A program made the translations under genes and the position numbers. From Minisyncoccota bacterium (GTDB taxonomy: Bacteria; Patescibacteriota; Minisyncoccia; Phycocordibacterales; Phycocordibacteraceae), in NCBI GenBank assembly GCA_041663025.1, contig JBAZRE010000001.1, forward strand, positions 71,585 through 135,584: DNA of 64,000 nucleotides. Reading direction: 5' to 3'. Position 1 is the stretch's first letter. Every line of letters begins with the position of its first letter. Shown here piece by piece: positions 1-64,000 of this stretch. The notes under the pieces were generated by a model. The model saw nothing but the letters and a program-made list of their open reading frames with translations, was not told where the DNA came from and ran no database searches.

Positions 1-924
1 GATGCTTTGAGGAGTCGATCCTGCCTCAGCGAGCGCGAGTTCACCCTTAGCACTGGTAAGTGCCGTCTGTGCACTCGTTAGTGTCGTGAGCGCGCTCGCC
101 ACACTCGTGCGCGCGCTGGCTATGTCTGCCTCATAACTCGCCACGTTCGCCGCAGATAGACCTATCTCTCTAGCAAGTACGGCTGCTGCATCATTGAGGA
201 AGGTTCTGACTTGTGTGAGATGTTGAACCGCCTGCGTTGCCGCTGACGACGGATCGCTCGTACTGAAAGATGGTGAAACTACCTGTACATTCCAAGCGGA
301 AAGCATAGGCTCAAGTGCAACACGTTCCTGCACAACCGTATTAACGAGAGTCGCGTCAGGCACTGTGAATGTGAGCTCTGCATCCGAATTGCGCGGATTG
401 ATGAAAAACTGATCTGCGTTGATGTGTACTGCGCTGTCAGAGACGGCATATGCACTCGCTATTGCATTGATGAGTGTGGCTTGAGCTTGTGCGACAGTAC
501 TTCGATCTATCGCGAGTTGTTCCTGGCGTGTGCCAACGGTGAGCGCGTCCAGATTCGCCTGCGCAGCGGCGAGAGTTGCTTCAGCTTGTTGGAGTGCAGC
601 AGATAGATTCCCTGTAGAGAGTGACGCAATGACCGCTCCAGCATTCACATGAGCGCCTAGATTGTAATAAACCTGTGCGATGGTACCCGTGTTTTGAAAG
701 CCGAGAGAGACACTCTTCATAGGCGTCGTGTTCCCTGTTACCGAGACGGTTTGAGTGATCGATCCCTTCGTCACGGTGACGAATTGATAAGTGGATTTCG
801 CGCTCCCGAAGAAATACCACATGCCACCGACGATAAAAATCGCCATGATACTCGCTAGTATCCAATGCGCGAAGAGAAATTTTTTCACTCGGCGCAAGCG
901 GGTGATGACGATAGTTGGTACCAT
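1..924 (-). CDS. Efflux transporter periplasmic adaptor (HlyD / membrane-fusion protein family); N-terminal 308 codons, 3' end runs off the window
   Basis: Own translation of the minus strand from ATG 924..922 down to position 1 gives no stop. The product has an N-terminal TM helix (HWILASIMAIFIVGGMWYFF) followed by an Ala/Gln-rich coiled-coil periplasmic region typical of MFPs. It is absent from the ORF track because no stop falls inside the window. Confidence 0.5.
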   Translation of the reverse strand, partial: MVPTIVITRLRRVKKFLFAHWILASIMAIFIVGGMWYFFGSAKSTYQFVTVTKGSITQTVSVTGNTTPMKSVSLGFQNTGTIAQVYYNLGAHVNAGAVIASLSTGNLSAALQQAEATLAAAQANLDALTVGTRQEQLAIDRSTVAQAQATLINAIASAYAVSDSAVHINADQFFINPRNSDAELTFTVPDATLVNTVVQERVALEPMLSAWNVQVVSPSFSTSDPSSAATQAVQHLTQVRTFLNDAAAVLAREIGLSAANVASYEADIASARTSVASALTTLTSAQTALTSAKGELALAEAGSTPQSI

Positions 925-930
925 AGAAAA

Positions 931-1161
931 TTATTTGGATTTTTTAATAAGTGTTTGTAGTGCACTAAAGTGCTTCGCCATACTCTCAAGCGCAGCGGGT
1001 CGCATTAGGAAAACACTGCCCTGATGAGCGATCACCATAAGCTTCGTTCCCTTAGATAGTTTGAGTGCTTCACGAATATCGGCCGGGATAACAATCTGCC
1101 CTTTCTCTCCAACAGTTGTAACGCCAATAAGCGACTCCTCTTTTTTGTGTCGTGTTGCCAT
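931..1161 (-). CDS. AbrB/MazE/SpoVT-family swapped-hairpin DNA-binding protein (76 aa)
   Basis: Motif VGEKGQIVIPADIREALKL is typical of the AbrB/MazE fold. The gene lies immediately upstream of the MFP gene on the same strand. Confidence 0.55.
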   Translation of the reverse strand: MATRHKKEESLIGVTTVGEKGQIVIPADIREALKLSKGTKLMVIAHQGSVFLMRPAALESMAKHFSALQTLIKKSK

Positions 1162-1215
1162 GTAGGAAATATCCTACACCCGCGCTCGCACGGTGTCAAG
1201 ATGATGAGATGTGAA

Positions 1216-1614
1216 TTATTGAAAAATAATTTTGAAGTTGTACATGCCCATGGCACAGAGTCCTTGCAGGGTACCTTGTGCTTGGTCGGCGGTAAGAGAG
1301 ATCTCCTCAGTACCAGATGGCTTGAGGAATTTTTGATACGAAAGCTTCGGGATGACGAGACTCGCGGAACAATCAAATGTTCCGTTTGTCGTCACCCGCA
1401 CGATGGTGGGGATACCGGCCTTCGCGTTGACCTGTCGCGGTGAGTAACCGCCCTTTGCTGTGATGTCTATGATTTGCTTTCCATCAGTGGTGGTGGCCGT
1501 TGGTGATGTTGCGACAGGACCCGCGCCAGCGTTCGGTCTCGCAGAAACAAGCCACACTGCCCCACCTATGATGAGGGCGCAGAATACGAGCGAGATGAAG
1601 AGTTGTTTATTCAT
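1216..1614 (-). CDS. Secreted cupredoxin-like small protein, last gene of the Cu operon; start set at internal ATG (MNKQLF...)
   Basis: The product has an N-terminal hydrophobic signal/TM segment followed by a beta-rich domain with Cys and a Met-rich CAMGM motif. The upstream part of the track ORF (to 1806) is R/S-rich and overlaps the preceding gene, so it was not used. Confidence 0.45.
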   Translation of the reverse strand: MNKQLFISLVFCALIIGGAVWLVSARPNAGAGPVATSPTATTTDGKQIIDITAKGGYSPRQVNAKAGIPTIVRVTTNGTFDCSASLVIPKLSYQKFLKPSGTEEISLTADQAQGTLQGLCAMGMYNFKIIFQ

Positions 1615-1624
1615 ACTTCTTATA

Positions 1625-2650
1625 TTATACGTTAAAGAGCGGGCTAATAATTCCAGCGGTAGCGAGTGTGTTCGCGAGATTGAAGAGTGCAAGCGCAATG
1701 ACAATGATACCAGCCGTCTTGAAGAAAATCCCCTTCCACGACTTCTGCGCAATGTTGAGCGAGCCAAAGGAGAGCAGTGCGAGAACGGGGAGTGTCCCGA
1801 GAGCAAAGACGGTCATCGTCAACGCCCCTTGCACGAAACTGCCCGTCGAGAGTGAATAGAGCTGCATAGATTGGGTGAATCCGCAGGGCAAGAAGAACGT
1901 CCCGATACCAACCAAGAGCGGCGCGAGATAATGATCTCTTTTGCTCCCACCCACGACTTTCTTAGAAAAACTGGTGGGCAGCGTGAATTGTAGCTTCTTG
2001 GTGAAGTGAAAGACGTCAAGCAAGTTGATGCCGAGAGTGAGCATCACGAGCGCGACGATCCCTCCGAGCACAATGTTTGCGGTTAACCCAAGATGCAGTG
2101 AATTTCCGATAACACCCACAAGACCACCAAGGATAAAGAATCCGCCAAGTCGACCAACATGGAAGAGTGATTGGGTTCGCCACGTGCCACCCTCTCTTGC
2201 CGAGCTCGCAGAGAGCGAGAGGACGAGCCCACCAACAATCGCGAGGCATGAAGAGACCGAGGCAATGAGTCCAATAATAAATGCTGTACCGTAACTCACG
2301 CTTGAACCCGTAATGAGCGAGGTAAGCCCTGCCTTTTGTAAGAGCAGAAATCCTGCGATGAGTACGAGAGCGATCGGGAGCGCATACGCGAAGTCGCCCC
2401 ACCCGGCACTCGATATCGCCTTTTCTACTGAGAGTGTATAGCCATGGGTTCGTATCAGCTCGGTCAATTCTTGCGCAACTTCTTCAGGCGAACCATCAAA
2501 TTCACCGGTCACCGTCACTTGGCTGTTCGCTAGAGACACCTCCGCATTCTCAATGTGCGGGAGCTCCGTAAAGGTGTCTTCTATAAGAACCGTGCACGCC
2601 TTGCAGTGCATGCCGTTCACATAGAAAAGATGCGTTGTTTTATTGTTCAT
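1625..2650 (-). CDS. HMA (GMHCxxC) metal-binding domain fused to a polytopic CcdA/DsbD_2-like membrane domain; putative metal/thiol transporter
   Basis: The N-terminus carries GMHCKAC. At least six TM helices follow, with Cys in TM segments (SSCLA, LPCG). The start codon overlaps the copA stop. Confidence 0.6.
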   Translation of the reverse strand: MNNKTTHLFYVNGMHCKACTVLIEDTFTELPHIENAEVSLANSQVTVTGEFDGSPEEVAQELTELIRTHGYTLSVEKAISSAGWGDFAYALPIALVLIAGFLLLQKAGLTSLITGSSVSYGTAFIIGLIASVSSCLAIVGGLVLSLSASSAREGGTWRTQSLFHVGRLGGFFILGGLVGVIGNSLHLGLTANIVLGGIVALVMLTLGINLLDVFHFTKKLQFTLPTSFSKKVVGGSKRDHYLAPLLVGIGTFFLPCGFTQSMQLYSLSTGSFVQGALTMTVFALGTLPVLALLSFGSLNIAQKSWKGIFFKTAGIIVIALALFNLANTLATAGIISPLFNV

Positions 2651-4878
2651 AGATTTTTTGTTTTAAGGCGCAATGAATTAGAGACGACCGAAACACTCGA
2701 GAGCGCCATCGCGAGTCCTGCGAAAACTGGGTTCAAGAGTATCCCGAAGAATGGATACAGCAGGCCACTCGCCACCGGGATGCCGACGATATTATACGCG
2801 AACGCCCAGAATAGATTCTGCTTGATGCCGCGCATCGTGAATTTGGAGAGGCGAATTGCCTTCACCATCTTGCTGATGTCGCCATTCAAGAGTGTGATGC
2901 CTGCACTCTCTATTGCCACATCAGTGCCCGTTGCCATCGCGATGCCCACATCTGCCTGCGCGAGCGCCGGTGCATCATTGATACCATCGCCTGCCATAGC
3001 GACGATGTGACTTTGTGATTGGAGCTCTTTGATTTTGTTCAATTTGTCTTCTGGCATTACCTCAGCGACAATTTCATCTATTCCCGCCTGCTCCGCGATA
3101 TACTGTGCCGTTTGTGCATTATCGCCCGTGAGCATGACAACGCGGATGCCGAGCTTATGGAGATTCGCGACTGCCTCCTTTGCTTCTGGCTTTATCGCGT
3201 CAGCCACCATCGCGACAGCAAGTGTCTTCCCATTCGCAATGAGGATAACCGGTGTCTTCCCCTCAGAGGTGTCTTTATCTAGTGACTCAAAAGATGCTCC
3301 AAGTTCTCTCGCAAGTTTTTCGCTGCCAACGTGATATGTCACACCGCCTATTGCCCCGACAACTCCTTTACCTTTCAGCATTTCAAACCCCTCTACCGGC
3401 ATAAACGGAATATTCTTCTCATGAGCATACGAGACAATCGCGTGAGCTATTGGGTGCTCCGATTTGTTATCAAGTGACGCGAGAATTGAGGTGATATCAG
3501 CATCGCTCTTTTCAGAAAAATTCTTTAGTGACACCAACTCCGGTTTCCCTCTTGTTATCGTACCTGTTTTATCAACTACGACTGTGGTTACTTTGTGCAA
3601 TTTTTCAAGTGTGCTCGCATCCTTGATGAGAATACCTTCTTTTGCACCTTTTCCGACACCGACAATAATCGCGGTTGGCGTTGCGAGCCCTAGCGCGCAA
3701 GGGCATGCAATGACCAGCACTCCGACAAACGAGACGAGCCCGAGCGAGAGCGCCTGTGCGAATCCGAGATATGCCGCCCCAACAAAAATCCAGAGCCCAA
3801 GTGAGGCAAAGGCTATGACGAGCACAATCGGCACAAAGACGCTCGAGATCTTATCCGCAAGCGCCTGGATGGGTGCCTTGCTCCCTTGTGCATCTTCAAC
3901 CATTTGAATGATGTGCGCGAGCAGAGTCTCAGAGCCGACCTTCGTTGCCTTGAAGGTGAACGAACCGGTGGTGTTCAGTGTCCCTGCCACGACCTTATCG
4001 CCAACATTCTTCTCTACCGGCACCGGCTCACCAGAGATCATCGCTTCATCTATATAAGATGATCCCTCGGTGATAACGCCATCCACGGGGATTCTGCCGG
4101 CGGGCTTCACGATGATGAGCTCACCATGCACCACTTGCTCTATGGGGATCTCTATCTCGACACCATCGCGAATCACGAGCGCAGTCTTCGCCTGCAAATT
4201 AAGCAATTTTTCAATTGCATCGCCAGTCTTCAACTTCGCCCTCGCCTCAAGATATTTACCGAGCGAGATAAACGCGATGACGACGATCGCCACATCGAAG
4301 TAGGCGACCTCAACATTCACATACGCGCTCAATTGCTCGGCAAATACCGTGACGGCTGTGCTGTAGAGAAACGCCGCGGAGGTACCGATGCCTATGAGTG
4401 TGTCCATGTTCGCCTTGCCATAGCGCACAAATCGGTAGAAGCCGAGTAAATAGGGCTTGCCAACGAAGAAGAGCGCGTAGGCCGCCATAACTGCCAAGAG
4501 ATAACGGAGGAAACCGCTCACTGCCTCTGGAGCAGCAACCACGCGATTGAATTCTACGAGAATATCCCACGACATGATGAAGATGGCGATGACCGCCATC
4601 GGCATGATGGTGAAGATCTTCGTCTTCATTACAGCGAGCTCGGCAAGTTTCTCGCCCTTAGATTGATTCGTAACAAATGAATAGCCGAGTGGTTCTATAT
4701 TTTTAGAAAGTTGTTGTGAGTTCGTTTTTGTTTCATCAAAAACTACTTTTGCCGATTCATTTCCATAATTCACTTGCACCTCCTCAACTCCAACAACTTT
4801 CTTTAAAGACTTTTCAATGATGTGTGCACAGGAGGCACAATGCATGCCGCGAATCCGATAGGTTTGTGTGGTATTCAT
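2647..4878 (-). CDS. copA: Copper-translocating P1B-type ATPase
   Basis: The product carries an N-terminal HMA motif GMHCASCA, the CPC ion-transduction motif, the DKTGT phosphorylation site and GDGINDAP. Length is 743 aa. Confidence 0.95.
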   Translation of the reverse strand: MNTTQTYRIRGMHCASCAHIIEKSLKKVVGVEEVQVNYGNESAKVVFDETKTNSQQLSKNIEPLGYSFVTNQSKGEKLAELAVMKTKIFTIMPMAVIAIFIMSWDILVEFNRVVAAPEAVSGFLRYLLAVMAAYALFFVGKPYLLGFYRFVRYGKANMDTLIGIGTSAAFLYSTAVTVFAEQLSAYVNVEVAYFDVAIVVIAFISLGKYLEARAKLKTGDAIEKLLNLQAKTALVIRDGVEIEIPIEQVVHGELIIVKPAGRIPVDGVITEGSSYIDEAMISGEPVPVEKNVGDKVVAGTLNTTGSFTFKATKVGSETLLAHIIQMVEDAQGSKAPIQALADKISSVFVPIVLVIAFASLGLWIFVGAAYLGFAQALSLGLVSFVGVLVIACPCALGLATPTAIIVGVGKGAKEGILIKDASTLEKLHKVTTVVVDKTGTITRGKPELVSLKNFSEKSDADITSILASLDNKSEHPIAHAIVSYAHEKNIPFMPVEGFEMLKGKGVVGAIGGVTYHVGSEKLARELGASFESLDKDTSEGKTPVILIANGKTLAVAMVADAIKPEAKEAVANLHKLGIRVVMLTGDNAQTAQYIAEQAGIDEIVAEVMPEDKLNKIKELQSQSHIVAMAGDGINDAPALAQADVGIAMATGTDVAIESAGITLLNGDISKMVKAIRLSKFTMRGIKQNLFWAFAYNIVGIPVASGLLYPFFGILLNPVFAGLAMALSSVSVVSNSLRLKTKNL

Positions 4879-4884
4879 AAAAAA

Positions 4885-5148
4885 TTATTTACGCTTCAGG
4901 CGATATACCTTGAGTATCTCACCTATCGCGGTGCGCTCCTTCCCCTTCTTAATCTGGTGCACCACGCAGGTTCCAAGATGCTGCTCCATGAGAGCATCTT
5001 CAATACCACAGAGTGCCTGCTTCACCGCAGAGGTCTGCGTGATGACATCAATACAATAAGAATCCTTCTCGAGCATCTCCTGCAATCCACGTACCTGCCC
5101 CTCTACGATCTTCAATCGCCGAATCAATTTTGCTTTATTTTGTTTCAT
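4885..5148 (-). CDS. csoR: CsoR/RcnR-family copper-sensing repressor; start set at ATG 5148 rather than the upstream TTG
   Basis: Signature LIRRLKIVEGQVRGLQEML plus a Cys...His...Cys metal site. The ATG at 5148..5146 sits directly behind the -10 element and operator. The TTG-extended ORF would include the operator, so it was rejected. Confidence 0.85.
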   Translation of the reverse strand: MKQNKAKLIRRLKIVEGQVRGLQEMLEKDSYCIDVITQTSAVKQALCGIEDALMEQHLGTCVVHQIKKGKERTAIGEILKVYRLKRK

Positions 5149-5154
5149 CCGCCC

Positions 5155-5184
5155 ATGATACCCCCCAGGGGTATCATCCGTCAA
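5155..5184 (-). promoter_or_regulatory. Putative sigma70-type promoter of the csoR-copA operon (TTGACG-N18-TATCAT); likely leaderless transcript
   Basis: Minus-strand -35 at 5184..5179 and -10 at 5160..5155. The predicted TSS falls at about the A of the csoR ATG (5148). Confidence 0.4.
5157..5175. promoter_or_regulatory. CsoR operator: perfect inverted repeat GATACCCC-cca-GGGGTATC
   Basis: An 8 bp perfect palindrome of the TACCC/GGGTA type, as bound by CsoR-family repressors. It overlaps the -10 element and is immediately upstream of csoR. Confidence 0.6.
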
Positions 5185-5190
5185 GCCGTC

Positions 5191-5218
5191 TACTTGTGAA
5201 CAACAGAAAACCGCCTTC
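5191..5218 (-). terminator. Intrinsic terminator after tRNA-fMet (hairpin CCGCC-agaa-GGCGG followed by a U-run)
   Basis: Plus-strand sequence aaaaccgccttctggcggtttt; on the minus strand the hairpin is followed by UUUUCUGUUG. Confidence 0.5.
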
Positions 5219-5238
5219 TGGCGGTTTTCTGTATTACG

Positions 5239-5523
5239 TGGTTGCGGGGGTCGGAATTGAACCGACGTCTGGAGGTTATGCTTACCACTACAATTTTCAT
5301 TGCCCTTTGGTTTGTGGTCTGGACTATGCCTTCATCCGCCAACTGGTGGATGTCTACCGTCTAGTCTCTACACCTTTTCCGCCGAAAGCGGAACTTGGCT
5401 CGGTGTTGCCTTTTGCTATTCGCAAGAGGGGTTCGCCGAATTTGGCAGATGATCTTATGCGCAATTGCTCGCGCACACGCCCGAATACTCAAGCCTCCCG
5501 AGGTACCTCTCCTCTACCCCGCT
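5239..5523 (-). tRNA. Initiator tRNA-fMet(CAU) interrupted by a 211 nt group I intron in the anticodon loop
   Basis: The 5' exon (5523..5492) and 3' exon (5280..5239, CCA encoded) fold as a canonical cloverleaf. Initiator hallmarks are present: A11:U24, unpaired 1:72, anticodon loop CUCAUAA. The 3' half is nearly identical to E. coli tRNA-fMet. Confidence 0.75.
5281..5491 (-). ncRNA. Group I intron (no ORF) inserted after U33 of tRNA-fMet
   Basis: The intron follows an exon U and ends with G (omega-G). P1 can form from exon GCU plus intron UGA paired with the IGS UCGGGC, giving a splice-site U:G wobble. R/S-like elements GAGACUAG and CAUAGUCC could form P7. Confidence 0.6.
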
Positions 5524-5528
5524 CCTAT

Positions 5529-5557
5529 AGTTTACTCTTCTGTAATGGAATTGGCTA
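5529..5557 (-). promoter_or_regulatory. Possible promoter of tRNA-fMet (TAGCCA-N17-TAAACT)
   Basis: The -10 TAAACT ends 6 nt before tRNA position 1. The -35 overlaps the stop codon of the upstream gene. Confidence 0.3.
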
Positions 5558-6133
5558 GATGGCCTTCAATTCACGGAAAACATTCTCGTAGTGCGCAATG
5601 GTGCGGCGCGCAAGAGTTTCAGAGAGATCAAAGGCGGATCCTTGGTGTGCAATCTGATTGCGCACCTTGTGCGCCTCCCACGCTTCTTGAAGTGTTTTAA
5701 ACTCTGTTGGCTCAACACTCTTCAATTTCTCGCCAACACCGTCACCTACATATCCATTTTTTGTAAGCAGGTCGTCGAGCATGATATCTGCCTCAATGAT
5801 TGCGTCTCGCCACTCGCTTGTAGTCGCACCGTTAATAAGCGACTCGATATGTTGCCAGCGCAGATTTGTTCCACCAATAGCATCAGGCGCGAGAATGACC
5901 GTGCTGTAATACTTTTCTTCACGCGCACGCAATTCGAAGATCCGTATGGTGCAATACACAATAATAAAGAGCCCAATAACTGCGAGCGCGTAACCGATGA
6001 TGACGATCCAGATCCAAAGATGTGCGAGCCACGCTGAGAGTCCAGTTAGTCCTGGCGACCCATAACACGTGCCACGTAGACAATCGTAAAGGAGACGGTA
6101 CCAGAATTCGACATTGAGCTGATTCGCCGGCAT
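5555..6133 (-). CDS. Hypothetical membrane-anchored protein with C-terminal HEPN-like Rx4H motifs (VRNQIAH, RRTIAH)
   Basis: The product has a 32-residue hydrophobic segment (1-2 TM) followed by an alpha-helical C-terminal domain ending in RN-x3-H, as in HepT/Abi HEPN RNases. No partner gene is present. Confidence 0.5.
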   Translation of the reverse strand: MPANQLNVEFWYRLLYDCLRGTCYGSPGLTGLSAWLAHLWIWIVIIGYALAVIGLFIIVYCTIRIFELRAREEKYYSTVILAPDAIGGTNLRWQHIESLINGATTSEWRDAIIEADIMLDDLLTKNGYVGDGVGEKLKSVEPTEFKTLQEAWEAHKVRNQIAHQGSAFDLSETLARRTIAHYENVFRELKAI

Positions 6134-6139
6134 GTGCGT

Positions 6140-7558
6140 TTATTGTAGCGCGGATCCGGCAGTGAAAAGCGAGTTTTCCGCCTGGTGCGGGGCGGTGATG
6201 TGAATGCCAACCGGGAGCTGCTTCCCTTCCCTTTCTACCGTGCCCATCGGGACAGAGATCGCCGGCATGCCAGTAAGATTTGCAGTCACGGTGAAGATAT
6301 CTTCAAGATACATTGAGAGCGGATCATTCTTATCGCCAAACTTGAATGCTGGAGATGGCGTTGTTGGGAAAGCGATGACATCGCATGATTCAAACGCTTT
6401 TTCGTATTCGCGACGCAACACAGCGCGTGCCGTGTCCGCTTTATAGTAATACGCATCAATATAACCAGAAGAGAGCACGAACGTGCCTAGCAAGATACGT
6501 CGACGCGTTTCTTCACCAAAGCCCTCGGTGCGCGAATTAATATAATCATCAAGGAGAGTCTCCCCACGCGCCGCATGCCCGTAGCGCATGCCATCGAGTC
6601 GTGCGAGATTTGTTGAGACTTCTGCAGGCATGATGACGTAGTATGCCGCGAGCGCAGTGGTGCTCATGGGCAGTTTGATCTCTATAATCTCATGCCCTGC
6701 TTGTGTAAGTTTATCGAGCACCGTATCGAATGCGGCGAGCACATCTTTATCAACGCCCTCGCCAAGTAGATGATAAGGAACTCCTATACGAAGGTGTTTG
6801 GAGATTTTATGCACACCATACAATCCATTTGGAATGGTTGTGGAGTCGAGTGCATCTTTACCGCTAATTGCATCATGGATAATGCGCGCATCAGTAATCG
6901 ATTTAGCCAAAGGACCGATTTGATCAAGCGAGGAGCCCATCGCAATAAGTCCATAGCGCGAGACTGCACCATACGTTGGTTTAAGACCAACAATACCGCA
7001 ATGAGCTGCCGGCTGACGTACTGAACCACCCGTATCACTGCCCAGAGCTGCAATACAAAGATGTGCGGCCACTGCAGCGGCAGAGCCTCCCGAAGAGCCG
7101 CCTGGCACACGCGAAATATCATGTGGATTTTTCGTTGGGCCGAAGGCCGAATGTTCGGTTGATGAACCCATCGCAAACTCGTCCATGTTGGTACGACCGA
7201 GAAATAATGCGCCGGCTTCTTTTAATTTTTTAATAACCGTTGCGTCATAGGTCGCGCGATAATTCTCAAGCATCTTAGACGCGGCGCTCGCAATCTTCCC
7301 TTCTATCAGAATGTTGTCTTTAATTGCGAGCGGAATGCCGCAAAGAAGTTGGGCTGATTCGCCTTCAGTATCAATGCGTTTTTGCGCTGATTCAATAGCC
7401 GCATCATCTGCTTCAAAAATTTCAAGATATGCGTGCAGTTCTGGATTCTTCTCGTGCGCGGCAGCCGCGCACGCATCCCAGAGCTCACGTACTGAGCATT
7501 CCCGCGCGCGGAGCGCGCGGGCAGCTTCTACGATCGTCATTTCATTTAATTTAGTCAT
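6140..7558 (-). CDS. gatA: Glu/Asp-tRNA amidotransferase subunit A (amidase signature family)
   Basis: Amidase signature GGSSGGSAAAVAA and a Ser-cisSer-Lys context. The start was set at MTKLNEMTIVEAARAL so that it overlaps the gatC stop by 8 nt. Confidence 0.9.
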   Translation of the reverse strand: MTKLNEMTIVEAARALRARECSVRELWDACAAAAHEKNPELHAYLEIFEADDAAIESAQKRIDTEGESAQLLCGIPLAIKDNILIEGKIASAASKMLENYRATYDATVIKKLKEAGALFLGRTNMDEFAMGSSTEHSAFGPTKNPHDISRVPGGSSGGSAAAVAAHLCIAALGSDTGGSVRQPAAHCGIVGLKPTYGAVSRYGLIAMGSSLDQIGPLAKSITDARIIHDAISGKDALDSTTIPNGLYGVHKISKHLRIGVPYHLLGEGVDKDVLAAFDTVLDKLTQAGHEIIEIKLPMSTTALAAYYVIMPAEVSTNLARLDGMRYGHAARGETLLDDYINSRTEGFGEETRRRILLGTFVLSSGYIDAYYYKADTARAVLRREYEKAFESCDVIAFPTTPSPAFKFGDKNDPLSMYLEDIFTVTANLTGMPAISVPMGTVEREGKQLPVGIHITAPHQAENSLFTAGSALQ

Positions 7559-7844
7559 GCTGGATGATCTGTTTGACCGAGAGTGCGTCGCCTTCGCGCG
7601 AGGGAAACTGCTCAGCAAGCTTCTCAGTGTAGGCATGTGCTTGGTGTGGCTCGCCATCCACACGCATCACATTGCGTAATACAGGAGGCAGGATGCAGGA
7701 TGCAGGATGCAGGTCTAGCGTCTCGAGTTGTCCGATATACGAGAGTATCGCGTCAAATTCGTTCGTGAATTTCTCGAGTTCTGTATCCTCCACTCGTATC
7801 CGCGCGAGCGCTGCGAGCTTTTTAACGTCTTCTGTCGTCGCCAT
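7551..7844 (-). CDS. gatC: Glu/Asp-tRNA amidotransferase subunit C
   Basis: 97 aa, beginning MATTEDVKKLAALARIRVEDTELEKFTNEFDAILSYIGQL, typical of GatC. It is translationally coupled to gatA. Confidence 0.85.
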   Translation of the reverse strand: MATTEDVKKLAALARIRVEDTELEKFTNEFDAILSYIGQLETLDLHPASCILPPVLRNVMRVDGEPHQAHAYTEKLAEQFPSREGDALSVKQIIQHD

Positions 7845-7857
7845 TCTATGCACTTTA

Positions 7858-9876
<2,019 letters not shown>

Positions 9877-9881
9877 TTATT

Positions 9882-10343
9882 TCAGTACACGGAGCTGATA
9901 CCGCGTGATACGAAGCGCGCTCCACCAGGAGTCTCCACCGTGCCACACGGAACATCATATCCTTGTGAGAACATGTAGGTCGTCCCTGAAACATTTTTAT
10001 AGATTGTTATGTCTGCGCAACGAGCACCGTCACCAAGTGACAACCGTGATTTATAAATGACGTTTGACGCATCAGTGCTACTGGCGATTCCAAACTGACT
10101 ACCACCACAGAATAATTCCATCCCTCCACCAGATTTAAAACGATCACTCACATAGTCTTCATAGAGTGCACACTCAATACCGGCATCGGCAGCATAAAAT
10201 GCCTGTTGCGATTCGATAGCCGCAGAGGCGAGCAGTTGCTGTTTATACCCAAGCGAGCTAATCGAGAGACCGAGTGCCAGCATAACTGACATAAAAATGA
10301 CGGAAATCAGAAGTGCAAACCCTCTGTTATGTTTGTTTTTCAT
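9882..10343 (-). CDS. Minor pseudopilin (prepilin-type N-terminus RG|FALLISV, no Glu5)
   Basis: A class III signal-like N-terminus followed by a hydrophobic helix. First gene of a run of four pseudopilin genes. Confidence 0.55.
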   Translation of the reverse strand: MKNKHNRGFALLISVIFMSVMLALGLSISSLGYKQQLLASAAIESQQAFYAADAGIECALYEDYVSDRFKSGGGMELFCGGSQFGIASSTDASNVIYKSRLSLGDGARCADITIYKNVSGTTYMFSQGYDVPCGTVETPGGARFVSRGISSVY

Positions 10344-10939
10344 TGCAATGGCTTGAGATTGTCGGTAATAGTCACTGAATGTGGTCTACTGTGATAACTC
10401 CACGATACTTCTGAAACAATCTTCTCATCGGTTGTAGACATGCCTGTTACTTGAATCGTGCGAATAAAAGGCGTTATTGTATCGATCTGTTGTTGCGTAT
10501 AAATATCCATATCTGAAAGATATAGTGGCTCAGTACACACATCACCAGTACAGCCGGTGAGCTCGCCAGCCAGTGGGTCAAGTGTACATATTTTCGGTGC
10601 TTGGCATAAGGCCACTGATGCTAAAAAGTCGTCCCATGCGCCAGAAGCGTCTCCGCCGTTATACGCAGCAAGATACGCATTGTCGCGTAATAAACGCGCA
10701 TATTCTATACCTTCTTGTGCGAGGTAAGAGGCAATTAGTTGATCGCGGGCGACTCCTGCGGCGACCATTGAACTATTCGCGGCAAAAAAGGATCCGGAGA
10801 TCGCGAGGGTGAGAATGGCTATAGCGACCATAGTTTCAACAAGGGTGAAGCCGCCGTAGTGAGCAGGAGGCAGGAGGCAGGAGGCAGGATTCGAATTCCT
10901 GCTTAGTGCTTGCTGCTTACTGCTTACTGAGTTGCTCAT
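10340..10939 (-). CDS. Pseudopilin with prepilin cleavage/methylation motif GG|FTLVE; unusually long 28 aa leader derived from a dispersed repeat
   Basis: Carries the GFTLVETMVAIAIL N-methylation domain. The first ~24 codons are encoded by the GCAGGAGG palindromic repeat at 10862..10930. Confidence 0.6.
   Translation of the reverse strand: MSNSVSSKQQALSRNSNPASCLLPPAHYGGFTLVETMVAIAILTLAISGSFFAANSSMVAAGVARDQLIASYLAQEGIEYARLLRDNAYLAAYNGGDASGAWDDFLASVALCQAPKICTLDPLAGELTGCTGDVCTEPLYLSDMDIYTQQQIDTITPFIRTIQVTGMSTTDEKIVSEVSWSYHSRPHSVTITDNLKPLQ
10862..10930. repeat. Imperfect palindromic dispersed repeat, copy A (agcaggaggcaggaggcaggaggcagga-ttcgaa-ttcctgcttagtgcttgctgcttactgcttactg), inside the 5' end of a pseudopilin ORF
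   Basis: A G-rich arm and a C/T-rich arm centred on GAATTC; a related tandem 7-mer (cctgcat x3) occurs inside gatC at 7672..7712. Confidence 0.5.
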
Positions 10940-11457
10940 AGGTCAATACCGCGCATGGCGGCTCCAGTTTCAACCGTAAAAGATTGTGGATCCCCGTGAC
11001 CAGAAGAAACTGTGCCGGAAACGGTGATGACCACATATGGTTGAGAACTGTCACCAGTCGACGTACCAGAGACATAAAAAGTCAGAGAAGAAACAGTAAC
11101 CGAGGGATCGGTGAGATTAGCAGAGACGCTACCTTGTGTTTGTGTAATGGAACCTCCAGAGAGCTCATAGGATACTACATTCCCTTTTGAGTTTCTTGTT
11201 GAGAAGCTGTCTCCCCCAGAACAATCGTCCCCAGTTATTGCAGGACAGTGATATTCTGTGCCAGTACGGATCGTGCGCGTCATCGTCTCAAGTGCGAATG
11301 AGAGGCTACCAATTCCGGTTGCAGTGCCTTGGGCCTTTCGTGTGAGATCTATCATTACGATATATGCACCTGAAGCAAGGGTCATCACAAGAGCGAAGAG
11401 TCCGACTGCGATAATAAGTTCAACGAGCGTGTATCCTCTTTTTATTTTCATAGGCAT
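10936..11457 (-). CDS. Pseudopilin (KRG|YTLVELIIAV)
   Basis: Canonical type IV prepilin N-terminus. Confidence 0.65.
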   Translation of the reverse strand: MPMKIKRGYTLVELIIAVGLFALVMTLASGAYIVMIDLTRKAQGTATGIGSLSFALETMTRTIRTGTEYHCPAITGDDCSGGDSFSTRNSKGNVVSYELSGGSITQTQGSVSANLTDPSVTVSSLTFYVSGTSTGDSSQPYVVITVSGTVSSGHGDPQSFTVETGAAMRGIDL

Positions 11458-12146
11458 GATGTGGCACTTGCGGTTATTCTCCCTGATTGGTCAACTGAGA
11501 CAAAATAGGTGCCGCCTTGTGGTGAAGCAATCGTCAAACATACTTTCGTTATCAGCTTCGAGTACGAACCGTTTGTACTGGTGAACACATCAGGGTTTGG
11601 GCGTGAGAACACGATGTCGAGCGAGGACAATCCCACACTGGAACATGACCAACTAACGTTAAAAACACAGAAGTCGCTCACTGTAATGCCATTCCCGAGC
11701 GTATACTCAACCACTTTTTGATCTTGAGCTGCTTGGTAGGCGCAGTCGCCAGGCTGGGCGTCAGGTGAAGTTATGAAACTCCTTGATACATGACAATTGT
11801 TTTCATCTGTAGTTGGAGATGGATAAATATCCGCAAAAAGGGTGAGTGAGCTAGGTGTCGCGGATTCGAAATGTACACCGTATCCAGTATTCGTGGATAT
11901 GATGACGCCCTCGTTTGTGCGCACACGACTGCCGAGACCATAGGTTTGTGCATTACGCAGAGTAAGCGCAATATCGTATGCGGTATTCTCGAGAATAATC
12001 GTCTTATTAAAAGAGCTCTGACCGGTCATGACGACTACCATAACGAACGTTATAATCGCCATTACGACGACGAGTTCTATAAGCATGAACCCGGCACCAG
12101 ATCTCAGTGGCTGGATAACGTCGCGATGAAGATGAAAGGATTCCAT
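11448..12146 (-). CDS. Pseudopilin (GAG|FMLIELVVVM)
   Basis: Prepilin-type N-terminal domain with Glu5. Confidence 0.6.
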   Translation of the reverse strand: MESFHLHRDVIQPLRSGAGFMLIELVVVMAIITFVMVVVMTGQSSFNKTIILENTAYDIALTLRNAQTYGLGSRVRTNEGVIISTNTGYGVHFESATPSSLTLFADIYPSPTTDENNCHVSRSFITSPDAQPGDCAYQAAQDQKVVEYTLGNGITVSDFCVFNVSWSCSSVGLSSLDIVFSRPNPDVFTSTNGSYSKLITKVCLTIASPQGGTYFVSVDQSGRITASATSCL

Positions 12147-12871
12147 TGGGTAAAGTATGCGAGAAGGAAGCCGGCGGCCAGATACGGCGCGAACGGCACC
12201 TCAACTCCCATTCTAGAGCCACTAGGCCTCCCCGCCAATATGATGATGCCGATAACTGCACCGATCCAGAATGAAAAGATGAACCCGGAGAAAGCGGCAG
12301 ATCCGGTGAGCAACGCTAGACCGAAGGAGAGAGGTGCGTCGGCGAGACCCATTGCACGACCGCGGGAAAAAACATGAATGAGTGCGAGCGAAAGTGCAAT
12401 AAGAAATGCTATGAAGAAAGAATTGAAAAAAGAGGTGTAAGATGGTGCGATAAGAAAACGAGTTATCACACTCGTGACAACAAAGAGAATAAGAAGTACC
12501 GAAGGCAATATCTGATGTGCAATGTCATAGAGGACGAGTGCGAGGAGTAGTGAGAGAGAAAGAAGCATACCAAACAACGCACTGGTGAGACCGAGCTTTA
12601 AATATGAGAGGAGAAAGAGGCCACCAAGCAGAAGTTCAGTAAGCGGCGCATACCATGAGATCCGCGCGCCACAGCAGCGCGCCCTCCCTCCCCAGCTCAC
12701 GAAAGAAATGATGGGCATAAGAGCAAGAGATGAGAGTGGCGCATCACACGCATCACAACGAGAACGTCCGATAACAAATCCCTGGCCCGTATAGAGACGC
12801 GCAACGAGCACACCGATAAAGCTCGCGATGATCGTGCCAAGTGCAAAAAATGCAATGGAAATGGGAAGCAT
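12104..12871 (-). CDS. pilD: Prepilin peptidase (A24 family)
   Basis: Polytopic membrane protein with a CxxC...CxxC zinc-binding tetrad (CDAC...CCGA) and a conserved Asp-containing loop. Confidence 0.8.
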   Translation of the reverse strand: MLPISIAFFALGTIIASFIGVLVARLYTGQGFVIGRSRCDACDAPLSSLALMPIISFVSWGGRARCCGARISWYAPLTELLLGGLFLLSYLKLGLTSALFGMLLSLSLLLALVLYDIAHQILPSVLLILFVVTSVITRFLIAPSYTSFFNSFFIAFLIALSLALIHVFSRGRAMGLADAPLSFGLALLTGSAAFSGFIFSFWIGAVIGIIILAGRPSGSRMGVEVPFAPYLAAGFLLAYFTQWNPFIFIATLSSH

Positions 12872-12947
12872 AGAAGCATCATAGCAGAAACCCGCTCGCC
12901 TATCGGCGGACGGGTTTCTGCTAATATAATATATTATGTCCTAGGAA

Positions 12948-13451
12948 CTATTCAGTTGAGGCACATGCTCCGCATACGACACCCGCAAGATCGTTTGCAT
13001 CAACGCCACAGTGTGCACCTGTACTGTCAATGCACCAATACGCTGAATCTGTTGATACTGCCACGTCTGCAGGCCGCGATACCGCTACCGCATAAGCTGT
13101 TTCTGACGAAATGCACTTTGCTGTGCCACCACCAGAGGCAACAAGGGCAGCAGCAATAGCATTTTCTATAGTCGTGTTGTAGAAGATGCTAGTGTCAGAA
13201 GTGTCGCCAGCTACCGGACAATCGGTCGAAGCTCCTGCTCCATCGTCGAGCGCCACGCCATACGATTCACTGTTGTCGGAGAGGAAGAGCGGCGCTTGGG
13301 TCGCGACGGTGCTCAGGTTTGATTTTATGGCTGCATCATTACCCTTGCCACGTGCTGAGTTAAGCGACGCGAGCACCACAGCCGAGAGGATGCCGATGAT
13401 TGCGATCACGACGAGCAATTCGATGAGAGTAAAACCGCGGTTATTCTTCAT
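12948..13451 (-). CDS. pilA: Type IV major pilin paralog 1
   Basis: N-terminus MKNNRGFTLIELLVVIAIIGILSAVVLASLN is the canonical PilA sequence. The C-terminus is Cys-containing and variable. Confidence 0.8.
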   Translation of the reverse strand: MKNNRGFTLIELLVVIAIIGILSAVVLASLNSARGKGNDAAIKSNLSTVATQAPLFLSDNSESYGVALDDGAGASTDCPVAGDTSDTSIFYNTTIENAIAAALVASGGGTAKCISSETAYAVAVSRPADVAVSTDSAYWCIDSTGAHCGVDANDLAGVVCGACASTE

Positions 13452-13474
13452 GCATTTAGGTTAATAAATAGTGA

Positions 13475-13942
13475 TTATGGACAAGTGAATGGAGCGGTAG
13501 GAAATGCGGTTGTACCTGTCAATACTGATTTAGCTACTCCACTCGAATCAACACACCACCATGACGCAGGTGTTCCGGTGAGCTTTACGGCGATGGCATA
13601 AGTCTGACCGGCAGCAACACATGCAAGATTACCTGCCGTTGAACCGCTCGCCGAATAAGCGGCTGTCAACGCGGCTTTAACGTTTGGATCAGCGAACATA
13701 GCAGAAGCGGTGCATCCAGCGAGTGTGTTGACAAAGCCTACCGTACCATAGACATTTGGACTCTGGGTGCCGTAGTATATCTCTGCTTGAGTCTGGACGG
13801 TATTGAGATCCGACATGATGGCCGCATTAGAACCCTTGCCGCGAGCTGTGTTAAGAGACGCGAGCACAACCGCCGAGAGGATGCCGATGATGGCAATCAC
13901 GACGAGGAGCTCGATGAGTGTGAAGCCGCGGTTATTCTTCAT
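13475..13942 (-). CDS. pilA: Type IV major pilin paralog 2
   Basis: First 30 aa identical to paralog 1; C-terminal domain diverged. Confidence 0.8.
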   Translation of the reverse strand: MKNNRGFTLIELLVVIAIIGILSAVVLASLNTARGKGSNAAIMSDLNTVQTQAEIYYGTQSPNVYGTVGFVNTLAGCTASAMFADPNVKAALTAAYSASGSTAGNLACVAAGQTYAIAVKLTGTPASWWCVDSSGVAKSVLTGTTAFPTAPFTCP

Positions 13943-13971
13943 AATTCCTAATTAATAAAGAATGAGACTCC

Positions 13972-14466
13972 CTACGATGCTGGGCAGGCGGTAGCTGTGC
14001 CGAGAGCTGTTGACCGCGAACCTGCAAAGCCTGTTGAGTCAACACACCAATATGATGCGGTACCAGTCAACGTTGAAGGAAGCTGAGAGGCGACAGCGTA
14101 GGCGACTCCTGCTGCAGCAACATTGCAAACAACTAGAGCAGAACCGTTAGCATTTTCTGCGCCAACGAGAGCATTTACAATTGATCCTGGGTCTACGAAT
14201 AGAGTAGTAGCAACTCCTGCGCCATTACAACCAGAGACTCCACCGGATGCCAAAGCCACATTGGCGCCATACTTATTTCCGTTATCTCCGTAGTAAATTT
14301 CTGCCTGTGTCTGAATGGTGCTCAAGTCTGATTGTACTGCAGCATCATTTCCTTTACTGCGAGCGGTGTTAAGCGATGCAAGCACGACTGCTGACAAGAT
14401 ACCGATGATTGCGATCACGACGAGTAATTCGATGAGGGTGAAACCTCGGGAACGATTTTTGTACAT
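13972..14466 (-). CDS. pilA: Type IV major pilin paralog 3
   Basis: Same conserved N-terminus (RGFTLIELLVVIAIIGILSAVVLASLN). Confidence 0.8.
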   Translation of the reverse strand: MYKNRSRGFTLIELLVVIAIIGILSAVVLASLNTARSKGNDAAVQSDLSTIQTQAEIYYGDNGNKYGANVALASGGVSGCNGAGVATTLFVDPGSIVNALVGAENANGSALVVCNVAAAGVAYAVASQLPSTLTGTASYWCVDSTGFAGSRSTALGTATACPAS

Positions 14467-14556
14467 AATATATTATATTTGGCTAATAACTGGATTATAC
14501 GCTATGCAAGTCATCAAATAAACACAGGTGTGGACAACCCAGACGCTTCGGTGTCT

Positions 14557-15762
14557 CTACATTGCACCGGTAAGGTTATAGATTGGGAGAAGTACGGCGG
14601 CAATAAGTGTCCCAACACCAAGGCCGAGAAGCACGACCATAATTGGCTCGATAAGGCCAACCAGCGTGTCAACGGCATTGGTAACCTCACGGTTATAAAA
14701 CTTGGCGAGTGTTAGGAGAATCTTCCCGAGCTCACCGGTCTCCTCACCAACTTTCGTCATCGCAATCATAATGCCCGGTATTTCAGGATGTTTGCCAAGA
14801 GCATCTGATATTGATGAACCACCCTTTACGTCTGTTCCGACATCAGTCATCGTCGCCGCGTAGATAGAGTTCCCCACGACCGAACCAGTAATCTCAATAG
14901 CCTCAACAACCGAGACGCCAGAAAGGAGCATGGTGGAGAAGTTGTCCGCGATGCGTGAAAGATAGAGTTTCTTATATAAGTCGCCTACATACGGTACCGA
15001 AAGCTTCAAACCATCAAGCACCATCTTGCCGTGCTCAGTCTTCTTGAGCTGCCACCCATAGAAGCCGAGCGCGACAAGCGCGATAAGTAAGAAGGCACCA
15101 TATTGCACAAGGAAGTTCGAAAAACCAATAACAATGGCTGTGTAGAGCGGTATGGGCTGGCCTGAATCAATCAAGACAGCACTAATCTTCGGGATAACGA
15201 GCGTGAGCATAAGCGCCATCACGGCGAAGAAGACCACGATGACAAAAATAGGATAGATAAGTGCATTCTCGGCTTTGCTCACGATGTCATAGGTGCGATC
15301 GAGGTAATCGGCGAGATATAAGAAGGTCTCTGACAATTTACCGGACTCTTCGCCCGCACGAACCATATTCACATAAAAAGATGAGAAGACCGCGGGATGC
15401 TGTGCAAGAGCCTTGCTGATAGGACTCCCGCCTTGGATATCATCCGCGACAGCAGAGAGAACGGTTGCGAGGCGCTTGCTGCCAACTTCAGCGGCTAGCA
15501 AACGGAATATGCGGAGTGAGGGTACTTGCGCTTCAAAGAGGGTCGCTATCTGACGCGAAAGGATGACAATGTCTTTGTTTGAGATCCTATCGAAGAGAGA
15601 AATATCAAGATCAAACAATGAACGCTTCTCGGCCGGTCCAATGATCGAAATAATGAGATTGCGTCGCTGAAGCGCAGAGACGGCAACCTCTTGAGAAGAA
15701 GCCTCAATAGTCCCGTCGCGCTCGTGCCCATCTTGATCAATCGCGTGGTAGGTGAATAACAT
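14557..15762 (-). CDS. pilC: Type IV pilus platform protein (GspF/PilC family)
   Basis: 401 aa with two T2SSF repeats and three TM segments. Confidence 0.9.
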   Translation of the reverse strand: MLFTYHAIDQDGHERDGTIEASSQEVAVSALQRRNLIISIIGPAEKRSLFDLDISLFDRISNKDIVILSRQIATLFEAQVPSLRIFRLLAAEVGSKRLATVLSAVADDIQGGSPISKALAQHPAVFSSFYVNMVRAGEESGKLSETFLYLADYLDRTYDIVSKAENALIYPIFVIVVFFAVMALMLTLVIPKISAVLIDSGQPIPLYTAIVIGFSNFLVQYGAFLLIALVALGFYGWQLKKTEHGKMVLDGLKLSVPYVGDLYKKLYLSRIADNFSTMLLSGVSVVEAIEITGSVVGNSIYAATMTDVGTDVKGGSSISDALGKHPEIPGIMIAMTKVGEETGELGKILLTLAKFYNREVTNAVDTLVGLIEPIMVVLLGLGVGTLIAAVLLPIYNLTGAM

Positions 15763-15771
15763 ATTTAAATA

Positions 15772-16833
15772 TCATAAATAGTGTTCAAACGTTTTTGGAT
15801 CCATCGTGTGTTCATAGGCGTGTTCAATGGTGACCTCGCCTCGGTGCACAAGCTCGGCGAGTGAACGATCTAGGTCAATCATACCCTCCTGAGAAGAGGT
15901 CTGGACCACTGCACTAATCTCGTGCGTCAACCCGTCACGAATTAGTGTGCTTATAGCGTTGTTGTTAATCAGGAGTTCGTAGGCCGGAATAAGACCTCCG
16001 GAGACACGCGGAATGAGCCGCTGGGAAAAGATACCCGCGAGAGACCCAGCCAATTGCACGCGCACTTGGGCTTGTTGTTCTGGAGGGAACATGTCGATGA
16101 TACGGTCGATGGTCTGCGCGGCGTTGTTTGTGTGAAGAGTTGAAAAGACCAAGTGGCCAGTCTCAGCGGCAGTGACCGCAGCTGAAATTGTCTCGTGGTC
16201 GCGCATTTCACCAACCATAATAACGTCCATATCCTCGCGAAAGGAGTTTTGTAATGCGGCATGAAAATCAGGCGTATCAATATGAACTTCGCGTTGATGG
16301 ATAAGCGACTTGTTCGGTGTGAACACATACTCAATAGGGTCTTCGATAGTGAGAATATGCTCGGCTCGTGAATCATTGATACGATTAAGCATAGCGGCAA
16401 GCGTAGTTGACTTGCCGTGCCCCACTGGCCCGACTACGATGAAAAATCCCTGTTTGCGCTGTGTGAAAACTTCGAGTATCGATGGCAAGTTTAATTCTGC
16501 AAATGTTTGAGCGATATGCGGTATAAGCCGGAGGGCGATAGCGGTTACTCCTTGTGCACAGTATCCATTGACGCGGAAACGCGCGTCCTTCTTGTGTTCA
16601 TACGAGAGGTCAATGGATTGGCTTTCTTTGAATATATTCCAACGGTGTTCTGGCACAATACTCTTGAGCATTGTTTCAGCTTCTTCGCCAGTGATAGCTG
16701 GATACTTCGTGAGTGGAACGAGTGTGCCAGCAACACGAATCATCGGCGGTCCTCCGGCATACACATGGAGATCCGAGCCGCCTTCTGCGACGACGCGGTC
16801 AAGAAGCTCTCCGAGACGGGCATTAGCAGTCAT
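15772..16833 (-). CDS. pilT: Twitching-motility retraction ATPase
   Basis: 353 aa with Walker A GPVGHGKSTT, Asp box and His box, typical of PilT. Confidence 0.88.
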   Translation of the reverse strand: MTANARLGELLDRVVAEGGSDLHVYAGGPPMIRVAGTLVPLTKYPAITGEEAETMLKSIVPEHRWNIFKESQSIDLSYEHKKDARFRVNGYCAQGVTAIALRLIPHIAQTFAELNLPSILEVFTQRKQGFFIVVGPVGHGKSTTLAAMLNRINDSRAEHILTIEDPIEYVFTPNKSLIHQREVHIDTPDFHAALQNSFREDMDVIMVGEMRDHETISAAVTAAETGHLVFSTLHTNNAAQTIDRIIDMFPPEQQAQVRVQLAGSLAGIFSQRLIPRVSGGLIPAYELLINNNAISTLIRDGLTHEISAVVQTSSQEGMIDLDRSLAELVHRGEVTIEHAYEHTMDPKTFEHYL

Positions 16834-17216
16834 GGTTTCCCTTCTATTATGCGCAGAGTCTCTGCAAGGACCTCAGAAGGAACCGCAGACGCTTTTATGA
16901 TATAGCCGGCGACCGCGAGCTGCTTCGCCTTCTCAATATCGGAGCTCTGACCCTGATTCGATAGAATGATGATCTTTGAGTCTTTTGCCAATTTTTCCTT
17001 GCGTATCGTCTCAAGCGCTTCAAAACCACTCACGCCAGGCATAATGATGTCGAGTAGGATGGCATCTGGCGCACTGGTATCTTTATTCCTAAGTGCAGAC
17101 AGGAGGTCCTCTCCACCACCGAACACACTCACCTCATGACCGGCGTTTTTAAACTTAACTGCATACAAATCAAGAAGGAACTTGTCGTCATCGACTAGAT
17201 AAATGTGATAGGCCAT
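16830..17216 (-). CDS. Single-domain response regulator (CheY-like REC only)
   Basis: Begins MAYHIYLVDDD, with phospho-acceptor Asp in LLDIIMPG and Lys in IILSNQG. It sits between pilB and pilT, and its stop overlaps the pilT start. Confidence 0.75.
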   Translation of the reverse strand: MAYHIYLVDDDKFLLDLYAVKFKNAGHEVSVFGGGEDLLSALRNKDTSAPDAILLDIIMPGVSGFEALETIRKEKLAKDSKIIILSNQGQSSDIEKAKQLAVAGYIIKASAVPSEVLAETLRIIEGKP

Positions 17217-17242
17217 TGGTAGATAGTATACACGCTTCAGCG

Positions 17243-19030
17243 TCAACTTATTTCCTCCTCGGGGAAAAGTTCCCCGCCGAGCGTATTTACCTCTTCAAAA
17301 GGTATCTCACCCGCAAGGGCCTTTATAATGGCATCTTCGCGCATGGTGAACATGCCCCCAGCGCGCGCGGCGGCATAGACATTCTCCTCAACCGGATTCT
17401 TCAATACTACTTGTTCAATATCCTTATTCATACGAAGTATTTCAAAGACAGCGGTACGACCGCGCGTGCCATTCGGGCTCTCAGCTGTTGCAGCGGCATG
17501 ATAGAAGTCCTTAAATGGAGGTAGGTTCCCTCTGTACTCTTTTGGCAAGTCCGCAAATTCACGCTCAAGGAGTATCTTGAGACTATCCGTAACTGGGAAA
17601 GGTTTCCCTCCACCTTCAGAAAACTTTCGGACGAGACGTTGTCCGATGACCGCAACGAGTGTTGGGGCAATAAGGAACGGGTCGACACCCATGTCGACTA
17701 GACGAGGAATCGCACCAGAAGCAGTATTGGTGTGAATAGTTGAGAATACGAGGTGACCGGTCAATGCCGCCTGAACAGCGAGTACCGCCGTCTCCTTATC
17801 ACGAATTTCTCCAACCATGATGATGTCAGGATCTTGGCGCAATACAGAGCGAAGTCCGCTCGCAAAAGTGTAACCAATCTCTGGTCGCACCTGACTCTGC
17901 GATACATTCGGGATCTCATATTCGACAGGATCTTCGAGCGACACGACGTTTGCCTTCTCGCGATCAAGCTCAGAAAGCATAGCGAAAAGTGTCGTCGACT
18001 TACCAGAACCAGTAGGGCCGGCTATGAGAATGATGCCATAGGGGGCCTTCACCATATCTCGCACGGCAATGAGATGAGTACTGGTGAATCCGACCGACTC
18101 AAGTGTTGCGGTCTTGGCTGATTGATCAAGAATACGCATCACCACCTTCTCACCATATTCAGTCGGGAACGTTGACACACGGAAGTCGATGCGGCGATTC
18201 TCTACAGTCGCCGAAAAACGTCCGTCCTGTGGTTTCCGCTTTTCATCGAGACGCAGTTTCGCGAGAATCTTGATGCGGGCAACAACCGCTTCGTGCACTT
18301 TTACCGGTAGTTCCAAAGAAGTGTGGAGGTCGCCGTCCATACGGAAACGAATGCGCGTTTTGGTTGGCGATGGCTCAACGTGAATATCTGACGAGTGCCC
18401 TTCAATGGCATACCGCAACATCGTTGAAACGATCTTTGTCACCGGAGCATCTTCCTTCAAGGTCTCATGGGGACCAGTTAGAACGAGTGATTCTTCGCTC
18501 CAGGCGGCTTCTTGTTGTGGAGTTGGCTCGCCACCCTTCTGTGCAGAGGCATCTCCAGGCGGCTTCGAGGTCGTTTCGTATTCAAAGAGCGCTTTGCCGA
18601 TTTCGCCAGAGAGATTTTCATACGCATTGAGTACTCGATCGAAATCTTCTTTTGTGATGAGAGAAATTTTATAGGGAATGCCTATTTTCCCAGAGATGAA
18701 CTGCAGTGCGTCGAGGGCTTCAATGTTGTCGGGATCGGTAATACCAACCTCGAGCGCGCCATCCACCTTCGCGAGCGGTACAAACCCATAATGTCGAGCT
18801 GAATCGATGGGCACATAGCTGAAAACAGAATCGTCAGCTGGCGGATCACCAAGAAGTCGCGTTGGGAGTCCATATTCCTTCCCCGCTTCGGCAAGTGCGC
18901 TCTCAAGTTTTACTCCGTGTTCAGAGAGCACTTCAGCAAGTGGACGCCCTTTCGCGAGATCCGATTCTACGATTGCTCGGTCGCTTGCAGAAAGGATTCC
19001 TTTATCAACAAATAATCCTAAAAGATTCAT
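17243..19030 (-). CDS. pilB: Type IV pilus assembly ATPase (GspE/PilB family)
   Basis: 595 aa with a T2SSE_N domain and Walker A LIAGPTGSGKSTTL. Confidence 0.9.
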   Translation of the reverse strand: MNLLGLFVDKGILSASDRAIVESDLAKGRPLAEVLSEHGVKLESALAEAGKEYGLPTRLLGDPPADDSVFSYVPIDSARHYGFVPLAKVDGALEVGITDPDNIEALDALQFISGKIGIPYKISLITKEDFDRVLNAYENLSGEIGKALFEYETTSKPPGDASAQKGGEPTPQQEAAWSEESLVLTGPHETLKEDAPVTKIVSTMLRYAIEGHSSDIHVEPSPTKTRIRFRMDGDLHTSLELPVKVHEAVVARIKILAKLRLDEKRKPQDGRFSATVENRRIDFRVSTFPTEYGEKVVMRILDQSAKTATLESVGFTSTHLIAVRDMVKAPYGIILIAGPTGSGKSTTLFAMLSELDREKANVVSLEDPVEYEIPNVSQSQVRPEIGYTFASGLRSVLRQDPDIIMVGEIRDKETAVLAVQAALTGHLVFSTIHTNTASGAIPRLVDMGVDPFLIAPTLVAVIGQRLVRKFSEGGGKPFPVTDSLKILLEREFADLPKEYRGNLPPFKDFYHAAATAESPNGTRGRTAVFEILRMNKDIEQVVLKNPVEENVYAAARAGGMFTMREDAIIKALAGEIPFEEVNTLGGELFPEEEIS

Positions 19031-19033
19031 TAC

Positions 19034-19333
19034 TTAAATTTCGCTTATTCCAGAAATAGGAGCGAATGGATCAAGGCGACCTGATGCTTCAGGGGCAATC
19101 GAGATAGTGAAATCGATCAGTGCATTGAAACGAGAGTCTGAAAAGATGCCGGTATCAAATGATATTGACTTCAATTCTCCAACTAGAGTCTGAAATTTAG
19201 TTTGTGCCTGATTTGATGACCCGCTCACAATCAAAGATGGCTGCTCTGTCCCGGTGAAGAAATACCAGTAACTAAATGCTGCAGCGATCAGTATGGCTAT
19301 TAAGAATGGGGTGACACTGGTTTTAGGTTTCAT
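19034..19333 (-). CDS. Small bitopic protein, possible PilP-like component (RLDPF motif)
   Basis: A single N-terminal TM helix followed by a periplasmic beta-rich region; located between pilO and pilB. Confidence 0.35.
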   Translation of the reverse strand: MKPKTSVTPFLIAILIAAAFSYWYFFTGTEQPSLIVSGSSNQAQTKFQTLVGELKSISFDTGIFSDSRFNALIDFTISIAPEASGRLDPFAPISGISEI

Positions 19334-19350
19334 AGTGGTACAGAGGCTTT

Positions 19351-19905
19351 TTAACGCAGCCAGTAAAGACGAAGATTTACGTTGTAGGTATACACACCTG
19401 TGCTGGAGCCCTTTACAACGATATCTTGTACATCAAGTAAGCGCTCACTCGACTCAACTTCTTTAAGAAAACTCTGCAGTGCTGTGTAGGTTCCAACAGC
19501 CGAGAGAGACATGTCAGCCGAACCTATCGGGTTCGTCACCGATGCTGGTAGGATTCCTGTAGAATCCTCAAGACTTTCTGAATTCGCTGTAACATCAACG
19601 TTAGAGAGCGAGATCCCTGTGCGTGCGGCAAGCGCGTTCAGGTTGAGAATAAGACCAACGTTATCAACGGAATCAGGCAAGAATACACTAAGCCGTTTGA
19701 TATCATTTGTGTTGATCGCGTTGCGCGCAGAAGAGAGTTGGTCTTGTTGCGCCCTATATTGACCCGCGGCAACGAGTGCCTGATCATCGGCAATGATGTT
19801 TGCTTTTGTTGTTGCTATTGAACCAGTCCATGCCGGATTGATATAACCAAAGAATATGCCTATGGCGGCAAGGAAGGCTATGGTGGGAAGAATTTTGTTA
19901 CTCAT
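19351..19905 (-). CDS. pilO: PilO-like pilus assembly protein
   Basis: N-terminal TM helix, then a coiled coil and an alpha/beta domain. Operon context is pilM-N-O. Confidence 0.55.
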   Translation of the reverse strand: MSNKILPTIAFLAAIGIFFGYINPAWTGSIATTKANIIADDQALVAAGQYRAQQDQLSSARNAINTNDIKRLSVFLPDSVDNVGLILNLNALAARTGISLSNVDVTANSESLEDSTGILPASVTNPIGSADMSLSAVGTYTALQSFLKEVESSERLLDVQDIVVKGSSTGVYTYNVNLRLYWLR

Positions 19906-20567
19906 GGTGTCGAAGTGGCAGTAGAAGTTGCCACCGGTGTAGTTATGCGCGGGGCTGCCACGCGTGACTTAGGAGAGAAGGCGATAAGCTCACGGTCAAG
20001 ATAGGCTGAGAGAGCGAAGGATACCGAATTGTTCTTTGGATTCACGACAATATCTGAGAAGATAGCGTCTTTGATGCGTCCATCTTTGGCAAATGCGGTT
20101 GAGGCAGCAGCTAGTGCATTGAAGTTCTTCGCGGTGCCAGAGCCTTCGAGCTTCACAGTGCCTGTGCTATCGACTGAGAGATGGAGCGACAAGAAACGAG
20201 TGTTAGAGGGTATGAGCGTTTCGAGGAGCGTGAAGAACCCAGAGAATGCCGTATGGTTCGTGAGGAGTTCTTGACCTGAAGTAAGACGGTTGCGAAGACG
20301 TACAAAATTCTCAGCCGCCTCAGAATCAATCGTCTTCTCTGCTTGAGCGAGTTCTGCATCCTTTGCAGACTGATTTGAAGCAAGTATACGACCATATGCA
20401 AAGATGCCGATCGCGAGCAAGAAAACAACACCCAAGGTGATGTACGCGAAAAAATTAAAAATGCTAGTCAAGTCAACGCGGAGACCATGCGTTGCTGTGG
20501 TCGAGTGAGGAACAAAGGACGTTGGTATGTTCGAGGGAAGGGCCATTTCTCTTTCAGTATACGACAC
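19902..20567 (-). CDS. pilN: PilN-like pilus assembly protein
   Basis: Short cytoplasmic N-terminus, a TM helix and a periplasmic domain; immediately downstream of pilM. Confidence 0.55.
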   Translation of the reverse strand: MSYTEREMALPSNIPTSFVPHSTTATHGLRVDLTSIFNFFAYITLGVVFLLAIGIFAYGRILASNQSAKDAELAQAEKTIDSEAAENFVRLRNRLTSGQELLTNHTAFSGFFTLLETLIPSNTRFLSLHLSVDSTGTVKLEGSGTAKNFNALAAASTAFAKDGRIKDAIFSDIVVNPKNNSVSFALSAYLDRELIAFSPKSRVAAPRITTPVATSTATSTP

Positions 20568-20608
20568 CTACGCAAGTAGTGTGCACAACCTCTGTGCAAA
20601 ACGTTTGC

Positions 20609-21724
20609 TCAAATCTCGTCAAGCTTGCGCAGCGCAATGCCGACGGCAACGGCAAACTCAGGACCAATCTCTGCAAGCACCGGACGGATGAAGGCCGGTG
20701 CTTCGGTTTTTGCAAAAGGATCTGCGACCTGCACGTCAATTGAAAAAACATTTTTTGCATATGCACCAAGCTCTTTGGTCACACCACCGCCACCAGTAAG
20801 TACAATGGATGTGATTGATTTTTTATGTGACATTTCATATTGCATCAAGACACGGCGTGCTTCAGAAAAGATACGTGAGAAAACGAGCTCAGGAGAGCCA
20901 AGTGTCCCGCCACTCTTAAGACCCTCTTCCTTTTTCAAAGTTTCGGCTTGTGCGATAGAGACGTTATTAGAAATCGAGATAGCGCGAGTGATGTCCTGAC
21001 TCCCAGCATTTATGGCATGAGAGAAGGCGACAACACCACGCTCGACAACATACGTCTTAGTCGAGGCAGCACCAACGTCGAGCACCATGACGGGCTTTAC
21101 TTTCTCACTGACAACGGCGCGGATGGTGCTGAAAATCTCAATCTCATAGAAACTCGCTTCTAGACCTGCACCAGCGATGACACTCTGCAACGCTAATAGT
21201 TCATTGCTATGAACCGCGACGAGAAGTACTTCAATCTTGTCGTTCGGAGTGGTCTTATCTCCGACATTTCCACCGCTCGGCTGCGATGGATTCGCCTTCG
21301 GCACGATGAACCAATCGAGTTGAACCTCACTCACAGGCACTGGGATGTATTTGCGTGCCTCGAGCTCGATGATGGTTTTTTGTTCTGCCGGATCTGCACG
21401 ATATGGGAGCTCAACCAGGGTGAGCAATGAACGTACGAAAGGTATCGAAACACCGCAGCTCTTGGTCGTCACCTTCGCTTCACGCAAGAGATCCTTCAAT
21501 GTCTCGGTAATCTGCTCGGATGAAAGATTTGTCGCTTGCCCCACTTCCCCTCCGCTATAGGGCCCGAGGGCAAGTTCGCCATAAGTCTCGAGTATCGCCT
21601 TGTCGTGCTCTTTGCGTAGCTGCACGACTTTCAAAGATGAGGATCCGAGGTCAACGCCGAGTACACTCTTTTCCTTCGCCTTAAAGAGATTATTTAGGAA
21701 CGACATATGCGAGAATAATACCAT
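20609..21724 (-). CDS. pilM: Actin-like ATPase PilM
   Basis: VLGVDLGSSSLKVVQL ASKHA phosphate-1 motif. The start is placed at MVLFSHMSF (or 18 nt later at MSF); the N-terminal extension of the track ORF was rejected. Confidence 0.8.
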   Translation of the reverse strand: MVLFSHMSFLNNLFKAKEKSVLGVDLGSSSLKVVQLRKEHDKAILETYGELALGPYSGGEVGQATNLSSEQITETLKDLLREAKVTTKSCGVSIPFVRSLLTLVELPYRADPAEQKTIIELEARKYIPVPVSEVQLDWFIVPKANPSQPSGGNVGDKTTPNDKIEVLLVAVHSNELLALQSVIAGAGLEASFYEIEIFSTIRAVVSEKVKPVMVLDVGAASTKTYVVERGVVAFSHAINAGSQDITRAISISNNVSIAQAETLKKEEGLKSGGTLGSPELVFSRIFSEARRVLMQYEMSHKKSITSIVLTGGGGVTKELGAYAKNVFSIDVQVADPFAKTEAPAFIRPVLAEIGPEFAVAVGIALRKLDEI

Positions 21725-22343
21725 GCTACGTTGGCTCGACTTCCTCTTTCCTCCACGTGTGGATGAAAACGCATTGCGTAACATCTCCCCCGATGAGTTT
21801 CTCACATTCGTCGCTCCGCGACTCGCGCCAGTAACCAGACCAGGCACGGTCGTATTACTTCCCTTCTCTAATCAGCTGGTACGGTCTGCTATTCACGAAG
21901 CCAAGTATCGCGGGAGCGAGCGCGCCTTCACCCTCCTCGCGCTTGCGCTCGCTGAATACCTTCGTGACTTTGATGATGAAAATTACGGACTTCGTAAGTC
22001 CGTAATTATCGTACCGGTGCCATTGGGGAAAGAACGGCGAAAAGAGCGTGGGTTTAATCAATCTGAAGAGATCTCCAGACGCGCGATTAAAGAGCTCAAC
22101 ATAACAATCGATACAACACTTCTTGAACGAACGCGCGAAACAACATCGCAAGTCTCACTCGCTCGAGAGAAACGTGAAAAGAACATGCGCGGCGCGTTCA
22201 AAGCAATTCGCCCAGCTGACACAAATAACACCTACGTGCTCATCGACGACGTCACCACCACCGGCGCCACGCTCCAAGCCGCCATTGATGCTCTCAAAGA
22301 AGCTGGCGCCGAGAACATCATCCCGCTCGCCCTTGCTCATTAA
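21723..22343 (+). CDS. comFC: ComF-family phosphoribosyltransferase-like competence protein
   Basis: PRTase motif VLIDDVTTTGATL. The start was set at internal ATG MLRWLDF, since the upstream part overlaps pilM. Confidence 0.75.
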   Translation: MLRWLDFLFPPRVDENALRNISPDEFLTFVAPRLAPVTRPGTVVLLPFSNQLVRSAIHEAKYRGSERAFTLLALALAEYLRDFDDENYGLRKSVIIVPVPLGKERRKERGFNQSEEISRRAIKELNITIDTTLLERTRETTSQVSLAREKREKNMRGAFKAIRPADTNNTYVLIDDVTTTGATLQAAIDALKEAGAENIIPLALAH

Positions 22344-22346
22344 AAC

Positions 22347-22391
22347 AAGGTGACTCCTTACGGAGTAAAGTGTCACCTTGTTTTGTAAGAT
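22347..22391 (+). terminator. Intrinsic terminator after comFC
   Basis: AAAACAAGGTGAC-loop-GTCACCTTGTTTT, a 10 bp stem flanked by an A-run and a T-run. Confidence 0.6.
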
Positions 22392-22394
22392 GCC

Positions 22395-22423
22395 TTGAGA
22401 AAAAACGAATAATAGAGCAATAT
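22395..22423 (+). promoter_or_regulatory. Putative promoter of tRNA-Ser (TTGAGA-N17-CAATAT)
   Basis: Positioned about 10 nt upstream of tRNA position 1. Confidence 0.35.
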
Positions 22424-22432
22424 GAAAGAAAC

Positions 22433-22521
22433 GGAGGGGTCGCATAGAGGCCTAGTGCGGCGGGTTGCTAACTCGCTATACGAGTAATATCGTATCGAGG
22501 GTTCGAATCCCTCCCCCTCCG
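22433..22521 (+). tRNA. tRNA-Ser(GCU), type II with long variable arm
   Basis: Acceptor GGAGGGG/CCCCTCC; anticodon stem GCGGG/CTCGC with loop TTGCTAA; a 6 bp variable-arm stem; T-arm GAGGG-TTCGAAT-CCCTC; discriminator G. Confidence 0.85.
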
Positions 22522-22524
22522 CAA

Positions 22525-22672
22525 TTTTGAAACGCAGTGAGAAACTGCGGATGGGAAAGCAAAGCGGAGCTTTGCGTGAGGGATTCGAAAGCCGGAGCGC
22601 GACGGCGCGAGGCGGGGTCGCGCAAATTTCTAGCAAGAAATTATGCGTGACCGGATCCCTCCCCCTCCGCAG
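22525..22672 (+). repeat. Degenerate duplicate of the tRNA-Ser 3' half (T-arm plus acceptor) interrupted by about 62 nt; includes a 17 nt exact direct repeat of the tRNA 3' end
   Basis: gagggAttcgaa[~62 nt]tccctccccctccgca compared with the tRNA's gagggttcgaatccctccccctccgca. Positions 22655..22671 are identical to 22506..22522. Confidence 0.45.
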
Positions 22673-22716
22673 CAACAAAAATGCCGATGCGAAAGCATCG
22701 GCATTTTTGTTGCTGA
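22673..22716. terminator. Perfect 19 bp palindrome with GAAA loop (bidirectional terminator-like)
   Basis: gcaacaaaaatgccgatgc-gaaa-gcatcggcatttttgttgc. Confidence 0.6.
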
Positions 22717-22727
22717 CAAAATAGGGA

Positions 22728-22961
22728 TTATTGCATCCCCGGAGCAGAATTGCCCATGCAGCAACTTCTCTTGGTGAATATGACCGCAAGTGCTGAGAGG
22801 CCAACAAGTAGGTAGACGAGATTCTCAACCGCCGGCATCGAGCCGAGAATGAGATTCACGACATTCAAGTTGCTGCCTGTGTAGGTACTGAGCGCGACAA
22901 GACCCCAGTTGAGGCCGCCGATAACAACAAGGACAAACGCTGTTTTATGCAGTGCTTTCAT
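22728..22961 (-). CDS. DUF378-family small membrane protein
   Basis: Carries GGLNWGLVAL, characteristic of DUF378, with two TM helices. Confidence 0.6.
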   Translation of the reverse strand: MKALHKTAFVLVVIGGLNWGLVALSTYTGSNLNVVNLILGSMPAVENLVYLLVGLSALAVIFTKRSCCMGNSAPGMQ

Positions 22962-23117
22962 GTGTGGTGAAAGATTGTTAAAGCGGGGGTGATAATCCGC
23001 TTCTTACAGTATGACTCCTTTCAAGCTATTTTGGAGACCGGCTGTGCAAAACCCAGTATCACTTTTGAAGTGGTACTGGGCAAAACGTTATTTGGGTGTC
23101 ACTATACCCAGTACTAC

Positions 23118-23819
23118 ATGCCACTTATCTTCATTACCTTATTTTCGATTGTCGCCGCCAGTGCCCTGTTCCTCATGCGCCCACGGCGATTCTATTTTGT
23201 CCGCCACGGCGAGACAATCTTGAATGCGAAACACATCCGTCAAGGTGAAGAAGGCGGCCTTTCTGAAAGCGGCCGGGACCAAGCAGAGAGAGTTGGCGTT
23301 TATCTTGCCGACTTCCCTATCACACGCATCATCGCGAGTAACTATCCTCGCGCGCAGGAGACTGCAATGATTATTAATAAGCACCTCGATGTGCCAGTTG
23401 TATACTCTGCACTCTTCGGTGAACGTAGGAACCCAAGGGAGATAATTGGAAAGAATAGAGACGAACCAGAGGTCATACGCATTATTGATCAGATGGATCT
23501 TGCATATCATACCGATGATTACCGGTTCTCTGATGAAGAGAACTTTGCAGATCTTAAGAAGCGCGCGAAAAAATGTCTGACTCTTCTCTCACGCCAGGTG
23601 ACACGCAATACTTGTGTCGTTACCCATCACGTTTTCCTCAAAATACTGCTCTCATATATGCTCCACAGCGAACAGTTGCGCGCTGCTGACTTTGCGAAAC
23701 TCGCCTTCTTTAATTATTCGGATAACGCAGGTGTCTCGGTTTGCGACTTTCACCCATGGAATATGTTCTCCCCAACACACGGTTGGGAGATAGTGACCTT
23801 CAACAAAACACCCTCCTAA
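23118..23819 (+). CDS. Histidine phosphatase superfamily protein (phosphoglycerate-mutase-like) with N-terminal TM anchor
   Basis: Catalytic motif FYFVRHGET. The start was placed at MPLIFITLF, and the upstream extension of the track ORF is uncertain. Confidence 0.7.
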   Translation: MPLIFITLFSIVAASALFLMRPRRFYFVRHGETILNAKHIRQGEEGGLSESGRDQAERVGVYLADFPITRIIASNYPRAQETAMIINKHLDVPVVYSALFGERRNPREIIGKNRDEPEVIRIIDQMDLAYHTDDYRFSDEENFADLKKRAKKCLTLLSRQVTRNTCVVTHHVFLKILLSYMLHSEQLRAADFAKLAFFNYSDNAGVSVCDFHPWNMFSPTHGWEIVTFNKTPS

Positions 23820-25761
<1,942 letters not shown>

Positions 25762-25769
25762 ATCGTTCT

Positions 25770-25800
25770 ATATAAATGAATAAAGCGCCCTGTGTTGAAG
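25770..25800 (-). promoter_or_regulatory. Possible groES promoter (TTCAAC-N17/18-TATATA) with a very short leader and no SD; no CIRCE element
   Basis: The -10 lies about 8 nt upstream of the ATG. Confidence 0.3.
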
Positions 25801-25845
25801 GAGTATAAGGATATCCACACCCGTTCGCAACCTCTCCTGCAACGC

Positions 25846-25874
25846 TTGACAAAAATGAGGCAGTATGCTAGACT
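25846..25874 (+). promoter_or_regulatory. Near-consensus sigma70 promoter TTGACA-N17-TAGACT driving the small secreted-protein gene
   Basis: Exact TTGACA at 25846..25851, a 17 nt spacer and TAGACT at 25869..25874. Confidence 0.5.
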
Positions 25875-25937
25875 GGTAGTTGGATGTTGTTTGGCAATAT
25901 ATAGGTATATAACTCAACCAAAAAGAGGAGGTGTGTT

Positions 25938-26225
25938 ATGTCGAAGACAAGATTCTTGGTCATTGGTGCGGTAGTGGTCACCATGTTCGCAGTTCTCGTC
26001 CCTTCCTTGCAAAAGGAAAACAGTCGGAACCTTCATTCATGGGAAATGATGTCTGAGCCAGAGATGGCAAGGATATCAAAACAGGCAACCACCCAAAAGG
26101 CTAAAGGCAAGGCAAAGTGTCTTGCATTGGCAACGGAAGCGACCACCAAAGACTATTACATAGTCGAGGTGCAAAACGTGGCAGGGCATCCTGAAATAGT
26201 TGGGAAGCCAGTGCCGATCAAATGA
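25938..26225 (+). CDS. Hypothetical small secreted/membrane protein (95 aa)
   Basis: A strong SD (AGGAGG) lies 8 nt upstream of the ATG. The product has an N-terminal hydrophobic signal sequence. Confidence 0.5.
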   Translation: MSKTRFLVIGAVVVTMFAVLVPSLQKENSRNLHSWEMMSEPEMARISKQATTQKAKGKAKCLALATEATTKDYYIVEVQNVAGHPEIVGKPVPIK

Positions 26226-26239
26226 TCTTTGTGAGATGC

Positions 26240-26280
26240 CCTGCAACCTAGTTGCGGGGCTCTCTTTTTTGTACACACCT
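26240..26280 (+). terminator. Intrinsic terminator after the small gene
   Basis: A 9 bp stem CCCUGCAAC/GUUGCGGGG followed by CUCUCUUUUUUG. Confidence 0.45.
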
Positions 26281-26320
26281 TGCGCATACTTCCCCACTTA
26301 TGCTATCCTTGCAGGTACAG

Positions 26321-26560
26321 ATGGAGGCATTCGTATCGGCACTGCCGTACGCAGAAATCATCCTCGCAACCCTCCTCATCGTTGGCATCGTGCTCCAGCA
26401 GCGCGGCGCAACCTTGGGTGGAGCTTTTGGCGGCGATAATTTCGCGTCGACCTTTTATAAGCGCAGAGGCGCCGAGAAATTTCTATTCAATGCGACAGTT
26501 GGTATTGCAGTCTTACTCGTGCTCGCAGCGATAGCAAACTTTCTCCTTGTGGGGTCATGA
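26321..26560 (+). CDS. secG: Preprotein translocase subunit SecG-like
   Basis: Two TM helices joined by a Gly-rich loop LGGAFGG. The start is ambiguous (26252, 26300 or 26321). Confidence 0.55.
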   Translation: MEAFVSALPYAEIILATLLIVGIVLQQRGATLGGAFGGDNFASTFYKRRGAEKFLFNATVGIAVLLVLAAIANFLLVGS

Positions 26561-28293
26561 GCGAAGAAACGCGTGAGCAGCTGACACGCCTGCGAAGCAT
26601 GCCGGCTCTTGAACGCTTGCATGAGCGTGTCCGCACATTTTCTTCAGGAGACCGCTTCCTCTTTTATGTACTCGCGACTTTCGTTGGTATCGCTTCTCTT
26701 TCTGGCCTCTACGCACTTGAACAATCACTCCTTATAGAAATACCGGCTTATGGTGGAACTTTGATTGAAGGAGAGGTTGGGAGTCCGAGATTCATAAATC
26801 CTCTCCTTGCCATAAGTGATGCTGATCGCGATCTCTCTACCCTCACCTATGCTGGCCTCATGGGTCTCTCGGGCTCTGGAGATTTCGTGCCAGTGCTCGC
26901 AGAGAGCTACACAATATCGACTGACGGCAAGACCTATACCTTCACTTTGCGTCCCGATGCAAAATTTTCAGACGGCACGCCCGTTACCGCAAATGATGTC
27001 GTTTTGACGGTAGAAAAAGCTCAGGACTCAGCGTTAAAAAGCCCTGAGTATGCGAATTGGTCTGGTGTAGATGTTATTGCTGTCGATCAGCGCACAGTGC
27101 GCTTCACTCTCCCGAAGGCCTATGCTCCATTCCTCGGACTCACTACCCTGGGCATCCTACCGGCTCACCTCTGGCAAAAGATCTCAGATGAACAATTCCC
27201 TTTCTCAGATCTGCAGACAAAACCAGTTGGTGCTGGACCATTCAAGATTGCAAGTATTTCGCGCAATGCATCCGGGCTCATTCAGAATGTGTCGCTTGTC
27301 GCGAATCCGTACTATGTGTCCGGTCGACCATATCTTGATAGTATTCGCTTCAATTTTTATTCGCGCACTGAAGATCTAGCGAATGCACTCGCGAGTGGTG
27401 CCATCGAGAGTGCCTATGACCTGCCTTCTGGAGAAGCAACAGATCGAACATTAACGGCACCGTATGCTCGTGTCTTTGGCGTGTTCTGGAACCCAGGTGA
27501 AAAGCAGGTGTACGCCCGCATTGAAGTACGCAAGGCGCTCTCCCTCGCTATAAACCGACAGACGATTATCGATACGGTTATTGGTGGTTATGCGACTGCA
27601 ATTATGGGACCAGTCCCACCGGGTGGGACGGTAAAACAAGTGCCAGTACCTCAATCAGAGAATTCTATAAAAGTTGCGGCACAGGTGCTCACGGCAGCTG
27701 GCTGGGTCTATGATGGCTCTACTCGAGTGTGGAAGAACGCATCTGCGAAACAAACGCTTGATGCTATCAATATTCGTACCTCAAACGTTCCTGAGCTGAA
27801 GAATGTCGCGAGTGCGGTGAAGGCAGATTGGGAAAAACTCGGTATTCCTGTCAACATCGAGCTTTATGAACCTGGCGATCTCTCGCAAAATGTCATCCGT
27901 CCTCGTAAATATGAGGCATTACTATATGGGATGGTCATCGGTCGCGACCAAGATCTCTACGCGTTCTGGGATTCACAAGAACGCAACGACCCAGGTCTCA
28001 ATATCGCTCTCTACGCGAATAAGACCGTTGATGCACTCCTCGAGGATGCGCGTAGTTCTACAAATCAGAAGGCGCGTATTTCTGATTTACAAAAAATTGA
28101 GGATCTCGTCGCTGCTGATTATCCAGCTGCTTTTATTTATGCACCAAATTTCACCTATGCCGTTCCCAATGGTCTCGAGGGAGTTGTTTTGCCACAGATT
28201 ATCATTCCTGCTGACCGATTTGCGACAGTCGCTTCGTGGTATCGCTCGACCGACGCAGTATGGCCGTTTTTAGTACATAAAAATAATAACTAA
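26557..28293 (+). CDS. ABC transporter substrate-binding protein, family 5 (oligopeptide/dipeptide OppA/DppA-like)
   Basis: 578 aa with an N-terminal TM/signal anchor and the SBP_bac_5 architecture. The ATG overlaps the secG stop. Confidence 0.8.
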   Translation: MSEETREQLTRLRSMPALERLHERVRTFSSGDRFLFYVLATFVGIASLSGLYALEQSLLIEIPAYGGTLIEGEVGSPRFINPLLAISDADRDLSTLTYAGLMGLSGSGDFVPVLAESYTISTDGKTYTFTLRPDAKFSDGTPVTANDVVLTVEKAQDSALKSPEYANWSGVDVIAVDQRTVRFTLPKAYAPFLGLTTLGILPAHLWQKISDEQFPFSDLQTKPVGAGPFKIASISRNASGLIQNVSLVANPYYVSGRPYLDSIRFNFYSRTEDLANALASGAIESAYDLPSGEATDRTLTAPYARVFGVFWNPGEKQVYARIEVRKALSLAINRQTIIDTVIGGYATAIMGPVPPGGTVKQVPVPQSENSIKVAAQVLTAAGWVYDGSTRVWKNASAKQTLDAINIRTSNVPELKNVASAVKADWEKLGIPVNIELYEPGDLSQNVIRPRKYEALLYGMVIGRDQDLYAFWDSQERNDPGLNIALYANKTVDALLEDARSSTNQKARISDLQKIEDLVAADYPAAFIYAPNFTYAVPNGLEGVVLPQIIIPADRFATVASWYRSTDAVWPFLVHKNNN

Positions 28294-28303
28294 CATATCA
28301 ATC

Positions 28304-30262
28304 ATGAACACAGCCCCAGCTCCAGCACCGTCGGCACGACCAAATCCTACACGCACAGATCGACCGTTTCCTGCGCGCCCGCTTCGCCGAAGCTTCAGTG
28401 AGACGAGTCCACGAAGACCGTTTGAGCGCCTGCCTGCCGGTAGGCAGGTTGGTCGCCCGCCCGTTGGTCGCGGAGCACCGCGCCCAGGTAGTGCATCGCG
28501 TCGTATTCAGCGCATACTGCGCCGCCCTTCAGCGAACCCTAGCCGTGTTGTCAAAGATGCGGACTACTTCCCTGAGCCAGTAGGGCCAACTTCGGTTCGC
28601 ATTATTCCGTTTGGTGGCGTTGAAGAAGTTGGTCGCAACATGCTTGCCGTTGAAGTGGGAGCAACTGGAGATATTCTCGTCCTCGATGCAGGATTCCAAT
28701 TTGTGTCTGAAGACGTCTCTCCTGGCGTCGACTACATTCTCCCGAATACGAAATATCTTGAGAAGAATGCCTCGCGTGTTAAGGGGGTCATAATCACTCA
28801 CGGTCACCTCGATCACATTGGCGGTATCCCATTCACCCTGCCGCGCTTTGGCACACCACCGATCTATACACAGAATCTGACATCAATCATGATCCAGAAG
28901 CGGCAAGAAGAATATCCAGACGTACCCAAATCAGAGATGATCATTGTCGAAGTAGGCCAATCGGTGACGATCGGCTCAACGAAGGTTAAATTCTTCCCAG
29001 TTACTCACTCGATTCCTGACTCTATGGGCGTTTCGATAGAAACTCCACAAGGCAATGTGGTCATCACTGGTGACTTGAAGCTCGAGCATGACGACGGTAC
29101 CCCATCAGAGCGCGAGCAGAAGACGTGGGGCGCCATCGGTAAAGACAAAAATATTTTCTTCATCGCTGATTCAACGAACGCCGAAAGGGACGGTTTCTCC
29201 ATCCCAGAGAAGCGTGTCATCCAGACGCTCGAGGATATCGTGAAGACAGTCTCTGGCCGCCTTATCATCGGCACCTTTGCTTCGCAATTCGAGCGCATGA
29301 TTCATATCATGGAGGCCGCGGAGAAATATAATAAGAAAATTGTTCTTGAAGGGCGCTCGATAAAAACTAATCTCGAGATTGCCGAGAAGACTGGACTTCT
29401 TAAGCTCGACAAGGGCACGATAATTCCAGCACAGGATATCGGCAATTATCCGCCTGATAAGATCGTCATTCTCTCGACCGGTGCGCAAGGCGAGGAATTT
29501 GCAGGACTCATGCGCATCGCAACAAAACAACATAAATACATCACGCTATCCGAGCGCGACACTATAGTGCTCTCTTCTTCAGTCATTCCTGGTAATGAAA
29601 TTTCTGTGCAAAAATTGAAGGATAACTTGTACCGTCATAATGTAACGCTTATTCACTATCGATCTTCAGATGTCCATTCAACCGGACATGGTAATGCCGG
29701 TGAGCTTGTGTGGATCAATCAGCAGGTACACCCGAAGTTCTTCATGCCATGCTATGGCTATCACTCGATGCTTCGCTGTCATGCAAAAGCTGTTGAACAA
29801 TCGGGATTCCCCAAAGAGAACATCGTGGTGCCGGACAATGGCTTTGTCATTGATATTGAGGATGGTGAGCGCATGAATGTGCATAAGCAAAAAGTGCCAT
29901 CTGCACAAATGGTAGTTGATGGGTTTAACATCGGTGACATTCAAGAAGTTGTGATTCGCGACCGCCAATCGCTCGCAAAAGATGGCATGTTTGTGATTAT
30001 CGCGAGCGTGAACCTGAAGACCGGCAAATTACGCAAGAGTCCAGACATCATCAGTCGCGGATTTATCTACTTGCGCGAATCACAAAATCTCCTCAACGAG
30101 GCACGTATTCTCATCAAAAAGACCGTTGAGGATTCAACGCGCAACATGAATCCGATTGATCTTGATTATGTGAAAAATAATCTCACCGACACCATCGCTG
30201 GCTACCTATTCAATCGCACCAACAAAGCCCCGATGGTAATTCCGGTGCTCATAGGAATGTAG
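28304..30262 (+). CDS. rnj: Ribonuclease J (MBL + beta-CASP) with a ~95 aa Arg/Pro-rich N-terminal extension
   Basis: Carries VRIIPFGGVEEVGRNM, the HxHxDH motif ITHGHLDHIGG, a beta-CASP domain and a C-terminal domain. Confidence 0.88.
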   Translation: MNTAPAPAPSARPNPTRTDRPFPARPLRRSFSETSPRRPFERLPAGRQVGRPPVGRGAPRPGSASRRIQRILRRPSANPSRVVKDADYFPEPVGPTSVRIIPFGGVEEVGRNMLAVEVGATGDILVLDAGFQFVSEDVSPGVDYILPNTKYLEKNASRVKGVIITHGHLDHIGGIPFTLPRFGTPPIYTQNLTSIMIQKRQEEYPDVPKSEMIIVEVGQSVTIGSTKVKFFPVTHSIPDSMGVSIETPQGNVVITGDLKLEHDDGTPSEREQKTWGAIGKDKNIFFIADSTNAERDGFSIPEKRVIQTLEDIVKTVSGRLIIGTFASQFERMIHIMEAAEKYNKKIVLEGRSIKTNLEIAEKTGLLKLDKGTIIPAQDIGNYPPDKIVILSTGAQGEEFAGLMRIATKQHKYITLSERDTIVLSSSVIPGNEISVQKLKDNLYRHNVTLIHYRSSDVHSTGHGNAGELVWINQQVHPKFFMPCYGYHSMLRCHAKAVEQSGFPKENIVVPDNGFVIDIEDGERMNVHKQKVPSAQMVVDGFNIGDIQEVVIRDRQSLAKDGMFVIIASVNLKTGKLRKSPDIISRGFIYLRESQNLLNEARILIKKTVEDSTRNMNPIDLDYVKNNLTDTIAGYLFNRTNKAPMVIPVLIGM

Positions 30263-30266
30263 GAAG

Positions 30267-30950
30267 CTACTTCGCTTTAGGCCAGCGGAGTGCCGCAGGT
30301 GGCCAGAGTTTGGTGAGTGGGTGCCGGGTGCAGTCATGCGGGCGGGCAGGACAAATGTAGCGACCGTAGAGGACGAGGCCGTTGTTTACATATTTCCAAT
30401 CTTTTTTGGGAATTAGCGCTTCAAGATCTTTTGAGATTTTTTTGAGGTCAGTATTATTTGTGAGATCAAACTTTTTCGCGAAGCGCTTCACGTGCGTATC
30501 AGTCGCGATGCCCTCCCAGGTATCATAGATCTCACCCAGAATCACATGTGCCGTTTTATATCCCACACCCGAGATCGTTACTAGCTCTGCTTCAGTCTGC
30601 GGAACTTTGCCGCCATACTTCCCCACTATCACCTGTGCTGCACTTAGAATCGCTTTGGCTTTATTTCTGAAAAAAGGTATCGAGGAAATTTCTTTTGTAA
30701 AAATCTTCAAATCTGCATTCGCAAAATTTTTTACTGTTTTATATTTTTTAAAAAGCGTTTTAGTGAGTTCATTTACTTTTTTATCCGTGCACTGTGCCGA
30801 GAGTATAACCGCAGCAACAAATTGAAACTGTGTTTGGTATTTGAGTTCACTCTTCGGCTTGGGATATGTTTTCTTCAGATACGCGACTATCTTTTTAGCT
30901 CGTTCCGCGCGGCTTGCCCCGTTAGAAATCTGATTTCTAACGGGGGTCAT
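30267..30950 (-). CDS. nth: HhH-GPD DNA glycosylase (endonuclease III-like)
   Basis: HhH motif LVTISGVGYKTAHVIL plus a catalytic Lys/Asp context. Only two Cys lie in the C-terminal region (CPARPHDC), so the FeS cluster may be incomplete. Confidence 0.7.
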   Translation of the reverse strand: MTPVRNQISNGASRAERAKKIVAYLKKTYPKPKSELKYQTQFQFVAAVILSAQCTDKKVNELTKTLFKKYKTVKNFANADLKIFTKEISSIPFFRNKAKAILSAAQVIVGKYGGKVPQTEAELVTISGVGYKTAHVILGEIYDTWEGIATDTHVKRFAKKFDLTNNTDLKKISKDLEALIPKKDWKYVNNGLVLYGRYICPARPHDCTRHPLTKLWPPAALRWPKAK

Positions 30951-32128
30951 AACAATTCAGAAGTATTTTCGCCGGAAAATGTAAAATCGAAGAAAATCTG
31001 TAGCAAGGCACCCGCAGCAAAGAACATGAGTAGAAATACAACAATCAAACCGATGGTTGGGATGAGCGAGATAATAGAGAGTACGAGCATACCGAGTACA
31101 CCATCGTGCCAAAGCGTTGTCTCGCGATGTATATAGCGACGCACGAATAGTCCGCCAAGAAGGATACCCGCGTATATGAGTGCGAGGAATACAACGAGTG
31201 CATAGGCAATAAAGAGGAGAAGTGCGATGCCGATACCAACGAACGTGAGCATTAGCACAACGAGGAGAATCGGTGTTGCAACGAGTATCGCGAATCCGAG
31301 TAAGATTGTGAGGAATATACTTCGTAAACGTTTTTTATAGGCATGTTCAACGACTGCTTGTGTTAGCTTAGGGAAAAGACCTGCGAGAAGACCCGCGAGA
31401 ATAAGTGCCCCGAGAATGCGCACAAGCAAAAAGAATCCGACGCTTACGAATGAAAGTATGCGCGACGTGCCCGCATTTGGCAGGTACGAGATGTTTTTAT
31501 ACTCAATTCCACCAAGTATTGTTACCGATGCTGGTAGATTTATCTTTTCTGGAGCCTCATAGGATAGCTTGCCATGAATCGTCGTACTCGCCATAACCCC
31601 CAAGTGACCGCCTGCGACAACCGTGACATCACCAGCGAAGTCACCAGCGAGCGAAACATTATTGCCATAGATGGTAACCGGGCCCACGGCTCCATTAGTC
31701 AGTGTCGTGTTCAGGGCAGTAATAAAAACGCTTCCGCTTGTGCGGCTAGAGTCATATACAGAGAAACCGAGGGCAACAAGGTCTCCTTTTATCGGTTTTT
31801 CAACAGAAATGCTCCCTCCAATAGCTCGAAAGTCTCCCGACACTTGAGCACGCGACCTTATAGATCCTGCGATGAGTAGTTCATCGCCTGCTACTGGTGC
31901 GGCAGTAATGACACTACCGCCAATCGCTGAGAGGTCACCCTCCACAGGAGCGGTGGTGACGACTGAAGCGCCAATAAAGTATGCATTCCCAGGAGAAGAG
32001 CTAGCGGAAAGAAGCGAACGTGCTGCTAAAAATGAGGATGGATTTGCCGCAAAGGCATTGCTTGCCGGCAGGCCTACACCCGCTGGAACGAGGAGCGAGA
32101 AGAGAAAAGTGAACACCACACGATTCAT
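30947..32128 (-). CDS. Signal-peptide protein with bactofilin-like beta-helix repeats and a C-terminal 4-5 TM domain
   Basis: Repeated units of the form GDxxAIGGSxxxxxPxxGD; the C-terminal third is hydrophobic. Confidence 0.5.
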   Translation of the reverse strand: MNRVVFTFLFSLLVPAGVGLPASNAFAANPSSFLAARSLLSASSSPGNAYFIGASVVTTAPVEGDLSAIGGSVITAAPVAGDELLIAGSIRSRAQVSGDFRAIGGSISVEKPIKGDLVALGFSVYDSSRTSGSVFITALNTTLTNGAVGPVTIYGNNVSLAGDFAGDVTVVAGGHLGVMASTTIHGKLSYEAPEKINLPASVTILGGIEYKNISYLPNAGTSRILSFVSVGFFLLVRILGALILAGLLAGLFPKLTQAVVEHAYKKRLRSIFLTILLGFAILVATPILLVVLMLTFVGIGIALLLFIAYALVVFLALIYAGILLGGLFVRRYIHRETTLWHDGVLGMLVLSIISLIPTIGLIVVFLLMFFAAGALLQIFFDFTFSGENTSELL

Positions 32129-32559
32129 GGCTGTGCAACCTTCATCACCGGCTCTATCAGACTCGCAAAAATCAAAACGATGAGCGCAATGAGTGCCGAA
32201 ACAAGACAGTAGATACAGAGTGCATGAATAACAAATATTTCAAGGAACGTGAGATAGGTTGACGCGACAACTCCAATAAGAGAAGCTGCCTGTAATACTC
32301 GACGCAATAGCCGATCGAATACAACGAGCTCGAGAGCTGCAACGACGAAAATGAAGGCATAGAACATTACACCGTATTCAGCAATCGAAATGCCGAGAAA
32401 GTGTGAGTATTGACTTGCAGCAACGATATTACAGCCAGAGAGATTATCAACGTTACAGATCAGCGGTGTATCACTCGCTTCAGTTTGGGCGAGATATATC
32501 GAGTCAGAAAGCCCAAAAAAGGCAAAGAGTAGGATGAGTATGACACCCACGCGTTTCAT
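32125..32559 (-). CDS. Vitamin K epoxide reductase (VKOR) family thiol-disulfide oxidoreductase
   Basis: Four TM helices, loop cysteines CNVDNLSGC and the active-site CIYC in a TM helix. Confidence 0.65.
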   Translation of the reverse strand: MKRVGVILILLFAFFGLSDSIYLAQTEASDTPLICNVDNLSGCNIVAASQYSHFLGISIAEYGVMFYAFIFVVAALELVVFDRLLRRVLQAASLIGVVASTYLTFLEIFVIHALCIYCLVSALIALIVLIFASLIEPVMKVAQP

Positions 32560-32601
32560 GATGCTAGAATACGCGTTTTGCTGATTCTGTGCAATCTATG
32601 A

Positions 32602-32787
32602 TTAAATGAAGCGCCGTGCGACAAAGAGCGCAATACCCGCAGCCAAATGAAGCCAGTTAGAAGCTCCATTCGTAACAAATAGAGCATTTTCGCCAATAAA
32701 CGGGTTTGAAGTGAATCCGAGAAGTCCGAGAAGCACAAAAATGGTACCGAGTATAATCGCAAATCTTTTGGTCATGTTCATAAGCAT
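32602..32787 (-). CDS. Small membrane protein (61 aa), unknown
   Basis: Two predicted TM helices; low evidence. Confidence 0.3.
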   Translation of the reverse strand: MLMNMTKRFAIILGTIFVLLGLLGFTSNPFIGENALFVTNGASNWLHLAAGIALFVARRFI

Positions 32788-32816
32788 ACTCCTCCAAGAA
32801 TAGGATAGGTTTCTGT

Positions 32817-33467
32817 GTGATGACGTCTGTGTATAACAAATCTGTTAGAATGAGACGATTCTTCCCCATGTTTGATTTTATTTCCCATCTTATCAACAGT
32901 GTGGCTGGTAATCCGATTATCTTGTCACTAACGATTATCGTCGGAACACTTTTTCTTGAAGATGCTGTTTCGGTCATTGTCGGCGTACTGGCTGCTGATG
33001 GTCATATATCAATTCCGCTCGCATTATTTTCACTCTACACTGGCGTTGTCGCAGGTGACATCGGATTCTATTTGCTCGGCTGGCTTGCAAGTACCCACAA
33101 GCGGCTCTCAAAGTATGTGGATCATGACCTCGTTGCGCCTTTGCGCGCATGGCTGGAGACACGTTTTATTCTCGCTGTTTTTTCTGCTCGATTTATCCCA
33201 GGCACCCGCTTCGCGACGTATACGGCGAGTGGTTTTTTCCGTTCTCCTTTTGCAACTTTTGTTGGCACAGCAATTACCGCAACTTCGGTTTGGATAACGT
33301 TTCTCTTCTTCTCATCATATCTGTTTGGTCATCTAACCTCAACGTGGATTGGGCCGGTGCGTTGGGGTGTAGCACTTATCTTCCTTCTTGTGCTTTTCTT
33401 TGTTGGTCGACATAATCTCCTCTCATACCGCGCAAAGCGGGATGAGTTGCGTGACACTATAAAATGA
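32817..33467 (+). CDS. DedA/TVP38 (VTT domain) membrane protein
   Basis: Motifs LFLEDAVS...GDIGFYLLG...ARFIPGTRFATYTASG. The start may be the internal MFDF. Confidence 0.75.
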   Translation: MMTSVYNKSVRMRRFFPMFDFISHLINSVAGNPIILSLTIIVGTLFLEDAVSVIVGVLAADGHISIPLALFSLYTGVVAGDIGFYLLGWLASTHKRLSKYVDHDLVAPLRAWLETRFILAVFSARFIPGTRFATYTASGFFRSPFATFVGTAITATSVWITFLFFSSYLFGHLTSTWIGPVRWGVALIFLLVLFFVGRHNLLSYRAKRDELRDTIK

Positions 33468-34381
33468 AAACGAAAATAATTCGTGCCGTCATCGCGATAC
33501 TCCTCACCTTCTCTGCTGGCGCCGCGGGATATACGCTCCGTGGAGAAACAATCGTTAGCACCCCTAGCATTCCCGCACAGACGGTCACCGCGCCAGCGGC
33601 AAATTCAGTGCGCGTGATCTATAGTTTGGACCAAAAGCAAAATGATAAAGAGATTATCGCGCTCATTGATGCCGCAAAAAGTCGTGTCTATTTCGCAATT
33701 TACACTTTTACCCTCCCAAGTATCGCCGATGCCCTCGTCGCCGCGAAAAAGCGCGGTGTGGATGTGCGCGGCATCATAGATTCAGAGCAAAGTAGTAATA
33801 GTTATGGCGCGCCCATTACTGCAAAACTACTCGCGGCAGGAATCCCAGTCGTGACCGAAAAACACTCAACTGGTAATGGCATCATGCATATAAAAACGCT
33901 CGTGACCGAATCAGCGTATGCCACCGGCAGCTACAACTGGACGAAGTCTGCAACAACCATAAATGATGAGATCCTCGAGATTGGAACTAATCCGGCGCTC
34001 CGTCAGACATATGAAAATATTTTAATAAAGTTACTCAACGCCTATAAAGGCAACAACGCGGTCCCGCTCAAAAGCGGGACCGCTTCCGTTTCTATCGGAC
34101 TTATTGATTACACCGAAGCCCCTAATCATATCGGCGAGACCGCCTCGGTGCGTGGCACCCTCGTCGAGGCTTACACCAGCAAGACCGGCACGGTCTTCCT
34201 CGACTTCTGCCAGAGCTACAAAACCTGCCCCTTCTCTGGGGTTATCTTCTCTGATGACGTAAAAGCCTTCGGCGACCTCTCGCGCTACGCTGGCACCACC
34301 GTCACCATCACCGGCAAAATCTCCTCCTACCAAGGCAAGGCCGAAATCGTCCTCTCCGACCCGAGCCAGATTTCAAAATGA
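33464..34381 (+). CDS. Secreted phospholipase D-family (Nuc-like) nuclease with C-terminal OB-fold domain
   Basis: Signal peptide; a single HKD motif MHIKTLV...GSYNWT; a C-terminal OB-like segment GKISSYQGKAEIVLSD. Confidence 0.7.
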   Translation: MKTKIIRAVIAILLTFSAGAAGYTLRGETIVSTPSIPAQTVTAPAANSVRVIYSLDQKQNDKEIIALIDAAKSRVYFAIYTFTLPSIADALVAAKKRGVDVRGIIDSEQSSNSYGAPITAKLLAAGIPVVTEKHSTGNGIMHIKTLVTESAYATGSYNWTKSATTINDEILEIGTNPALRQTYENILIKLLNAYKGNNAVPLKSGTASVSIGLIDYTEAPNHIGETASVRGTLVEAYTSKTGTVFLDFCQSYKTCPFSGVIFSDDVKAFGDLSRYAGTTVTITGKISSYQGKAEIVLSDPSQISK

Positions 34382-34426
34382 TATTGCGTTCCCTACCCTT
34401 TCCGTGCTATAGTCACCTTACTTCCA

Positions 34427-34987
34427 GTGGCTACTGAACGACTTCGCATAAATAATGAGATTCGCGCACCAGAGCTGCGCGTTATCGGTGCGGATGGTGG
34501 AAATCTCGGAGTTCTCTCGCTCGCCGATGCGCTCGCGGCCGCGAAGACCGCCGGATTGGATATTATCGAGATTTCTCCCTCGGCCGTCCCGCCCGTTGCG
34601 AAGATCATGGATTATGGTAAATTTGAATACGAGCGTAGCAAGAAGGAGAAGGTAGCCAAATCGAAGGTCAAAATATCAGAAACCAAGGAGGTCCAGATCA
34701 AGGTGGGCACTGGTGATAATGATATGCTCCTAAAGGCAAAAAAGGCAGCAGAATGGCTCGCCGAAGGGCACCGTGTCCGCGCCGAGCTCTTTCTGAAGGG
34801 TCGTTACAAGGGCATGAGTGAGGAGTTCCTCAAGACTCGTCTCGAGAAGTTCCTTTTGTGCATCCCCTACGCCTATAAGATTGCAGAGCCGGTCACTCGA
34901 AGCCCCAAGGGCTTCGCGGGCGTTATCGAGCGAGATGTAATCGCTCAGCAGAAGAGAGAAAAAGAGAATCCCACACCAAAATCATGA
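34427..34987 (+). CDS. infC: Translation initiation factor IF-3
   Basis: Begins RINNEIRAPELRVIGADGGNLGVLSLADAL, with a GTG start as is typical for infC. Confidence 0.9.
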   Translation: MATERLRINNEIRAPELRVIGADGGNLGVLSLADALAAAKTAGLDIIEISPSAVPPVAKIMDYGKFEYERSKKEKVAKSKVKISETKEVQIKVGTGDNDMLLKAKKAAEWLAEGHRVRAELFLKGRYKGMSEEFLKTRLEKFLLCIPYAYKIAEPVTRSPKGFAGVIERDVIAQQKREKENPTPKS

Positions 34988-35178
34988 AAACTAATAAATC
35001 ATATTCTAAGAGAATCCGCGTGACCCGTACGGGCAAGCTTATGGCGCGTAAGCCAGGCCAGGACCACTTCAACGCGAAGCAGAGCGGCTCAGAGCGAAGT
35101 GCCAAGCGTCGCTCGGTCTCTATCACGCTCTCCGCGCGCACTCGCCGACGCTTCCTCCCGGGAACGGGCGCTAAGTAA
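34984..35178 (+). CDS. rpmI: 50S ribosomal protein L35
   Basis: MKTNKSYSKRIRVTRTGKLMARK. Confidence 0.9.
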   Translation: MKTNKSYSKRIRVTRTGKLMARKPGQDHFNAKQSGSERSAKRRSVSITLSARTRRRFLPGTGAK

Positions 35179-35201
35179 TTAATTTTAGTAATAATTTTCG
35201 T

Positions 35202-35549
35202 ATGACAAGAATCAAAGGAGGTGTGCAGGCACAGAAGCGCCGCAAGAATGTGCTCGAAAGAGCGAAGGGCTTCCGCGGTGTCCGCTCGAAGAAGGAGCGT
35301 TACGCACACGAGGCGCTTATGCGCGCGGGCAAGTACTCCTTCGCCCACCGCCGCGATAAGAAGACCGACTTCCGCCAGCTCTGGATCGTTCGCCTTAATG
35401 CGGCGGTTCGTGAGGCAGGTCATAAGTCATACTCCACCTTTATTGCAAAGTTGAAGAAGAACGGCTTCACTCTGGATCGTAAGGTCCTCGCCGAATTCGC
35501 CGCCGACCGCCCCGAAATCTTCGAGAGAATCCAGAAGCAGGTTGTGTAA
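35202..35549 (+). CDS. rplT: 50S ribosomal protein L20
   Basis: MTRIKGGVQAQKRRKNVLERAKGFRG. Confidence 0.93.
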   Translation: MTRIKGGVQAQKRRKNVLERAKGFRGVRSKKERYAHEALMRAGKYSFAHRRDKKTDFRQLWIVRLNAAVREAGHKSYSTFIAKLKKNGFTLDRKVLAEFAADRPEIFERIQKQVV

Positions 35550-35659
35550 TGAAACAAACCTCGCCACGGAACTTGACTCTTTCACTAAATTAGTGATACC
35601 ATAGAGTTGGTGCTGGTTGGGCTGTCTTAATAGAGATAGATCATGAAAGGAGATGAACG

Positions 35660-35872
35660 ATGCTCGCTCACAAGAGGTTTAAAGAAAAAGTCCCTGTAGT
35701 AAATAAGGAAACTGGTCAAGAAGTTGGGGTGGCGCGCCCTTCATCTATACTTGCAGCGCACTTGCACAACAATTCGGTTTCGTGTTTGAAATTCGAGGGT
35801 AGGTATGTAGCGTGCATATTCGACCCCGATAACCCAACCGAAATTCAAATCTTCCCAACGAAAGATTTATAA
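35660..35872 (+). CDS. Hypothetical 70 aa protein
   Basis: AAAGGAG SD 8 nt upstream of the ATG; followed by an intrinsic terminator. Confidence 0.45.
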   Translation: MLAHKRFKEKVPVVNKETGQEVGVARPSSILAAHLHNNSVSCLKFEGRYVACIFDPDNPTEIQIFPTKDL

Positions 35873-35898
35873 CCCGCCTCAATGAATGAGGCATTGAG

Positions 35899-35925
35899 AC
35901 CCCACCGCTGTGGGGTTTTATATTA
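35899..35925 (+). terminator. Intrinsic terminator (CCCCAC-cgct-GTGGGG-TTTTATATT)
   Basis: Hairpin followed by a T-run. A second palindrome, CACCCCGCTC-gcaa-GAGCGGGGTG, lies at about 35985..36008. Confidence 0.6.
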
Positions 35926-36023
35926 TCCACACTAGCACTTGATTTTATCTAAGCGGTAGGATACATTGACTGAACAAACGGCTTCGGCCTGCACCCCGCT
36001 CGCAAGAGCGGGGTGAGAACGTT

Positions 36024-36416
36024 TTATAGGGAGAAACTTACTCTAACGACCTCTTGTAGAAGCGCACGAAACAGCTTTTCATCGAGAGTGCATATCTTAT
36101 TTTTCAATCGCTTGCGATCAATGAAGCGAACCTGTGAGAGTACCGCCACAGCATCTCGATCTTCGATTTTGCCAACAGAGAAATAATACTTACCCTGTTT
36201 TGGTCTCCCGGTTAGCGGCACGATAAGACATGCATCAAGGTTGAATTTTTTGAGGATAACAACGGGGCGTTCGAAGTCTTGACCACCATCTTGTTCAAAG
36301 CCAATATTTGCACCCAAGGCACACCACCACACTTCCCTTTCATGAAATAGAGCCGTGCCTTCAACCTTATTGAGATGTTCTTTTTTGGTATGCCACTTCC
36401 AAAAATCTTTTTCCAT
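36024..36416 (-). CDS. mazF: MazF/PemK-family endoribonuclease toxin (orphan)
   Basis: Blocks REVWWCALGANIGFEQDG-ERPVVILK, ACLIVPLTGRPKQGKYYF and DAVAVLSQVRFIDRKRL align with E. coli MazF. No antitoxin ORF lies in the 18 nt upstream gap. Confidence 0.75.
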   Translation of the reverse strand: MEKDFWKWHTKKEHLNKVEGTALFHEREVWWCALGANIGFEQDGGQDFERPVVILKKFNLDACLIVPLTGRPKQGKYYFSVGKIEDRDAVAVLSQVRFIDRKRLKNKICTLDEKLFRALLQEVVRVSFSL

Positions 36417-36434
36417 GCTTTTAAGTTTAAATAT

Positions 36435-37826
36435 TTAAATCTTTTTTACTGATTCTTTCGTGATCTCCCAGGTTTGGCCGACTTCGGGGACTATGGCGCG
36501 GGCGCCGAGGTAGTCGTGGACACGCTGAGCGAGAAATCGCTCGGTGGCGGGCTCACCCATCGCGACAAAGATCGCTTTTGGCCGCTTCTCGGCGAGCGCC
36601 GCCTCGGCGAAGGTGAGAAGTTCGTCCCGGTCAGCGTGTGCCGACCAACCCTCCAGAAGCTCCACTTTTGCTCTTATTTTGACCTCATGGCCATTGAGGC
36701 GTACAGAGGGCGAACCCTCCGCCATGCGCCTCCCAGGGCTCCCAGGGGCCTGATAACCGGCGATTATCAGGGTCGTGGTTGGATCGGGCAGATAGAGCGA
36801 CTCCCACTTCCCTATCCTGCCGCCATGACTCATGCCAGCGCCAGCGATAATGATCTTCGGGTTTGGAGTATTCTTTATCGCCTCAGACTCCTCGCGTGAA
36901 AGCGTCTCCTTGAGGAACGGAAATTCAAAAATACTTTTTTCTCTTTTCATCTCCTCTTCGGTCTCGGGCTTAAAATATTTCATCCCCCACTTTTCATAAA
37001 TAGCCGTAACGTGTATCGCGAGTGGCGAATCAAGAAAGACAGGGATCTTTGTTAATTGTTTGGCATCAAAAAAATTAGAGAGCTCATAGAGCATAAGTTG
37101 TGTGCGCTCGAGTGAAAATGCGGGGATGAGGATGGTGCCGTTCTTCGCAATTGCCTTTTTCAGCACCTCGACCAAGATCTCAGTGCGTCGCTGCTGCTCC
37201 GGATGAATTCTATCTCCGTACACACTCTCCATCACCATCGCATCGGCGTCAGGCACTGGCTCCCAATTGGGCAAGAGTGGTGAGGGTGAATTACCAATGT
37301 CGCCAGTTAGTACAATCGTTGTTCCCTCTTCATCAGTGATTCGCACGCTCGCCGAGCCAAGTATATGACCGGTATTGCGAAGATATATTGAAAGACCATC
37401 GGCAATTTTTTTCTCTTTATGATATTCAAGTGTTTCGATAAGCGAGATTGCCAGATCAACATCCTTTTCTTCATAGATAGGCAGCACGCCGTTTCTAGCA
37501 GCCTCTTCGCCCAAGATGCCAACCGAGTCACGCAAGATAAGCTCAGCGAGATCCTTGGTCGGCGGCGTCATGTATATCTTCCCGCGAAACCCGTCTCGAA
37601 CTAATTTTGGAATACGGCCGACATGGTCAAGATGTGCGTGCGTTAATACAAGCGCTTCAATAGTTTTTGCATCATACGGAAACGCATCGTGCATGTGTGC
37701 CTCACTGAAGTCATGGCCTTGTTCTATTCCACAATCAACGAGAATTTTTCCTTTTGATCCTTCAACCAAAAAATTTGAACCGGTTACTTTCCCGGTGCCA
37801 CCATAAAAACTTAAACGCAATGACAT
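36435..37826 (-). CDS. MBL-fold beta-CASP RNA-metabolising hydrolase (COG1236/CPSF73-like)
   Basis: HxHxDH motif LTHAHLDHVGR, beta-CASP motifs and a C-terminal His. Length is 463 aa. Confidence 0.75.
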   Translation of the reverse strand: MSLRLSFYGGTGKVTGSNFLVEGSKGKILVDCGIEQGHDFSEAHMHDAFPYDAKTIEALVLTHAHLDHVGRIPKLVRDGFRGKIYMTPPTKDLAELILRDSVGILGEEAARNGVLPIYEEKDVDLAISLIETLEYHKEKKIADGLSIYLRNTGHILGSASVRITDEEGTTIVLTGDIGNSPSPLLPNWEPVPDADAMVMESVYGDRIHPEQQRRTEILVEVLKKAIAKNGTILIPAFSLERTQLMLYELSNFFDAKQLTKIPVFLDSPLAIHVTAIYEKWGMKYFKPETEEEMKREKSIFEFPFLKETLSREESEAIKNTPNPKIIIAGAGMSHGGRIGKWESLYLPDPTTTLIIAGYQAPGSPGRRMAEGSPSVRLNGHEVKIRAKVELLEGWSAHADRDELLTFAEAALAEKRPKAIFVAMGEPATERFLAQRVHDYLGARAIVPEVGQTWEITKESVKKI

Positions 37827-37844
37827 ATAAGAACTTTAACACGT

Positions 37845-37882
37845 GAAAAAACCGTCCTCGCTGTTAGCGGGACGGTTTTTTC
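37845..37882. terminator. Bidirectional intrinsic terminator (A6-AACCGTCC-loop-GGACGGTT-T6)
   Basis: An 8 bp stem with a flanking A-run and T-run. Confidence 0.6.
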
Positions 37883-38072
37883 ACGGAGTCATTCCCTAGA
37901 GCAACTTTATCTTGCCAGGTGGGTGCTCTATCGCACACTCATCGGAACGCCGAAGCACTCAACCAGAATACGCGAACTAACGAGCTCCCAAAATATAGGC
38001 AAGTTGCGAAAAAAAGGAACGACTCCACTTACAAGTATACACCCCGTGTCAATAGATTTGATGAAGGATGGG

Positions 38073-38549
38073 TTAGAACGATTCTTCGGCGTTAATGAAT
38101 CCAAAATCATTACGCGTATAATCAAAAAGCTCCTCCTCTTTAAAGAATCGAGTGACTTCTGTGACACCTGCTTCGACACTATCTGACGCATGAACGATGT
38201 TTGATTGCATAGAGAGCGAGAGATCACCACGGATCGTGCCCGCAGCAGCCTCATAGGCCTTCGTCGGGCCGACAATAAGACGAGTTGCGGCAACCGCATT
38301 AATCCCCGAGAGAGCCATGACTACCACGGGAGCTGATTTCATATAGCTCTTGATGCCACTAAAGAACGGCTTATCCTTGATATGCGCATAATGTGCTTCG
38401 AGGAGAGCGTCTTCGAGCTGGATCATCTTCATGCCGATAATCTTGAGACCTTTGCGCTCTAAGCGACTGATGACTTCTCCCATAAGTCCGCGGTGCACCG
38501 CATCGGGTTTAAGAATAATAAGAGCCTTTTCTTCTTTTGGATGTGCCAT
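38073..38549 (-). CDS. ndk: Nucleoside diphosphate kinase
   Basis: Active-site His in NIVHASDS; 158 aa. Confidence 0.92.
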   Translation of the reverse strand: MAHPKEEKALIILKPDAVHRGLMGEVISRLERKGLKIIGMKMIQLEDALLEAHYAHIKDKPFFSGIKSYMKSAPVVVMALSGINAVAATRLIVGPTKAYEAAAGTIRGDLSLSMQSNIVHASDSVEAGVTEVTRFFKEEELFDYTRNDFGFINAEESF

Positions 38550-39313
38550 TATCTTGTGATGATACGCGCTCCGTCCTTTTGGAGCAAGATCGTGTGCTCG
38601 AAGTGGGCTGAACGCGAACCATCTTTTGTTCTGAAGGTGTAGCCGTCGGGAGAAAGTGTGACCGCTGATTTTCCTGCGGCTGAGATCGGCTCGAGAGCGA
38701 GTACCATACCTTCTTTCAGTTCTATCCCCTTACCAGCGCGGCCGAAGTTAGAGATATACGGTTCTTCGTGCACTTCATCACCCACTCCGTGCCCGCCGAG
38801 TGCCTTCACCACACTGAATCCTGCTCCTTCAATTTCTTCTTGAATCGCGTGTGAAATATCTCCCATATGACCTCCCACTTTTGCTGCGGCAATACCTGCA
38901 GCGAGTGCTGCTTCGGTAGTATGGAGCAACTTTTTTGATTCTCCATCTATTTTCCCAACGGGGACAGTAACAGCAGCATCAACAACAACGCCTTCATGAG
39001 TGAGCCCGAAATCCAAACCGACTATGTCACCTTCTTTCAAAACTTTCGGTGACTCATTTGGAATGCCGTGCACGACTTCGTCGTTTATCGAGACGCAAAG
39101 CGCTGCTGGATAAGAGCGCGAAGCGCCATCAGGTGTGTAGCCGAGGAAAGCGGGAGAATCACCACCTTCACGAATGAGTTGCTCAACCAAATCATCAAGC
39201 TCTTCTGCTGTTACCCCAGCCGCAACCTTGTCGCGAAGCACGGCCATGATGCGCGCGAGACGCTTCCCTGCTTCGACAAGCTTCTCCTGCTCAGAAGCAT
39301 TTGTAATTATCAT
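38549..39313 (-). CDS. map: Methionine aminopeptidase type I
   Basis: Pita-bread fold motifs and metal ligands (D, D, H, E, E) in the expected contexts. Confidence 0.92.
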   Translation of the reverse strand: MIITNASEQEKLVEAGKRLARIMAVLRDKVAAGVTAEELDDLVEQLIREGGDSPAFLGYTPDGASRSYPAALCVSINDEVVHGIPNESPKVLKEGDIVGLDFGLTHEGVVVDAAVTVPVGKIDGESKKLLHTTEAALAAGIAAAKVGGHMGDISHAIQEEIEGAGFSVVKALGGHGVGDEVHEEPYISNFGRAGKGIELKEGMVLALEPISAAGKSAVTLSPDGYTFRTKDGSRSAHFEHTILLQKDGARIITR

Positions 39314-39882
39314 TGCAAATTAAGCACCTTGAGAATATCTTCTGCGATTGGCTCGCGCGCCCGCTCGCCGTCTATTTCAATAAGCATGCCTTTCTCGCGA
39401 AACATCTCGACGACCGGCTCGGTGTTCGCATAATATTCTTTCAAACGCTCATCAACAATACTCCCCGTATCGTCCACGCGACCTTGAATCTCTTTGCGCA
39501 AAGAAATTCGTTTTTTAATTTCTTCATCAGATACTTTTAAATACAAAACAGAGAACGATCGGTTAAGCCAGCTAAGAGCTTCAACCGCCAGTTCTGCTTC
39601 GGGAAGTTTTCGGCTGAATCCGTCAAAGATGATACTTTCATCTTCTGCGAGCGAAAAAAGATTTTTTAAAAATAAATAGACGGCGAACCAGTGCGGAGCG
39701 AGAAGTCCAGCGTCTATTTCTGCTTTCATTTTTCGTCCAACCGGAGTATCTTCGGCCGCTATCGCGCGGAAGCCGTCTCCACTCGACAAGATTCTCCATC
39801 CTGTTTTTTCCGAGAGAAACTTCGACTGATCATCTTTCCCGCAGCCCGGCTTCCCGATAAAAAAAATGGTTTTTGTTTCCAT
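39310..39882 (-). CDS. adk: Adenylate kinase
   Basis: P-loop GKPGCGKDDQ with LID/NMP-binding segments. Confidence 0.9.
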   Translation of the reverse strand: METKTIFFIGKPGCGKDDQSKFLSEKTGWRILSSGDGFRAIAAEDTPVGRKMKAEIDAGLLAPHWFAVYLFLKNLFSLAEDESIIFDGFSRKLPEAELAVEALSWLNRSFSVLYLKVSDEEIKKRISLRKEIQGRVDDTGSIVDERLKEYYANTEPVVEMFREKGMLIEIDGERAREPIAEDILKVLNLQ

Positions 39883-39970
39883 CTGACTACTTTAACATTC
39901 TCGAAATGTTTCGCAATAAAATGAAAAACCTCCGAATCTCTGCTTGCGCAAAGACCCGGAGGGTAAAACT

Positions 39971-40360
39971 TTATTCAATTTCAATCCTCCCTTCACTTAC
40001 TGCTCTCCTTACGTCGACTGCTGCCACTTCCCGAAGCCAATTCAAGATTGAATTCATATCGAACGGCTTTTCAATCACTTCGTCGGCAAGATGATCGATT
40101 GGCACCCCATTTGGGTTACCGGTTATGATGAGTACCGGCATATTTGATTTTTGGCATTTTGCTATTTTCGTTAGCTCGGCGCCGTCCATTCTTGGCATCT
40201 CTAAGTCAGTGATTAATACATCTGCGTTGTTGAGATACTGAATAGCACTTCCTCCGTCTACACACGCGATTACTTCGAATTCGAAATTCTCAAGAAACCC
40301 TTTAAGAAATTCTCGCATCGTTTTCGAATCGTCAACAAGTAGCACTTTCTTTTTTCTCAT
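39971..40360 (-). CDS. Single-domain response regulator (REC only) inserted between secY and adk
   Basis: Begins MRKKKVLLVDDS, with DLEMPRMDG and a conserved Lys. AGGAGG SD 8 nt upstream; extended -10 TGaTATACT further upstream. Confidence 0.75.
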   Translation of the reverse strand: MRKKKVLLVDDSKTMREFLKGFLENFEFEVIACVDGGSAIQYLNNADVLITDLEMPRMDGAELTKIAKCQKSNMPVLIITGNPNGVPIDHLADEVIEKPFDMNSILNWLREVAAVDVRRAVSEGRIEIE

Positions 40361-40448
40361 CTCTATGCCTCCTCTTTTTAGACTTGTTTTGTACTTCTTA
40401 TCTCTGTCTGTGGAACAGTATATCACCCTTTTTGCAAAACGCAAACGG

Positions 40449-41723
40449 TTAATATTCCCGGAGGGAAACTTGTGCGTCGATCTTCTGTGCAAGGTCAAGA
40501 GCTACTTGGACAGCGATAAGGAGTGCCGTACCGCCAAGAACGAGTGTTGTAACGCCCGTGATGCCTTGAATGATTGATGGCGCAACTGCGAGAAGACCGA
40601 GGAAGCAGGCTCCGGGGAGCGTGACACGGGTCACAATGTTGCCGATGTATTCTTCAGTCTCACGGCCAGGGCGCACGCCAGGAACAAAGGCGCCTGTTTT
40701 CTGAAGATTCTCCGCGACGCGATGCGGCTCGAAGGTGACGGCAGTATAGAAGTAGGTGAAGAGCACAACGAGGACAAAATAGACCGCGCCATATTGCCAC
40801 GGATTAGAGAGGAAGGCGGTATACCAGAGTGCTGCACCAGCAGCAAACGAGACATGCACCGCACCCAACATCGAGAGCACCATCTGCGGTAAGAGTAGGA
40901 GTGAGAGTGCAAAAATAATCGGGATAACGCCCGCCTGCAAGAGACGTATCGGGAGATAGGTCGCCGCACCTTGAGACATCGCGGCGCCGCGCACCGCTCG
41001 CGCATACGCGATCGGTATAGAACGTTCAGCATCAGAGACGACAACGACTGCATAAATCATTGCGATTGCGAGGGCGAGAAAGGCGAGGTATGCCGGAATA
41101 TTTGCGGCAGTAGAAGCAAAAATGGCATTTGAGATACTTGAGGGCACGCTTGCGAGAATCCCTGCGAGAATGATGAGTGACACGCCATTGCCGATACCGA
41201 ATTCGGTGACGAGCTCGCCGAGCCACATGAGGAGCATCGATCCGGCAGCAACAATCGCGATGTCAGTGATAAACGCGACTGTGCCGAGACGCATCAAGAC
41301 ACCCTGGCTCTGGAGAAGAAGCAAGAATCCAATCGCTTGAAGGATAGCAATCGGAATAGTGAGAAGACGGCTCCATTCGATGAAACGAGCACGACCGGCC
41401 TCTCCTTCCTCAAAGTAAGCCTGCTTTATTTGTGGGAAGATGATCGTCCCAAGCTGCATGATGATTGAAGCGGTAATGTAGGGACCAACGCCAAGCATCA
41501 CAATGGAGAGTTGTGAGAGCCCGCCACCAGAAAAGATATTCAAAAGACCGAAAAATTGATTACTCGCAAAGAATGATGCGAGTGCAACACGATCAACACC
41601 AGGTATCGGTATCGAAGCGAGAAGGCGGAAGAGTGCGAGTGCACCGAGAAGAAAAAGTATGCGACGACGGATTTCAGAGTCGCCGAAAGCGAGTTTAATC
41701 TTCCGAATAAAAGAATTAAGCAT
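40449..41723 (-). CDS. secY: Preprotein translocase SecY
   Basis: Ten TM helices; start set at MLNSFIRKIK. Confidence 0.93.
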   Translation of the reverse strand: MLNSFIRKIKLAFGDSEIRRRILFLLGALALFRLLASIPIPGVDRVALASFFASNQFFGLLNIFSGGGLSQLSIVMLGVGPYITASIIMQLGTIIFPQIKQAYFEEGEAGRARFIEWSRLLTIPIAILQAIGFLLLLQSQGVLMRLGTVAFITDIAIVAAGSMLLMWLGELVTEFGIGNGVSLIILAGILASVPSSISNAIFASTAANIPAYLAFLALAIAMIYAVVVVSDAERSIPIAYARAVRGAAMSQGAATYLPIRLLQAGVIPIIFALSLLLLPQMVLSMLGAVHVSFAAGAALWYTAFLSNPWQYGAVYFVLVVLFTYFYTAVTFEPHRVAENLQKTGAFVPGVRPGRETEEYIGNIVTRVTLPGACFLGLLAVAPSIIQGITGVTTLVLGGTALLIAVQVALDLAQKIDAQVSLREY

Positions 41724-42168
41724 TGCAGGTACCGCCGGCTGCGAGAAGTGCCGCACGCGCAACGACTGAAACAGTACACCCGTTAACGATAAATGCCTTC
41801 GTGAGCGGGCCCTTACCGAGAATCTTCACGACTGGAGCGCGACCTTTCGCACGACGCACGAGCCCTTTCGCGAGAAGCGTCGATGGCGAAACGGTCTCGC
41901 CTGAAGTATACATCGCCTCAAGCTCTGTGAGATTAACTGCGGTAAGATCATTTCGGTTTGTTCGGACCGTGCGTGAACGATTCTTGCCATGCCCGCGAAG
42001 CTTCGGGAGTTTCTTGATCATGTCGCGCGATTCTGGACGAATCTTGTGCCCGGCGCGAGCACTCTGCCCCTTATGTCCGTGACCGCTGGTCTTGCCACGC
42101 TTGCCACCGCGACCAACTGGTTCGGGCTTCTTGTTCTTGGTGCGAGGGGCGATTGTGTTGAGTTGCAT
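41716..42168 (-). CDS. rplO: 50S ribosomal protein L15
   Basis: Gly/Lys/Arg-rich N-terminus GRGGKRGKTSGHGHKGQ. Confidence 0.9.
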   Translation of the reverse strand: MQLNTIAPRTKNKKPEPVGRGGKRGKTSGHGHKGQSARAGHKIRPESRDMIKKLPKLRGHGKNRSRTVRTNRNDLTAVNLTELEAMYTSGETVSPSTLLAKGLVRRAKGRAPVVKILGKGPLTKAFIVNGCTVSVVARAALLAAGGTCNA

Positions 42169-42181
42169 AATAGTAGAAAAG

Positions 42182-42802
42182 CTATTTTGAACGAAGCTTC
42201 TTCAGCGCCACAACGGTTGCCCGCGCGATCGTGAGCTTATTCTTCGAACGAGTGTGAATCTTCGTCACTACGTCGCTCACTCCTGCCAAGTCGAGAACCG
42301 TGCGCACTGCCGAACCAGCAACCAAGCCACGACCCTCTGAAGGAATGATTTCTACGGTGGAGGAGGCGTACCTTGCTTGCACAGAGTGCGGGATAGAACC
42401 CGACTTGGTGCGGAGAACGGTTATGAGATGTTTCTTGGCATCGCGTGTTGCCTTGTCGATGGCAAGTGCCGTGTCGACGGCCTTTCCCAAGCCGACGCCA
42501 ACACGACCCTTCTTATCACCGATGACAATCACGAGGGAGAAATTGAAACGGCGACCACCTGCCATAACGCGCGCCACGCGACGCACATCAATCGTCACCT
42601 GATCGAACTCTCCGCGTTCGCGTGGAGCTCTGCCACGGGCACCACCAGAACGTGGCGCGCGACCACGAATTGCGCCGCGACCACCACCGCGCGGTGCGGC
42701 AACACCAGCAATCTCAGCCGGAGCTACAACCTCTTCAGTGACTGCTGCTTTTCCTGGCACAATCACCTCCTCTATGATTTCTGTTTCCACTGGTGTAGTC
42801 AT
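42182..42802 (-). CDS. rpsE: 30S ribosomal protein S5 (with N-terminal extension)
   Basis: Contains GRRFNFSLVIVIGDKKGRVGVGLGKA. No rpmD (L30) lies between rpsE and rplO. Confidence 0.9.
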   Translation of the reverse strand: MTTPVETEIIEEVIVPGKAAVTEEVVAPAEIAGVAAPRGGGRGAIRGRAPRSGGARGRAPRERGEFDQVTIDVRRVARVMAGGRRFNFSLVIVIGDKKGRVGVGLGKAVDTALAIDKATRDAKKHLITVLRTKSGSIPHSVQARYASSTVEIIPSEGRGLVAGSAVRTVLDLAGVSDVVTKIHTRSKNKLTIARATVVALKKLRSK

Positions 42803-42807
42803 AATTA

Positions 42808-43158
42808 TTAAAAAGTGAGTCCGCCCTCACGTGCCGCATCGGCAAGTGCTTTTATCTGCCCTGCATAGCGATACCCAGCGCGATCGAAGACGATAGTGGT
42901 GATGCCCGCCGCCTTTGCCGCCTTCGCGATCGCAGAACCAACCGCCTTCGCCTGCAACGATTGCGATCCCTTGAAGTCGCGACCGTGCGCAGCGGCAACT
43001 GTGTTCCCTACTTCATCATTGATGAGTTGTGCGGAGACGAAGCGATTGCTGCGGAAGACCGCTAGACGCGGGCGCTCTGCCGTGCCCTTAATCATGGCCC
43101 TCACTCGCACGTGGCGGCGCTTGCGGAGTTCACTCGTGGTGGTTGGTTTTTTGTTCAT
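42808..43158 (-). CDS. rplR: 50S ribosomal protein L18
   Basis: RLAVFRSNRFVSAQLIND. Confidence 0.9.
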   Translation of the reverse strand: MNKKPTTTSELRKRRHVRVRAMIKGTAERPRLAVFRSNRFVSAQLINDEVGNTVAAAHGRDFKGSQSLQAKAVGSAIAKAAKAAGITTIVFDRAGYRYAGQIKALADAAREGGLTF

Positions 43159-43164
43159 GGTAGA

Positions 43165-43695
43165 TTACACGGCCTTCTTACCCTGCTTGCGGCGGATAAT
43201 CTCGCCATCATAGCGAATGCCTTTTCCGAGATATGGTTCTGGCGGCTTCACCCGGCGAATATTTGCTGCAAACTGCCCAGCTGACTCCTTGTTGATGCTC
43301 TCGATTTTCATGATGTTCTTCTCGAGCACAACCGTCACATCCTCGGGGATCGCGAGCGGGACGGTGTGCGAGAAGCCGACGGTCAATACCAAATCTTTGC
43401 CCTTGAGCTCAACGCGATAGCCGACGCCCTCGAGAATCAGTTTTATCATATAGGGCGTCTCGACGCCCTGCACCATATTCTTCACATGCGAGGCAAAGGT
43501 GCCCGTGAGCGCCTTCGCGAGCTTGGAGTGATCCTTCGGTGTGATCATGACACCATCCGCACCGACATTAATATCAACCGCTGGGTGCACGCGCTTGGTG
43601 AGCGTGCCCTTGGTGCCCTTCACCGTCAGCGTGCCACCAGCGACCGAAACAGCGGTCTTTCCTACGGCTATTGGCTTCTTTGCAAGGCGTGACAT
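43165..43695 (-). CDS. rplF: 50S ribosomal protein L6
   Basis: Begins MSRLAKKPIAVGKTAVSVAGGTLTVKG, with the start at an internal Met 16 nt after the rpsH stop. Confidence 0.9.
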   Translation of the reverse strand: MSRLAKKPIAVGKTAVSVAGGTLTVKGTKGTLTKRVHPAVDINVGADGVMITPKDHSKLAKALTGTFASHVKNMVQGVETPYMIKLILEGVGYRVELKGKDLVLTVGFSHTVPLAIPEDVTVVLEKNIMKIESINKESAGQFAANIRRVKPPEPYLGKGIRYDGEIIRRKQGKKAV

Positions 43696-43711
43696 ACAAA
43701 AATAATTACAA

Positions 43712-44113
43712 TTACCAAATCTCAAAAAGCTCTTCGCCACCCGTGCGATTCTTGCGTGCCTCCGCATCAGAGATGATGCCAACTGAGGAGGAGAGTATGC
43801 GCGCTCCCGTGCCACCCTTCACCGAGTGTGCAGCAGTAGAAGGAGTATAAAGTCGGCGACCTGGCTTAGAGATGCGCTTCACCCCACGGAGCTTCGCCTC
43901 GCCACGCTCGTTGTAGGAGAGCGTTATAACGAGCATTCTTCCTTTTGTATTTGCATCGCCGTCAATAGCAATCGTGGCGATAAACCCGAGCTCCTTGAGC
44001 TTCTTCGCAATAGCGAGCAGGTGTGCTGAATATGGAGCGACGACTTCACGCTTGCCGACCATGGCGGCATTCTGTAAACGAATTATGAAATCTCCAACGC
44101 GGTCAGTTACCAT
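43712..44113 (-). CDS. rpsH: 30S ribosomal protein S8
   Basis: Begins MVTDRVGDFIIRLQNA, with the start 4 nt after the rpsN stop. Confidence 0.9.
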   Translation of the reverse strand: MVTDRVGDFIIRLQNAAMVGKREVVAPYSAHLLAIAKKLKELGFIATIAIDGDANTKGRMLVITLSYNERGEAKLRGVKRISKPGRRLYTPSTAAHSVKGGTGARILSSSVGIISDAEARKNRTGGEELFEIW

Positions 44114-44117
44114 ACAA

Positions 44118-44387
44118 TTACCAAGAGGCTTTCTTAACACCAGGGATCTTGCCGTCGCGAGCGAGCTCGCGGAACTGGATGCGAGAGAGGCCGAAGGCGC
44201 GCATATAGCCGCGCGAGCGGCCCGTGATCGCACAACGGTTCTTGAGGCGCACTGGTGAGGAGTTTCTCGGGAGCTTCTGGAGACCTTCAGAGTCGCCAGC
44301 CAACTTCAAAGCAGCACGCTTGACCGCGTACTTCTTAACGAGTTTCGTCTTTTTGACTAGTCGTGCGAGTTGGGACTTTTTAGCCAT
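44118..44387 (-). CDS. rpsN: 30S ribosomal protein S14 (long, non-zinc type)
   Basis: [20 protein letters not shown]...[17 protein letters not shown]. Confidence 0.88.
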
Positions 44388-44648
44388 GAAAAAATAATGG
44401 CTCCGAAGAGCTCCTGCTACTGTAGCAAATAGGCACTACGCCGTCAAACGACCCTCGGAAGCAACCAAAACTTGCCCAACAAAAGCCCTCCCCTCCTACG
44501 GGCAGGTATCCCTATTTTCTGCTATAGCAGTATTATTGGGTCATAAGTAGGGGTTAGCCCTCGTTGCTATTGCCCCTGAATCTGGTACCGTCTGGATAGA
44601 AGCAAATGTTGGTTGTAAAAATATAAAACAGAAAGGGGGTAAGAAGAG

Positions 44649-44930
44649 ATGGCAAGAAAGGGAATAGTGGTAAAAACAGAAATAACGGTGAACAAAGTTC
44701 CTAAGATTCCTGAGTGGCCAGAGTCGCTTCGAGAAGCCATGCTGGGCGTCGTGTTGGCTGGATGCAACCGCCCAGATGGGTTTGCTGTTGTTTGGGTGAC
44801 CATTCACGCGGCCCTTATGAAGAAGGGGGTTGCCGAGGCAAGCCTGTTCATGAAAAATCTTCCCCTGCATGTGAATCATTTTCTTTTCAAAAAATCTGGG
44901 AAGATTGAAATTGTTCCTTTCCCACAATAA
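44649..44930 (+). CDS. Hypothetical 93 aa protein encoded antisense within the spc operon
   Basis: AAAGGGGGT SD-like element 8 nt upstream; followed by an intrinsic terminator. No recognisable motifs. Confidence 0.35.
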   Translation: MARKGIVVKTEITVNKVPKIPEWPESLREAMLGVVLAGCNRPDGFAVVWVTIHAALMKKGVAEASLFMKNLPLHVNHFLFKKSGKIEIVPFPQ

Positions 44931-44952
44931 CTGCACATAAGGTGCCTAAACC

Positions 44953-44995
44953 AAAACCCGCTCTACGAGCGGGTTTTCACTTTTTTATTTTTAAA
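44953..44995. terminator. Intrinsic terminator (AAAACCCGCTC-tac-GAGCGGGTTTT + T-run)
   Basis: Downstream of both the plus-strand small ORF and minus-strand rplE. Confidence 0.55.
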
Positions 44996-45004
44996 TCTGT
45001 AAAC

Positions 45005-45571
45005 TTATTTCTTTGGCGCGGCTGAATCAACGATGAGCGGCATGCCGAGATGTCGGAAGAATGCTTCTGCCTCGGGCTTCGATTTGGCGGTAGTCACGAC
45101 GGTCACCGCGAGACCGAAAACATCTTTCAAATCTTCATCAGATGTTTCTGGAAAAATGGTGTGATCCTTGAGCCCAATTGTGATGTTGCCCATGTCATCG
45201 ATCGCCTTGGCCGAGAGACCACGGAAGTCGCGTGTGCGCGGGAGCGCGATGTGGATGAGCTTGTCGATAAAGTCATACATACGCGCGCCGCGCAGCGTCA
45301 CTTGGAGGCCAACCGTGTCACCCTCACGCACCTTGAAGGCGGCGATGGAGGTCTTGGCAGAGCGCGGTGCAGCTTTCTGACCGGTAATCTTTGCAAGACG
45401 ATCGGCGATGAGCTCAAGCTGCTTTTTATCGCGCTTCTTGCCGACACCCGAGGAGACAATCGCCTTGGTGATGCGCGCACCCTGCATCGGGCTGGTGTAG
45501 CCAAACTCCTTCGCGAGCGCGAGGTAGGCGGACTGCTGTCTTTGTTTGGTGATTGAAATTGGAGTAGCCAT
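45005..45571 (-). CDS. rplE: 50S ribosomal protein L5
   Basis: 188 aa, canonical L5. Confidence 0.92.
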   Translation of the reverse strand: MATPISITKQRQQSAYLALAKEFGYTSPMQGARITKAIVSSGVGKKRDKKQLELIADRLAKITGQKAAPRSAKTSIAAFKVREGDTVGLQVTLRGARMYDFIDKLIHIALPRTRDFRGLSAKAIDDMGNITIGLKDHTIFPETSDEDLKDVFGLAVTVVTTAKSKPEAEAFFRHLGMPLIVDSAAPKK

Positions 45572-45573
45572 AA

Positions 45574-45831
45574 TTATTTTACGCTCAAGAGAGACTCTTT
45601 CTTCTTGGTAACGCCCGACTGTACCCGCTTCACGTTTGAGGCATCGATCGCGCGCGGGCGTTCAACAATGCGACCCACCTTCCCTGCCGCACCCTTCAAA
45701 TGGCGCTTATAGAGCGCAACGCCATCAATCACGACCTTATTCTCACTCGGGAGTGCACGCACGATAGCTCCGGACTTGCCCTTGTCCTTACCCGATATCA
45801 CCAATACTTCATCTCCTTTTTTTACATGCAT
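45574..45831 (-). CDS. rplX: 50S ribosomal protein L24
   Basis: KOW motif KKGDEVLVISGKDKGKSG. Confidence 0.85.
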   Translation of the reverse strand: MHVKKGDEVLVISGKDKGKSGAIVRALPSENKVVIDGVALYKRHLKGAAGKVGRIVERPRAIDASNVKRVQSGVTKKKESLLSVK

Positions 45832-45841
45832 ACAAATATAA

Positions 45842-46219
45842 TTAGACGACTTCTTGTGCCAGAGACACAATAGAGTGCCAGCCCTTCTCTGATAGTTCGC
45901 GTGGCACGGGGCCGAAGATACGATTCCCCTTCGGGCCCATCTCCTTGCCCTGCTTCTCTATCAGTACGATCGCATTCTCATCAAAGCGGATGCTGGAACC
46001 ATCTTTTCGTTGAAACGGTTTAACTTGGCGCACGACCACCGCACGGAAGATGTCCTTCTTCTTCACCGCTTTGCGCGGTTCAGCAGTCTGCACCGAAATA
46101 ACAACCGTATCGCCAATGCGTGCATAGCGACGATGCGATCCGCCGAGCACCTTGAAAACTCGTGCAACTTTGCCGCCTGAGTTATCTGCAATCATGACGA
46201 TGGATTGTGGTTGTAACAT
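45842..46219 (-). CDS. rplN: 50S ribosomal protein L14
   Basis: MLQPQSIVMIADNSGGKVARVFKVLGG. Confidence 0.92.
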   Translation of the reverse strand: MLQPQSIVMIADNSGGKVARVFKVLGGSHRRYARIGDTVVISVQTAEPRKAVKKKDIFRAVVVRQVKPFQRKDGSSIRFDENAIVLIEKQGKEMGPKGNRIFGPVPRELSEKGWHSIVSLAQEVV

Positions 46220-46220
46220 A

Positions 46221-46541
46221 TTATTTTTCCGAGTCAGCCGAGGAGACACCTCGCGGCGAGGAGTCACCTCGGCTGGTGTCTCCTCGGTCTGATTTCTCGA
46301 TTTTTGAAATCTTGAAACGCTTCAACTTTGAAATCGGACGTGTAGCTACGATAGTTACCTTGTCACCGACCTGTGCTGTATTGCCGACATCATGCACAAG
46401 GTACTTTTTAGAGAGCACAAAATATTTCTTCAACTTCGCATTCTTCTCGAAACGATCGACACGAACCGTGGCCGTATCTTTCATGGCCGTCTTCACGACG
46501 ACGCCAGAGAATGATTGTGGGTTTGAGGTTTCTTTTTTCAT
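46221..46541 (-). CDS. rpsQ: 30S ribosomal protein S17 (with C-terminal extension)
   Basis: VVKTAMKDTATVRVDRFEKNAKLKKY. Confidence 0.88.
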   Translation of the reverse strand: MKKETSNPQSFSGVVVKTAMKDTATVRVDRFEKNAKLKKYFVLSKKYLVHDVGNTAQVGDKVTIVATRPISKLKRFKISKIEKSDRGDTSRGDSSPRGVSSADSEK

Positions 46542-46546
46542 AGGAT

Positions 46547-46747
46547 TTATACGGCCTTCAGATTACGACCATGTTGCTCGGTCAGAATACGCGCGATAGT
46601 CGTGCGAAGTTTCTTCGGAGCATTACTCTCTTTAGCACGTGAGCCAGCAGCTGAGAAACGCTCGGTGCGCAGGGCGGCACGCGTATCGGCAAGAAGCCCC
46701 GTGAGCTCCTGGTCAGTCTTGGTTGTCATAGATTCTTTTTTTGTCAT
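46547..46747 (-). CDS. rpmC: 50S ribosomal protein L29
   Basis: 66 aa, with the LTGLLADTRAALRTERF helix. Confidence 0.85.
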   Translation of the reverse strand: MTKKESMTTKTDQELTGLLADTRAALRTERFSAAGSRAKESNAPKKLRTTIARILTEQHGRNLKAV

Positions 46748-46768
46748 ACAAATGGAAGAAAAGCAAAC

Positions 46769-47191
46769 TTAATGGGATAGAACGATCGCTGTCTTGACCG
46801 GAAGCTTCATGCCAGCCTTGCGCAGGTGCTCACGTGCGATTGCTTCTGGGACACCGTCATACTCGAATAGAACACGGCCCGGACGCACCTCAAAAACGTA
46901 GTGCTTTGGTTCGCCCTTTCCACTTCCCATGCCCACTTCCGCTGGCTTCTGCGTCACGGGGCGGTCGGGAAAGATGCGAATCCAGAGCTTGCCGGTCTTC
47001 GCTGTTGCGCGTGTGAGCACCTTGCGCGCCGCCTCAATCTGATTGCTCGTTACGCGCGCACTCGAGAGCGCCTTGAGTGCAATTGAGCCGAAGACCACAG
47101 TGATACCGCGTGTGTCAGGACGCGAAAGACGCTTCAAGCTCTTGCGCTGCGTCTGCCACTTGCGATGCTTAACTTTTTTAGGAAACAACAT
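46769..47191 (-). CDS. rplP: 50S ribosomal protein L16
   Basis: Begins [17 protein letters not shown], with the start at an internal Met 10 nt after the rpsC stop. Confidence 0.92.
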
Positions 47192-47201
47192 ACAAAAAAT
47201 A

Positions 47202-47903
47202 TTAGCCGCGTGACACTCCCTCAGGAATGCGCACTGGGGTCTTCTTGTCTTGATAGACATTCCCGCGGAAGATCCACACCTTGATGCCGATAACACCATA
47301 CGGCAAGTGCGCTTCCTCATAAGCAAAGTCAATGTCGGCACGGAAGGTTTGGAGTGGAATACGACCTTTCTTCGCCTCCTCCTTGCGGCTCATCTCTGCT
47401 CCGCCCAAGCGACCAGAGAGAGTGATGCGAACGCCCTCGACCTCGCGCGCCGCAATAACCTTCTCAACCGTTTGCTTCATTACCCGGCGAAACGGCATGC
47501 GCTTCTCGAGTCCTTCAGCAACCATGTAGGCGACGACCGCAGCGTCGGTCTCTGGCTGACGCATTTCGACAATGTCGAGCTTCAAGGTACGCGTATCCTT
47601 TGGCGCAACAGCGCGGATAGCATCTGATACCTCCTTACGCAACTTGGTCGCGTTCTCTCCTGAACGTCCGATGACGAGTCCTGGGCGCGCAGTCGAGAGA
47701 ATAACGCGAAGCGTACTCGCCGAGCGCTCGATCTCGATGCCACTCGTATAGGTACCGCGAAGACGCTTTGTGAGGAAGCGACGAATCGTCTCATCGACCT
47801 TGATGTTCTCGCAGTAACTCTTCTTATCGGCAGCGAACCAACGACTCTTCCAATCTCGGATGATGCCGAGACGGTGTGCGTAAGGATGTACTGTGTGAGT
47901 CAT
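47202..47903 (-). CDS. rpsC: 30S ribosomal protein S3
   Basis: KH domain plus an S3 C-terminal domain; 233 aa. Confidence 0.93.
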   Translation of the reverse strand: MTHTVHPYAHRLGIIRDWKSRWFAADKKSYCENIKVDETIRRFLTKRLRGTYTSGIEIERSASTLRVILSTARPGLVIGRSGENATKLRKEVSDAIRAVAPKDTRTLKLDIVEMRQPETDAAVVAYMVAEGLEKRMPFRRVMKQTVEKVIAAREVEGVRITLSGRLGGAEMSRKEEAKKGRIPLQTFRADIDFAYEEAHLPYGVIGIKVWIFRGNVYQDKKTPVRIPEGVSRG

Positions 47904-47907
47904 AAGT

Positions 47908-48228
47908 TTATGCGAGCGTCACGATTACCCTGCTCTTGCGACGGCGAATAGCTGAAGCACGTCCGAATGCACGCGGCATAAAGCGTTTCGTCATACCGGC
48001 ATTCTCGACAATAATGTTTTTCACTATAAGTTCATCGGGTTTTTTGCCCTGCTCCTTTGCACTCGCAACCGCGCTCTTGATGAGCTTCGCCACCGGCTCT
48101 GCAGCGCGCTTGGGGAGGAACTGGAGTGCGGCGAGTGCGGCGGCAATCTTCTTGCCCTTAACGAGCTCAGTCACCAAGCGCGTCTTGCGCGGTGATTGAT
48201 TATGACTCTTGAGTGTTGCATTCGCCAT
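47908..48228 (-). CDS. rplV: 50S ribosomal protein L22
   Basis: 106 aa. Confidence 0.9.
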   Translation of the reverse strand: MANATLKSHNQSPRKTRLVTELVKGKKIAAALAALQFLPKRAAEPVAKLIKSAVASAKEQGKKPDELIVKNIIVENAGMTKRFMPRAFGRASAIRRRKSRVIVTLA

Positions 48229-48230
48229 AC

Positions 48231-48587
48231 TTATTTTTTAGCGGCGGGTTTCGCAGCGGCAGTAGATTCTTTTGCCGCTTTTGCAGAAGCAATCTCAGAC
48301 TCGGCCTTCTTGGCCTCCATCTCCTTCTGCATCTTGCCGCCATGACGGATGAACTTCTTGGTTGGCGAGAATTCGCCGAGGCGATGCCCCACCATCTCTT
48401 CAGAGACGAGCACCTCGAGATGTTGCTTGCCGTTATGGACACCAAAGGTGAAGCCGATCATGTCTGGGCTGATCTGGCTGCGGCGTGCCCACGTCTTAAT
48501 CACTCCCGCCGTGGACGGTTTTGCATTCTGAACCTTCTTCAAGAGTTTGAAGTCTATGAAAGGTCCTTTTTTGAGTGAGCGTGACAT
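48231..48587 (-). CDS. rpsS: 30S ribosomal protein S19 (with Lys/Ala-rich C-terminal tail)
   Basis: [19 protein letters not shown]...GHRLGEF. Confidence 0.92.
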
Positions 48588-48599
48588 GTAAAAGCAATG

Positions 48600-48627
48600 A
48601 AAAGCCCGCGCAGCGGGATAGTTAGAA
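48600..48627 (-). terminator. Hairpin CCCGC-gca-GCGGG followed by a T-rich tract, immediately upstream of rpsS
   Basis: On the minus strand: CCCGCUGCGCGGG followed by CUUUUCAUUGCUUUUAC. Confidence 0.4.
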
Positions 48628-48727
48628 GATACAGGAAGGCGTCTGTAGAGTCAACTGTACCGTTCCCAGACACCCTCATAAATCCTAGGCGATTTCAGAA
48701 CCTTGACAAATGCAAAATAAGACGTGC

Positions 48728-49840
48728 TTAGAGAGCGAAGACCTTCGCACGGGTCATAGGCCCAAACCACCCCGTCGGAGGGAGCCCGACACTCTTCTGG
48801 AATTTTATGAGTGCCGTATAGGTTTTGAAGCCGAAGTAGGTAGTCTCATTGCCGGGAGAGCCGACACCGCCAGCAGCGATACTGAAGCCGTGGGTATTGA
48901 GGAATTGCTGGAGCACTTTGACGTCATTATTTGTCTGGTAGAGCGAGAGATTACGCGTAAAGGAAAACGAAGTTTTTTTAGTAGAAGCGGATGTGATGGG
49001 AGTGGAAGTGGCTGGAGAAGATGGGGCTGTGAACGCCACTTTTACCGAAGAAGATTGTGGAGAAACGCGGCCTTTTGTGTCATACGATGCGATTGTATAG
49101 GTATGTGTGCTTCCTGGGGAGACAGTTGCTGTATACGAGGTCAATGTGGTGTTTCCGATCTGATATCCATCCTGATAGATATAATATCCAACGACGGAGG
49201 CTGATGGGCTCCATGAGAGCGTCACCTGATAGGAACTATTTGCTGTCGCGGTGAGATTGGTCGGTTGTGGAAGCGATATACCAATAACAGATGCTGGGGT
49301 TGGCGATGGTTGCGTTGTTATCGTAGCAGTCGGTTGTGGTGCACTCGATCCTGATGACGATTGTGTTGTGTTAGAAGAAGGGTTTGAAGCGGGAGCAGAA
49401 GTAACAGGGGCAGAAGTAATTTGAGCTATTGCTTTATGTACTTCACTGGAGAAAGCGCTTTCGTTTCCAGATGTATCAACCGCACTGGTGGAAAAATAAT
49501 ATGTTTGGCCATTGGTCAGGCCGGTGAATGCATAGGTCGTAACGTTGCCTACAGTAATACCCGTGATGTATCCGCACGTGCCACACACCTTGGGGTCAGT
49601 ACCAGTTCGCGGCGAAGTACCATAGTAGATTCTATAATTCGCAAGATCCGATTCGGTGTTGGCATTCCATGTTAGTGTGGCCGTCCCTGTCCCTGAACCA
49701 ATCACTGCAGCCACGTTTGATTTTAGAATCTGATTCTGGAAAAGAGTAACGATGCTTGGATAAGAGACCCATGCAACCCCGGCGAGTAACACCACCGCGA
49801 TTGTCGCCACCACCAGAGTTAGTGCTTTTTTGTTATTCAT
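48728..49840 (-). CDS. Membrane-anchored surface protein with two fibronectin type III domains, Ser/Thr/Pro linker and C-terminal PG_binding_1 peptidoglycan-binding domain
   Basis: FN3 signature LTWNANTESDLANYRIYYGTS. PG-binding motif VKVLQQFLNTHGF...GVGSPGNETTYFGFKTYTALIKFQKSVGLPPTGWFGPMT. Start set at MNNKKALTL. Confidence 0.7.
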   Translation of the reverse strand: MNNKKALTLVVATIAVVLLAGVAWVSYPSIVTLFQNQILKSNVAAVIGSGTGTATLTWNANTESDLANYRIYYGTSPRTGTDPKVCGTCGYITGITVGNVTTYAFTGLTNGQTYYFSTSAVDTSGNESAFSSEVHKAIAQITSAPVTSAPASNPSSNTTQSSSGSSAPQPTATITTQPSPTPASVIGISLPQPTNLTATANSSYQVTLSWSPSASVVGYYIYQDGYQIGNTTLTSYTATVSPGSTHTYTIASYDTKGRVSPQSSSVKVAFTAPSSPATSTPITSASTKKTSFSFTRNLSLYQTNNDVKVLQQFLNTHGFSIAAGGVGSPGNETTYFGFKTYTALIKFQKSVGLPPTGWFGPMTRAKVFAL

Positions 49841-49915
49841 ACGTAACCCGACACGGCCTATGGTAGCACGCAAACTAAAATCCCGTGCCAAGGCACGGGA
49901 TTTTAGTTTTCGGTG

Positions 49916-50764
49916 TTACCCTTTCCTCTTTTTGCCGACTTTGCGGCGAGAGACGATGAAGACGTTTGAATACTTCTTCGGGGTGCGGGTCTTCTGACCC
50001 TTGCCGGACGGCTTGCCCCACATGGTCTTAGCACGTTTGAGGCCTCTACCCTGCTTGCCCTCGCCGCCGCCATGCGGATGGTCAACAGGGTTCATCGCGG
50101 TGCCACGAACGGTAGGACGAATACCGAGCCATCGGGAGCGACCTGCTTTACCGATGACGACGAGGTTGTATTCTTCATTTCCAACTGCTCCTATGGATGC
50201 CCAGCAGAGATCGGAGATCTTTCGAATCTCGGTTGACGGGAGCTTCACCTGCGCGTAGCCGGAGTCATGTGCGACAACTTCTGCAAATACTCCTGCACCA
50301 CGTGCAAGAATAGCGCCTGCTGCAGGAGAAAGTTCAATATTATAAACAAATGTACCAACAGGGATCTTCCCGAGCGGCATGCGATTGCCCATGGTGAGCG
50401 GTGCGTTCTCTCCGACGACAAAAGTCGAGCCGACCTTCATCTCCTTTGGCAAGATGACATAGCGGCGCTCGCCGTCTCGATAGAGTGCGAGGCCGATGAA
50501 GGCCGAACGGAACGGATCGTATTCAACAGTTTCAATCTTCGCAGGGATATCCTTCTTGTTGTAGGAGAAATCAACATCGCGATAGCACTTCTTGTGTCCG
50601 CCGCCCTGATGACGCGTCGTGATACGCCCGAAGCCGTTACGGCCACCCTTGCTTCTGTTCGCCTTCATCAAAGGCTTGTGCGGCGCATCACCCGAGAGAA
50701 GCTCTCGGTATGGCAGTGTGGTCATGAAACGACGACTCTTGGTGGTTGGCTTGTAGGTTTTCAT
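49916..50764 (-). CDS. rplB: 50S ribosomal protein L2
   Basis: 282 aa, with the conserved HPHGGGEGK stretch. Confidence 0.95.
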   Translation of the reverse strand: MKTYKPTTKSRRFMTTLPYRELLSGDAPHKPLMKANRSKGGRNGFGRITTRHQGGGHKKCYRDVDFSYNKKDIPAKIETVEYDPFRSAFIGLALYRDGERRYVILPKEMKVGSTFVVGENAPLTMGNRMPLGKIPVGTFVYNIELSPAAGAILARGAGVFAEVVAHDSGYAQVKLPSTEIRKISDLCWASIGAVGNEEYNLVVIGKAGRSRWLGIRPTVRGTAMNPVDHPHGGGEGKQGRGLKRAKTMWGKPSGKGQKTRTPKKYSNVFIVSRRKVGKKRKG

Positions 50765-50794
50765 ATTTGTAAATTGAAAATTGGGAATTAAAAA

Positions 50795-51178
50795 TTATGA
50801 AAACTGTATGGTGTCTCCGGCATTTAGATACACCGAAGCCTTGCGGCGTGCAGGACGCGTGCCGACGCCACGCTTCGTGCGCATCGCCTTCTTCTTGCCT
50901 GGTAGATTCACAATGCAGATTTTGCGAGGTTCAACCTTGTAAATTTCTTTTACTGCTGCAGCAATCTCAGCCTTGGTTGCACGCTTGGGCACCATGAATG
51001 TATAGATGCCCTTGTCGGTCACGATGAGTGCCTTCTCTGAGAACCATGGTGCACGAAGAATCTCATTGGCCATGCCATCAGCGAGCTTCGTCGTGCGTGC
51101 ATGATGCACTCGAGCAGTTTTTGCTGTTTTCGCTTTTTTTGTCTTCTTTTCTACCTTTTTGTTGCCAAATAGTGCCAT
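50795..51178 (-). CDS. rplW: 50S ribosomal protein L23 (about 35 aa Lys-rich N-terminal extension, or internal start at 51073)
   Basis: EILRAPWFSEKALIVTDKGIYTFMV. Confidence 0.88.
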   Translation of the reverse strand: MALFGNKKVEKKTKKAKTAKTARVHHARTTKLADGMANEILRAPWFSEKALIVTDKGIYTFMVPKRATKAEIAAAVKEIYKVEPRKICIVNLPGKKKAMRTKRGVGTRPARRKASVYLNAGDTIQFS

Positions 51179-51188
51179 ACGTATTTAA

Positions 51189-51932
51189 TTATTTTCCGCC
51201 GGAGGCGGATTCGCCTTTGGCGAAAGATGCCACGCGAGCAACTAGCGCCGCAAAAACCTCCTCAGGCTTCTCAATGACGAGATACTTGTGCGTCATGATA
51301 GAGAGTGGGTTCAGGTTGCGAGCCTCTTCGGTGAGCACGCTACCGATATTGCTGAAGCTCTTCACTGTATTGGTGTCATAGGCCGCAAGCGCGAGCAACG
51401 CGGCGTTCTTCTTCTTGGTCGCGAGGAACTTGGCATCGCTACCTGCCGCAAGCGCAACGAGAGCAGATTTCGCTGTTGCTGTTTTTGGTGTGGCAAAGGC
51501 AAAAGAGTTAACGAGAATAATCTCTCCATCTTTCGCTTTACGTGAGAGAACTGCGAGGAGCGCGCCAACGCGCATCTTGCGATTAATCTTTTCACTATAG
51601 TCGCGCTCTGAGAGCGGACCGAATGTCACGCCGCCGTGGCGCCAGATCGGTGAGCGATTTGATCCTGTACGCGCTTGACCGGTGCCTTTCTGCTTCCACG
51701 GTTTCTTGCCACCACCCGAGACTTCAGAGCGATCTTTTGTGTTCGCGCGATTCTGACGGAGGTTGGCCTGCATCGCGGTTGTCACCTGATGCACGAGGTC
51801 ATTCTTCCATGCCACATTAAAAACGCTCGCAGGAAGTGCGATGCTCCCAACCTTCTTGCCTTCCATAGAAAAAATAGACATCTCTGTTGGTGCCTCTTTA
51901 GTTTTCTTCGCGATTTTGTTTGCCGTAGACAT
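51189..51932 (-). CDS. rplD: 50S ribosomal protein L4
   Basis: Start at an internal Met 10 nt after the rplC stop; 247 aa. Confidence 0.9.
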   Translation of the reverse strand: MSTANKIAKKTKEAPTEMSIFSMEGKKVGSIALPASVFNVAWKNDLVHQVTTAMQANLRQNRANTKDRSEVSGGGKKPWKQKGTGQARTGSNRSPIWRHGGVTFGPLSERDYSEKINRKMRVGALLAVLSRKAKDGEIILVNSFAFATPKTATAKSALVALAAGSDAKFLATKKKNAALLALAAYDTNTVKSFSNIGSVLTEEARNLNPLSIMTHKYLVIEKPEEVFAALVARVASFAKGESASGGK

Positions 51933-51942
51933 ACTATTGAAA

Positions 51943-52611
51943 TTATTTATCGATTGCGCCGTGCTTCTTAGTAGGTACTGAAACGATCTCAAGGAGAGTA
52001 CCGCGTGCCCCCGGCACTGCGCCCGAGACAATGATCTTGCCCGCTTTCACATCCACAGCGAGAATCTTCAAATTCTCAACGCGAACGCGATCTTGACCCA
52101 TACGTCCGGCCATGCGGATGCCCTTGGCGACACGGCCGCCGGCACGACCGCCCGATCCGCCGATAGACCCTGGCTCGCGCTCAGAGTGTTTCTGTCCGTG
52201 CGAACGTGGGCCGCCGTGGAATCCGTGACGCTTCACCCCGCCTTGGAAGCCTTTGCCCTTCGTCAAACCCGAAACACTGACCATGTCACCGACAGCAAAT
52301 GTAGAAGCATCGATAGTACCGCCAACCTCAGCCGCATTATTGATCGCATCAGAACCGCCAAAAGCGACCGGGAACTCGCGAATTGCTTCATAGCCCTTAC
52401 CCTTGGTGTGGCCCAAGACCGACTTAGAGATATTCTTCACCTTACGGACGCCCATGCCGACCTGGACTGCTGAGTAGCCATCCTTCCCCTCCTTGGTCTT
52501 CACGGCAGTCACGGTGATTGGGTTGGCAACGAGAATAGTCCCCGCGCGGGCGCGGCCATCCTCCCCGAAGATACGGGTCATGCTTTCTTTTTTGGCTAGA
52601 ATGAATTTCAT
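51943..52611 (-). CDS. rplC: 50S ribosomal protein L3
   Basis: MKFILAKKESMTRIFGEDGRA. Confidence 0.93.
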   Translation of the reverse strand: MKFILAKKESMTRIFGEDGRARAGTILVANPITVTAVKTKEGKDGYSAVQVGMGVRKVKNISKSVLGHTKGKGYEAIREFPVAFGGSDAINNAAEVGGTIDASTFAVGDMVSVSGLTKGKGFQGGVKRHGFHGGPRSHGQKHSEREPGSIGGSGGRAGGRVAKGIRMAGRMGQDRVRVENLKILAVDVKAGKIIVSGAVPGARGTLLEIVSVPTKKHGAIDK

Positions 52612-52623
52612 TTTTTAAAGCAA

Positions 52624-52652
52624 AACGCGCGATGACAGACGCATCGCGCGTT
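52624..52652 (-). promoter_or_regulatory. Leader hairpin 12 nt upstream of the rplC start (GCGCGATG-acagac-CATCGCGC); candidate autoregulatory/attenuator structure
   Basis: A 10 bp stem followed on the minus strand by UUUGCUUUAAAAAA. Confidence 0.35.
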
Positions 52653-52687
52653 CTGCCATAGGACCAGCCGCGGGCACTGTTCTTAGC

Positions 52688-52715
52688 GTTATAAGCACTC
52701 TACACTAGGCGACAA
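52688..52715 (-). promoter_or_regulatory. Candidate promoter for rplC-...-rpsS (TTGTCG-N16-TATAAC)
   Basis: Located between the rpsJ terminator and the rplC leader hairpin. Confidence 0.3.
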
Positions 52716-52753
52716 AAACATGCAACCGCCCCAGAGGGGCGGTTGCATGTTTT
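52715..52753. terminator. Strong bidirectional intrinsic terminator 17 nt after rpsJ (AAAACATGCAACCGCCCC-agag-GGGGCGGTTGCATGTTTT)
   Basis: Perfect 18 bp stem flanked by A and T runs. Confidence 0.6.
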
Positions 52754-52769
52754 CTATCTTGGCGATCGG

Positions 52770-53192
52770 TTAAACCATCTTCACATCAATCGTGACTCCC
52801 GAGGGGAGATTGAGGTTCGTGAGGGCCTCAACCACCTTTTGTGAGGGATTCATGATGTCGATAAGGCGCTTATGAATGCGCATTTCAAACTGTTCGCGCG
52901 CATCCTTGTGCACGAATGTTGAGCGATTGACCGTCCAACGCTTGATTTCGGTCGGGAGTGGAACTGGACCAACGACGATCGCATCGAAACGAGCAGCGGT
53001 GTCCATGATCTGCTTTACCGAGAGATCGAGAATCTTGTGTTCATAGGCGCGGACGCGAATGCGGAGTTTGTGCTCCACCAGAGCAGGTGCTGCGACTTTT
53101 TTCGTCACAACTCTCGCCCGCGGCGCCTTCGGCGCCGCGACTTTGGGGGCTGCGCGTTTTACTTTTGGTTTTGTGGCTGTCGCTGTAGGCAT
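52770..53192 (-). CDS. rpsJ: 30S ribosomal protein S10 (38 aa Lys/Ala/Pro-rich N-terminal extension, or a later start)
   Basis: HKLRIRVRAYEHKILD...VGPVPLPT...HKDAREQFEMRIHKRLIDI. Confidence 0.9.
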   Translation of the reverse strand: MPTATATKPKVKRAAPKVAAPKAPRARVVTKKVAAPALVEHKLRIRVRAYEHKILDLSVKQIMDTAARFDAIVVGPVPLPTEIKRWTVNRSTFVHKDAREQFEMRIHKRLIDIMNPSQKVVEALTNLNLPSGVTIDVKMV

Positions 53193-53198
53193 AATTGA

Positions 53199-53262
53199 AT
53201 AGTTAGCAGGAGGCAGTAGCTGGAGGCAGGAATTTCAGACTGCTTGGTGCTCCTGCTTACTG
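53199..53262. repeat. Imperfect palindromic dispersed repeat (GCAGGAGGCAG...CTGCTTACTGCTTAC), copy B, filling the tuf-rpsJ spacer
   Basis: Same architecture as the copy at 10862..10930. Confidence 0.5.
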
Positions 53263-53263
53263 C

Positions 53264-54463
53264 TTACGCAGTTATTTTAGTTACGACACCGGCACCAACG
53301 GTCTTGCCGCCTTCGCGAATAGCGAAGTGCTGTTGCTCTTCAAGAGCGACTGGCGCAACAAGCTTCACTTTGAAAGTGACTGTGTCACCAGGCATGACCA
53401 TCTCCTTACCCTCTGCGAGGGTCACTTCACCCGTCACGTCTGTCGTGCGGATATAGAACTGTGGCTTGTAGCCAGAAAAGAACGGCGTGTGACGGCCACC
53501 TTCATCCTTGCCCAAGATGTAGACCTCAGCGTCAAAGTCCGTGTGCGGAGTAACCGCTCCAGTCTTCGAGAGAACTTGTCCACGATGCACGTCTTCTTTC
53601 TTGGTACCGCGAAGGAGGATACCAGCATTGTCGCCTGCCTGACCTTCTTGGAGCTGCTTGTTGAACATTTCAATACCAGTGACGGTCGTCTTCATGGTCG
53701 GCTTGATGCCAACGATTTCAACCTCTTCACCAACTTTGATGACACCGCGCTCAATGCGGCCAGTGACCACAGTGCCCCTGCCTTCAATCGAGAAGATGTC
53801 TTCAATCGGCATGAGGAACGGTTTGGTAACTTCACGCTCTGGTTGATCGAAGTATGTGTCCATCGTGTCAACGAGCTCCTTAACCTTAACCGCCCACTCA
53901 TCACTGACGTCCTTAGCATCAAGTGCTTTGAGGCCAGAACCGCGGATAATCGGCGTATTTGCGCCATCGTAGCCCTGCTTTGTGAGAAGCTCGCGAATCT
54001 CCTCTTCGACGAGATCAATAAGATCTGCCTCGGCGACCATATCTACTTTGTTCAAGAAAACGATGAGTTTCTTGAGACCCACCTGCTTTGCAAGCAAAAT
54101 GTGCTCGCGCGTTTGCGGCATAACGCCGTCAGTCGCGGCGACTACGAGAACTGCACCGTCCATCTGGGCCGCACCCGTAATCATGTTCTTGATGTAGTCA
54201 GCGTGTCCTGGCGCGTCGATGTGCGCGTAGTGACGATTCGGTGTCTCGTACTCCGAGTGGTGGAGCGCAATGGTGATACCGCGTGCCTTCTCTTCTGGTG
54301 CACTGTCGATCTTATCAACGCCCTCAACACGCGCGCTGTAGCCCGATCCTGTCAACATTGAGAGGATGTGCAGGATGCTTGCGGTGAGGGTCGTCTTGCC
54401 GTGGTCAACGTGGCCAATGGTGCCGACGTTCATGTGCGGCTTGCTGCGATTAAATTCTGCCAT
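53264..54463 (-). CDS. tuf: Elongation factor Tu
   Basis: [14 protein letters not shown] and NKxD motifs; 399 aa. Confidence 0.97.
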
Positions 54464-54680
54464 ATATCGGATAATTTATTTAATAAATCACGAATAAATC
54501 CGACGTGAGTCGGAACAATCTAAGGCTTGCCGACTCACAGAAGCAGACAAGCCAAAGAGCGACGCCAAGATGCGTTATGAACACTATACGCAAACCTATA
54601 AGGAAATGCAAATGATTGTGGGGAAACACTAAAGCCTACCGCGAGGCAGGCTTTATTGGATGAAGTGGTTTGGCCACCAC

Positions 54681-54878
54681 TTATTCTTCAGGTGACCCAC
54701 GCATCAATTCGGTTACACAGAACACTGCGAGGGCAAGAAACAGTAGAAATCCTACCCGCCACAACCCCATACCGAAATAATTAACTAGAACAAAGAGGAA
54801 CAGGGTCGCTAGTACCGTGATGCTACAGAAATACCGTTTGTTTGTACCAAAGAACAAAAGAACCAATTTATTATTCAT
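54681..54878 (-). CDS. Hypothetical 65 aa two-TM membrane protein between fusA and tuf
   Basis: AGGAGG SD 7 nt upstream; a hairpin AAAGCCU...AGGCUUU just downstream. Confidence 0.45.
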   Translation of the reverse strand: MNNKLVLLFFGTNKRYFCSITVLATLFLFVLVNYFGMGLWRVGFLLFLALAVFCVTELMRGSPEE

Positions 54879-54965
54879 GACTTCCCTCCTCTTTGTAGTT
54901 GAACTTCTGACAAAAACCTCCTCAATCTGACCGTAGCATAGCGCATTAGGTCAGCTTTATCAAAC

Positions 54966-57113
54966 TTACTTACGCGAGGCGATGATATCCGTCGCAATGT
55001 TGTTCGGCACCGTGTCGTAGTGGTCAAATTCCATCGTCATACTGCCGCGGCCTTCGGTCATGGAACGGAGGGTAGTGGTGTAGCCGAACATTTCAGAGAG
55101 CGGCACTTTAGCATGCACGATTTTGTTCTGACCTCGCTCTTCCATACCCTCTATCTGACCGCGCTTGCCTGAGAGATTGCCGGTGATATCGCCCATGAAT
55201 TGTTCTGGAACAATGACGTCAACTTTCATAATCGGTTCAAGAATAACTGCCTTCGCTTTCGAAGCGGCCTCTTGGAAAGCCATAGATGCAGCAATTTTGA
55301 AAGCGATTTCTGAAGAGTCCACATCGTGGAATGACCCATCGTAGAGGTCGACAGAGATGTCCACCATCGGGAAGCCTGCGAGGAATCCTCTCGACATCGC
55401 CTCGCGTATACCCTTCTCCACGGGAGCAATGAACTCTTGTGGAATAACACCGCCCTTGATGTTGTTGATGAACTCGAAGTGATCTTCGCGCGTGATATTT
55501 TTTGAAACTTTCTTATCCGGATCCACTGGTTCCATCTTCTTCATCTTGATCTTCACATGACCATACTGGCCGCGACCGCCGGTCTGCTTGATGTACTTCC
55601 CTTCTGCTTCGGCGGAGCCGAGAATTGTCTCACGATATGCCACCTGCGGCTTACCCACATCAGCGACAACGTTAAATTCGCGCTTCATGCGCTCCACGAG
55701 AATTTCCAAGTGCAACTCGCCCATACCAGAGATAATCGTCTCCCCAGTCTCTTCGTCGGTCTTGATGCGGAAGGTCGGATCTTCATCTGAGAGCTTACGG
55801 AGCGCGATGCCCATCTTCTCTTGATCTGCCTTTGTCTTCGGCTCAATGCGGAGCGACACCACCGGCTCAGGGAATTTAATCTGTTCAAGAATGATCGGAT
55901 TCGCTTCATCGCAGAGTGTGTGCGATGTTTTGGTATCTTTGAGACCAACAGCCGCAGCAATCTCACCAGTGAATACCTGCGCCACTTCTTCACGCTTGTC
56001 AGCCTGGAGGCGCACAATGCGACCAACGCGCTCCTTACCACCAGTGGTCGAGTTATAGACATACGAACCAGCAGTGAGTGTGCCTGAATACACACGGAAG
56101 AAGGTCAGAGCACCAACGAATGGGTCGGTCTGGAGCTTGAAGGCGAGCGCACAAAACGGCTCATCGTCTGACGCATGGCGCTCAACCGGCTCGCCGGTCT
56201 TTGGGTTGATACCGGTGACAGGCTTCAGATCTACTGGAGATGGGAGAAGATCGACGACCGCATCAAGCACCAACTGGACACCCTTATTCTTCAACGCAGA
56301 GCCGGTGAATACCGGGAATATCTCATTGTTAATGACTGCGTTACGCAAGATCGCCTTCAATTCTTCAAGACTCGGCTCTTTGCCGTCCAAGTAGGCGCCC
56401 ATTGCTGCATCATCTTGCTCCACAATGCGCTCAATAAGCTCGGCGCGATATTTCTTCGCATCTTCCAAGAGATTCGCGGGTATTTCACCCTCAACCACTT
56501 CTTCGCCCATGTTCCCCACAAAGGTGTATGCCTTCATGGTGAGGAGATCGACAGAACCCTCGTGTGCTCCCTCTTCGCCAATCGGGATTTGCATGCGAAT
56601 CGCCTTGGGTGAGAGTCGATCGAGGATGCTTGCGTAAGAACGCTCAAAGGACGCACCCGTGCGGTCAAGCTTGTTGATGAAACAGAGACGTGGCACTGCG
56701 GCATCATCGGCATAACGCCAGTTGGTCTCAGACTGCGGCTCGACGCCTGACACGCCGTCGAAGACAACAATAGCGCCATCAAGCACGCGCATCGAGCGCT
56801 GCACCTCGGCGGTGAAGTCGATGTGTCCGGGGGTGTCGATAATATTGAAACGATTTTTCTTCGCAGTATCTTTTTTATCTTTCTCGCCTGTCTTGGTCCA
56901 GAAGCAGGTGATAGCGGCGGAGGTGATGGTGATGCCACGCTCGCGCTCCTGCTCCATCCAGTCGGTGGTAGTCTCGCCCTCATGCACTTCACCGATCTTG
57001 TGCTGACTGCCAGTATAGAAAAGGATGCGCTCACTGCAGGTAGTTTTCCCCGCGTCGATGTGAGCGATGATGCCGAAATTTCGAACTTTCTCTAGTGGGT
57101 AATCTCTGTTCAT
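54966..57113 (-). CDS. fusA: Elongation factor G
   Basis: Begins [14 protein letters not shown]; 715 aa; all five EF-G domains. Confidence 0.97.
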
Positions 57114-57127
57114 AAAGTTTTTAAAAA

Positions 57128-57150
57128 AATAATCCGCCGGCTGGCGGACG
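57128..57150 (-). terminator. Hairpin CCGCC-ggct-GGCGG followed by U7, only 14 nt upstream of the fusA start
   Basis: Minus strand: GGCGUCCGCCAGCCGGCGGAUUAUUUUUUUAAAAAC. Confidence 0.4.
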
Positions 57151-57194
57151 CCGTAGCGCTAAGGAGAGAATAACCCAAATGAGGTGAAAAGAAA

Positions 57195-57228
57195 AGAGGC
57201 GGTGTTTCCATCCGCCTCTCGGAACTCG
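57195..57228 (-). terminator. Intrinsic terminator after the 104 aa gene (GAGGCGG-loop-CCGCCUC + UUUUCUUUUC)
   Basis: Hairpin followed by a U-run on the minus strand. Confidence 0.5.
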
Positions 57229-57236
57229 TCGCAACC

Positions 57237-57551
57237 TTAGGGCTGCACTTCGAAACGAACATTCACTCGTGATAGAGCTTTCTTAAGTAACTTTTTTGTA
57301 GAGTCCAGAAGAGGCTGTGGCGAAGTAACTTTTGCTCCTCCCGCAACAGAACACTCTCCTGTTACATTAACCTGAACGAGTACCTCTTCTGCCCGTTTAC
57401 ACCACCGACAAGCTGGCACATACAACTCCGCGCACCTTTGTTCTAAATTGAAACGAGTTTTTGCTCCCAACAATTTGGCGACTTCATCTAACTCCTTTCG
57501 AAATTCGCTGACATAAGAGCCACCGCTATCCTTCCAAGCATTTCTAGACAT
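57237..57551 (-). CDS. Hypothetical 104 aa protein (start at ATG 57551 with GGGAGG SD); contains a CRWC pair
   Basis: Strong SD 7-8 nt upstream of the internal ATG; the TTG-extended track ORF (to 57596) was rejected. Confidence 0.5.
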   Translation of the reverse strand: MSRNAWKDSGGSYVSEFRKELDEVAKLLGAKTRFNLEQRCAELYVPACRWCKRAEEVLVQVNVTGECSVAGGAKVTSPQPLLDSTKKLLKKALSRVNVRFEVQP

Positions 57552-57658
57552 AGCATTACCTCCCTCTCTCTTTATTGTACTGGCGTTATATACCAAAAGA
57601 CCCGATTTATCTCGATTCTTTTTACCACTCTCTATAAGAAAAGTCGAGTCGAGGTACC

Positions 57659-57685
57659 ATGTTCTAAGGTTAAACCTCAGAACAT
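57659..57685. repeat. REP-like 27 bp palindrome IR1 (ATGTTCTAAGG-TTAAA-CCTCAGAACAT)
   Basis: 11 bp arms with a 5 nt loop; the first of four copies bounding gene cassettes next to the RAYT transposase. Confidence 0.7.
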
Positions 57686-58006
57686 TTGCCCGTGCGATAT
57701 CGTATACTTAAACATGTGGTAACAAACACGATTACAAAACGACGAGATATATCCTGCTCGATATGCGGGAAATCCATGCACGTCGTCTTTTATAAAGACC
57801 GCAGGTATAGGGGCGGACATTACTTTGGGGAAGTACCTGTGTATTCTAAATCCGAGTTGGCGAAAATGCACAGAAGCGGAACTCACCAATCAAAAATTAC
57901 ACCGACGTGGACCATAGATGTGTGTAATTATGATCCAAAACCCCATGCACATTTTGAATATTGGGAGTGCCCGAACTGCTATTGGCATCCGAAATCTAAA
58001 TCTTGA
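57686..58006 (+). CDS. Hypothetical 106 aa zinc-ribbon protein (CSIC...CPNC) bounded by IR1 and IR2
   Basis: Four Cys in two CxxC pairs; the track start is TTG, and an internal ATG at about 57776 is possible. Confidence 0.4.
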   Translation: MPVRYRILKHVVTNTITKRRDISCSICGKSMHVVFYKDRRYRGGHYFGEVPVYSKSELAKMHRSGTHQSKITPTWTIDVCNYDPKPHAHFEYWECPNCYWHPKSKS

Positions 58007-58033
58007 GTGTTCTGAGGTTTAACCTTAGAACAT
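58007..58033. repeat. REP-like palindrome IR2 (inverted orientation: gTGTTCTGAGG-TTTAA-CCTTAGAACAT)
   Basis: Reverse complement of IR1 apart from one base. Confidence 0.7.
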
Positions 58034-58051
58034 CATGCTATGATTTAACCC

Positions 58052-58732
58052 ATGGCGAACAATATCTGTGTTACTGGCGAGTGGTATCACTGCTACAACC
58101 GCGGAACGGATAAAAGAACTGTGTTTGAAGATGTTGCTGATTATGAAAGGTTCCTCACCCTGCTATATGTCAGTAACGGCACAAATTCAATTCGAATTTC
58201 TGATCAACGAACAGGCAGCTTATCTATGTTCCTTGAAAATACATCTATCGACCGCACAGAACCGCTTGTAGAGATTGGTGCGTACGCTCTTATGCCGAAC
58301 CATCCGCATCTAATCTTAAAACAAGTGGCGGATGGGGGCATTGCCCGTTTTATGCAAAAAGTATTCACCGGTTATACCATGTATTTCAATCTTAAAAATA
58401 AACGCACTGGTGCACTTTTTGCGGGTACATATAAATCACGGCACATATCCAACGATCAATATCTGAAACAGGCTATTTCGTACGTTCTGTTGAACCCTGC
58501 AGAGTTGTTCGCAGACGACTGGAAAAAAGGAATGATAGATCTTTCCCAAATAAGAGAGCCTCTCCTTGCCTACCGCTTTTCAAGTCTTTCGGATTTCCTC
58601 GGATCAAAAAGACAAGAAAACAAGATCGTCACAGAGATGGGTGAGTTTTATGAGAAAAAACCAACCCTGGATGAAATGCTCTCGTATGCGATTTCCTACC
58701 ACCAAGAGAACCCCGCAGATACGGAGGTTTAA
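58052..58732 (+). CDS. REP-associated tyrosine transposase (RAYT / IS200-like Y1 HUH transposase, TnpA_REP)
   Basis: HUH motif MPNHPHLIL and catalytic Tyr in ISYVLLNPAE (Y-x3-NP). The stop codon TAA lies in the loop of IR3. Confidence 0.75.
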   Translation: MANNICVTGEWYHCYNRGTDKRTVFEDVADYERFLTLLYVSNGTNSIRISDQRTGSLSMFLENTSIDRTEPLVEIGAYALMPNHPHLILKQVADGGIARFMQKVFTGYTMYFNLKNKRTGALFAGTYKSRHISNDQYLKQAISYVLLNPAELFADDWKKGMIDLSQIREPLLAYRFSSLSDFLGSKRQENKIVTEMGEFYEKKPTLDEMLSYAISYHQENPADTEV

Positions 58733-58741
58733 CCTTAGAAC
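58715..58741. repeat. REP-like palindrome IR3 (left arm degenerate: agatacGGAGG-TTTAA-CCTTAGAACAT)
   Basis: Right arm and loop identical to IR2/IR4. Confidence 0.55.
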
Positions 58742-59509
58742 ATGTGCCGCTTTTTATTTGAAGCGGTGTTTGCTTGAAACGCATTCGTGAGCTCTTCATG
58801 CGAAGGTTGGCGATGTTCTTCTTTAGCCTTACGCATTACTCGACACACCGGACAGTCATCGTCTTCTTTCGAGGAACCTTCGTGTAACCATTCGCTTATA
58901 AGAGTCAAATTTTCTTCAATTTCTGAAACAGAAAGATCTGCTGGTTCAACGTTTCCGTGGATGACTTCATTGTATACCTCACGCGAATCTCGAATGTGGC
59001 GTGAACGTATGATCTCCCAATCTCGGACGGTTGGTTGCAACGCTAATACAGAGGAATTAAGAACTCTCCACTCACCTTTTATTGGAGCAATCCTGCATAT
59101 AAAAACATCTCCTGCGGCAACATCCAAAACACCCGCAGTATCAGCTATCTCATACTGTTTACTGTCATCAATGGCCATCAACATCATGCGGCCATGATTT
59201 GTTGCTTTCACTTCGAAATATCCAAAACGATTGTGTTCCAAAATTGACTTGAGACCCTCGAGGTCCTCGAGGGAAAAATTAAGTGGGTTTGTTCTATGGG
59301 TATAACTAAGCGGCGTTTCGCTTCCCTGATAATGAAAGTTGAAAAGAAACCAATCTAGAAAATATTCGTAAGCATCTTCGCTAATTGGGCCAGTGTCTCC
59401 CGAAAATTCATCCATAGCACGATGGACTTCATTGCCAAACATCCATACATGATCTGGGTGAAGAAAATAATTCAACAAACGTGAAAGTATTTCGACAAGC
59501 ATGCCCATA
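58735..59509 (-). CDS. Hypothetical 257 aa protein (cassette cargo), acidic with C-terminal CPVC
   Basis: Bounded by IR3 and IR4; start set at ATG (MGMLVEIL) with GGAGG 12 nt upstream. No recognised domain. Confidence 0.5.
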
Positions 59510-59535
59510 TTAAAACACAAACCTCCGATGCCAGG

Positions 59536-59562
59536 AGGTTCGGAGGTTTAACCTTAGAACAT
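59536..59562. repeat. REP-like palindrome IR4 (AGGTTCGGAGG-TTTAA-CCTTAGAACAT)
   Basis: 9/11 match in the left arm; the right arm is perfect. Confidence 0.65.
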
Positions 59563-59572
59563 TCTCAGTGGA

Positions 59573-60037
59573 CTACCACGCGAAGTGAGCAAAGGCCTTG
59601 TTGGCTTCAGCCATGCGATGCATCTCGTCCTTCTTCTTAATCGCATCGCCCTCATTCTTAGCAGCGAGCTGGAGTTCGGTGGCAAGTTTGTCTGCCATCG
59701 GCTTGCCCTTCTTGGCACGGGCGGCGTTGATGAGCCAACGGAACGAGAGCGCGAGGCGGCGCGCCTGAGGCACTTCGCGCGGCACCTGATAGTTCGCCCC
59801 GCCGACGCGACGTGAACGCACCTCCATCAGTGGCGACACGTTGCGGAGTGCTGACTCAAAAGTTTCAAGAGGATTCGCACCGTCCTTTTCAATAACCGCG
59901 AGAGCATCATAGACAATAGTGCGCGCTGTATCTTTCTTACCGTTCCACATGATGGCATTGATAAAACGAGAGAGCGTCTCCGAACCGTATTTCAGATCAG
60001 GTCTCCATGTTCTCTTGTGCTTAAGTGGTCGGCGCAT
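59573..60037 (-). CDS. rpsG: 30S ribosomal protein S7
   Basis: SETLSRFINAIMWNGKKDTARTIVYDAL. Confidence 0.95.
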   Translation of the reverse strand: MRRPLKHKRTWRPDLKYGSETLSRFINAIMWNGKKDTARTIVYDALAVIEKDGANPLETFESALRNVSPLMEVRSRRVGGANYQVPREVPQARRLALSFRWLINAARAKKGKPMADKLATELQLAAKNEGDAIKKKDEMHRMAEANKAFAHFAW

Positions 60038-60039
60038 AA

Positions 60040-60447
60040 TTATTTCGGTCTTTTAGCACCATAGCGCGAGCGACCGCGACGGCGCTTATCAACACCACTG
60101 GCATCGAGCTTGCCGCGGACGATGGTGTACTGCACACCAATATCCTTCACACGGCCGCCACGAAGCATCACGACAGAGTGCTCTTGGAGATTGTGTCCGA
60201 TGCCCGGAATATAGGCGGTCACCTCCATGCCGTTGGTGAGCTTCACGCGGGCGATCTTACGAATAGCGGAGTTCGGCTTCCTCGGGGTCTTGGTGGTCAC
60301 CTTGGTGCAAACGCCGCGCTTGAAGGGCGATGGATAGTAGGTCGGGCGATTCTTGAGTGCATTAAAGCCACGGGCCAGCGCAAGCACGCTCGTCTTCGAC
60401 GTGCGATCCTTGCGACCTCTCTTAGAGAGCTGGTTGATGGTGGGCAT
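60040..60447 (-). CDS. rpsL: 30S ribosomal protein S12
   Basis: MPTINQL...PKKPNSA-like...RGGRVKDLPGV-like; 135 aa. Confidence 0.95.
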
Positions 60448-60586
60448 TTTTTTAAGTAAAACTTCCTCCCTTCGCTTGCCTCAGACAAATGCATGAGGAC
60501 ATGCTTTGCCACTCGGCTCACTTGGTAGTAGAAAGCCCGCGAACGCGGGATATGAGCACTATATATAAGGACACGATGAAATGCAA

Positions 60587-61384
60587 CTATTTTTCGTCGA
60601 GAGGCTCACGGTATGGGTCAGTCGAGTATGGCCGAACTGTAGCAGCTGGTTTTATGAATTCGATTTTTGGAATCGCTGGCCCTCCTCCGCTCAGAGCCGC
60701 TGCGGGGCGCGGCGAAGGTCGAACCTTGGGCATGGCGGGCGATGTCATTGTACCCGGGAGATTCGGTGGTACTGAGTTTTTATTCAAATCAATATGGGGT
60801 TCTTCGTGATCTTCAAGTAGTCTGCCGATATTTACTGCTCTCGCTGGCTGTATTTGCGGGACACTAGGCGCTGGTGCAATCTGCTGTTGTATCGGACGAG
60901 GTTGTACTGGTGGAGGTGCCTGAACGATTGGTTGAGCAGGCTTTGGAGGAATAGGTTGAGGCGAGGACTGTTTCGGTTGCGCATATGCATAACTCGGCAC
61001 CGGCGCTTGCACTTGCACTGGTCGTGGTGCGGGCGGTGTTGCTGTTTGTGGACGCTGTTGTGAGGTATTCCCTGCCCCACTTTTCATCTGTTCGCGCAAA
61101 GGAACAAAAATCTTTTGGTTAATCTCTGTCATGATCTCTCGCGCATCTTTGTCTGAGACTCCAGCCGCAATCAATTCTTTCAAAAAATCTTCAGGACCGA
61201 TAAGTCCGAGGAGCATTAGCACATTTAGTGCGGCTATTTTCCCTATCACATCGATGTGAAGACCGAGACGAGTTCCAAGCCCAGAAATAGTCGCTGCGGT
61301 TGTCTTTGCTTCAATTGCTTTCTGCACAGGCAATGGCGACGCATCCATCAACTTTATTAATTCATCATTTGAATAGGAGCGCAT
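60587..61384 (-). CDS. Hypothetical protein with a structured N-terminal domain and a long Pro/Gln-rich low-complexity C-terminal region
   Basis: 265 aa; PxQP-type repeats; downstream of the large membrane protein on the same strand. Confidence 0.5.
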   Translation of the reverse strand: MRSYSNDELIKLMDASPLPVQKAIEAKTTAATISGLGTRLGLHIDVIGKIAALNVLMLLGLIGPEDFLKELIAAGVSDKDAREIMTEINQKIFVPLREQMKSGAGNTSQQRPQTATPPAPRPVQVQAPVPSYAYAQPKQSSPQPIPPKPAQPIVQAPPPVQPRPIQQQIAPAPSVPQIQPARAVNIGRLLEDHEEPHIDLNKNSVPPNLPGTMTSPAMPKVRPSPRPAAALSGGGPAIPKIEFIKPAATVRPYSTDPYREPLDEK

Positions 61385-61387
61385 ACA

Positions 61388-63547
61388 TTAAGGAATACTA
61401 TAGTAAGCTTTGAACTTCGGATTTACCGCAGCCGCAGCCAAGTCCGCAGCAAGAGCCGGTGGTACACCAGCGGCAATTACTCCTCGCACATATGTAGCGA
61501 TTGTTGTCTTCTCTCCTGGTTGCAGTTTTGCACTTCGAATATTGTCAAAATCGTCTGCTGTGAGATTTTCGTACACTTCTCGTTTCTCAAGAATTTTTCC
61601 TCCGAGTGCAACGCGCTCGTCTTCAGTCATGCGCCCAAGTGCAGCTGCACTTGTCGCATGTGTAGCAAATTGAGCCTCCCACTTCGTTTTGATCTGAGAT
61701 TTTTCGCTATCAAGAAGATTTTTGTTCTTCATCAGACTGTCATATGCGGTCGGTCTAAGAGCTTGAATAAGCCGATCTTGACCCTGACGGATGCCTTTCA
61801 GTTCGGCAAGTTCATCGTCAGACATCTTCTTAAGTTCTGACTGCAGCGCGCCTGGTGCTCCAGTAGCGAGAATATCTTTACGTTTGAGATCTGCTGCCGC
61901 CTTTTCGTGCTCTTTTGATGACTCTCTAAACCATTCTTTTGTGGGTTTCAACCCATATTGCTTTTCTTGTAATTGTTTCGCCGTTAATTGAGAGGGAGCA
62001 CCAGCATTAATACCTAATGATCCAAGCCCAGATTGGGCGCCTGGCATGTTCCGAACATCAAATGTTCTATTTTGTAGACGCTTGCCAGTGAAGGACAATG
62101 CTCTTGAACCGTATTTTATGAACCTATTGTCACTGACGGCACCTCTCTTAATTAATCTGTTGCCCAGAAGACCCCTGCCGATAGCTGTGCCGACAGTAGC
62201 GCGACCAGCCCACGCAGTTGCACCAAAAGTGAGCTTACCAGCGCCCTTCGTCGCCAAGTCAGCGCCAACGGCGGACATACTTTTTGCTTTAATCACCACA
62301 ATCATAAGGAGCCCCATTGCGACGAGGAAAGAGAGCATCATGCTCGCGAAACCGGTAAAGTTACCGTTTGCAAATCCTGTCCAATCAGGAGTGCAGTTAA
62401 GATTGGTCGAGCCTGCAGCAGGAATACAGAAGCCGGTAAGGAAATGTGCATCAGTAATAACCGCGAGCGCAACATAGAGCAAGAGAAGTAATACAGGTGC
62501 AGTGATAATTTGTTCAGTGAAATGCTTCCACCACTGACTCATCCGGTACTCTAGCCAAGGCACCGCCCACCCCATAAAAGCGACTGGGGAAACAAGTATG
62601 AGGAAGATGAGTGCGACGAAACGTGCAATGAGTATGAATGCGAGTGAGAACATTACAAATGCTGTAACAATGAAAAGAAGGATCGCCATAAAACCAATGA
62701 CCCAGGTATTCCCCGCTTGGAATATTTCTGTTTTTACAGCCCCGTTGCCATAGATTGTCTGCAATCCAACCTGACTCATAATTTTATTTGAAATGCCGTC
62801 ATTTTGCACAGAAACTTTATCAAAGTTCTTCGCCCCAGACGGTTTACCTCCATTGATCTGTGTATAAAACTGAGTTGCTACGAGATTGGTGCCATCAATC
62901 ATCGCCTCTGAAACGAAAAGCGAGAAATTAATGAGAACCGCGGCAATCAGTAATTTCGGAAGCAATTTTGTTCCAAATCCGTATTGATCAACATTTAGAA
63001 TTATCGCGATACCAGATCCGATGAAACCAAAGATAAGCAAAATGTTCGCGAGGTCGCGCAAAATGCGCCACGCAACGCCGATGGCAGAGAGTTTAGACAC
63101 ATAGTCCCCCATTGTAACCACGGTGTAGTACACCGCATTGTCGAGTGTAATCGCCGCAACACCTACGAGCCACGCAAAGAGGCTCATGATCCAGATCATG
63201 ACGCTGCTATATTGAGAGCCAGCATCTTTCCCGAGATTTGGATCAGTCGGTGTTTTAGTGGCAGCGATGTCTGCAGCTGTTTGTGTACCACCTACAGTTG
63301 CTGTGAGATTTGCTTGTGCCTTCGCTGCATCGGCAGCTTTCTGGGAGTTGGGGACGCAGGTGTTGAGTTGGGGACTGTTCTGAATAAGTTCGCAATATGA
63401 AGTCGCCGGGTCGCAGGCCGAGTCGTTTTCTTCACTACAGGCACTTCCGATTGCAGCGTGCACGGCGGGCGCTGCGCCCGCCGTGCCTACAAGAAGCGCG
63501 AGGATGACAAACGCTGTGGTAAAGAAATTACGCATATCATGCATCAA
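61388..63547 (-). CDS. Large polytopic membrane protein (719 aa): signal peptide, Cys-rich extracytoplasmic N-domain, at least six TM helices and a C-terminal coiled-coil domain; tentatively TrbL/VirB6-like
   Basis: Hydrophobicity pattern only; no catalytic motif recognised. Confidence 0.55.
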   Translation of the reverse strand: MMHDMRNFFTTAFVILALLVGTAGAAPAVHAAIGSACSEENDSACDPATSYCELIQNSPQLNTCVPNSQKAADAAKAQANLTATVGGTQTAADIAATKTPTDPNLGKDAGSQYSSVMIWIMSLFAWLVGVAAITLDNAVYYTVVTMGDYVSKLSAIGVAWRILRDLANILLIFGFIGSGIAIILNVDQYGFGTKLLPKLLIAAVLINFSLFVSEAMIDGTNLVATQFYTQINGGKPSGAKNFDKVSVQNDGISNKIMSQVGLQTIYGNGAVKTEIFQAGNTWVIGFMAILLFIVTAFVMFSLAFILIARFVALIFLILVSPVAFMGWAVPWLEYRMSQWWKHFTEQIITAPVLLLLLYVALAVITDAHFLTGFCIPAAGSTNLNCTPDWTGFANGNFTGFASMMLSFLVAMGLLMIVVIKAKSMSAVGADLATKGAGKLTFGATAWAGRATVGTAIGRGLLGNRLIKRGAVSDNRFIKYGSRALSFTGKRLQNRTFDVRNMPGAQSGLGSLGINAGAPSQLTAKQLQEKQYGLKPTKEWFRESSKEHEKAAADLKRKDILATGAPGALQSELKKMSDDELAELKGIRQGQDRLIQALRPTAYDSLMKNKNLLDSEKSQIKTKWEAQFATHATSAAALGRMTEDERVALGGKILEKREVYENLTADDFDNIRSAKLQPGEKTTIATYVRGVIAAGVPPALAADLAAAAVNPKFKAYYSIP

Positions 63548-64000
63548 CCTCCATAAGAATTACTGCATACGGATTGCGCCGTATTGAGCTCCGTTTGGAA
63601 CGATGCGATGAGTCCCTTTGCATTTGCACTGATGAGATTCATTCGATCGACCGTGGTGCCACCTGAGACCGTGAGTGTCATTGCCGGTGCCGCACCATAG
63701 GCAGGTTTTGTTCCGTCCCAATTCAGTGCGGTAGCAGCACCGGTCGCTGTCGCGTCTGATTGCGCATTCATGACATCAATTGCTCCAGGAGGCATTTGCG
63801 CGAGTGATGCAACATCAATACTGAATTGCATCGGATCTTCAATAGGAACCACTGCGGCTTCTTCTTGAACTTTAAGTGCGATCGCCTTGGTCGTCGATGC
63901 ACTCTCGAATGCCGTATTCACCGAGGTGAACACCGAGCCGATTGTTCCTGCCGGTGTCAACATCTCCTGTGCTTGTGCAAACGCCGCCTGAGCATTGGCA
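63544..64000 (-). CDS. Hypothetical protein, 5' end beyond the window end (reading frame open through 64000); overlaps the start of the 719 aa gene (ATGA)
   Basis: No in-frame stop between 63964 and 64000; Ala/Thr-rich soluble sequence. Confidence 0.4.
   Translation of the reverse strand, partial: ANAQAAFAQAQEMLTPAGTIGSVFTSVNTAFESASTTKAIALKVQEEAAVVPIEDPMQFSIDVASLAQMPPGAIDVMNAQSDATATGAATALNWDGTKPAYGAAPAMTLTVSGGTTVDRMNLISANAKGLIASFQTELNTAQSVCSNSYGG

Follow-up and report, generated by a model that had tools for sequence, protein, structure and literature searches.

How did a transposase-like gene and a set of repeated palindromes come to lie in the middle of a ribosomal operon, and do the palindromes belong to that gene? 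The str and S10 ribosomal operons are normally contiguous. In the window, by which we mean the whole 64-kb stretch of DNA analysed, from a tiny uncultured CPR bacterium, the minus-strand order is rpsL, rpsG, an accessory block, fusA, tuf and rpsJ, and the earlier note was right that the str operon is interrupted here. The block is larger than the extent first assigned to it (57597-59570): low GC spans the 2.46 kb between 57114, where fusA starts, and 59572, where rpsG stops, with a GC content of 0.41-0.46 against 0.50-0.58 in the flanks (GC profile), and it takes in a fourth ORF (57237-57551, minus strand, 104 aa). The following features make up the block and its boundaries.

54966..57113, minus strand: fusA (EF-G), the downstream boundary gene (ORF; gene call on contig L003)
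57132..57149, minus strand: GC-rich hairpin with a T-run after it, resembling a terminator, its end 18 nt short of the fusA start (terminator scan of the sequence)
57237..57551, minus strand: 104-aa ORF with a CxxC motif, in the low-GC block and outside the hairpins (ORF; also a 104-aa gene on L003)
57659..57685, minus strand: IR1, a full hairpin, inverted, the strand with the TTTAA loop and a G-T pair being the minus strand (dG -8.4 kcal/mol, z -4.7)
57686..58006, plus strand: Zn-ribbon-like cargo gene, a 106-aa ORF with a likely GTG start at 57716, between IR1 and IR2 (ORF; weak Zn_ribbon match)
58007..58033, plus strand: IR2, a full 27-nt hairpin, GTGTTCTGAGG-TTTAA-CCTTAGAACAT (20-mer; dG -8.1 kcal/mol, z -4.7)
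58036..58044, plus strand: extended -10 element TGCTATGAT, with 7 nt between it and the RAYT ATG (sequence; family recurrence)
58052..58732, plus strand: gene for a class-2 HUH/Y1 protein (RAYT / TnpA_REP type), 226 aa (motifs, weak profile scores, fold)
58724..58743, plus strand: IR3, a half-site (loop and right arm) at the RAYT 3' end (20-mer; fold z -1)
58735..59508, minus strand: 257-aa cargo gene between IR3 and IR4 (ORF; homologues)
59536..59562, plus strand: IR4, an imperfect hairpin, GGTTCGGAGG-TTTAA-CCTTAGAACAT (20-mer; dG -4.4 kcal/mol, z -2; kept in L012 and L013)
59573..60037, minus strand: rpsG (ribosomal protein S7), the upstream boundary gene (ORF; Pfam Ribosomal_S7 on the identical contig L003)

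The 104-aa ORF has its own Shine-Dalgarno sequence and a partial homologue in L012 (58%). An Rfam scan of positions 52000-61000 returned no family. For the four ORFs of the block, PADLOC and PHROGs gave a single weak SduA match (E=0.017), Pfam and NCBIfam gave no integrase or recombinase family match, and none of the four is TnpB-like.

Hairpin copies in the window

The exact 20-mer GAGGTTTAACCTTAGAACAT is present four times in the 64-kb window, where 0 copies are expected, and all four lie within 57659-59562: at 57659-57678 on the minus strand and at 58014-58033, 58724-58743 and 59543-59562 on the plus strand, in keeping with the earlier observation that IR1 is inverted relative to the other three. 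No copy was found in the window outside the locus, and 100 shuffles gave 0 matches. A search of the GTDB species genomes and IMG/VR also gave 0 matches, the source genome being represented in neither. Four palindromes of 27 bp had been claimed, and four copies do exist as exact 20-mers; the full 27-nt palindrome is confined to IR1 and IR2, which fold as ssDNA with a dG of -8.1 to -8.4 kcal/mol and z about -4.7, whereas IR4 is imperfect (dG -4.4, z -2) and IR3 is a half-site (z -1). In IR3, RAYT coding sequence takes the place of the left arm, which leaves only the loop and right arm. The sequence form of the window-type hairpin is GAGGTTTAACCTTAGAAC.

The copies sit tightly against the genes. 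Between IR2 and the RAYT start downstream of it are 18 nt, the Zn-ribbon ORF ends with its stop codon directly against IR2, and IR4 begins 10 nt past the rpsG stop. As had been noticed before, the RAYT stop codon falls in the loop of IR3 (TAA, 58730-58732, within GGTTTAACC), the last codons being GAG GTT, that is ...E-V. A 22-nt stretch, CGGAGGTTTAACCTTAGAACAT, is common to IR3 and IR4. Neither the window sequence nor a terminator scan has a T-tract 3' of the hairpins. Two further structures were rejected: a hairpin resembling a terminator at 59518-59542, in overlap with IR4, lacks conservation, a 9-nt deletion having removed it in L012 and L013, and a hairpin with an AGG/CCT apex at 50921-50943 is treated as chance since it lies inside rplW and needs G-T pairs.

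The RAYT protein

The claim that the 226-aa ORF encodes a RAYT-type HUH/Y1 protein holds for motifs, weak profile matches and fold, and does not reach the curated cut-offs. The PF01797 (Y1_Tnp) profile proposed as a check gave E=0.002 and a score of 18.6 bits, short of its cut-off of 23, and NCBIfam REP_Tyr_transpos (NF047646) scored 32 bits against 80 (E=1e-7), also below threshold, while precomputed PF01797 matches are present on some of the homologues. Among 22 family members, the HUH motif LMPNH84-P-H86-L has an invariant H86 and an H84 kept in at least 90%, and in the motif Y144-V-L-L-N148-P149 (Y-x3-NP) the Y and N are invariant and the P is kept in at least 90%. The invariant Y144 is the single putative catalytic tyrosine and is placed in helix 135-146 of the AF2 model (pLDDT 90), which also has a C-terminal helical extension of ~80 aa. 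A single-sequence search of the PDB returned nothing relevant and a profile search reached only ISDra2 TnpA at E ~0.3, so that a fold search was needed to find structural relatives. The best Foldseek match was 4ER8_A, E. coli TnpA_REP with a REP hairpin (E=5e-6, TM(target) 0.69), followed by the TnpA proteins of IS608, ISDra2 and IS200, all with probability 1.00. Y-x3-NP is given as the class-2 TnpA_REP signature in the classification of PMC6006769. Motifs and predicted fold thus support a class-2 HUH/Y1 protein of RAYT type.

A gene-plus-hairpin family in Patescibacteria

The RAYT family comprises 417 loci in the GTDB species genomes of Patescibacteria, and a literature search found no paper on RAYTs in this group. 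The same anatomy of gene plus hairpins is repeated in about 80 related loci, which upholds the view of the palindromes as the cognate hairpins of the RAYT. In these ~80 loci an upstream hairpin lies beside an extended -10 element and a leaderless ATG, and a second hairpin lies at the stop codon. The hairpin apex, RAGG-5 nt-CCTY, is conserved and the stem covaries, the lower stem differing between loci and matching within a locus. Under a strict test (perfect stem of at least 7 bp), 46 of 80 loci had a hairpin no more than 85 nt from the start, and 46 of 80 had one at the stop, against an expectation of 0.017 per scanned interval; relaxed criteria gave 65 upstream and 58 downstream hairpins in the ~80 loci, with GAGG/CCTC or AAGG/CCTT apices and many stems. 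Among 76 TTTAA-loop hairpins there was no 5' GT[AG]G guide, and no position up to 10 nt from a foot, on either side, was conserved. Of the hairpin pairs on the two sides of the gene, 25 are in direct and 23 in inverted orientation, a mixture which a strand-specific ssDNA mechanism does not predict; recognition of the palindrome in dsDNA, for example as an operator, would also fit.

The position of the RAYT promoter is a further recurrent trait of the family. The motif TGnTAnnnT ends at most 15 nt (mostly 6-7 nt) before the ATG in 42 of 66 family loci; among the long ORFs of these loci the share is 12%. In the window, IR2 occupies the -35/spacer position of this extended -10 promoter, and the spacing of 7 nt to the ATG implies, as read from the sequence, that the RAYT mRNA is leaderless. 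At the other end of the gene, relatives have a full hairpin, and of 58 such loci 16 have the stop codon in the loop and 17 in a stem arm.

Hairpins are also found away from the gene. About 10% of loci have extra hairpins that bracket further genes. A metagenome pattern scan for the hairpin returned at least 50 loci, to be taken as counts and not densities, with the known RAYT-adjacent JGI contigs L005 and L009 missing from it; among the matches listed, at least ~10 full window-type palindromes are on contigs that carry no RAYT. In far flanks, AGG/CCT-apex hairpins are the commonest class (18 of 173, ~1 per 47 kb). The complete chromosome CP066682.1 has two hairpin types, CCCGCAGG-N5-CCTGCGGG and TACCGAGGTTTAACCTCGGTA.

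The window has one RAYT copy. Seven pairs of RAYT paralogues in four genomes are only 38-64% identical, and therefore none is a recent duplicate. RAYT GC is 7 points under that of the flanks in 78 of 79 loci, and syntenic groups point to vertical inheritance. For the rpsG|fusA position in particular, simple vertical inheritance was rejected because RAYTs in this spacer are 47-55% identical while the corresponding EF-G proteins are 82-88% identical.

Bracketed genes and probable turnover at hairpin edges

The three single-gene cassettes described in the earlier note exist as ORFs, each with homologues, and are putative cassettes. The Zn-ribbon gene has 21 homologues, one of which, in L012, is 91% identical at the amino acid level. 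In L014 the rpsG-fusA spacer contains another homologue but no RAYT and no hairpins. This, together with the apparent multi-gene cluster bracketed in L088, suggests that hairpins may have spread around resident genes. The 257-aa gene is indeed on the strand opposite to the RAYT (58735..59508); its stop codon, TAA, lies in the right arm of IR3 and a -10-like TGTTTTAAT is found just upstream of its start. Among five close homologues of the protein, genomic context was obtained for two (L012 and L013), and both adjoin a RAYT; 262 remote relatives have the N-terminal ~150 aa in common. Two of ten scanned relatives carry a SEC-C motif and two of the ten TPR repeats. Pfam, PADLOC and PHROG gave no match to the 257-aa protein, and its AF2 model is poor (pLDDT 54). 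No homology was found among cargo proteins from different arrays.

That extra genes are bounded by hairpins is borne out beyond the window, since they recur in ~10% of loci and the cargo between the hairpins differs in syntenic genomes. For example, L033, L035 and L028 have conserved flanks and a conserved RAYT with unrelated cargo, homology resuming at the hairpin. In L054, L055 and L063 an additional 460-790 nt follows immediately after the 3' hairpin, and further arrays are present in L024 (HP-RAYT-HP-200 aa-HP-446 aa-HP) and L088, where the bracketed segment is an apparent three-gene cluster of signal peptidase and TasA-like proteins, judged by sequence motifs only. The rpoB|trmD spacer is empty (170-250 nt) in L051, L060, L054 and L065; in L028, L033 and L035 it is occupied by a RAYT and hairpins, and in the latter two trmD takes its final codons and its stop from the hairpin. 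Hybrid hairpins join the left arm of one type to the right arm of another. Homology breakpoints are enriched ~4.5-fold near hairpins, which sit at gene boundaries, where similarity decays anyway. Taken from sequence comparison, these patterns suggest that genes are gained and lost at hairpin edges.

Comparison with known systems

The locus is most like the E. coli TnpA_REP (RAYT, YafM)/REP-BIME "REPtron" (4ER8; PMC6006769, PMC5581495): TnpA_REP is the best structural match and has HxH and Y-x3-NP. In both systems the gene is flanked by its own cognate hairpins, solo hairpins occur at intergenic sites, copy number is low, diverged paralogues each have their own hairpin type and inheritance is mostly vertical. 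The differences are also clear. Identity to E. coli TnpA_REP is 13% in the structural alignment, and the C-terminal extension is particular to the protein studied here; the conserved part of the hairpin is the RAGG/CCTY apex and not a GT[AG]G guide; and there is a handful of hairpins, mostly no more than 3 kb from the gene, instead of the hundreds of REPs genome-wide. A stop codon embedded in the hairpin, a hairpin fused to a leaderless promoter, hairpin-bounded cargo and a host among the Patescibacteria likewise set the system apart. TnpA_Y1 subclass 2.6, which equals RAYT group 5 and is mostly from Bacteroidetes, is described by Quentin et al. 2018 (PMC6006769) as having atypical flanking hairpins without the canonical GTAG guide and copies elsewhere in the genome. 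Our family resembles it in the class-2 signature, the atypical hairpins and the missing guide, a likeness to the published description of the subclass; the taxon is different, and that description does not mention the hairpin/promoter/stop-codon layout or cargo arrays.

The RAYT/hairpin system of this locus is a lineage-specific CPR variant of the known REP/RAYT system. We put at roughly 60% the probability that the block forms a REPtron-like unit and belongs to a RAYT lineage specific to Patescibacteria, with hairpins that co-evolve with the protein and edges that serve as exchange points. Against this reading stand a hairpin density far under that of classical REPs, the lack of a GT[AG]G-type guide, the missed curated profile thresholds, the absence of a copy elsewhere in the 64 kb and the mixed orientation of the hairpin pairs (25 direct, 23 inverted).

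A bolder reading would have the HUH/Y1 enzyme capture genes in the manner of an integron, the hairpin-bounded genes being mobile cassettes in arrays of direct repeats and each cassette being excised as an ssDNA circle with one hairpin and reinserted beside the RAYT-proximal hairpin. As with IntI, attI and attC, an array of single genes split by a repeated foldable palindrome lies beside a gene for a DNA-processing enzyme, and cargo differs between related genomes. Identical direct hairpins separate single genes in the window (IR2, IR3 and IR4) and in L024, and the 22-nt direct repeat of IR3 and IR4 flanks the 257-aa gene. The unrelated cargo exactly between hairpins in syntenic genomes also speaks for it, as do the hybrid hairpins, which suggest crossover at the conserved apex, and the cargo ORF L033_185, which, like the RAYT, has its end (...SPEV*) within a hairpin loop. 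However, no cargo family turned up at more than one hairpin-flanked site, the 257-aa family having been seen in a single arrangement, and in L014 and L017-L020 members of the Zn-ribbon family have no hairpins around them. Some cargo (L028, L054, L055) lies beside one hairpin with no second, the L088 segment apparently holds three genes rather than one, and no circles or empty sites were observed. Integrons differ, moreover, in using a tyrosine recombinase, IntI, in place of the HUH/Y1 fold, and in having diverse attC sites of 60-140 bp where the hairpins here are 21-29 nt with an identical core and the repeats in the window 20-27 nt; the cargo here is in mixed orientation, and some of it, at least, comes with its own promoter. 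We regard this capture mechanism as unlikely. The broader proposition that RAYT and hairpin form an ssDNA gene-capture platform in Patescibacteria, an integron analogue of different chemistry with the spacers of highly transcribed ribosomal operons as preferred landing sites, is equally doubtful.

IS200/IS605 elements are present in several near-identical copies per genome and encode a TnpA of ~130-150 aa, with or without tnpB. The block could be read as an ordinary active element of this kind, a selfish hairpin-RAYT-hairpin unit of ~750 bp whose array results from nested or adjacent insertions and remnants. The HUH/Y1 fold shared with the TnpA of IS608 and ISDra2, the compact unit framed by subterminal hairpins like IS200/IS605 ends, the intergenic or 3'-end insertion with no obvious duplication of flanking sequence, the filled and empty sites, the GC under that of the host and the non-orthologous RAYTs in one spacer are all compatible with it. 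Set against these are the lack of identical or near-identical copies within any sampled genome (38-64% identity), the lack of tnpB, the long syntenic conservation, and a length of 226 aa compared with 125-152 residues in the TnpA chains of IS608, ISDra2 and IS200. Y-x3-NP, where IS200/IS605 has Y-x3-Q, and the best fold match favour TnpA_REP over IS200 TnpA, and the two end hairpins are randomly oriented here but on one strand in IS200/IS605 as described in PMC6006769. An active IS200-like element is accordingly quite improbable.

Finally, that the palindromes serve the host in regulation, as bidirectional terminators, mRNA stabilisers or an operator, bracketing genes incidentally and bound by a RAYT-like protein domesticated as a non-cutting DNA-binding regulator, would suit hairpins, solo copies included, at gene ends and often over stop codons, the operator-like overlap of the 5' copy with the RAYT promoter and the irrelevance of hairpin orientation, but it is very improbable given hairpins with no T-tract, a 5' copy upstream of the inferred leaderless start and hence outside the RAYT mRNA, catalytic HxH and Tyr that are (nearly) invariant family-wide, stems matched locus by locus on both sides of the gene, which a generic terminator does not need, and hybrid hairpins and filled/empty sites that indicate DNA rearrangement.

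A probable REPtron-like unit and its meaning for Patescibacteria

Under the REPtron-like reading, and by analogy with TnpA_REP and IS608 TnpA, the RAYT protein would bind the folded hairpin on ssDNA and cut and rejoin DNA at or next to it, and this processing would keep protein and hairpins co-evolving. From time to time its activity would seed additional hairpins close by, and less often at other places in the genome. Hairpin edges would then act as break-and-join points at which DNA segments are gained, lost or swapped, and this may be the origin of cargo enclosed by hairpins, the Zn-ribbon and 257-aa genes included. The unit would move rarely and be inherited mostly vertically, yet it appears to have colonised ribosomal-operon spacers, including rpsG|fusA, several times; its tolerance there may be due to the stop codons that the hairpin provides in both directions and to the promoters that come with the genes.

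The role of RAYTs and the copying of REP hairpins are presented as still unsettled after more than ten years in PMC5581495 and PMC6006769. The Patescibacteria lineage offers a stripped-down RAYT system, with genomes of ~1 Mb, few hairpins per RAYT and a fixed promoter/hairpin/stop-codon architecture. Its filled and empty sites and variable edge cargo make the cut site and the movement of non-hairpin DNA directly testable with one small protein, 27-nt oligonucleotides and existing metagenome reads. For the organisms themselves, the locus shows that the str and S10 ribosomal operons are repeatedly split by accessory DNA.

The rpsG-fusA block and its hairpin repeats

The str operon of the window and its RAYT gene are organised as follows.

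60040-60447, minus strand, rpsL (str operon)
59573-60037, minus strand, rpsG (str operon)
58052-58732, plus strand, RAYT gene (226 aa)
58036-58044, extended -10 of the RAYT gene (TGnTAnnnT match)
54966-57113, minus strand, fusA (str operon)
53264-54463, minus strand, tuf (str operon)
52770-53192, minus strand, rpsJ (str operon)

The palindromes and ORFs that the earlier note described between rpsG and fusA are correct in substance, but the block is larger than it had stated: the gap measures 2,459 bp, has a GC content of 0.41-0.46 against 0.50-0.58 on both sides, and includes a fourth ORF (104 aa, 57237-57551) to the left of the first repeat, IR1. An exact-match search with the 20-mer GAGGTTTAACCTTAGAACAT finds exactly four copies in the 64 kb, all within the block (minus strand, 57659-57678; plus strand, 58014, 58724 and 59543) and none in the rest of the window, with 0 matches across 100 shuffles. 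Of the four palindromes claimed, all are present as repeat copies, but only IR1 and IR2 are full hairpins when folded as ssDNA (dG -8.4 and -8.1 kcal/mol, z about -4.7). IR4 folds as an imperfect hairpin (dG -4.4, z -2) and IR3 is a half-site only, since RAYT coding sequence stands where the left arm would be. Both have the loop and right arm of IR1 and IR2 with different left arms, and a 22-nt direct repeat common to them flanks the 257-aa gene. This gene is convergent with RAYT and has its stop in the right arm of IR3, the RAYT stop (TAA) lies inside the GGTTTAACC loop of IR3, and that of the Zn-ribbon ORF is one base ahead of IR2.

Elsewhere in the window, the str operon, normally tight, has a further gap: the 500-nt tuf-fusA spacer (54464-54965), in which lies a hydrophobic ORF of 65 aa (54681-54878, minus strand). 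A perfect hairpin with an 18-bp stem, AAAACATGCAACCGCCCC-AGA-GGGGCGGTTGCATGTTTT, between rpsJ and rplC within the S10 operon (52715-52753) looks like a bidirectional terminator or attenuator. Another, with a 21-bp stem (22670-22715), lies about 150 nt downstream of tRNA-Ser GCT (22433-22522), the sole tRNA gene in the window.

The RAYT protein

The proposed RAYT-type HUH/Y1 identity of the 226-aa ORF is borne out by motifs and fold but not by profile scores, which fall under the curated cut-offs of Pfam Y1_Tnp (18.6 bits, cut-off 23) and NCBIfam REP_Tyr_transpos (32 bits, E=1e-7, cut-off 80). A 22-member alignment conserves EWYHC, HxH (H84, H86) and Y144-x3-N148-P149; Y-x3-N-P is the signature of class-2 TnpA_Y1 (RAYT / TnpA_REP) proteins (PMC6006769). 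The AlphaFold model from this alignment (pLDDT 90) has as top PDB match 4ER8, E. coli TnpA_REP with bound REP hairpin (E=5e-6), followed by the IS608, ISDra2 and IS200 transposases. All 603 homologues belong to Patescibacteria where the source names them (Kaiserbacteria, Paceibacterota, Parcubacteria), and the nearest relatives outside this group are plasmid-borne, 26-32% identical and annotated as transposases. We conclude that the ORF codes for a HUH/Y1 protein of the RAYT class, from a clade that is divergent and lineage-specific; about 80 residues at the C-terminus of the protein form a helical extension. Our literature search found no paper describing RAYTs in Patescibacteria.

Gene and hairpin organisation across the family

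The family comprises 417 loci in GTDB species genomes, and the best 80 of these were analysed together with metagenome loci. Most have an upstream hairpin, its foot a median 19 nt ahead of the ATG, and a second hairpin at the stop codon or just past it. When only perfect stems of 7 bp or more with a 5-nt loop are counted, the upstream hairpin is present in 46 of 80 loci and the downstream one likewise in 46 of 80, against an expectation of 0.017 per window searched. Conservation is found at the apex, where GAGG/CCTC or AAGG/CCTT encloses a loop of 5 nt, mostly TTTAA or TTAAA. The lower stem varies between loci yet is identical on both sides of any one gene, so every RAYT-family gene has its own cognate hairpin. 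Of 58 downstream hairpins, 33 contain the stop codon, and this accounts for the C-termini ...EV(stop), ...KV(stop) and ...KVKP(stop) that recur in the family. The two flanking hairpins have the same orientation in 25 loci and opposite orientations in 23. No guide tetranucleotide of the GTAG type is conserved at the hairpin foot.

In 42 of 66 loci the ATG is preceded by an extended -10 (TGnTAnnnT) whose end lies no more than 15 nt away, usually 6-7 nt; among the long ORFs of these loci the share is 12%. The upstream hairpin sits in the -35/spacer region of this promoter. With a promoter this close to the ATG, RAYT-family mRNA should be leaderless. The motif TGnTAnnnT ends 5-8 nt ahead of the first ATG in about 12% of the ORFs with a length of 250 aa or more in the related loci L001-L100 and the window, so leaderless transcripts appear to be common in these genomes. 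In the more distant subfamily, whose members are 41-51% identical to the window protein, the RAYT ORF itself contains a third cognate hairpin, in the part that encodes the variable segment of the protein; its position is about 155-195 nt from the ORF start in L066, L070, L079, L081, L085, L092, L095 and L100.

Solo hairpins and probable turnover at hairpin edges

Within the 64 kb, no copy of the palindrome lies beyond the locus. A pattern scan of metagenomes finds the window-type arm at no fewer than 50 loci without RAYT, and about 10 of the 50 matches listed are full window-type palindromes, intergenic and often right after a stop codon. In the far flanks (844 kb, all at distances above 3 kb from family members), AGG/CCT-apex hairpins with family-type loops are the commonest perfect-hairpin class (18 of 173, about 1 per 47 kb). 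REP-like copies that stand alone therefore do occur, though much more sparsely than classical REPs.

Extra cognate hairpins lie 0.4-3 kb from RAYT, around one to three further genes, in the window and seven relatives (the close relative L012, L024, L033, L035, L039, L050 and L088), the clearest array being L024: HP-RAYT-HP-[200 aa]-HP-[446 aa]-HP (HP, hairpin), every hairpin direct. L033, L035 and L028 have 76-79% nucleotide identity in flanks and RAYT yet three unrelated cargos, and homology picks up again at the inner hairpin. L054, L055 and L063 have 460-790 extra nucleotides straight after the 3' hairpin relative to syntenic partners, and hybrid hairpins (left arm of one type, right arm of another) occur as outer copies in L033/L035 and in L130/L134. 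These cargo differences and hybrids, with the left-arm differences of IR3/IR4 and the 22-nt repeat, are evidence for turnover at hairpin edges.

The hybrids of L130 (8490-8530) and L134 (795-835), in a spc ribosomal operon spacer of RAYT-less metagenome contigs, join left arm GTCTCCGGAGG to the window-type right arm CCTTAGAAC. A partial tandem duplication of hairpin arms in L012 (1895-1935, minus strand; GTGTTCTGAG-GTGTTCTGAGGTTTAACC...) and three successive half-hairpins in L118 (1930-1995) may have been left behind when DNA was cut and rejoined close to the apex. In L009, a 71-aa small Cys-rich (CPLC...C) ORF (9648-9863) just upstream of the RAYT 5' hairpin takes the place of the window's Zn-ribbon gene, the two proteins having no detectable similarity.

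Genes bracketed by hairpins could be read as integron-like captured cassettes, which we consider unlikely. Homology breakpoints do fall at hairpins at 7% versus 1.6%, a difference confounded by hairpin position at gene ends. The cargo families are mutually unrelated, and no family was seen at more than one hairpin-flanked site. Some of the variable cargo is next to a hairpin on a single side only, and the bracketed segment of L088 appears to be a signal peptidase and TasA-like gene cluster. Moreover, the rpsG-fusA spacer of L014 has a Zn-ribbon homologue (71% identity) but neither RAYT nor hairpins, and the Zn-ribbon family also occurs in a Fic/RadC/PIF1 neighbourhood (L017-L020). In L014 (8900-11050), from a Kaiserbacteria-like genome, the homologue stands alongside a 216-aa unknown gene and a PaaX_M-domain gene.

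Copy number, inheritance and movement

Several genomes have two or three family members. Identity within the seven paralogue pairs compared, which come from four genomes, is 38-64%, and there are no recent RAYT duplicates among them. In this the family behaves like RAYTs and unlike IS elements (PMC5581495, PMC6006769). That the locus is an ordinary active IS seems to us improbable. Vertical, stable inheritance is seen in large syntenic groups; nevertheless, the RAYT unit has moved. The rpoB|trmD spacer is 170-250 nt long and empty in L051, L060, L054 and L065, and is filled with RAYT and hairpins in L028, L033 and L035; in L033 and L035 the end of trmD, its final three or four codons with the stop, comes from the hairpin. 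RAYT genes are 7 GC points lower than their flanks in 78 of 79 loci.

Besides the window, RAYT lies between rpsG and fusA in L007, L010 and L048, and related positions are beside fusA (L009), upstream of rpsL (L024), between rplB and rpsS (L001) and beside rplC (L022). Since these RAYTs are 47-55% identical versus 82-88% for EF-G in the same genomes, with different hairpin types and one opposite orientation, the position in the spacer was not inherited once but colonised repeatedly. In GCA_030674455.1 (L001, 7400-12100 and 16600-18520) the S10/spc operon is broken at several spacers: rplB-rpsS holds an HTH protein with an 87-aa gene, RAYT and an 893-aa PG_binding protein, and rplE-rpsN a YafQ-toxin pair, an unknown gene and a GIY-YIG gene. 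It seems that, as a rule, these bacteria can accommodate accessory DNA within their ribosomal operons.

Interpretation

The best reading, with a probability of roughly 0.6, is that the window locus is a REPtron-like system, a RAYT gene with its own hairpins, of a new Patescibacteria clade. The sequences show which class the protein belongs to, that the hairpins are cognate to it, a constant layout of promoter, hairpin and stop, a low copy number, insertion into spacers now and then, hairpins that stand alone, and cargo that differs at the hairpin borders. Purely regulatory palindromes beside a non-catalytic protein are a very improbable explanation. The closest described case is subclass 2.6, whose flanking structures are atypical (PMC6006769). 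By analogy with TnpA_REP and IS608, the RAYT protein would bind the folded hairpin on ssDNA, then cut and rejoin there, which could seed new hairpin copies and make hairpin edges recombinogenic. The RAYT/hairpin system is already known; its version in this Patescibacteria clade is new.

Follow-up and report, generated by a model that had tools for sequence, protein, structure and literature searches.

Within the 64,000-nucleotide stretch of DNA analysed here (the window), the spacer between rpsG and fusA of an uncultured member of Candidatus Paceibacterota (CPR) is occupied by an accessory islet of 2.4 kb, at about 57200–59572, with a GC content of 42–46% compared with 52–57% in its flanks. 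The str operon is encoded by the minus strand of the window. Its fusA gene (EF-G; 54966–57113, minus strand, a 715-aa ORF) borders the islet on the left and rpsG (S7; 59573–60037, minus strand) on the right, as core flanks. EF-G homologs of L002, L012 and L053 are 71–90% identical to the window fusA product, and S7 homologs are found in L002, L012 and L016. The native leader of fusA (57132–57219, minus strand) contains two terminator-like hairpins, at 57132–57149 and at 57192–57219, the latter following the 104-aa gene, and resembles the sequence upstream of fusA in L103/L104. Between the flanks lie the 104-aa gene (57237–57551, minus strand), a zinc-ribbon gene within a 106-aa ORF (57686–58006, plus strand), a HUH/Y1 gene (58052–58732, plus strand) and a 257-aa gene (58735–59508, minus strand). 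An orthologous islet with the same layout is present in L015/L016, and comparison with the L015/L016 orthologs indicates purifying selection on all three complete islet genes (dN/dS 0.09–0.16). The 106-, 257- and 104-aa ORFs of an earlier note on this DNA are all retained as real, with corrections to the start of the first and the end of the second. In relatives, the same spacer also holds TA modules, a PaaX-like gene and membrane ORFs, its content varying as in a hotspot. It is a hypervariable site in the window's clade, of which we found no description in the literature; remnants of the rpsG 3′ end or the fusA 5′ end, as seen in relatives, were not found inside the window islet.

The 64 kb contain exactly four copies of a 20-nt core, GAGGTTTAACCTTAGAACAT, one at each intergenic junction of the islet (57659–57678 on the minus strand; 58014–58033, 58724–58743 and 59543–59562 on the plus strand), with zero further copies in the remaining 61.5 kb of the window and zero expected from 100 shuffles. 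All four cores are found at the same junctions in L015/L016, differing from those of the window at 2 of 80 positions, although the synonymous divergence of the genes is 0.4–0.9. A 19-mer scan of a genome collection that does not include the window's genome returned six single matches, one of them in a Kaiserbacteria MAG, which is about the number estimated by chance. Of the hairpins that carry these cores (hp1–hp4), only hp1 (57659–57685, minus strand, inverted relative to hp2–hp4) and hp2 (58007–58033, plus strand) are full palindromes of 26–27 nt, the whole of hp1 measuring 27 nt. Both fold (z −2.9 to −4.0), and together they enclose the 106-aa gene in an inverted repeat that is perfect over 26 nt. 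The outer pair of hp1 is changed from A–T to G–C in L015, a compensatory change. In hp3 (58724–58743, plus strand) the left arm is degenerate to the point of being absent and the sequence does not fold (z −0.9), yet it contains both convergent stop codons, that of the Y1 gene (…GAG GTT TAA) and, on the opposite strand, that of the 257-aa gene (…ATG TTC TAA). The left half of hp4 (59543–59562, plus strand) pairs with the upstream AAACCTCCGA (59519–59528), resulting in a composite hairpin (59518–59562) that lies 10 nt past the rpsG stop codon, is terminator-like on the minus strand and spans the Shine–Dalgarno sequence of the 257-aa gene; L015 has the same composite hairpin with a different loop. 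The earlier description of each gene as individually bracketed by hairpins holds in that a core stands at every junction, but only hp1 and hp2 are full palindromes.

The product of the Y1 gene (226 aa) is class-2-like and RAYT-like, with an HUH motif, NHPH (H84 and H86), and a tyrosine motif, Y144-VLLNP. Across 22 family members H86, Y144 and N148 do not vary, and the tyrosine motif of the family is Y[VI]xLNP. The protein scores 18.6 bits against Pfam Y1_Tnp (PF01797), under the cutoff of 23, and several of its close homologs have precomputed PF01797 matches; its best PDB sequence match, across the HUH motif, is to ISDra2 TnpA and is non-significant. More than 600 homologs are found in CPR bacteria, with family members of about 225 aa, and literature searches brought up no account of RAYT-like genes from CPR. 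Only one copy of the gene is present in the window. Between the window and L015/L016 its dS is 0.88 and its dN/dS 0.087, and in L053 a 68%-identical Y1 gene with a near-identical hairpin adjoins fusA. Other Y1 lineages have fixed housekeeping neighbours of their own (aaRS, DnaE, GyrB, RNase III, NusB and TrmD), and Y1 genes that are 90–95% identical mostly have one flank in common and so would occupy the same locus. Two loci contain two Y1 copies within 6 kb. Clustering of the genes neighbouring Y1 loci recovered only syntenic housekeeping genes, with no accessory family travelling with Y1. The window Y1 thus appears to be a single-copy, vertically inherited enzyme.

In 51 of 70 related Y1 loci, one hairpin with the consensus AGG-N5-CCT precedes the start of the gene and another is placed at its stop codon. 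The upstream copy lies approximately 30–50 nt before the Y1 start and the second at the stop codon, which falls inside the hairpin in 30 of 61 loci; at the other Y1 loci no copy is farther than about 2.7 kb from the gene. In the window, hp2 and hp3 are at −725 and −9 from the Y1 stop, which is the canonical spacing, and correspond to the upstream and 3′ copies, respectively. AGG/CCT is present in 83–85 of 85 unique family hairpins, in which stem positions 6–10 are paired in 81–100% of cases, as against 40–63% in shuffles, with 4–6 pair types, and the stems covary between Y1 loci. Since 51 of the 70 loci have a matching pair and the stems covary, the hairpins are assigned to the Y1 gene. The window palindromes are the cognate sequences of this RAYT-like gene, as the earlier note had proposed from the window itself; the family-wide hairpin–gene–hairpin unit and the spacing of hp2 and hp3 bear that proposal out. 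A scan of the window for the hairpin class gave one additional match, at 50927, which was rejected as a chance AGG-N5-CCT match within coding sequence (KVEP).

The zinc-ribbon protein has the pattern CxxC…YRGGHYFG…EYWECPxCYW. As a 106-aa product it contains CSIC…CPNC and WECPNCYW, with 8 His residues and a pI of 9.6, in agreement with its first description as a His-rich zinc ribbon with WECPNCYW. Its true start is probably GTG 57716, giving 96 aa, as the N termini of homologs suggest; a TATACT −10 box is positioned 7 nt upstream of this GTG, and the gene is probably leaderless, as the Y1 gene may be too. Relatives with at least 73% identity (L002, L012 and L015) are all located in the rpsG–fusA spacer, and those of L012 and L002 are there without Y1 and without hairpins. 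Around the gene, the window and L012 are homologous from right after hp1 to about 9 nt before hp2, which stands in place of an approximately 24-aa C-terminal tail of the L012/L002 protein. Homology limits at hp1 and hp2 would also be predicted by a model of hairpin-bounded cassettes. More distant homologs adjoin Fic, ParE, RadC, restriction–modification (RM) or ClpP genes, and in about eight distinct contexts outside the window lineage there is neither a Y1 gene nor an AGG-N5-CCT hairpin. The family is very small. The 106-aa protein matches Pfam Zn_ribbon_3 with an E value of 0.011, short of the cutoff, and NCBIfam with weak LapB matches only (E 0.14–0.65, 9–11 bits, far under the cutoff); its best PDB profile match (E 0.15) is not significant, and no match was obtained in PADLOC or PHROGs.

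The 257-aa gene is co-oriented with the str operon and encodes an acidic protein (pI 5.1) ending in CPVCRVMRK, as first described; the end at 59509 given for it earlier is one base out of frame, the correct end being 59508. The conserved C-terminal motif of its family is DDDCPxCRVMR. A conserved N-terminal domain of about 150 aa is common to some TPR proteins and to some proteins with the SEC-C motif, a SecA-type metal-binding domain. The SEC-C motif (PF02810) was not found in the 257-aa protein, which has no Pfam match and only the CPxC. Its dN/dS is 0.16. Three more distant homologs (L103–L105) are encoded just upstream of fusA, without Y1 and without hairpins, and in each of the five known lineages of this very small family the rpsG–fusA interval contains the gene, in the orientation of the operon. 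Full-length relatives of the 257-aa protein number 17. A low-confidence structure model gives a hint, below significance, of an OB-like barrel.

The 104-aa gene, within the islet and outside the hairpin-bounded stretch, encodes a basic protein with CRWC, has a strong Shine–Dalgarno sequence (GGGAGG) and is equipped with its own promoter-like and terminator elements. Its GC content of 46% and a homolog in the corresponding position of L015 (59–61% identity over the first 44 codons, dN/dS 0.29) bear out the suggestion that it belongs to the same island. Searches of the 106-, 257- and 104-aa proteins against Pfam, NCBIfam, PADLOC, PHROGs and the PDB (sequence and profile) gave nothing significant; the absence of a recognised motif in the 106- and 257-aa proteins, reported at the outset, thus extends to the profile and fold checks, which returned no known family or solved fold. 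A phage origin is unsupported, because none of the three families has relatives in IMG/VR viral contigs. Our guess is that the zinc-ribbon and 257-aa proteins are small accessory proteins associated with nucleic acids or with the ribosome.

The Y1 gene and its hairpins resemble the RAYT/REPtron arrangement, for which the class 2 TnpA_Y1 proteins (Quentin et al. 2018, PMC6006769) and the RAYT groups (Bertels et al. 2017, PMC5581495) provide the reference. The window Y1 has HUH and Y---NP motifs, the latter being the class-2 TnpA_Y1 criterion (PMC6006769); it is single-copy in the window, keeps its chromosomal position between relatives (L015/L016 and L053), and is flanked by its cognate palindromes with extra copies nearby. 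Unlike REP sequences, neither the window hairpins nor the 85 family hairpins have a 5′ GTAG or GTGG foot, the conserved part being instead the invariant AGG-N5-CCT stem top. The palindromes are also not dispersed, with none in the other 61.5 kb of the window, so that the system lacks two features of REP sequences, the GT[AG]G foot and, across the 64 kb, dispersal. It differs further in that the hairpin often contains the end of the ORF that it belongs to, that the family comes from CPR bacteria and that the window protein scores 32 bits against NCBIfam REP_Tyr_transpos, under the cutoff of 80. Among the 12 TnpA_Y1 subclasses, the proteins of subclass 2.1, or TIRYT, have a median length of 238 aa, are reported without REP-like hairpins and in some cases have terminal inverted repeats (PMC6006769). 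By description, the window protein is similar to them in length, in its NH.H and Y[IV]HLNP-type motifs and in a C-terminal extension beyond the core, and differs in the clear flanking hairpins of its family. The minimal hairpin–Y1 gene–hairpin unit and the presumed recognition of single-stranded hairpins recall the IS200/IS605 elements with their subterminal LE/RE hairpins. In contrast to IS200/IS605 TnpA, which is of about 150 aa with a Y---Q motif (PMC6006769), the window Y1 has 226 aa and Y---NP, with no sign of multicopy spread in the incomplete genomes compared, and its relatives are at orthologous positions, unlike those of an active insertion sequence. There is also an analogy, and only that, with integron attC cassettes: imperfect palindromes that fold single-stranded between short genes, and hairpin-bounded segments that vary among relatives. 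The islet differs from an integron in its mixed gene orientations and in having no IntI tyrosine recombinase, attI or Pc promoter.

The earlier note read the hairpin-flanked genes as the cargo of a RAYT-associated module. Homologs of the 106-, 257- and 104-aa proteins were found at 0 of 80 Y1 loci, and no AGG-N5-CCT hairpins were found at the loci of zinc-ribbon and 257-aa homologs that lack Y1. In the co-occurrence check that it had suggested, linkage to Y1 is confined to two close relatives, the window lineage and L015/L016. It had also named widespread housekeeping genes never linked to RAYT or REP elements as the outcome that would count against it; the genes are rare and accessory or lineage-specific rather than housekeeping, and elsewhere they are indeed unlinked to Y1 and to hairpins. 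A role as cargo is not supported: as both genes occupy the rpsG–fusA site in transposase-less relatives, they are neighbours of the transposase. The explanation that we favour, with a probability of roughly 60%, is that the islet consists of independent spacer residents together with a Y1 gene and its own hairpins. The Y1 enzyme would recognise AGG-N5-CCT hairpins in single-stranded form, with predicted binding and with cleavage predicted at the sharp …AGAACAT| boundary, and hp2 before its start and hp3 over its stop codon would be its two canonical copies. The zinc-ribbon and 257-aa genes would be independent residents of the spacer, and hp1 and hp4 would most likely have been seeded into neighbouring spacers by the nick-and-join activity of Y1 or by hairpin–hairpin recombination. 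The look of bracketed cassettes would then arise because only intergenic sites are tolerated in so gene-dense an islet.

That the Y1, zinc-ribbon and 257-aa proteins constitute one conserved functional module, as first read, is very improbable. The three genes are adjacent, their order is kept in L015/L016 and all are under purifying selection; against this, the genes are on different strands with separate promoters, neither partner occurs at any of the 80 Y1 loci, and both occur without Y1 in several lineages, and the co-occurrence data largely refute it. It is possible, though unlikely, that the hairpins delimit cassettes, such that Y1 would use them to capture, excise and exchange gene segments, of which hp1–zinc-ribbon–hp2 would be one. 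The perfect inverted repeats hp1 and hp2 at the limits of L012 homology are consistent with this, as is L053, which has the hairpin and Y1 without the zinc-ribbon block. So are several other Y1 loci: of the orthologous L078, L088, L091 and L092, only the last has 1.2 kb of extra sequence between two hairpins where the others have a single hairpin, and all four differ in the stretch that follows the Y1 hairpin on its 3′ side; L067 has six hairpins around four ORF-containing intervals and two Y1 copies; and hairpin arms are often duplicated in part, in tandem. At about ten other Y1 loci, additional hairpins enclose small ORFs, but a Pfam search of these ORFs gave no matches, leaving no recurrent cargo type definable, and they may not all be genes. 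The orientation of the hairpins is inconsistent (inverted in the window, direct in L092), a distal hairpin is present in only one of the four variable 3′ segments, and zinc-ribbon and 257-aa homologs elsewhere lack hairpins, so that there is no case of a cassette that moved with its hairpins. The broader proposal that a CPR-specific domesticated HUH/Y1 enzyme inserts, deletes and swaps short gene segments beside essential genes through these hairpins, as an analogue of integrons with another enzyme family at its base and with the zinc-ribbon block as a captured cassette, is rather unlikely.

An action of the hairpins mainly in RNA or transcription, as terminators, insulators, stabilisers of mRNA 3′ ends or a translational switch rather than as targets of the transposase, is improbable. 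It would fit the position of all four copies at gene boundaries, with hp3 between convergent genes and the hp4 composite directly after rpsG over the Shine–Dalgarno sequence of the 257-aa gene, and a −10-like box abutting the right arm in 14 of 53 upstream hairpins versus 1 of 58 downstream hairpins. Yet hp1, hp2 and hp3 have no T-tract, hp3 is unfolded, an Rfam search of 56900–60600 gave no relevant match, hairpins included, the 20-nt sequence itself is conserved beyond its structure, and the hairpin class is present only where Y1 is, on both of its sides family-wide. Another reading, also quite unlikely, is that the 257-aa protein and perhaps the zinc-ribbon subfamily serve as lineage-specific factors associated with translation or the ribosome, kept in the str operon for co-expression with rpsG and fusA rather than carried as hotspot passengers. 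The constant, co-oriented position of the five 257-aa lineages, the recurrence of the N-terminal domain in some SEC-C-motif proteins, the OB-like hint and the spacer shared by the closest zinc-ribbon relatives argue for such a role. The hotspot-like variation of the spacer, with its TA modules, PaaX-like gene and membrane ORFs, the TA, Fic or RM contexts of distant zinc-ribbon homologs, the very small size of both families and the structural hints below significance argue against it.

As regards the first reading of this islet, the main value of the analysis is corrective. The zinc-ribbon and 257-aa proteins are real, conserved and unclassified, and are to be studied as residents of the rpsG–fusA spacer, not as transposase cargo. 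CPR bacteria (Patescibacteria) have tiny genomes in which mobile DNA is thought to be scarce. They contain a large family of RAYT-like Y1 genes with a distinctive AGG-N5-CCT hairpin, often holding the stop codon of the gene itself, and these genes lie between essential housekeeping genes, flanked by locally variable segments. If Y1 drives this variability, streamlined genomes would have in this family a means of gene turnover, and its hairpins would be a new class of substrate for HUH enzymes.

In the str operon of this genome, which the source name of an identical protein assigns to the CPR lineage Candidatus Paceibacterota, rpsG (59573–60037) and fusA (54966–57113), which are ordinarily adjacent, are separated by a spacer of approximately 2.4 kb with a GC content of 42–46%, against 52–57% in its flanks; rpsL (60040–60447) and tuf (53264–54463) are, like them, on the minus strand. 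This islet holds a 104-aa gene (57237–57551, minus strand), a 106-aa zinc-ribbon ORF (57686–58006, plus), a gene for a 226-aa RAYT-like HUH/Y1 transposase (58052–58732, plus; hereafter Y1) and a 257-aa gene (58735–59508, minus), for the last of which the earlier note gave an end, 59509, that is out of frame by one base. The gene order and four hairpin repeats recur in a Logan contig (L001) and in the diverged orthologous islet of L015/L016, whose S7 is 95% identical to that of the window. Comparison of the window with L015 gives dS values of 0.4–0.9 and dN/dS ratios of 0.087 (Y1), 0.11 (zinc-ribbon gene), 0.16 (257-aa gene) and 0.29 (104-aa gene, first 44 codons only), so all four are genuine genes on which purifying selection acts. 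The fusA–tuf spacer (54464–54965; approximately 500 nt, GC 44–46%), which holds a 65-aa hydrophobic ORF (54681–54878), is possibly another small insertion into the operon; in another locus, L025, a Y1 gene adjoins tuf.

The 20-mer GAGGTTTAACCTTAGAACAT is present in four copies (0 expected in shuffles), one at each intergenic junction of the islet (hp1–hp4), with no further copies elsewhere in the 64 kb. The full palindromes hp1 (57659–57685) and hp2 (58007–58033) are perfect 26-nt inverted repeats flanking the 106-aa gene, with folding z-scores of −2.9 to −4.0. The hp3 copy, in which the convergent Y1 and 257-aa genes both have their stop codons, lacks a left arm and showed no folding when tested. 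In hp4 the left half is paired with AAACCTCCGA further upstream, giving a terminator-like hairpin just 3′ of rpsG that covers the Shine–Dalgarno sequence of the 257-aa gene. In L015, only 2 of the 80 core positions of the four hairpins differ from the window, and the A–T outer pair of hp1 has become G–C; either strong constraint or concerted evolution acts on the hairpins. A 19-nt stretch of the repeat is matched exactly, once, in a Kaiserbacteria MAG (L020, 6959–6977), upstream of a small ribbon-helix-helix-like ORF; this match could be due to chance (approximately four chance matches were estimated in that scan) or be a relic copy.

That these palindromes are cognate to the Y1 gene, as the earlier note proposed, is well supported by sequence comparison of 80 metagenome loci with Y1 homologues. 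The family unit has a palindrome 30–50 nt upstream of the Y1 start and a matching palindrome that coincides with the stop codon or closely follows it, and the window, with hp2 at −725 and hp3 at −9 from the Y1 stop, fits it exactly. Hairpins are found on both sides of Y1 in 51 of the 70 loci with both flanks available, and in 30 of 61 loci the hairpin contains the stop codon. AGG-N5-CCT hardly varies among 85 unique hairpins, and stem positions 6–10 are 81–100% paired, with 4–6 pair types, compared with 40–63% in shuffles and 16–88% (median approximately 33%) for slid partners; as the hairpins were selected for at least five pairs, only the outer positions are independent evidence. In about half of the Y1 loci (L023–L102) the Y1 reading frame runs into the gene's own 3′ hairpin and stops there, the register being fixed (...GAG GTT TAA, ...AAG GTT TAA or ...AAG GTT AAA CCT TGA), so that many Y1 proteins end in EV, KV or KVKP; the recognition site and the Y1 C terminus appear to co-evolve. 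A −10-like box directly follows the right arm in 14 of 53 upstream hairpins versus 1 of 58 downstream, with the extended −10-like form CCTTG-A/C-TATAAT or TATACT (upstream hairpins of L030, L032, L035, L038, L040–L044, L051 and L055), and this overlap with the Y1 promoter could provide autoregulation. Beside canonical copies, hairpin arms are often duplicated in tandem, in part or in full (L015, 1565–1585; L088, ~4690–4705; L091, ~3920–3935; L027, 4466/4509; downstream of Y1 in L039, L052 and L069), which may record either recurrent nicking and joining or slippage.

The Y1 protein carries the HUH motif NHPH and the tyrosine motif Y-VLLNP; an HUH motif with a Y---NP-type tyrosine motif is the class-2 (TnpA_REP-type) signature (Quentin et al. 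2018, PMC6006769). It falls below the cutoffs of Pfam Y1_Tnp and NCBIfam RAYT, and a PDB sequence search with the family profile matched only ISDra2 TnpA chains, across the HUH motif, at a non-significant E value of 0.3. More than 600 homologues, each of approximately 225 aa, were found; those with a named organism belong to Parcubacteria, Kaiserbacteria or Paceibacterota, with the label transposase or RayT at source, and the searchable literature yielded no account of a CPR family of this kind. An IS200-type element was rejected, given Y---NP rather than Y---Q, a protein of 226 aa and relatives at orthologous positions. In L053, with a 68% identical Y1, a near-identical hairpin lies beside fusA, and other lineages have kept housekeeping neighbours (class II aaRS, DnaE, GyrB, RNase III, NusB and TrmD). 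Y1 typically sits between essential housekeeping genes (L030, L035, L038, L040, L052, L024, L078 and others), in the order DnaE–class II aaRS–Y1–GyrB, or with RNase III and NusB, TrmD or an amidotransferase, and these neighbours are retained across lineages with orthologues only 44–66% identical. The window system is partly a REP/RAYT system: it has the class-2 motif, is flanked by its cognate palindromes, has a low copy number and is inherited vertically. A GT[AG]G foot is absent, and no dispersal is seen: the remaining 61.5 kb of the window contains no hairpin copy, and in other Y1 loci every copy lies within approximately 2.7 kb of the gene.

The earlier note's observation was confirmed in part; of its interpretation, the cognate hairpins stood and the RAYT-associated cargo module, with unknown genes bracketed by REP-like hairpins, did not. 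Relatives of the 104-, 106- and 257-aa proteins are encoded in none of the 80 Y1 loci, the zinc-ribbon and 257-aa families both occur without Y1, and co-occurrence of Y1 with the unknown genes is limited to one lineage. The zinc-ribbon protein has 21 homologues (69–133 aa), with YRxGHYFG invariant and CxxC and EYWECPxC nearly so, and no relatives in profile libraries or the viral collection. Homologue N termini and a TATACT box 7 nt upstream of GTG 57716 point to this codon as the start of a 96-aa protein, with an mRNA that is probably leaderless. Homologues 83% (L012) and 73% (L002) identical lie in the rpsG–fusA spacer, with HicAB and a Panacea-type toxin–antitoxin pair and with a PaaX-like gene, respectively, and distant members follow Fic or ParE or lie beside RadC, restriction-modification genes or ClpP; Y1 genes and AGG-N5-CCT hairpins are absent from all of these loci. 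The C-terminal tail of approximately 24 aa in L012 and L002 is lost in the window and L015, exactly at the start of hp2. In L002, which has no Y1 gene, a different 22-nt repeat (6375–6396 and 6999–7020; GCGGCCGC palindrome, GCTGATGCGGCCGCATTTGCTA) brackets a 190-aa PaaX_M-like gene adjoining the zinc-ribbon gene.

For the 257-aa protein, a word-based search gave five homologues and a full profile search 17 full-length relatives, with approximately 245 proteins sharing the N-terminal ~150 residues; some of ten scanned proteins with this N-terminal domain have TPR repeats or a C-terminal SEC-C motif. The gene is in the rpsG–fusA interval, co-oriented with the operon, in all five placeable lineages (window, L015/L016, L103, L104 and L105). 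L103–L105 (52–56% identical) have neither Y1 nor hairpins. Rather than transposase cargo, the 257-aa gene is a resident of the str region specific to its lineage. A conserved long palindrome of the CTGTTCCAT...ATGGAACAG type between the end of a PaaX-like gene (...RKHF.L...) and the 257-aa homologue (L103, ~180–225; L104, ~80–125; L105, ~255–300) may be an operator, and suggests that the two genes are regulated together.

The most economical account of the cassette look is that the rpsG–fusA spacer would be a hypervariable site, its content different in each relative, in which the Y1 unit would have been placed among resident genes and extra hairpin copies seeded into spacers, the sole tolerated places. 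Remnants of the rpsG 3′ end (16–19 codons) in L002, L012, L023 and L053 would mark old insertion events; none was found in the window islet. These duplicates (L002, 5756–5799; L012, 2342–2389; L023, 1238–1294; L053, ~3745–3775) are 88–94% identical, degenerate in L053, and occupy the edge of the inserted DNA nearer to fusA, directly adjoining a Y1 hairpin in L023 and L053; this pattern suggests that the rpsG 3′ end was a target of repeated insertions that restored the gene. Duplicated 5′ ends are seen for the downstream gene in L104 (1080–1115; 12 codons of fusA) and, beside the Y1 hairpin, for a 412-aa gene in L092 (3903–3930 versus 5104–5131; approximately 28 nt).

A more active role of the hairpins, as boundaries of cassettes, would fit the ends of L012 homology at hp1 and hp2, an extra 1.2-kb segment between two hairpins in L092 where the orthologous L078, L088 and L091 have one hairpin, a segment 3′ of the Y1 hairpin that differs in all four of these loci, and small ORFs between extra hairpins in approximately ten loci, including L067 with six hairpins. 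A true cassette system is nevertheless unlikely: no cassette was found twice together with its hairpins, hairpin orientations are inconsistent, and the bracketed ORFs lack known domains. We favour instead, with a probability of about 0.6, the view that the islet is accessory and that its RAYT-like Y1 gene, passed on vertically, has distributed its hairpins locally between resident genes that are independent of it.
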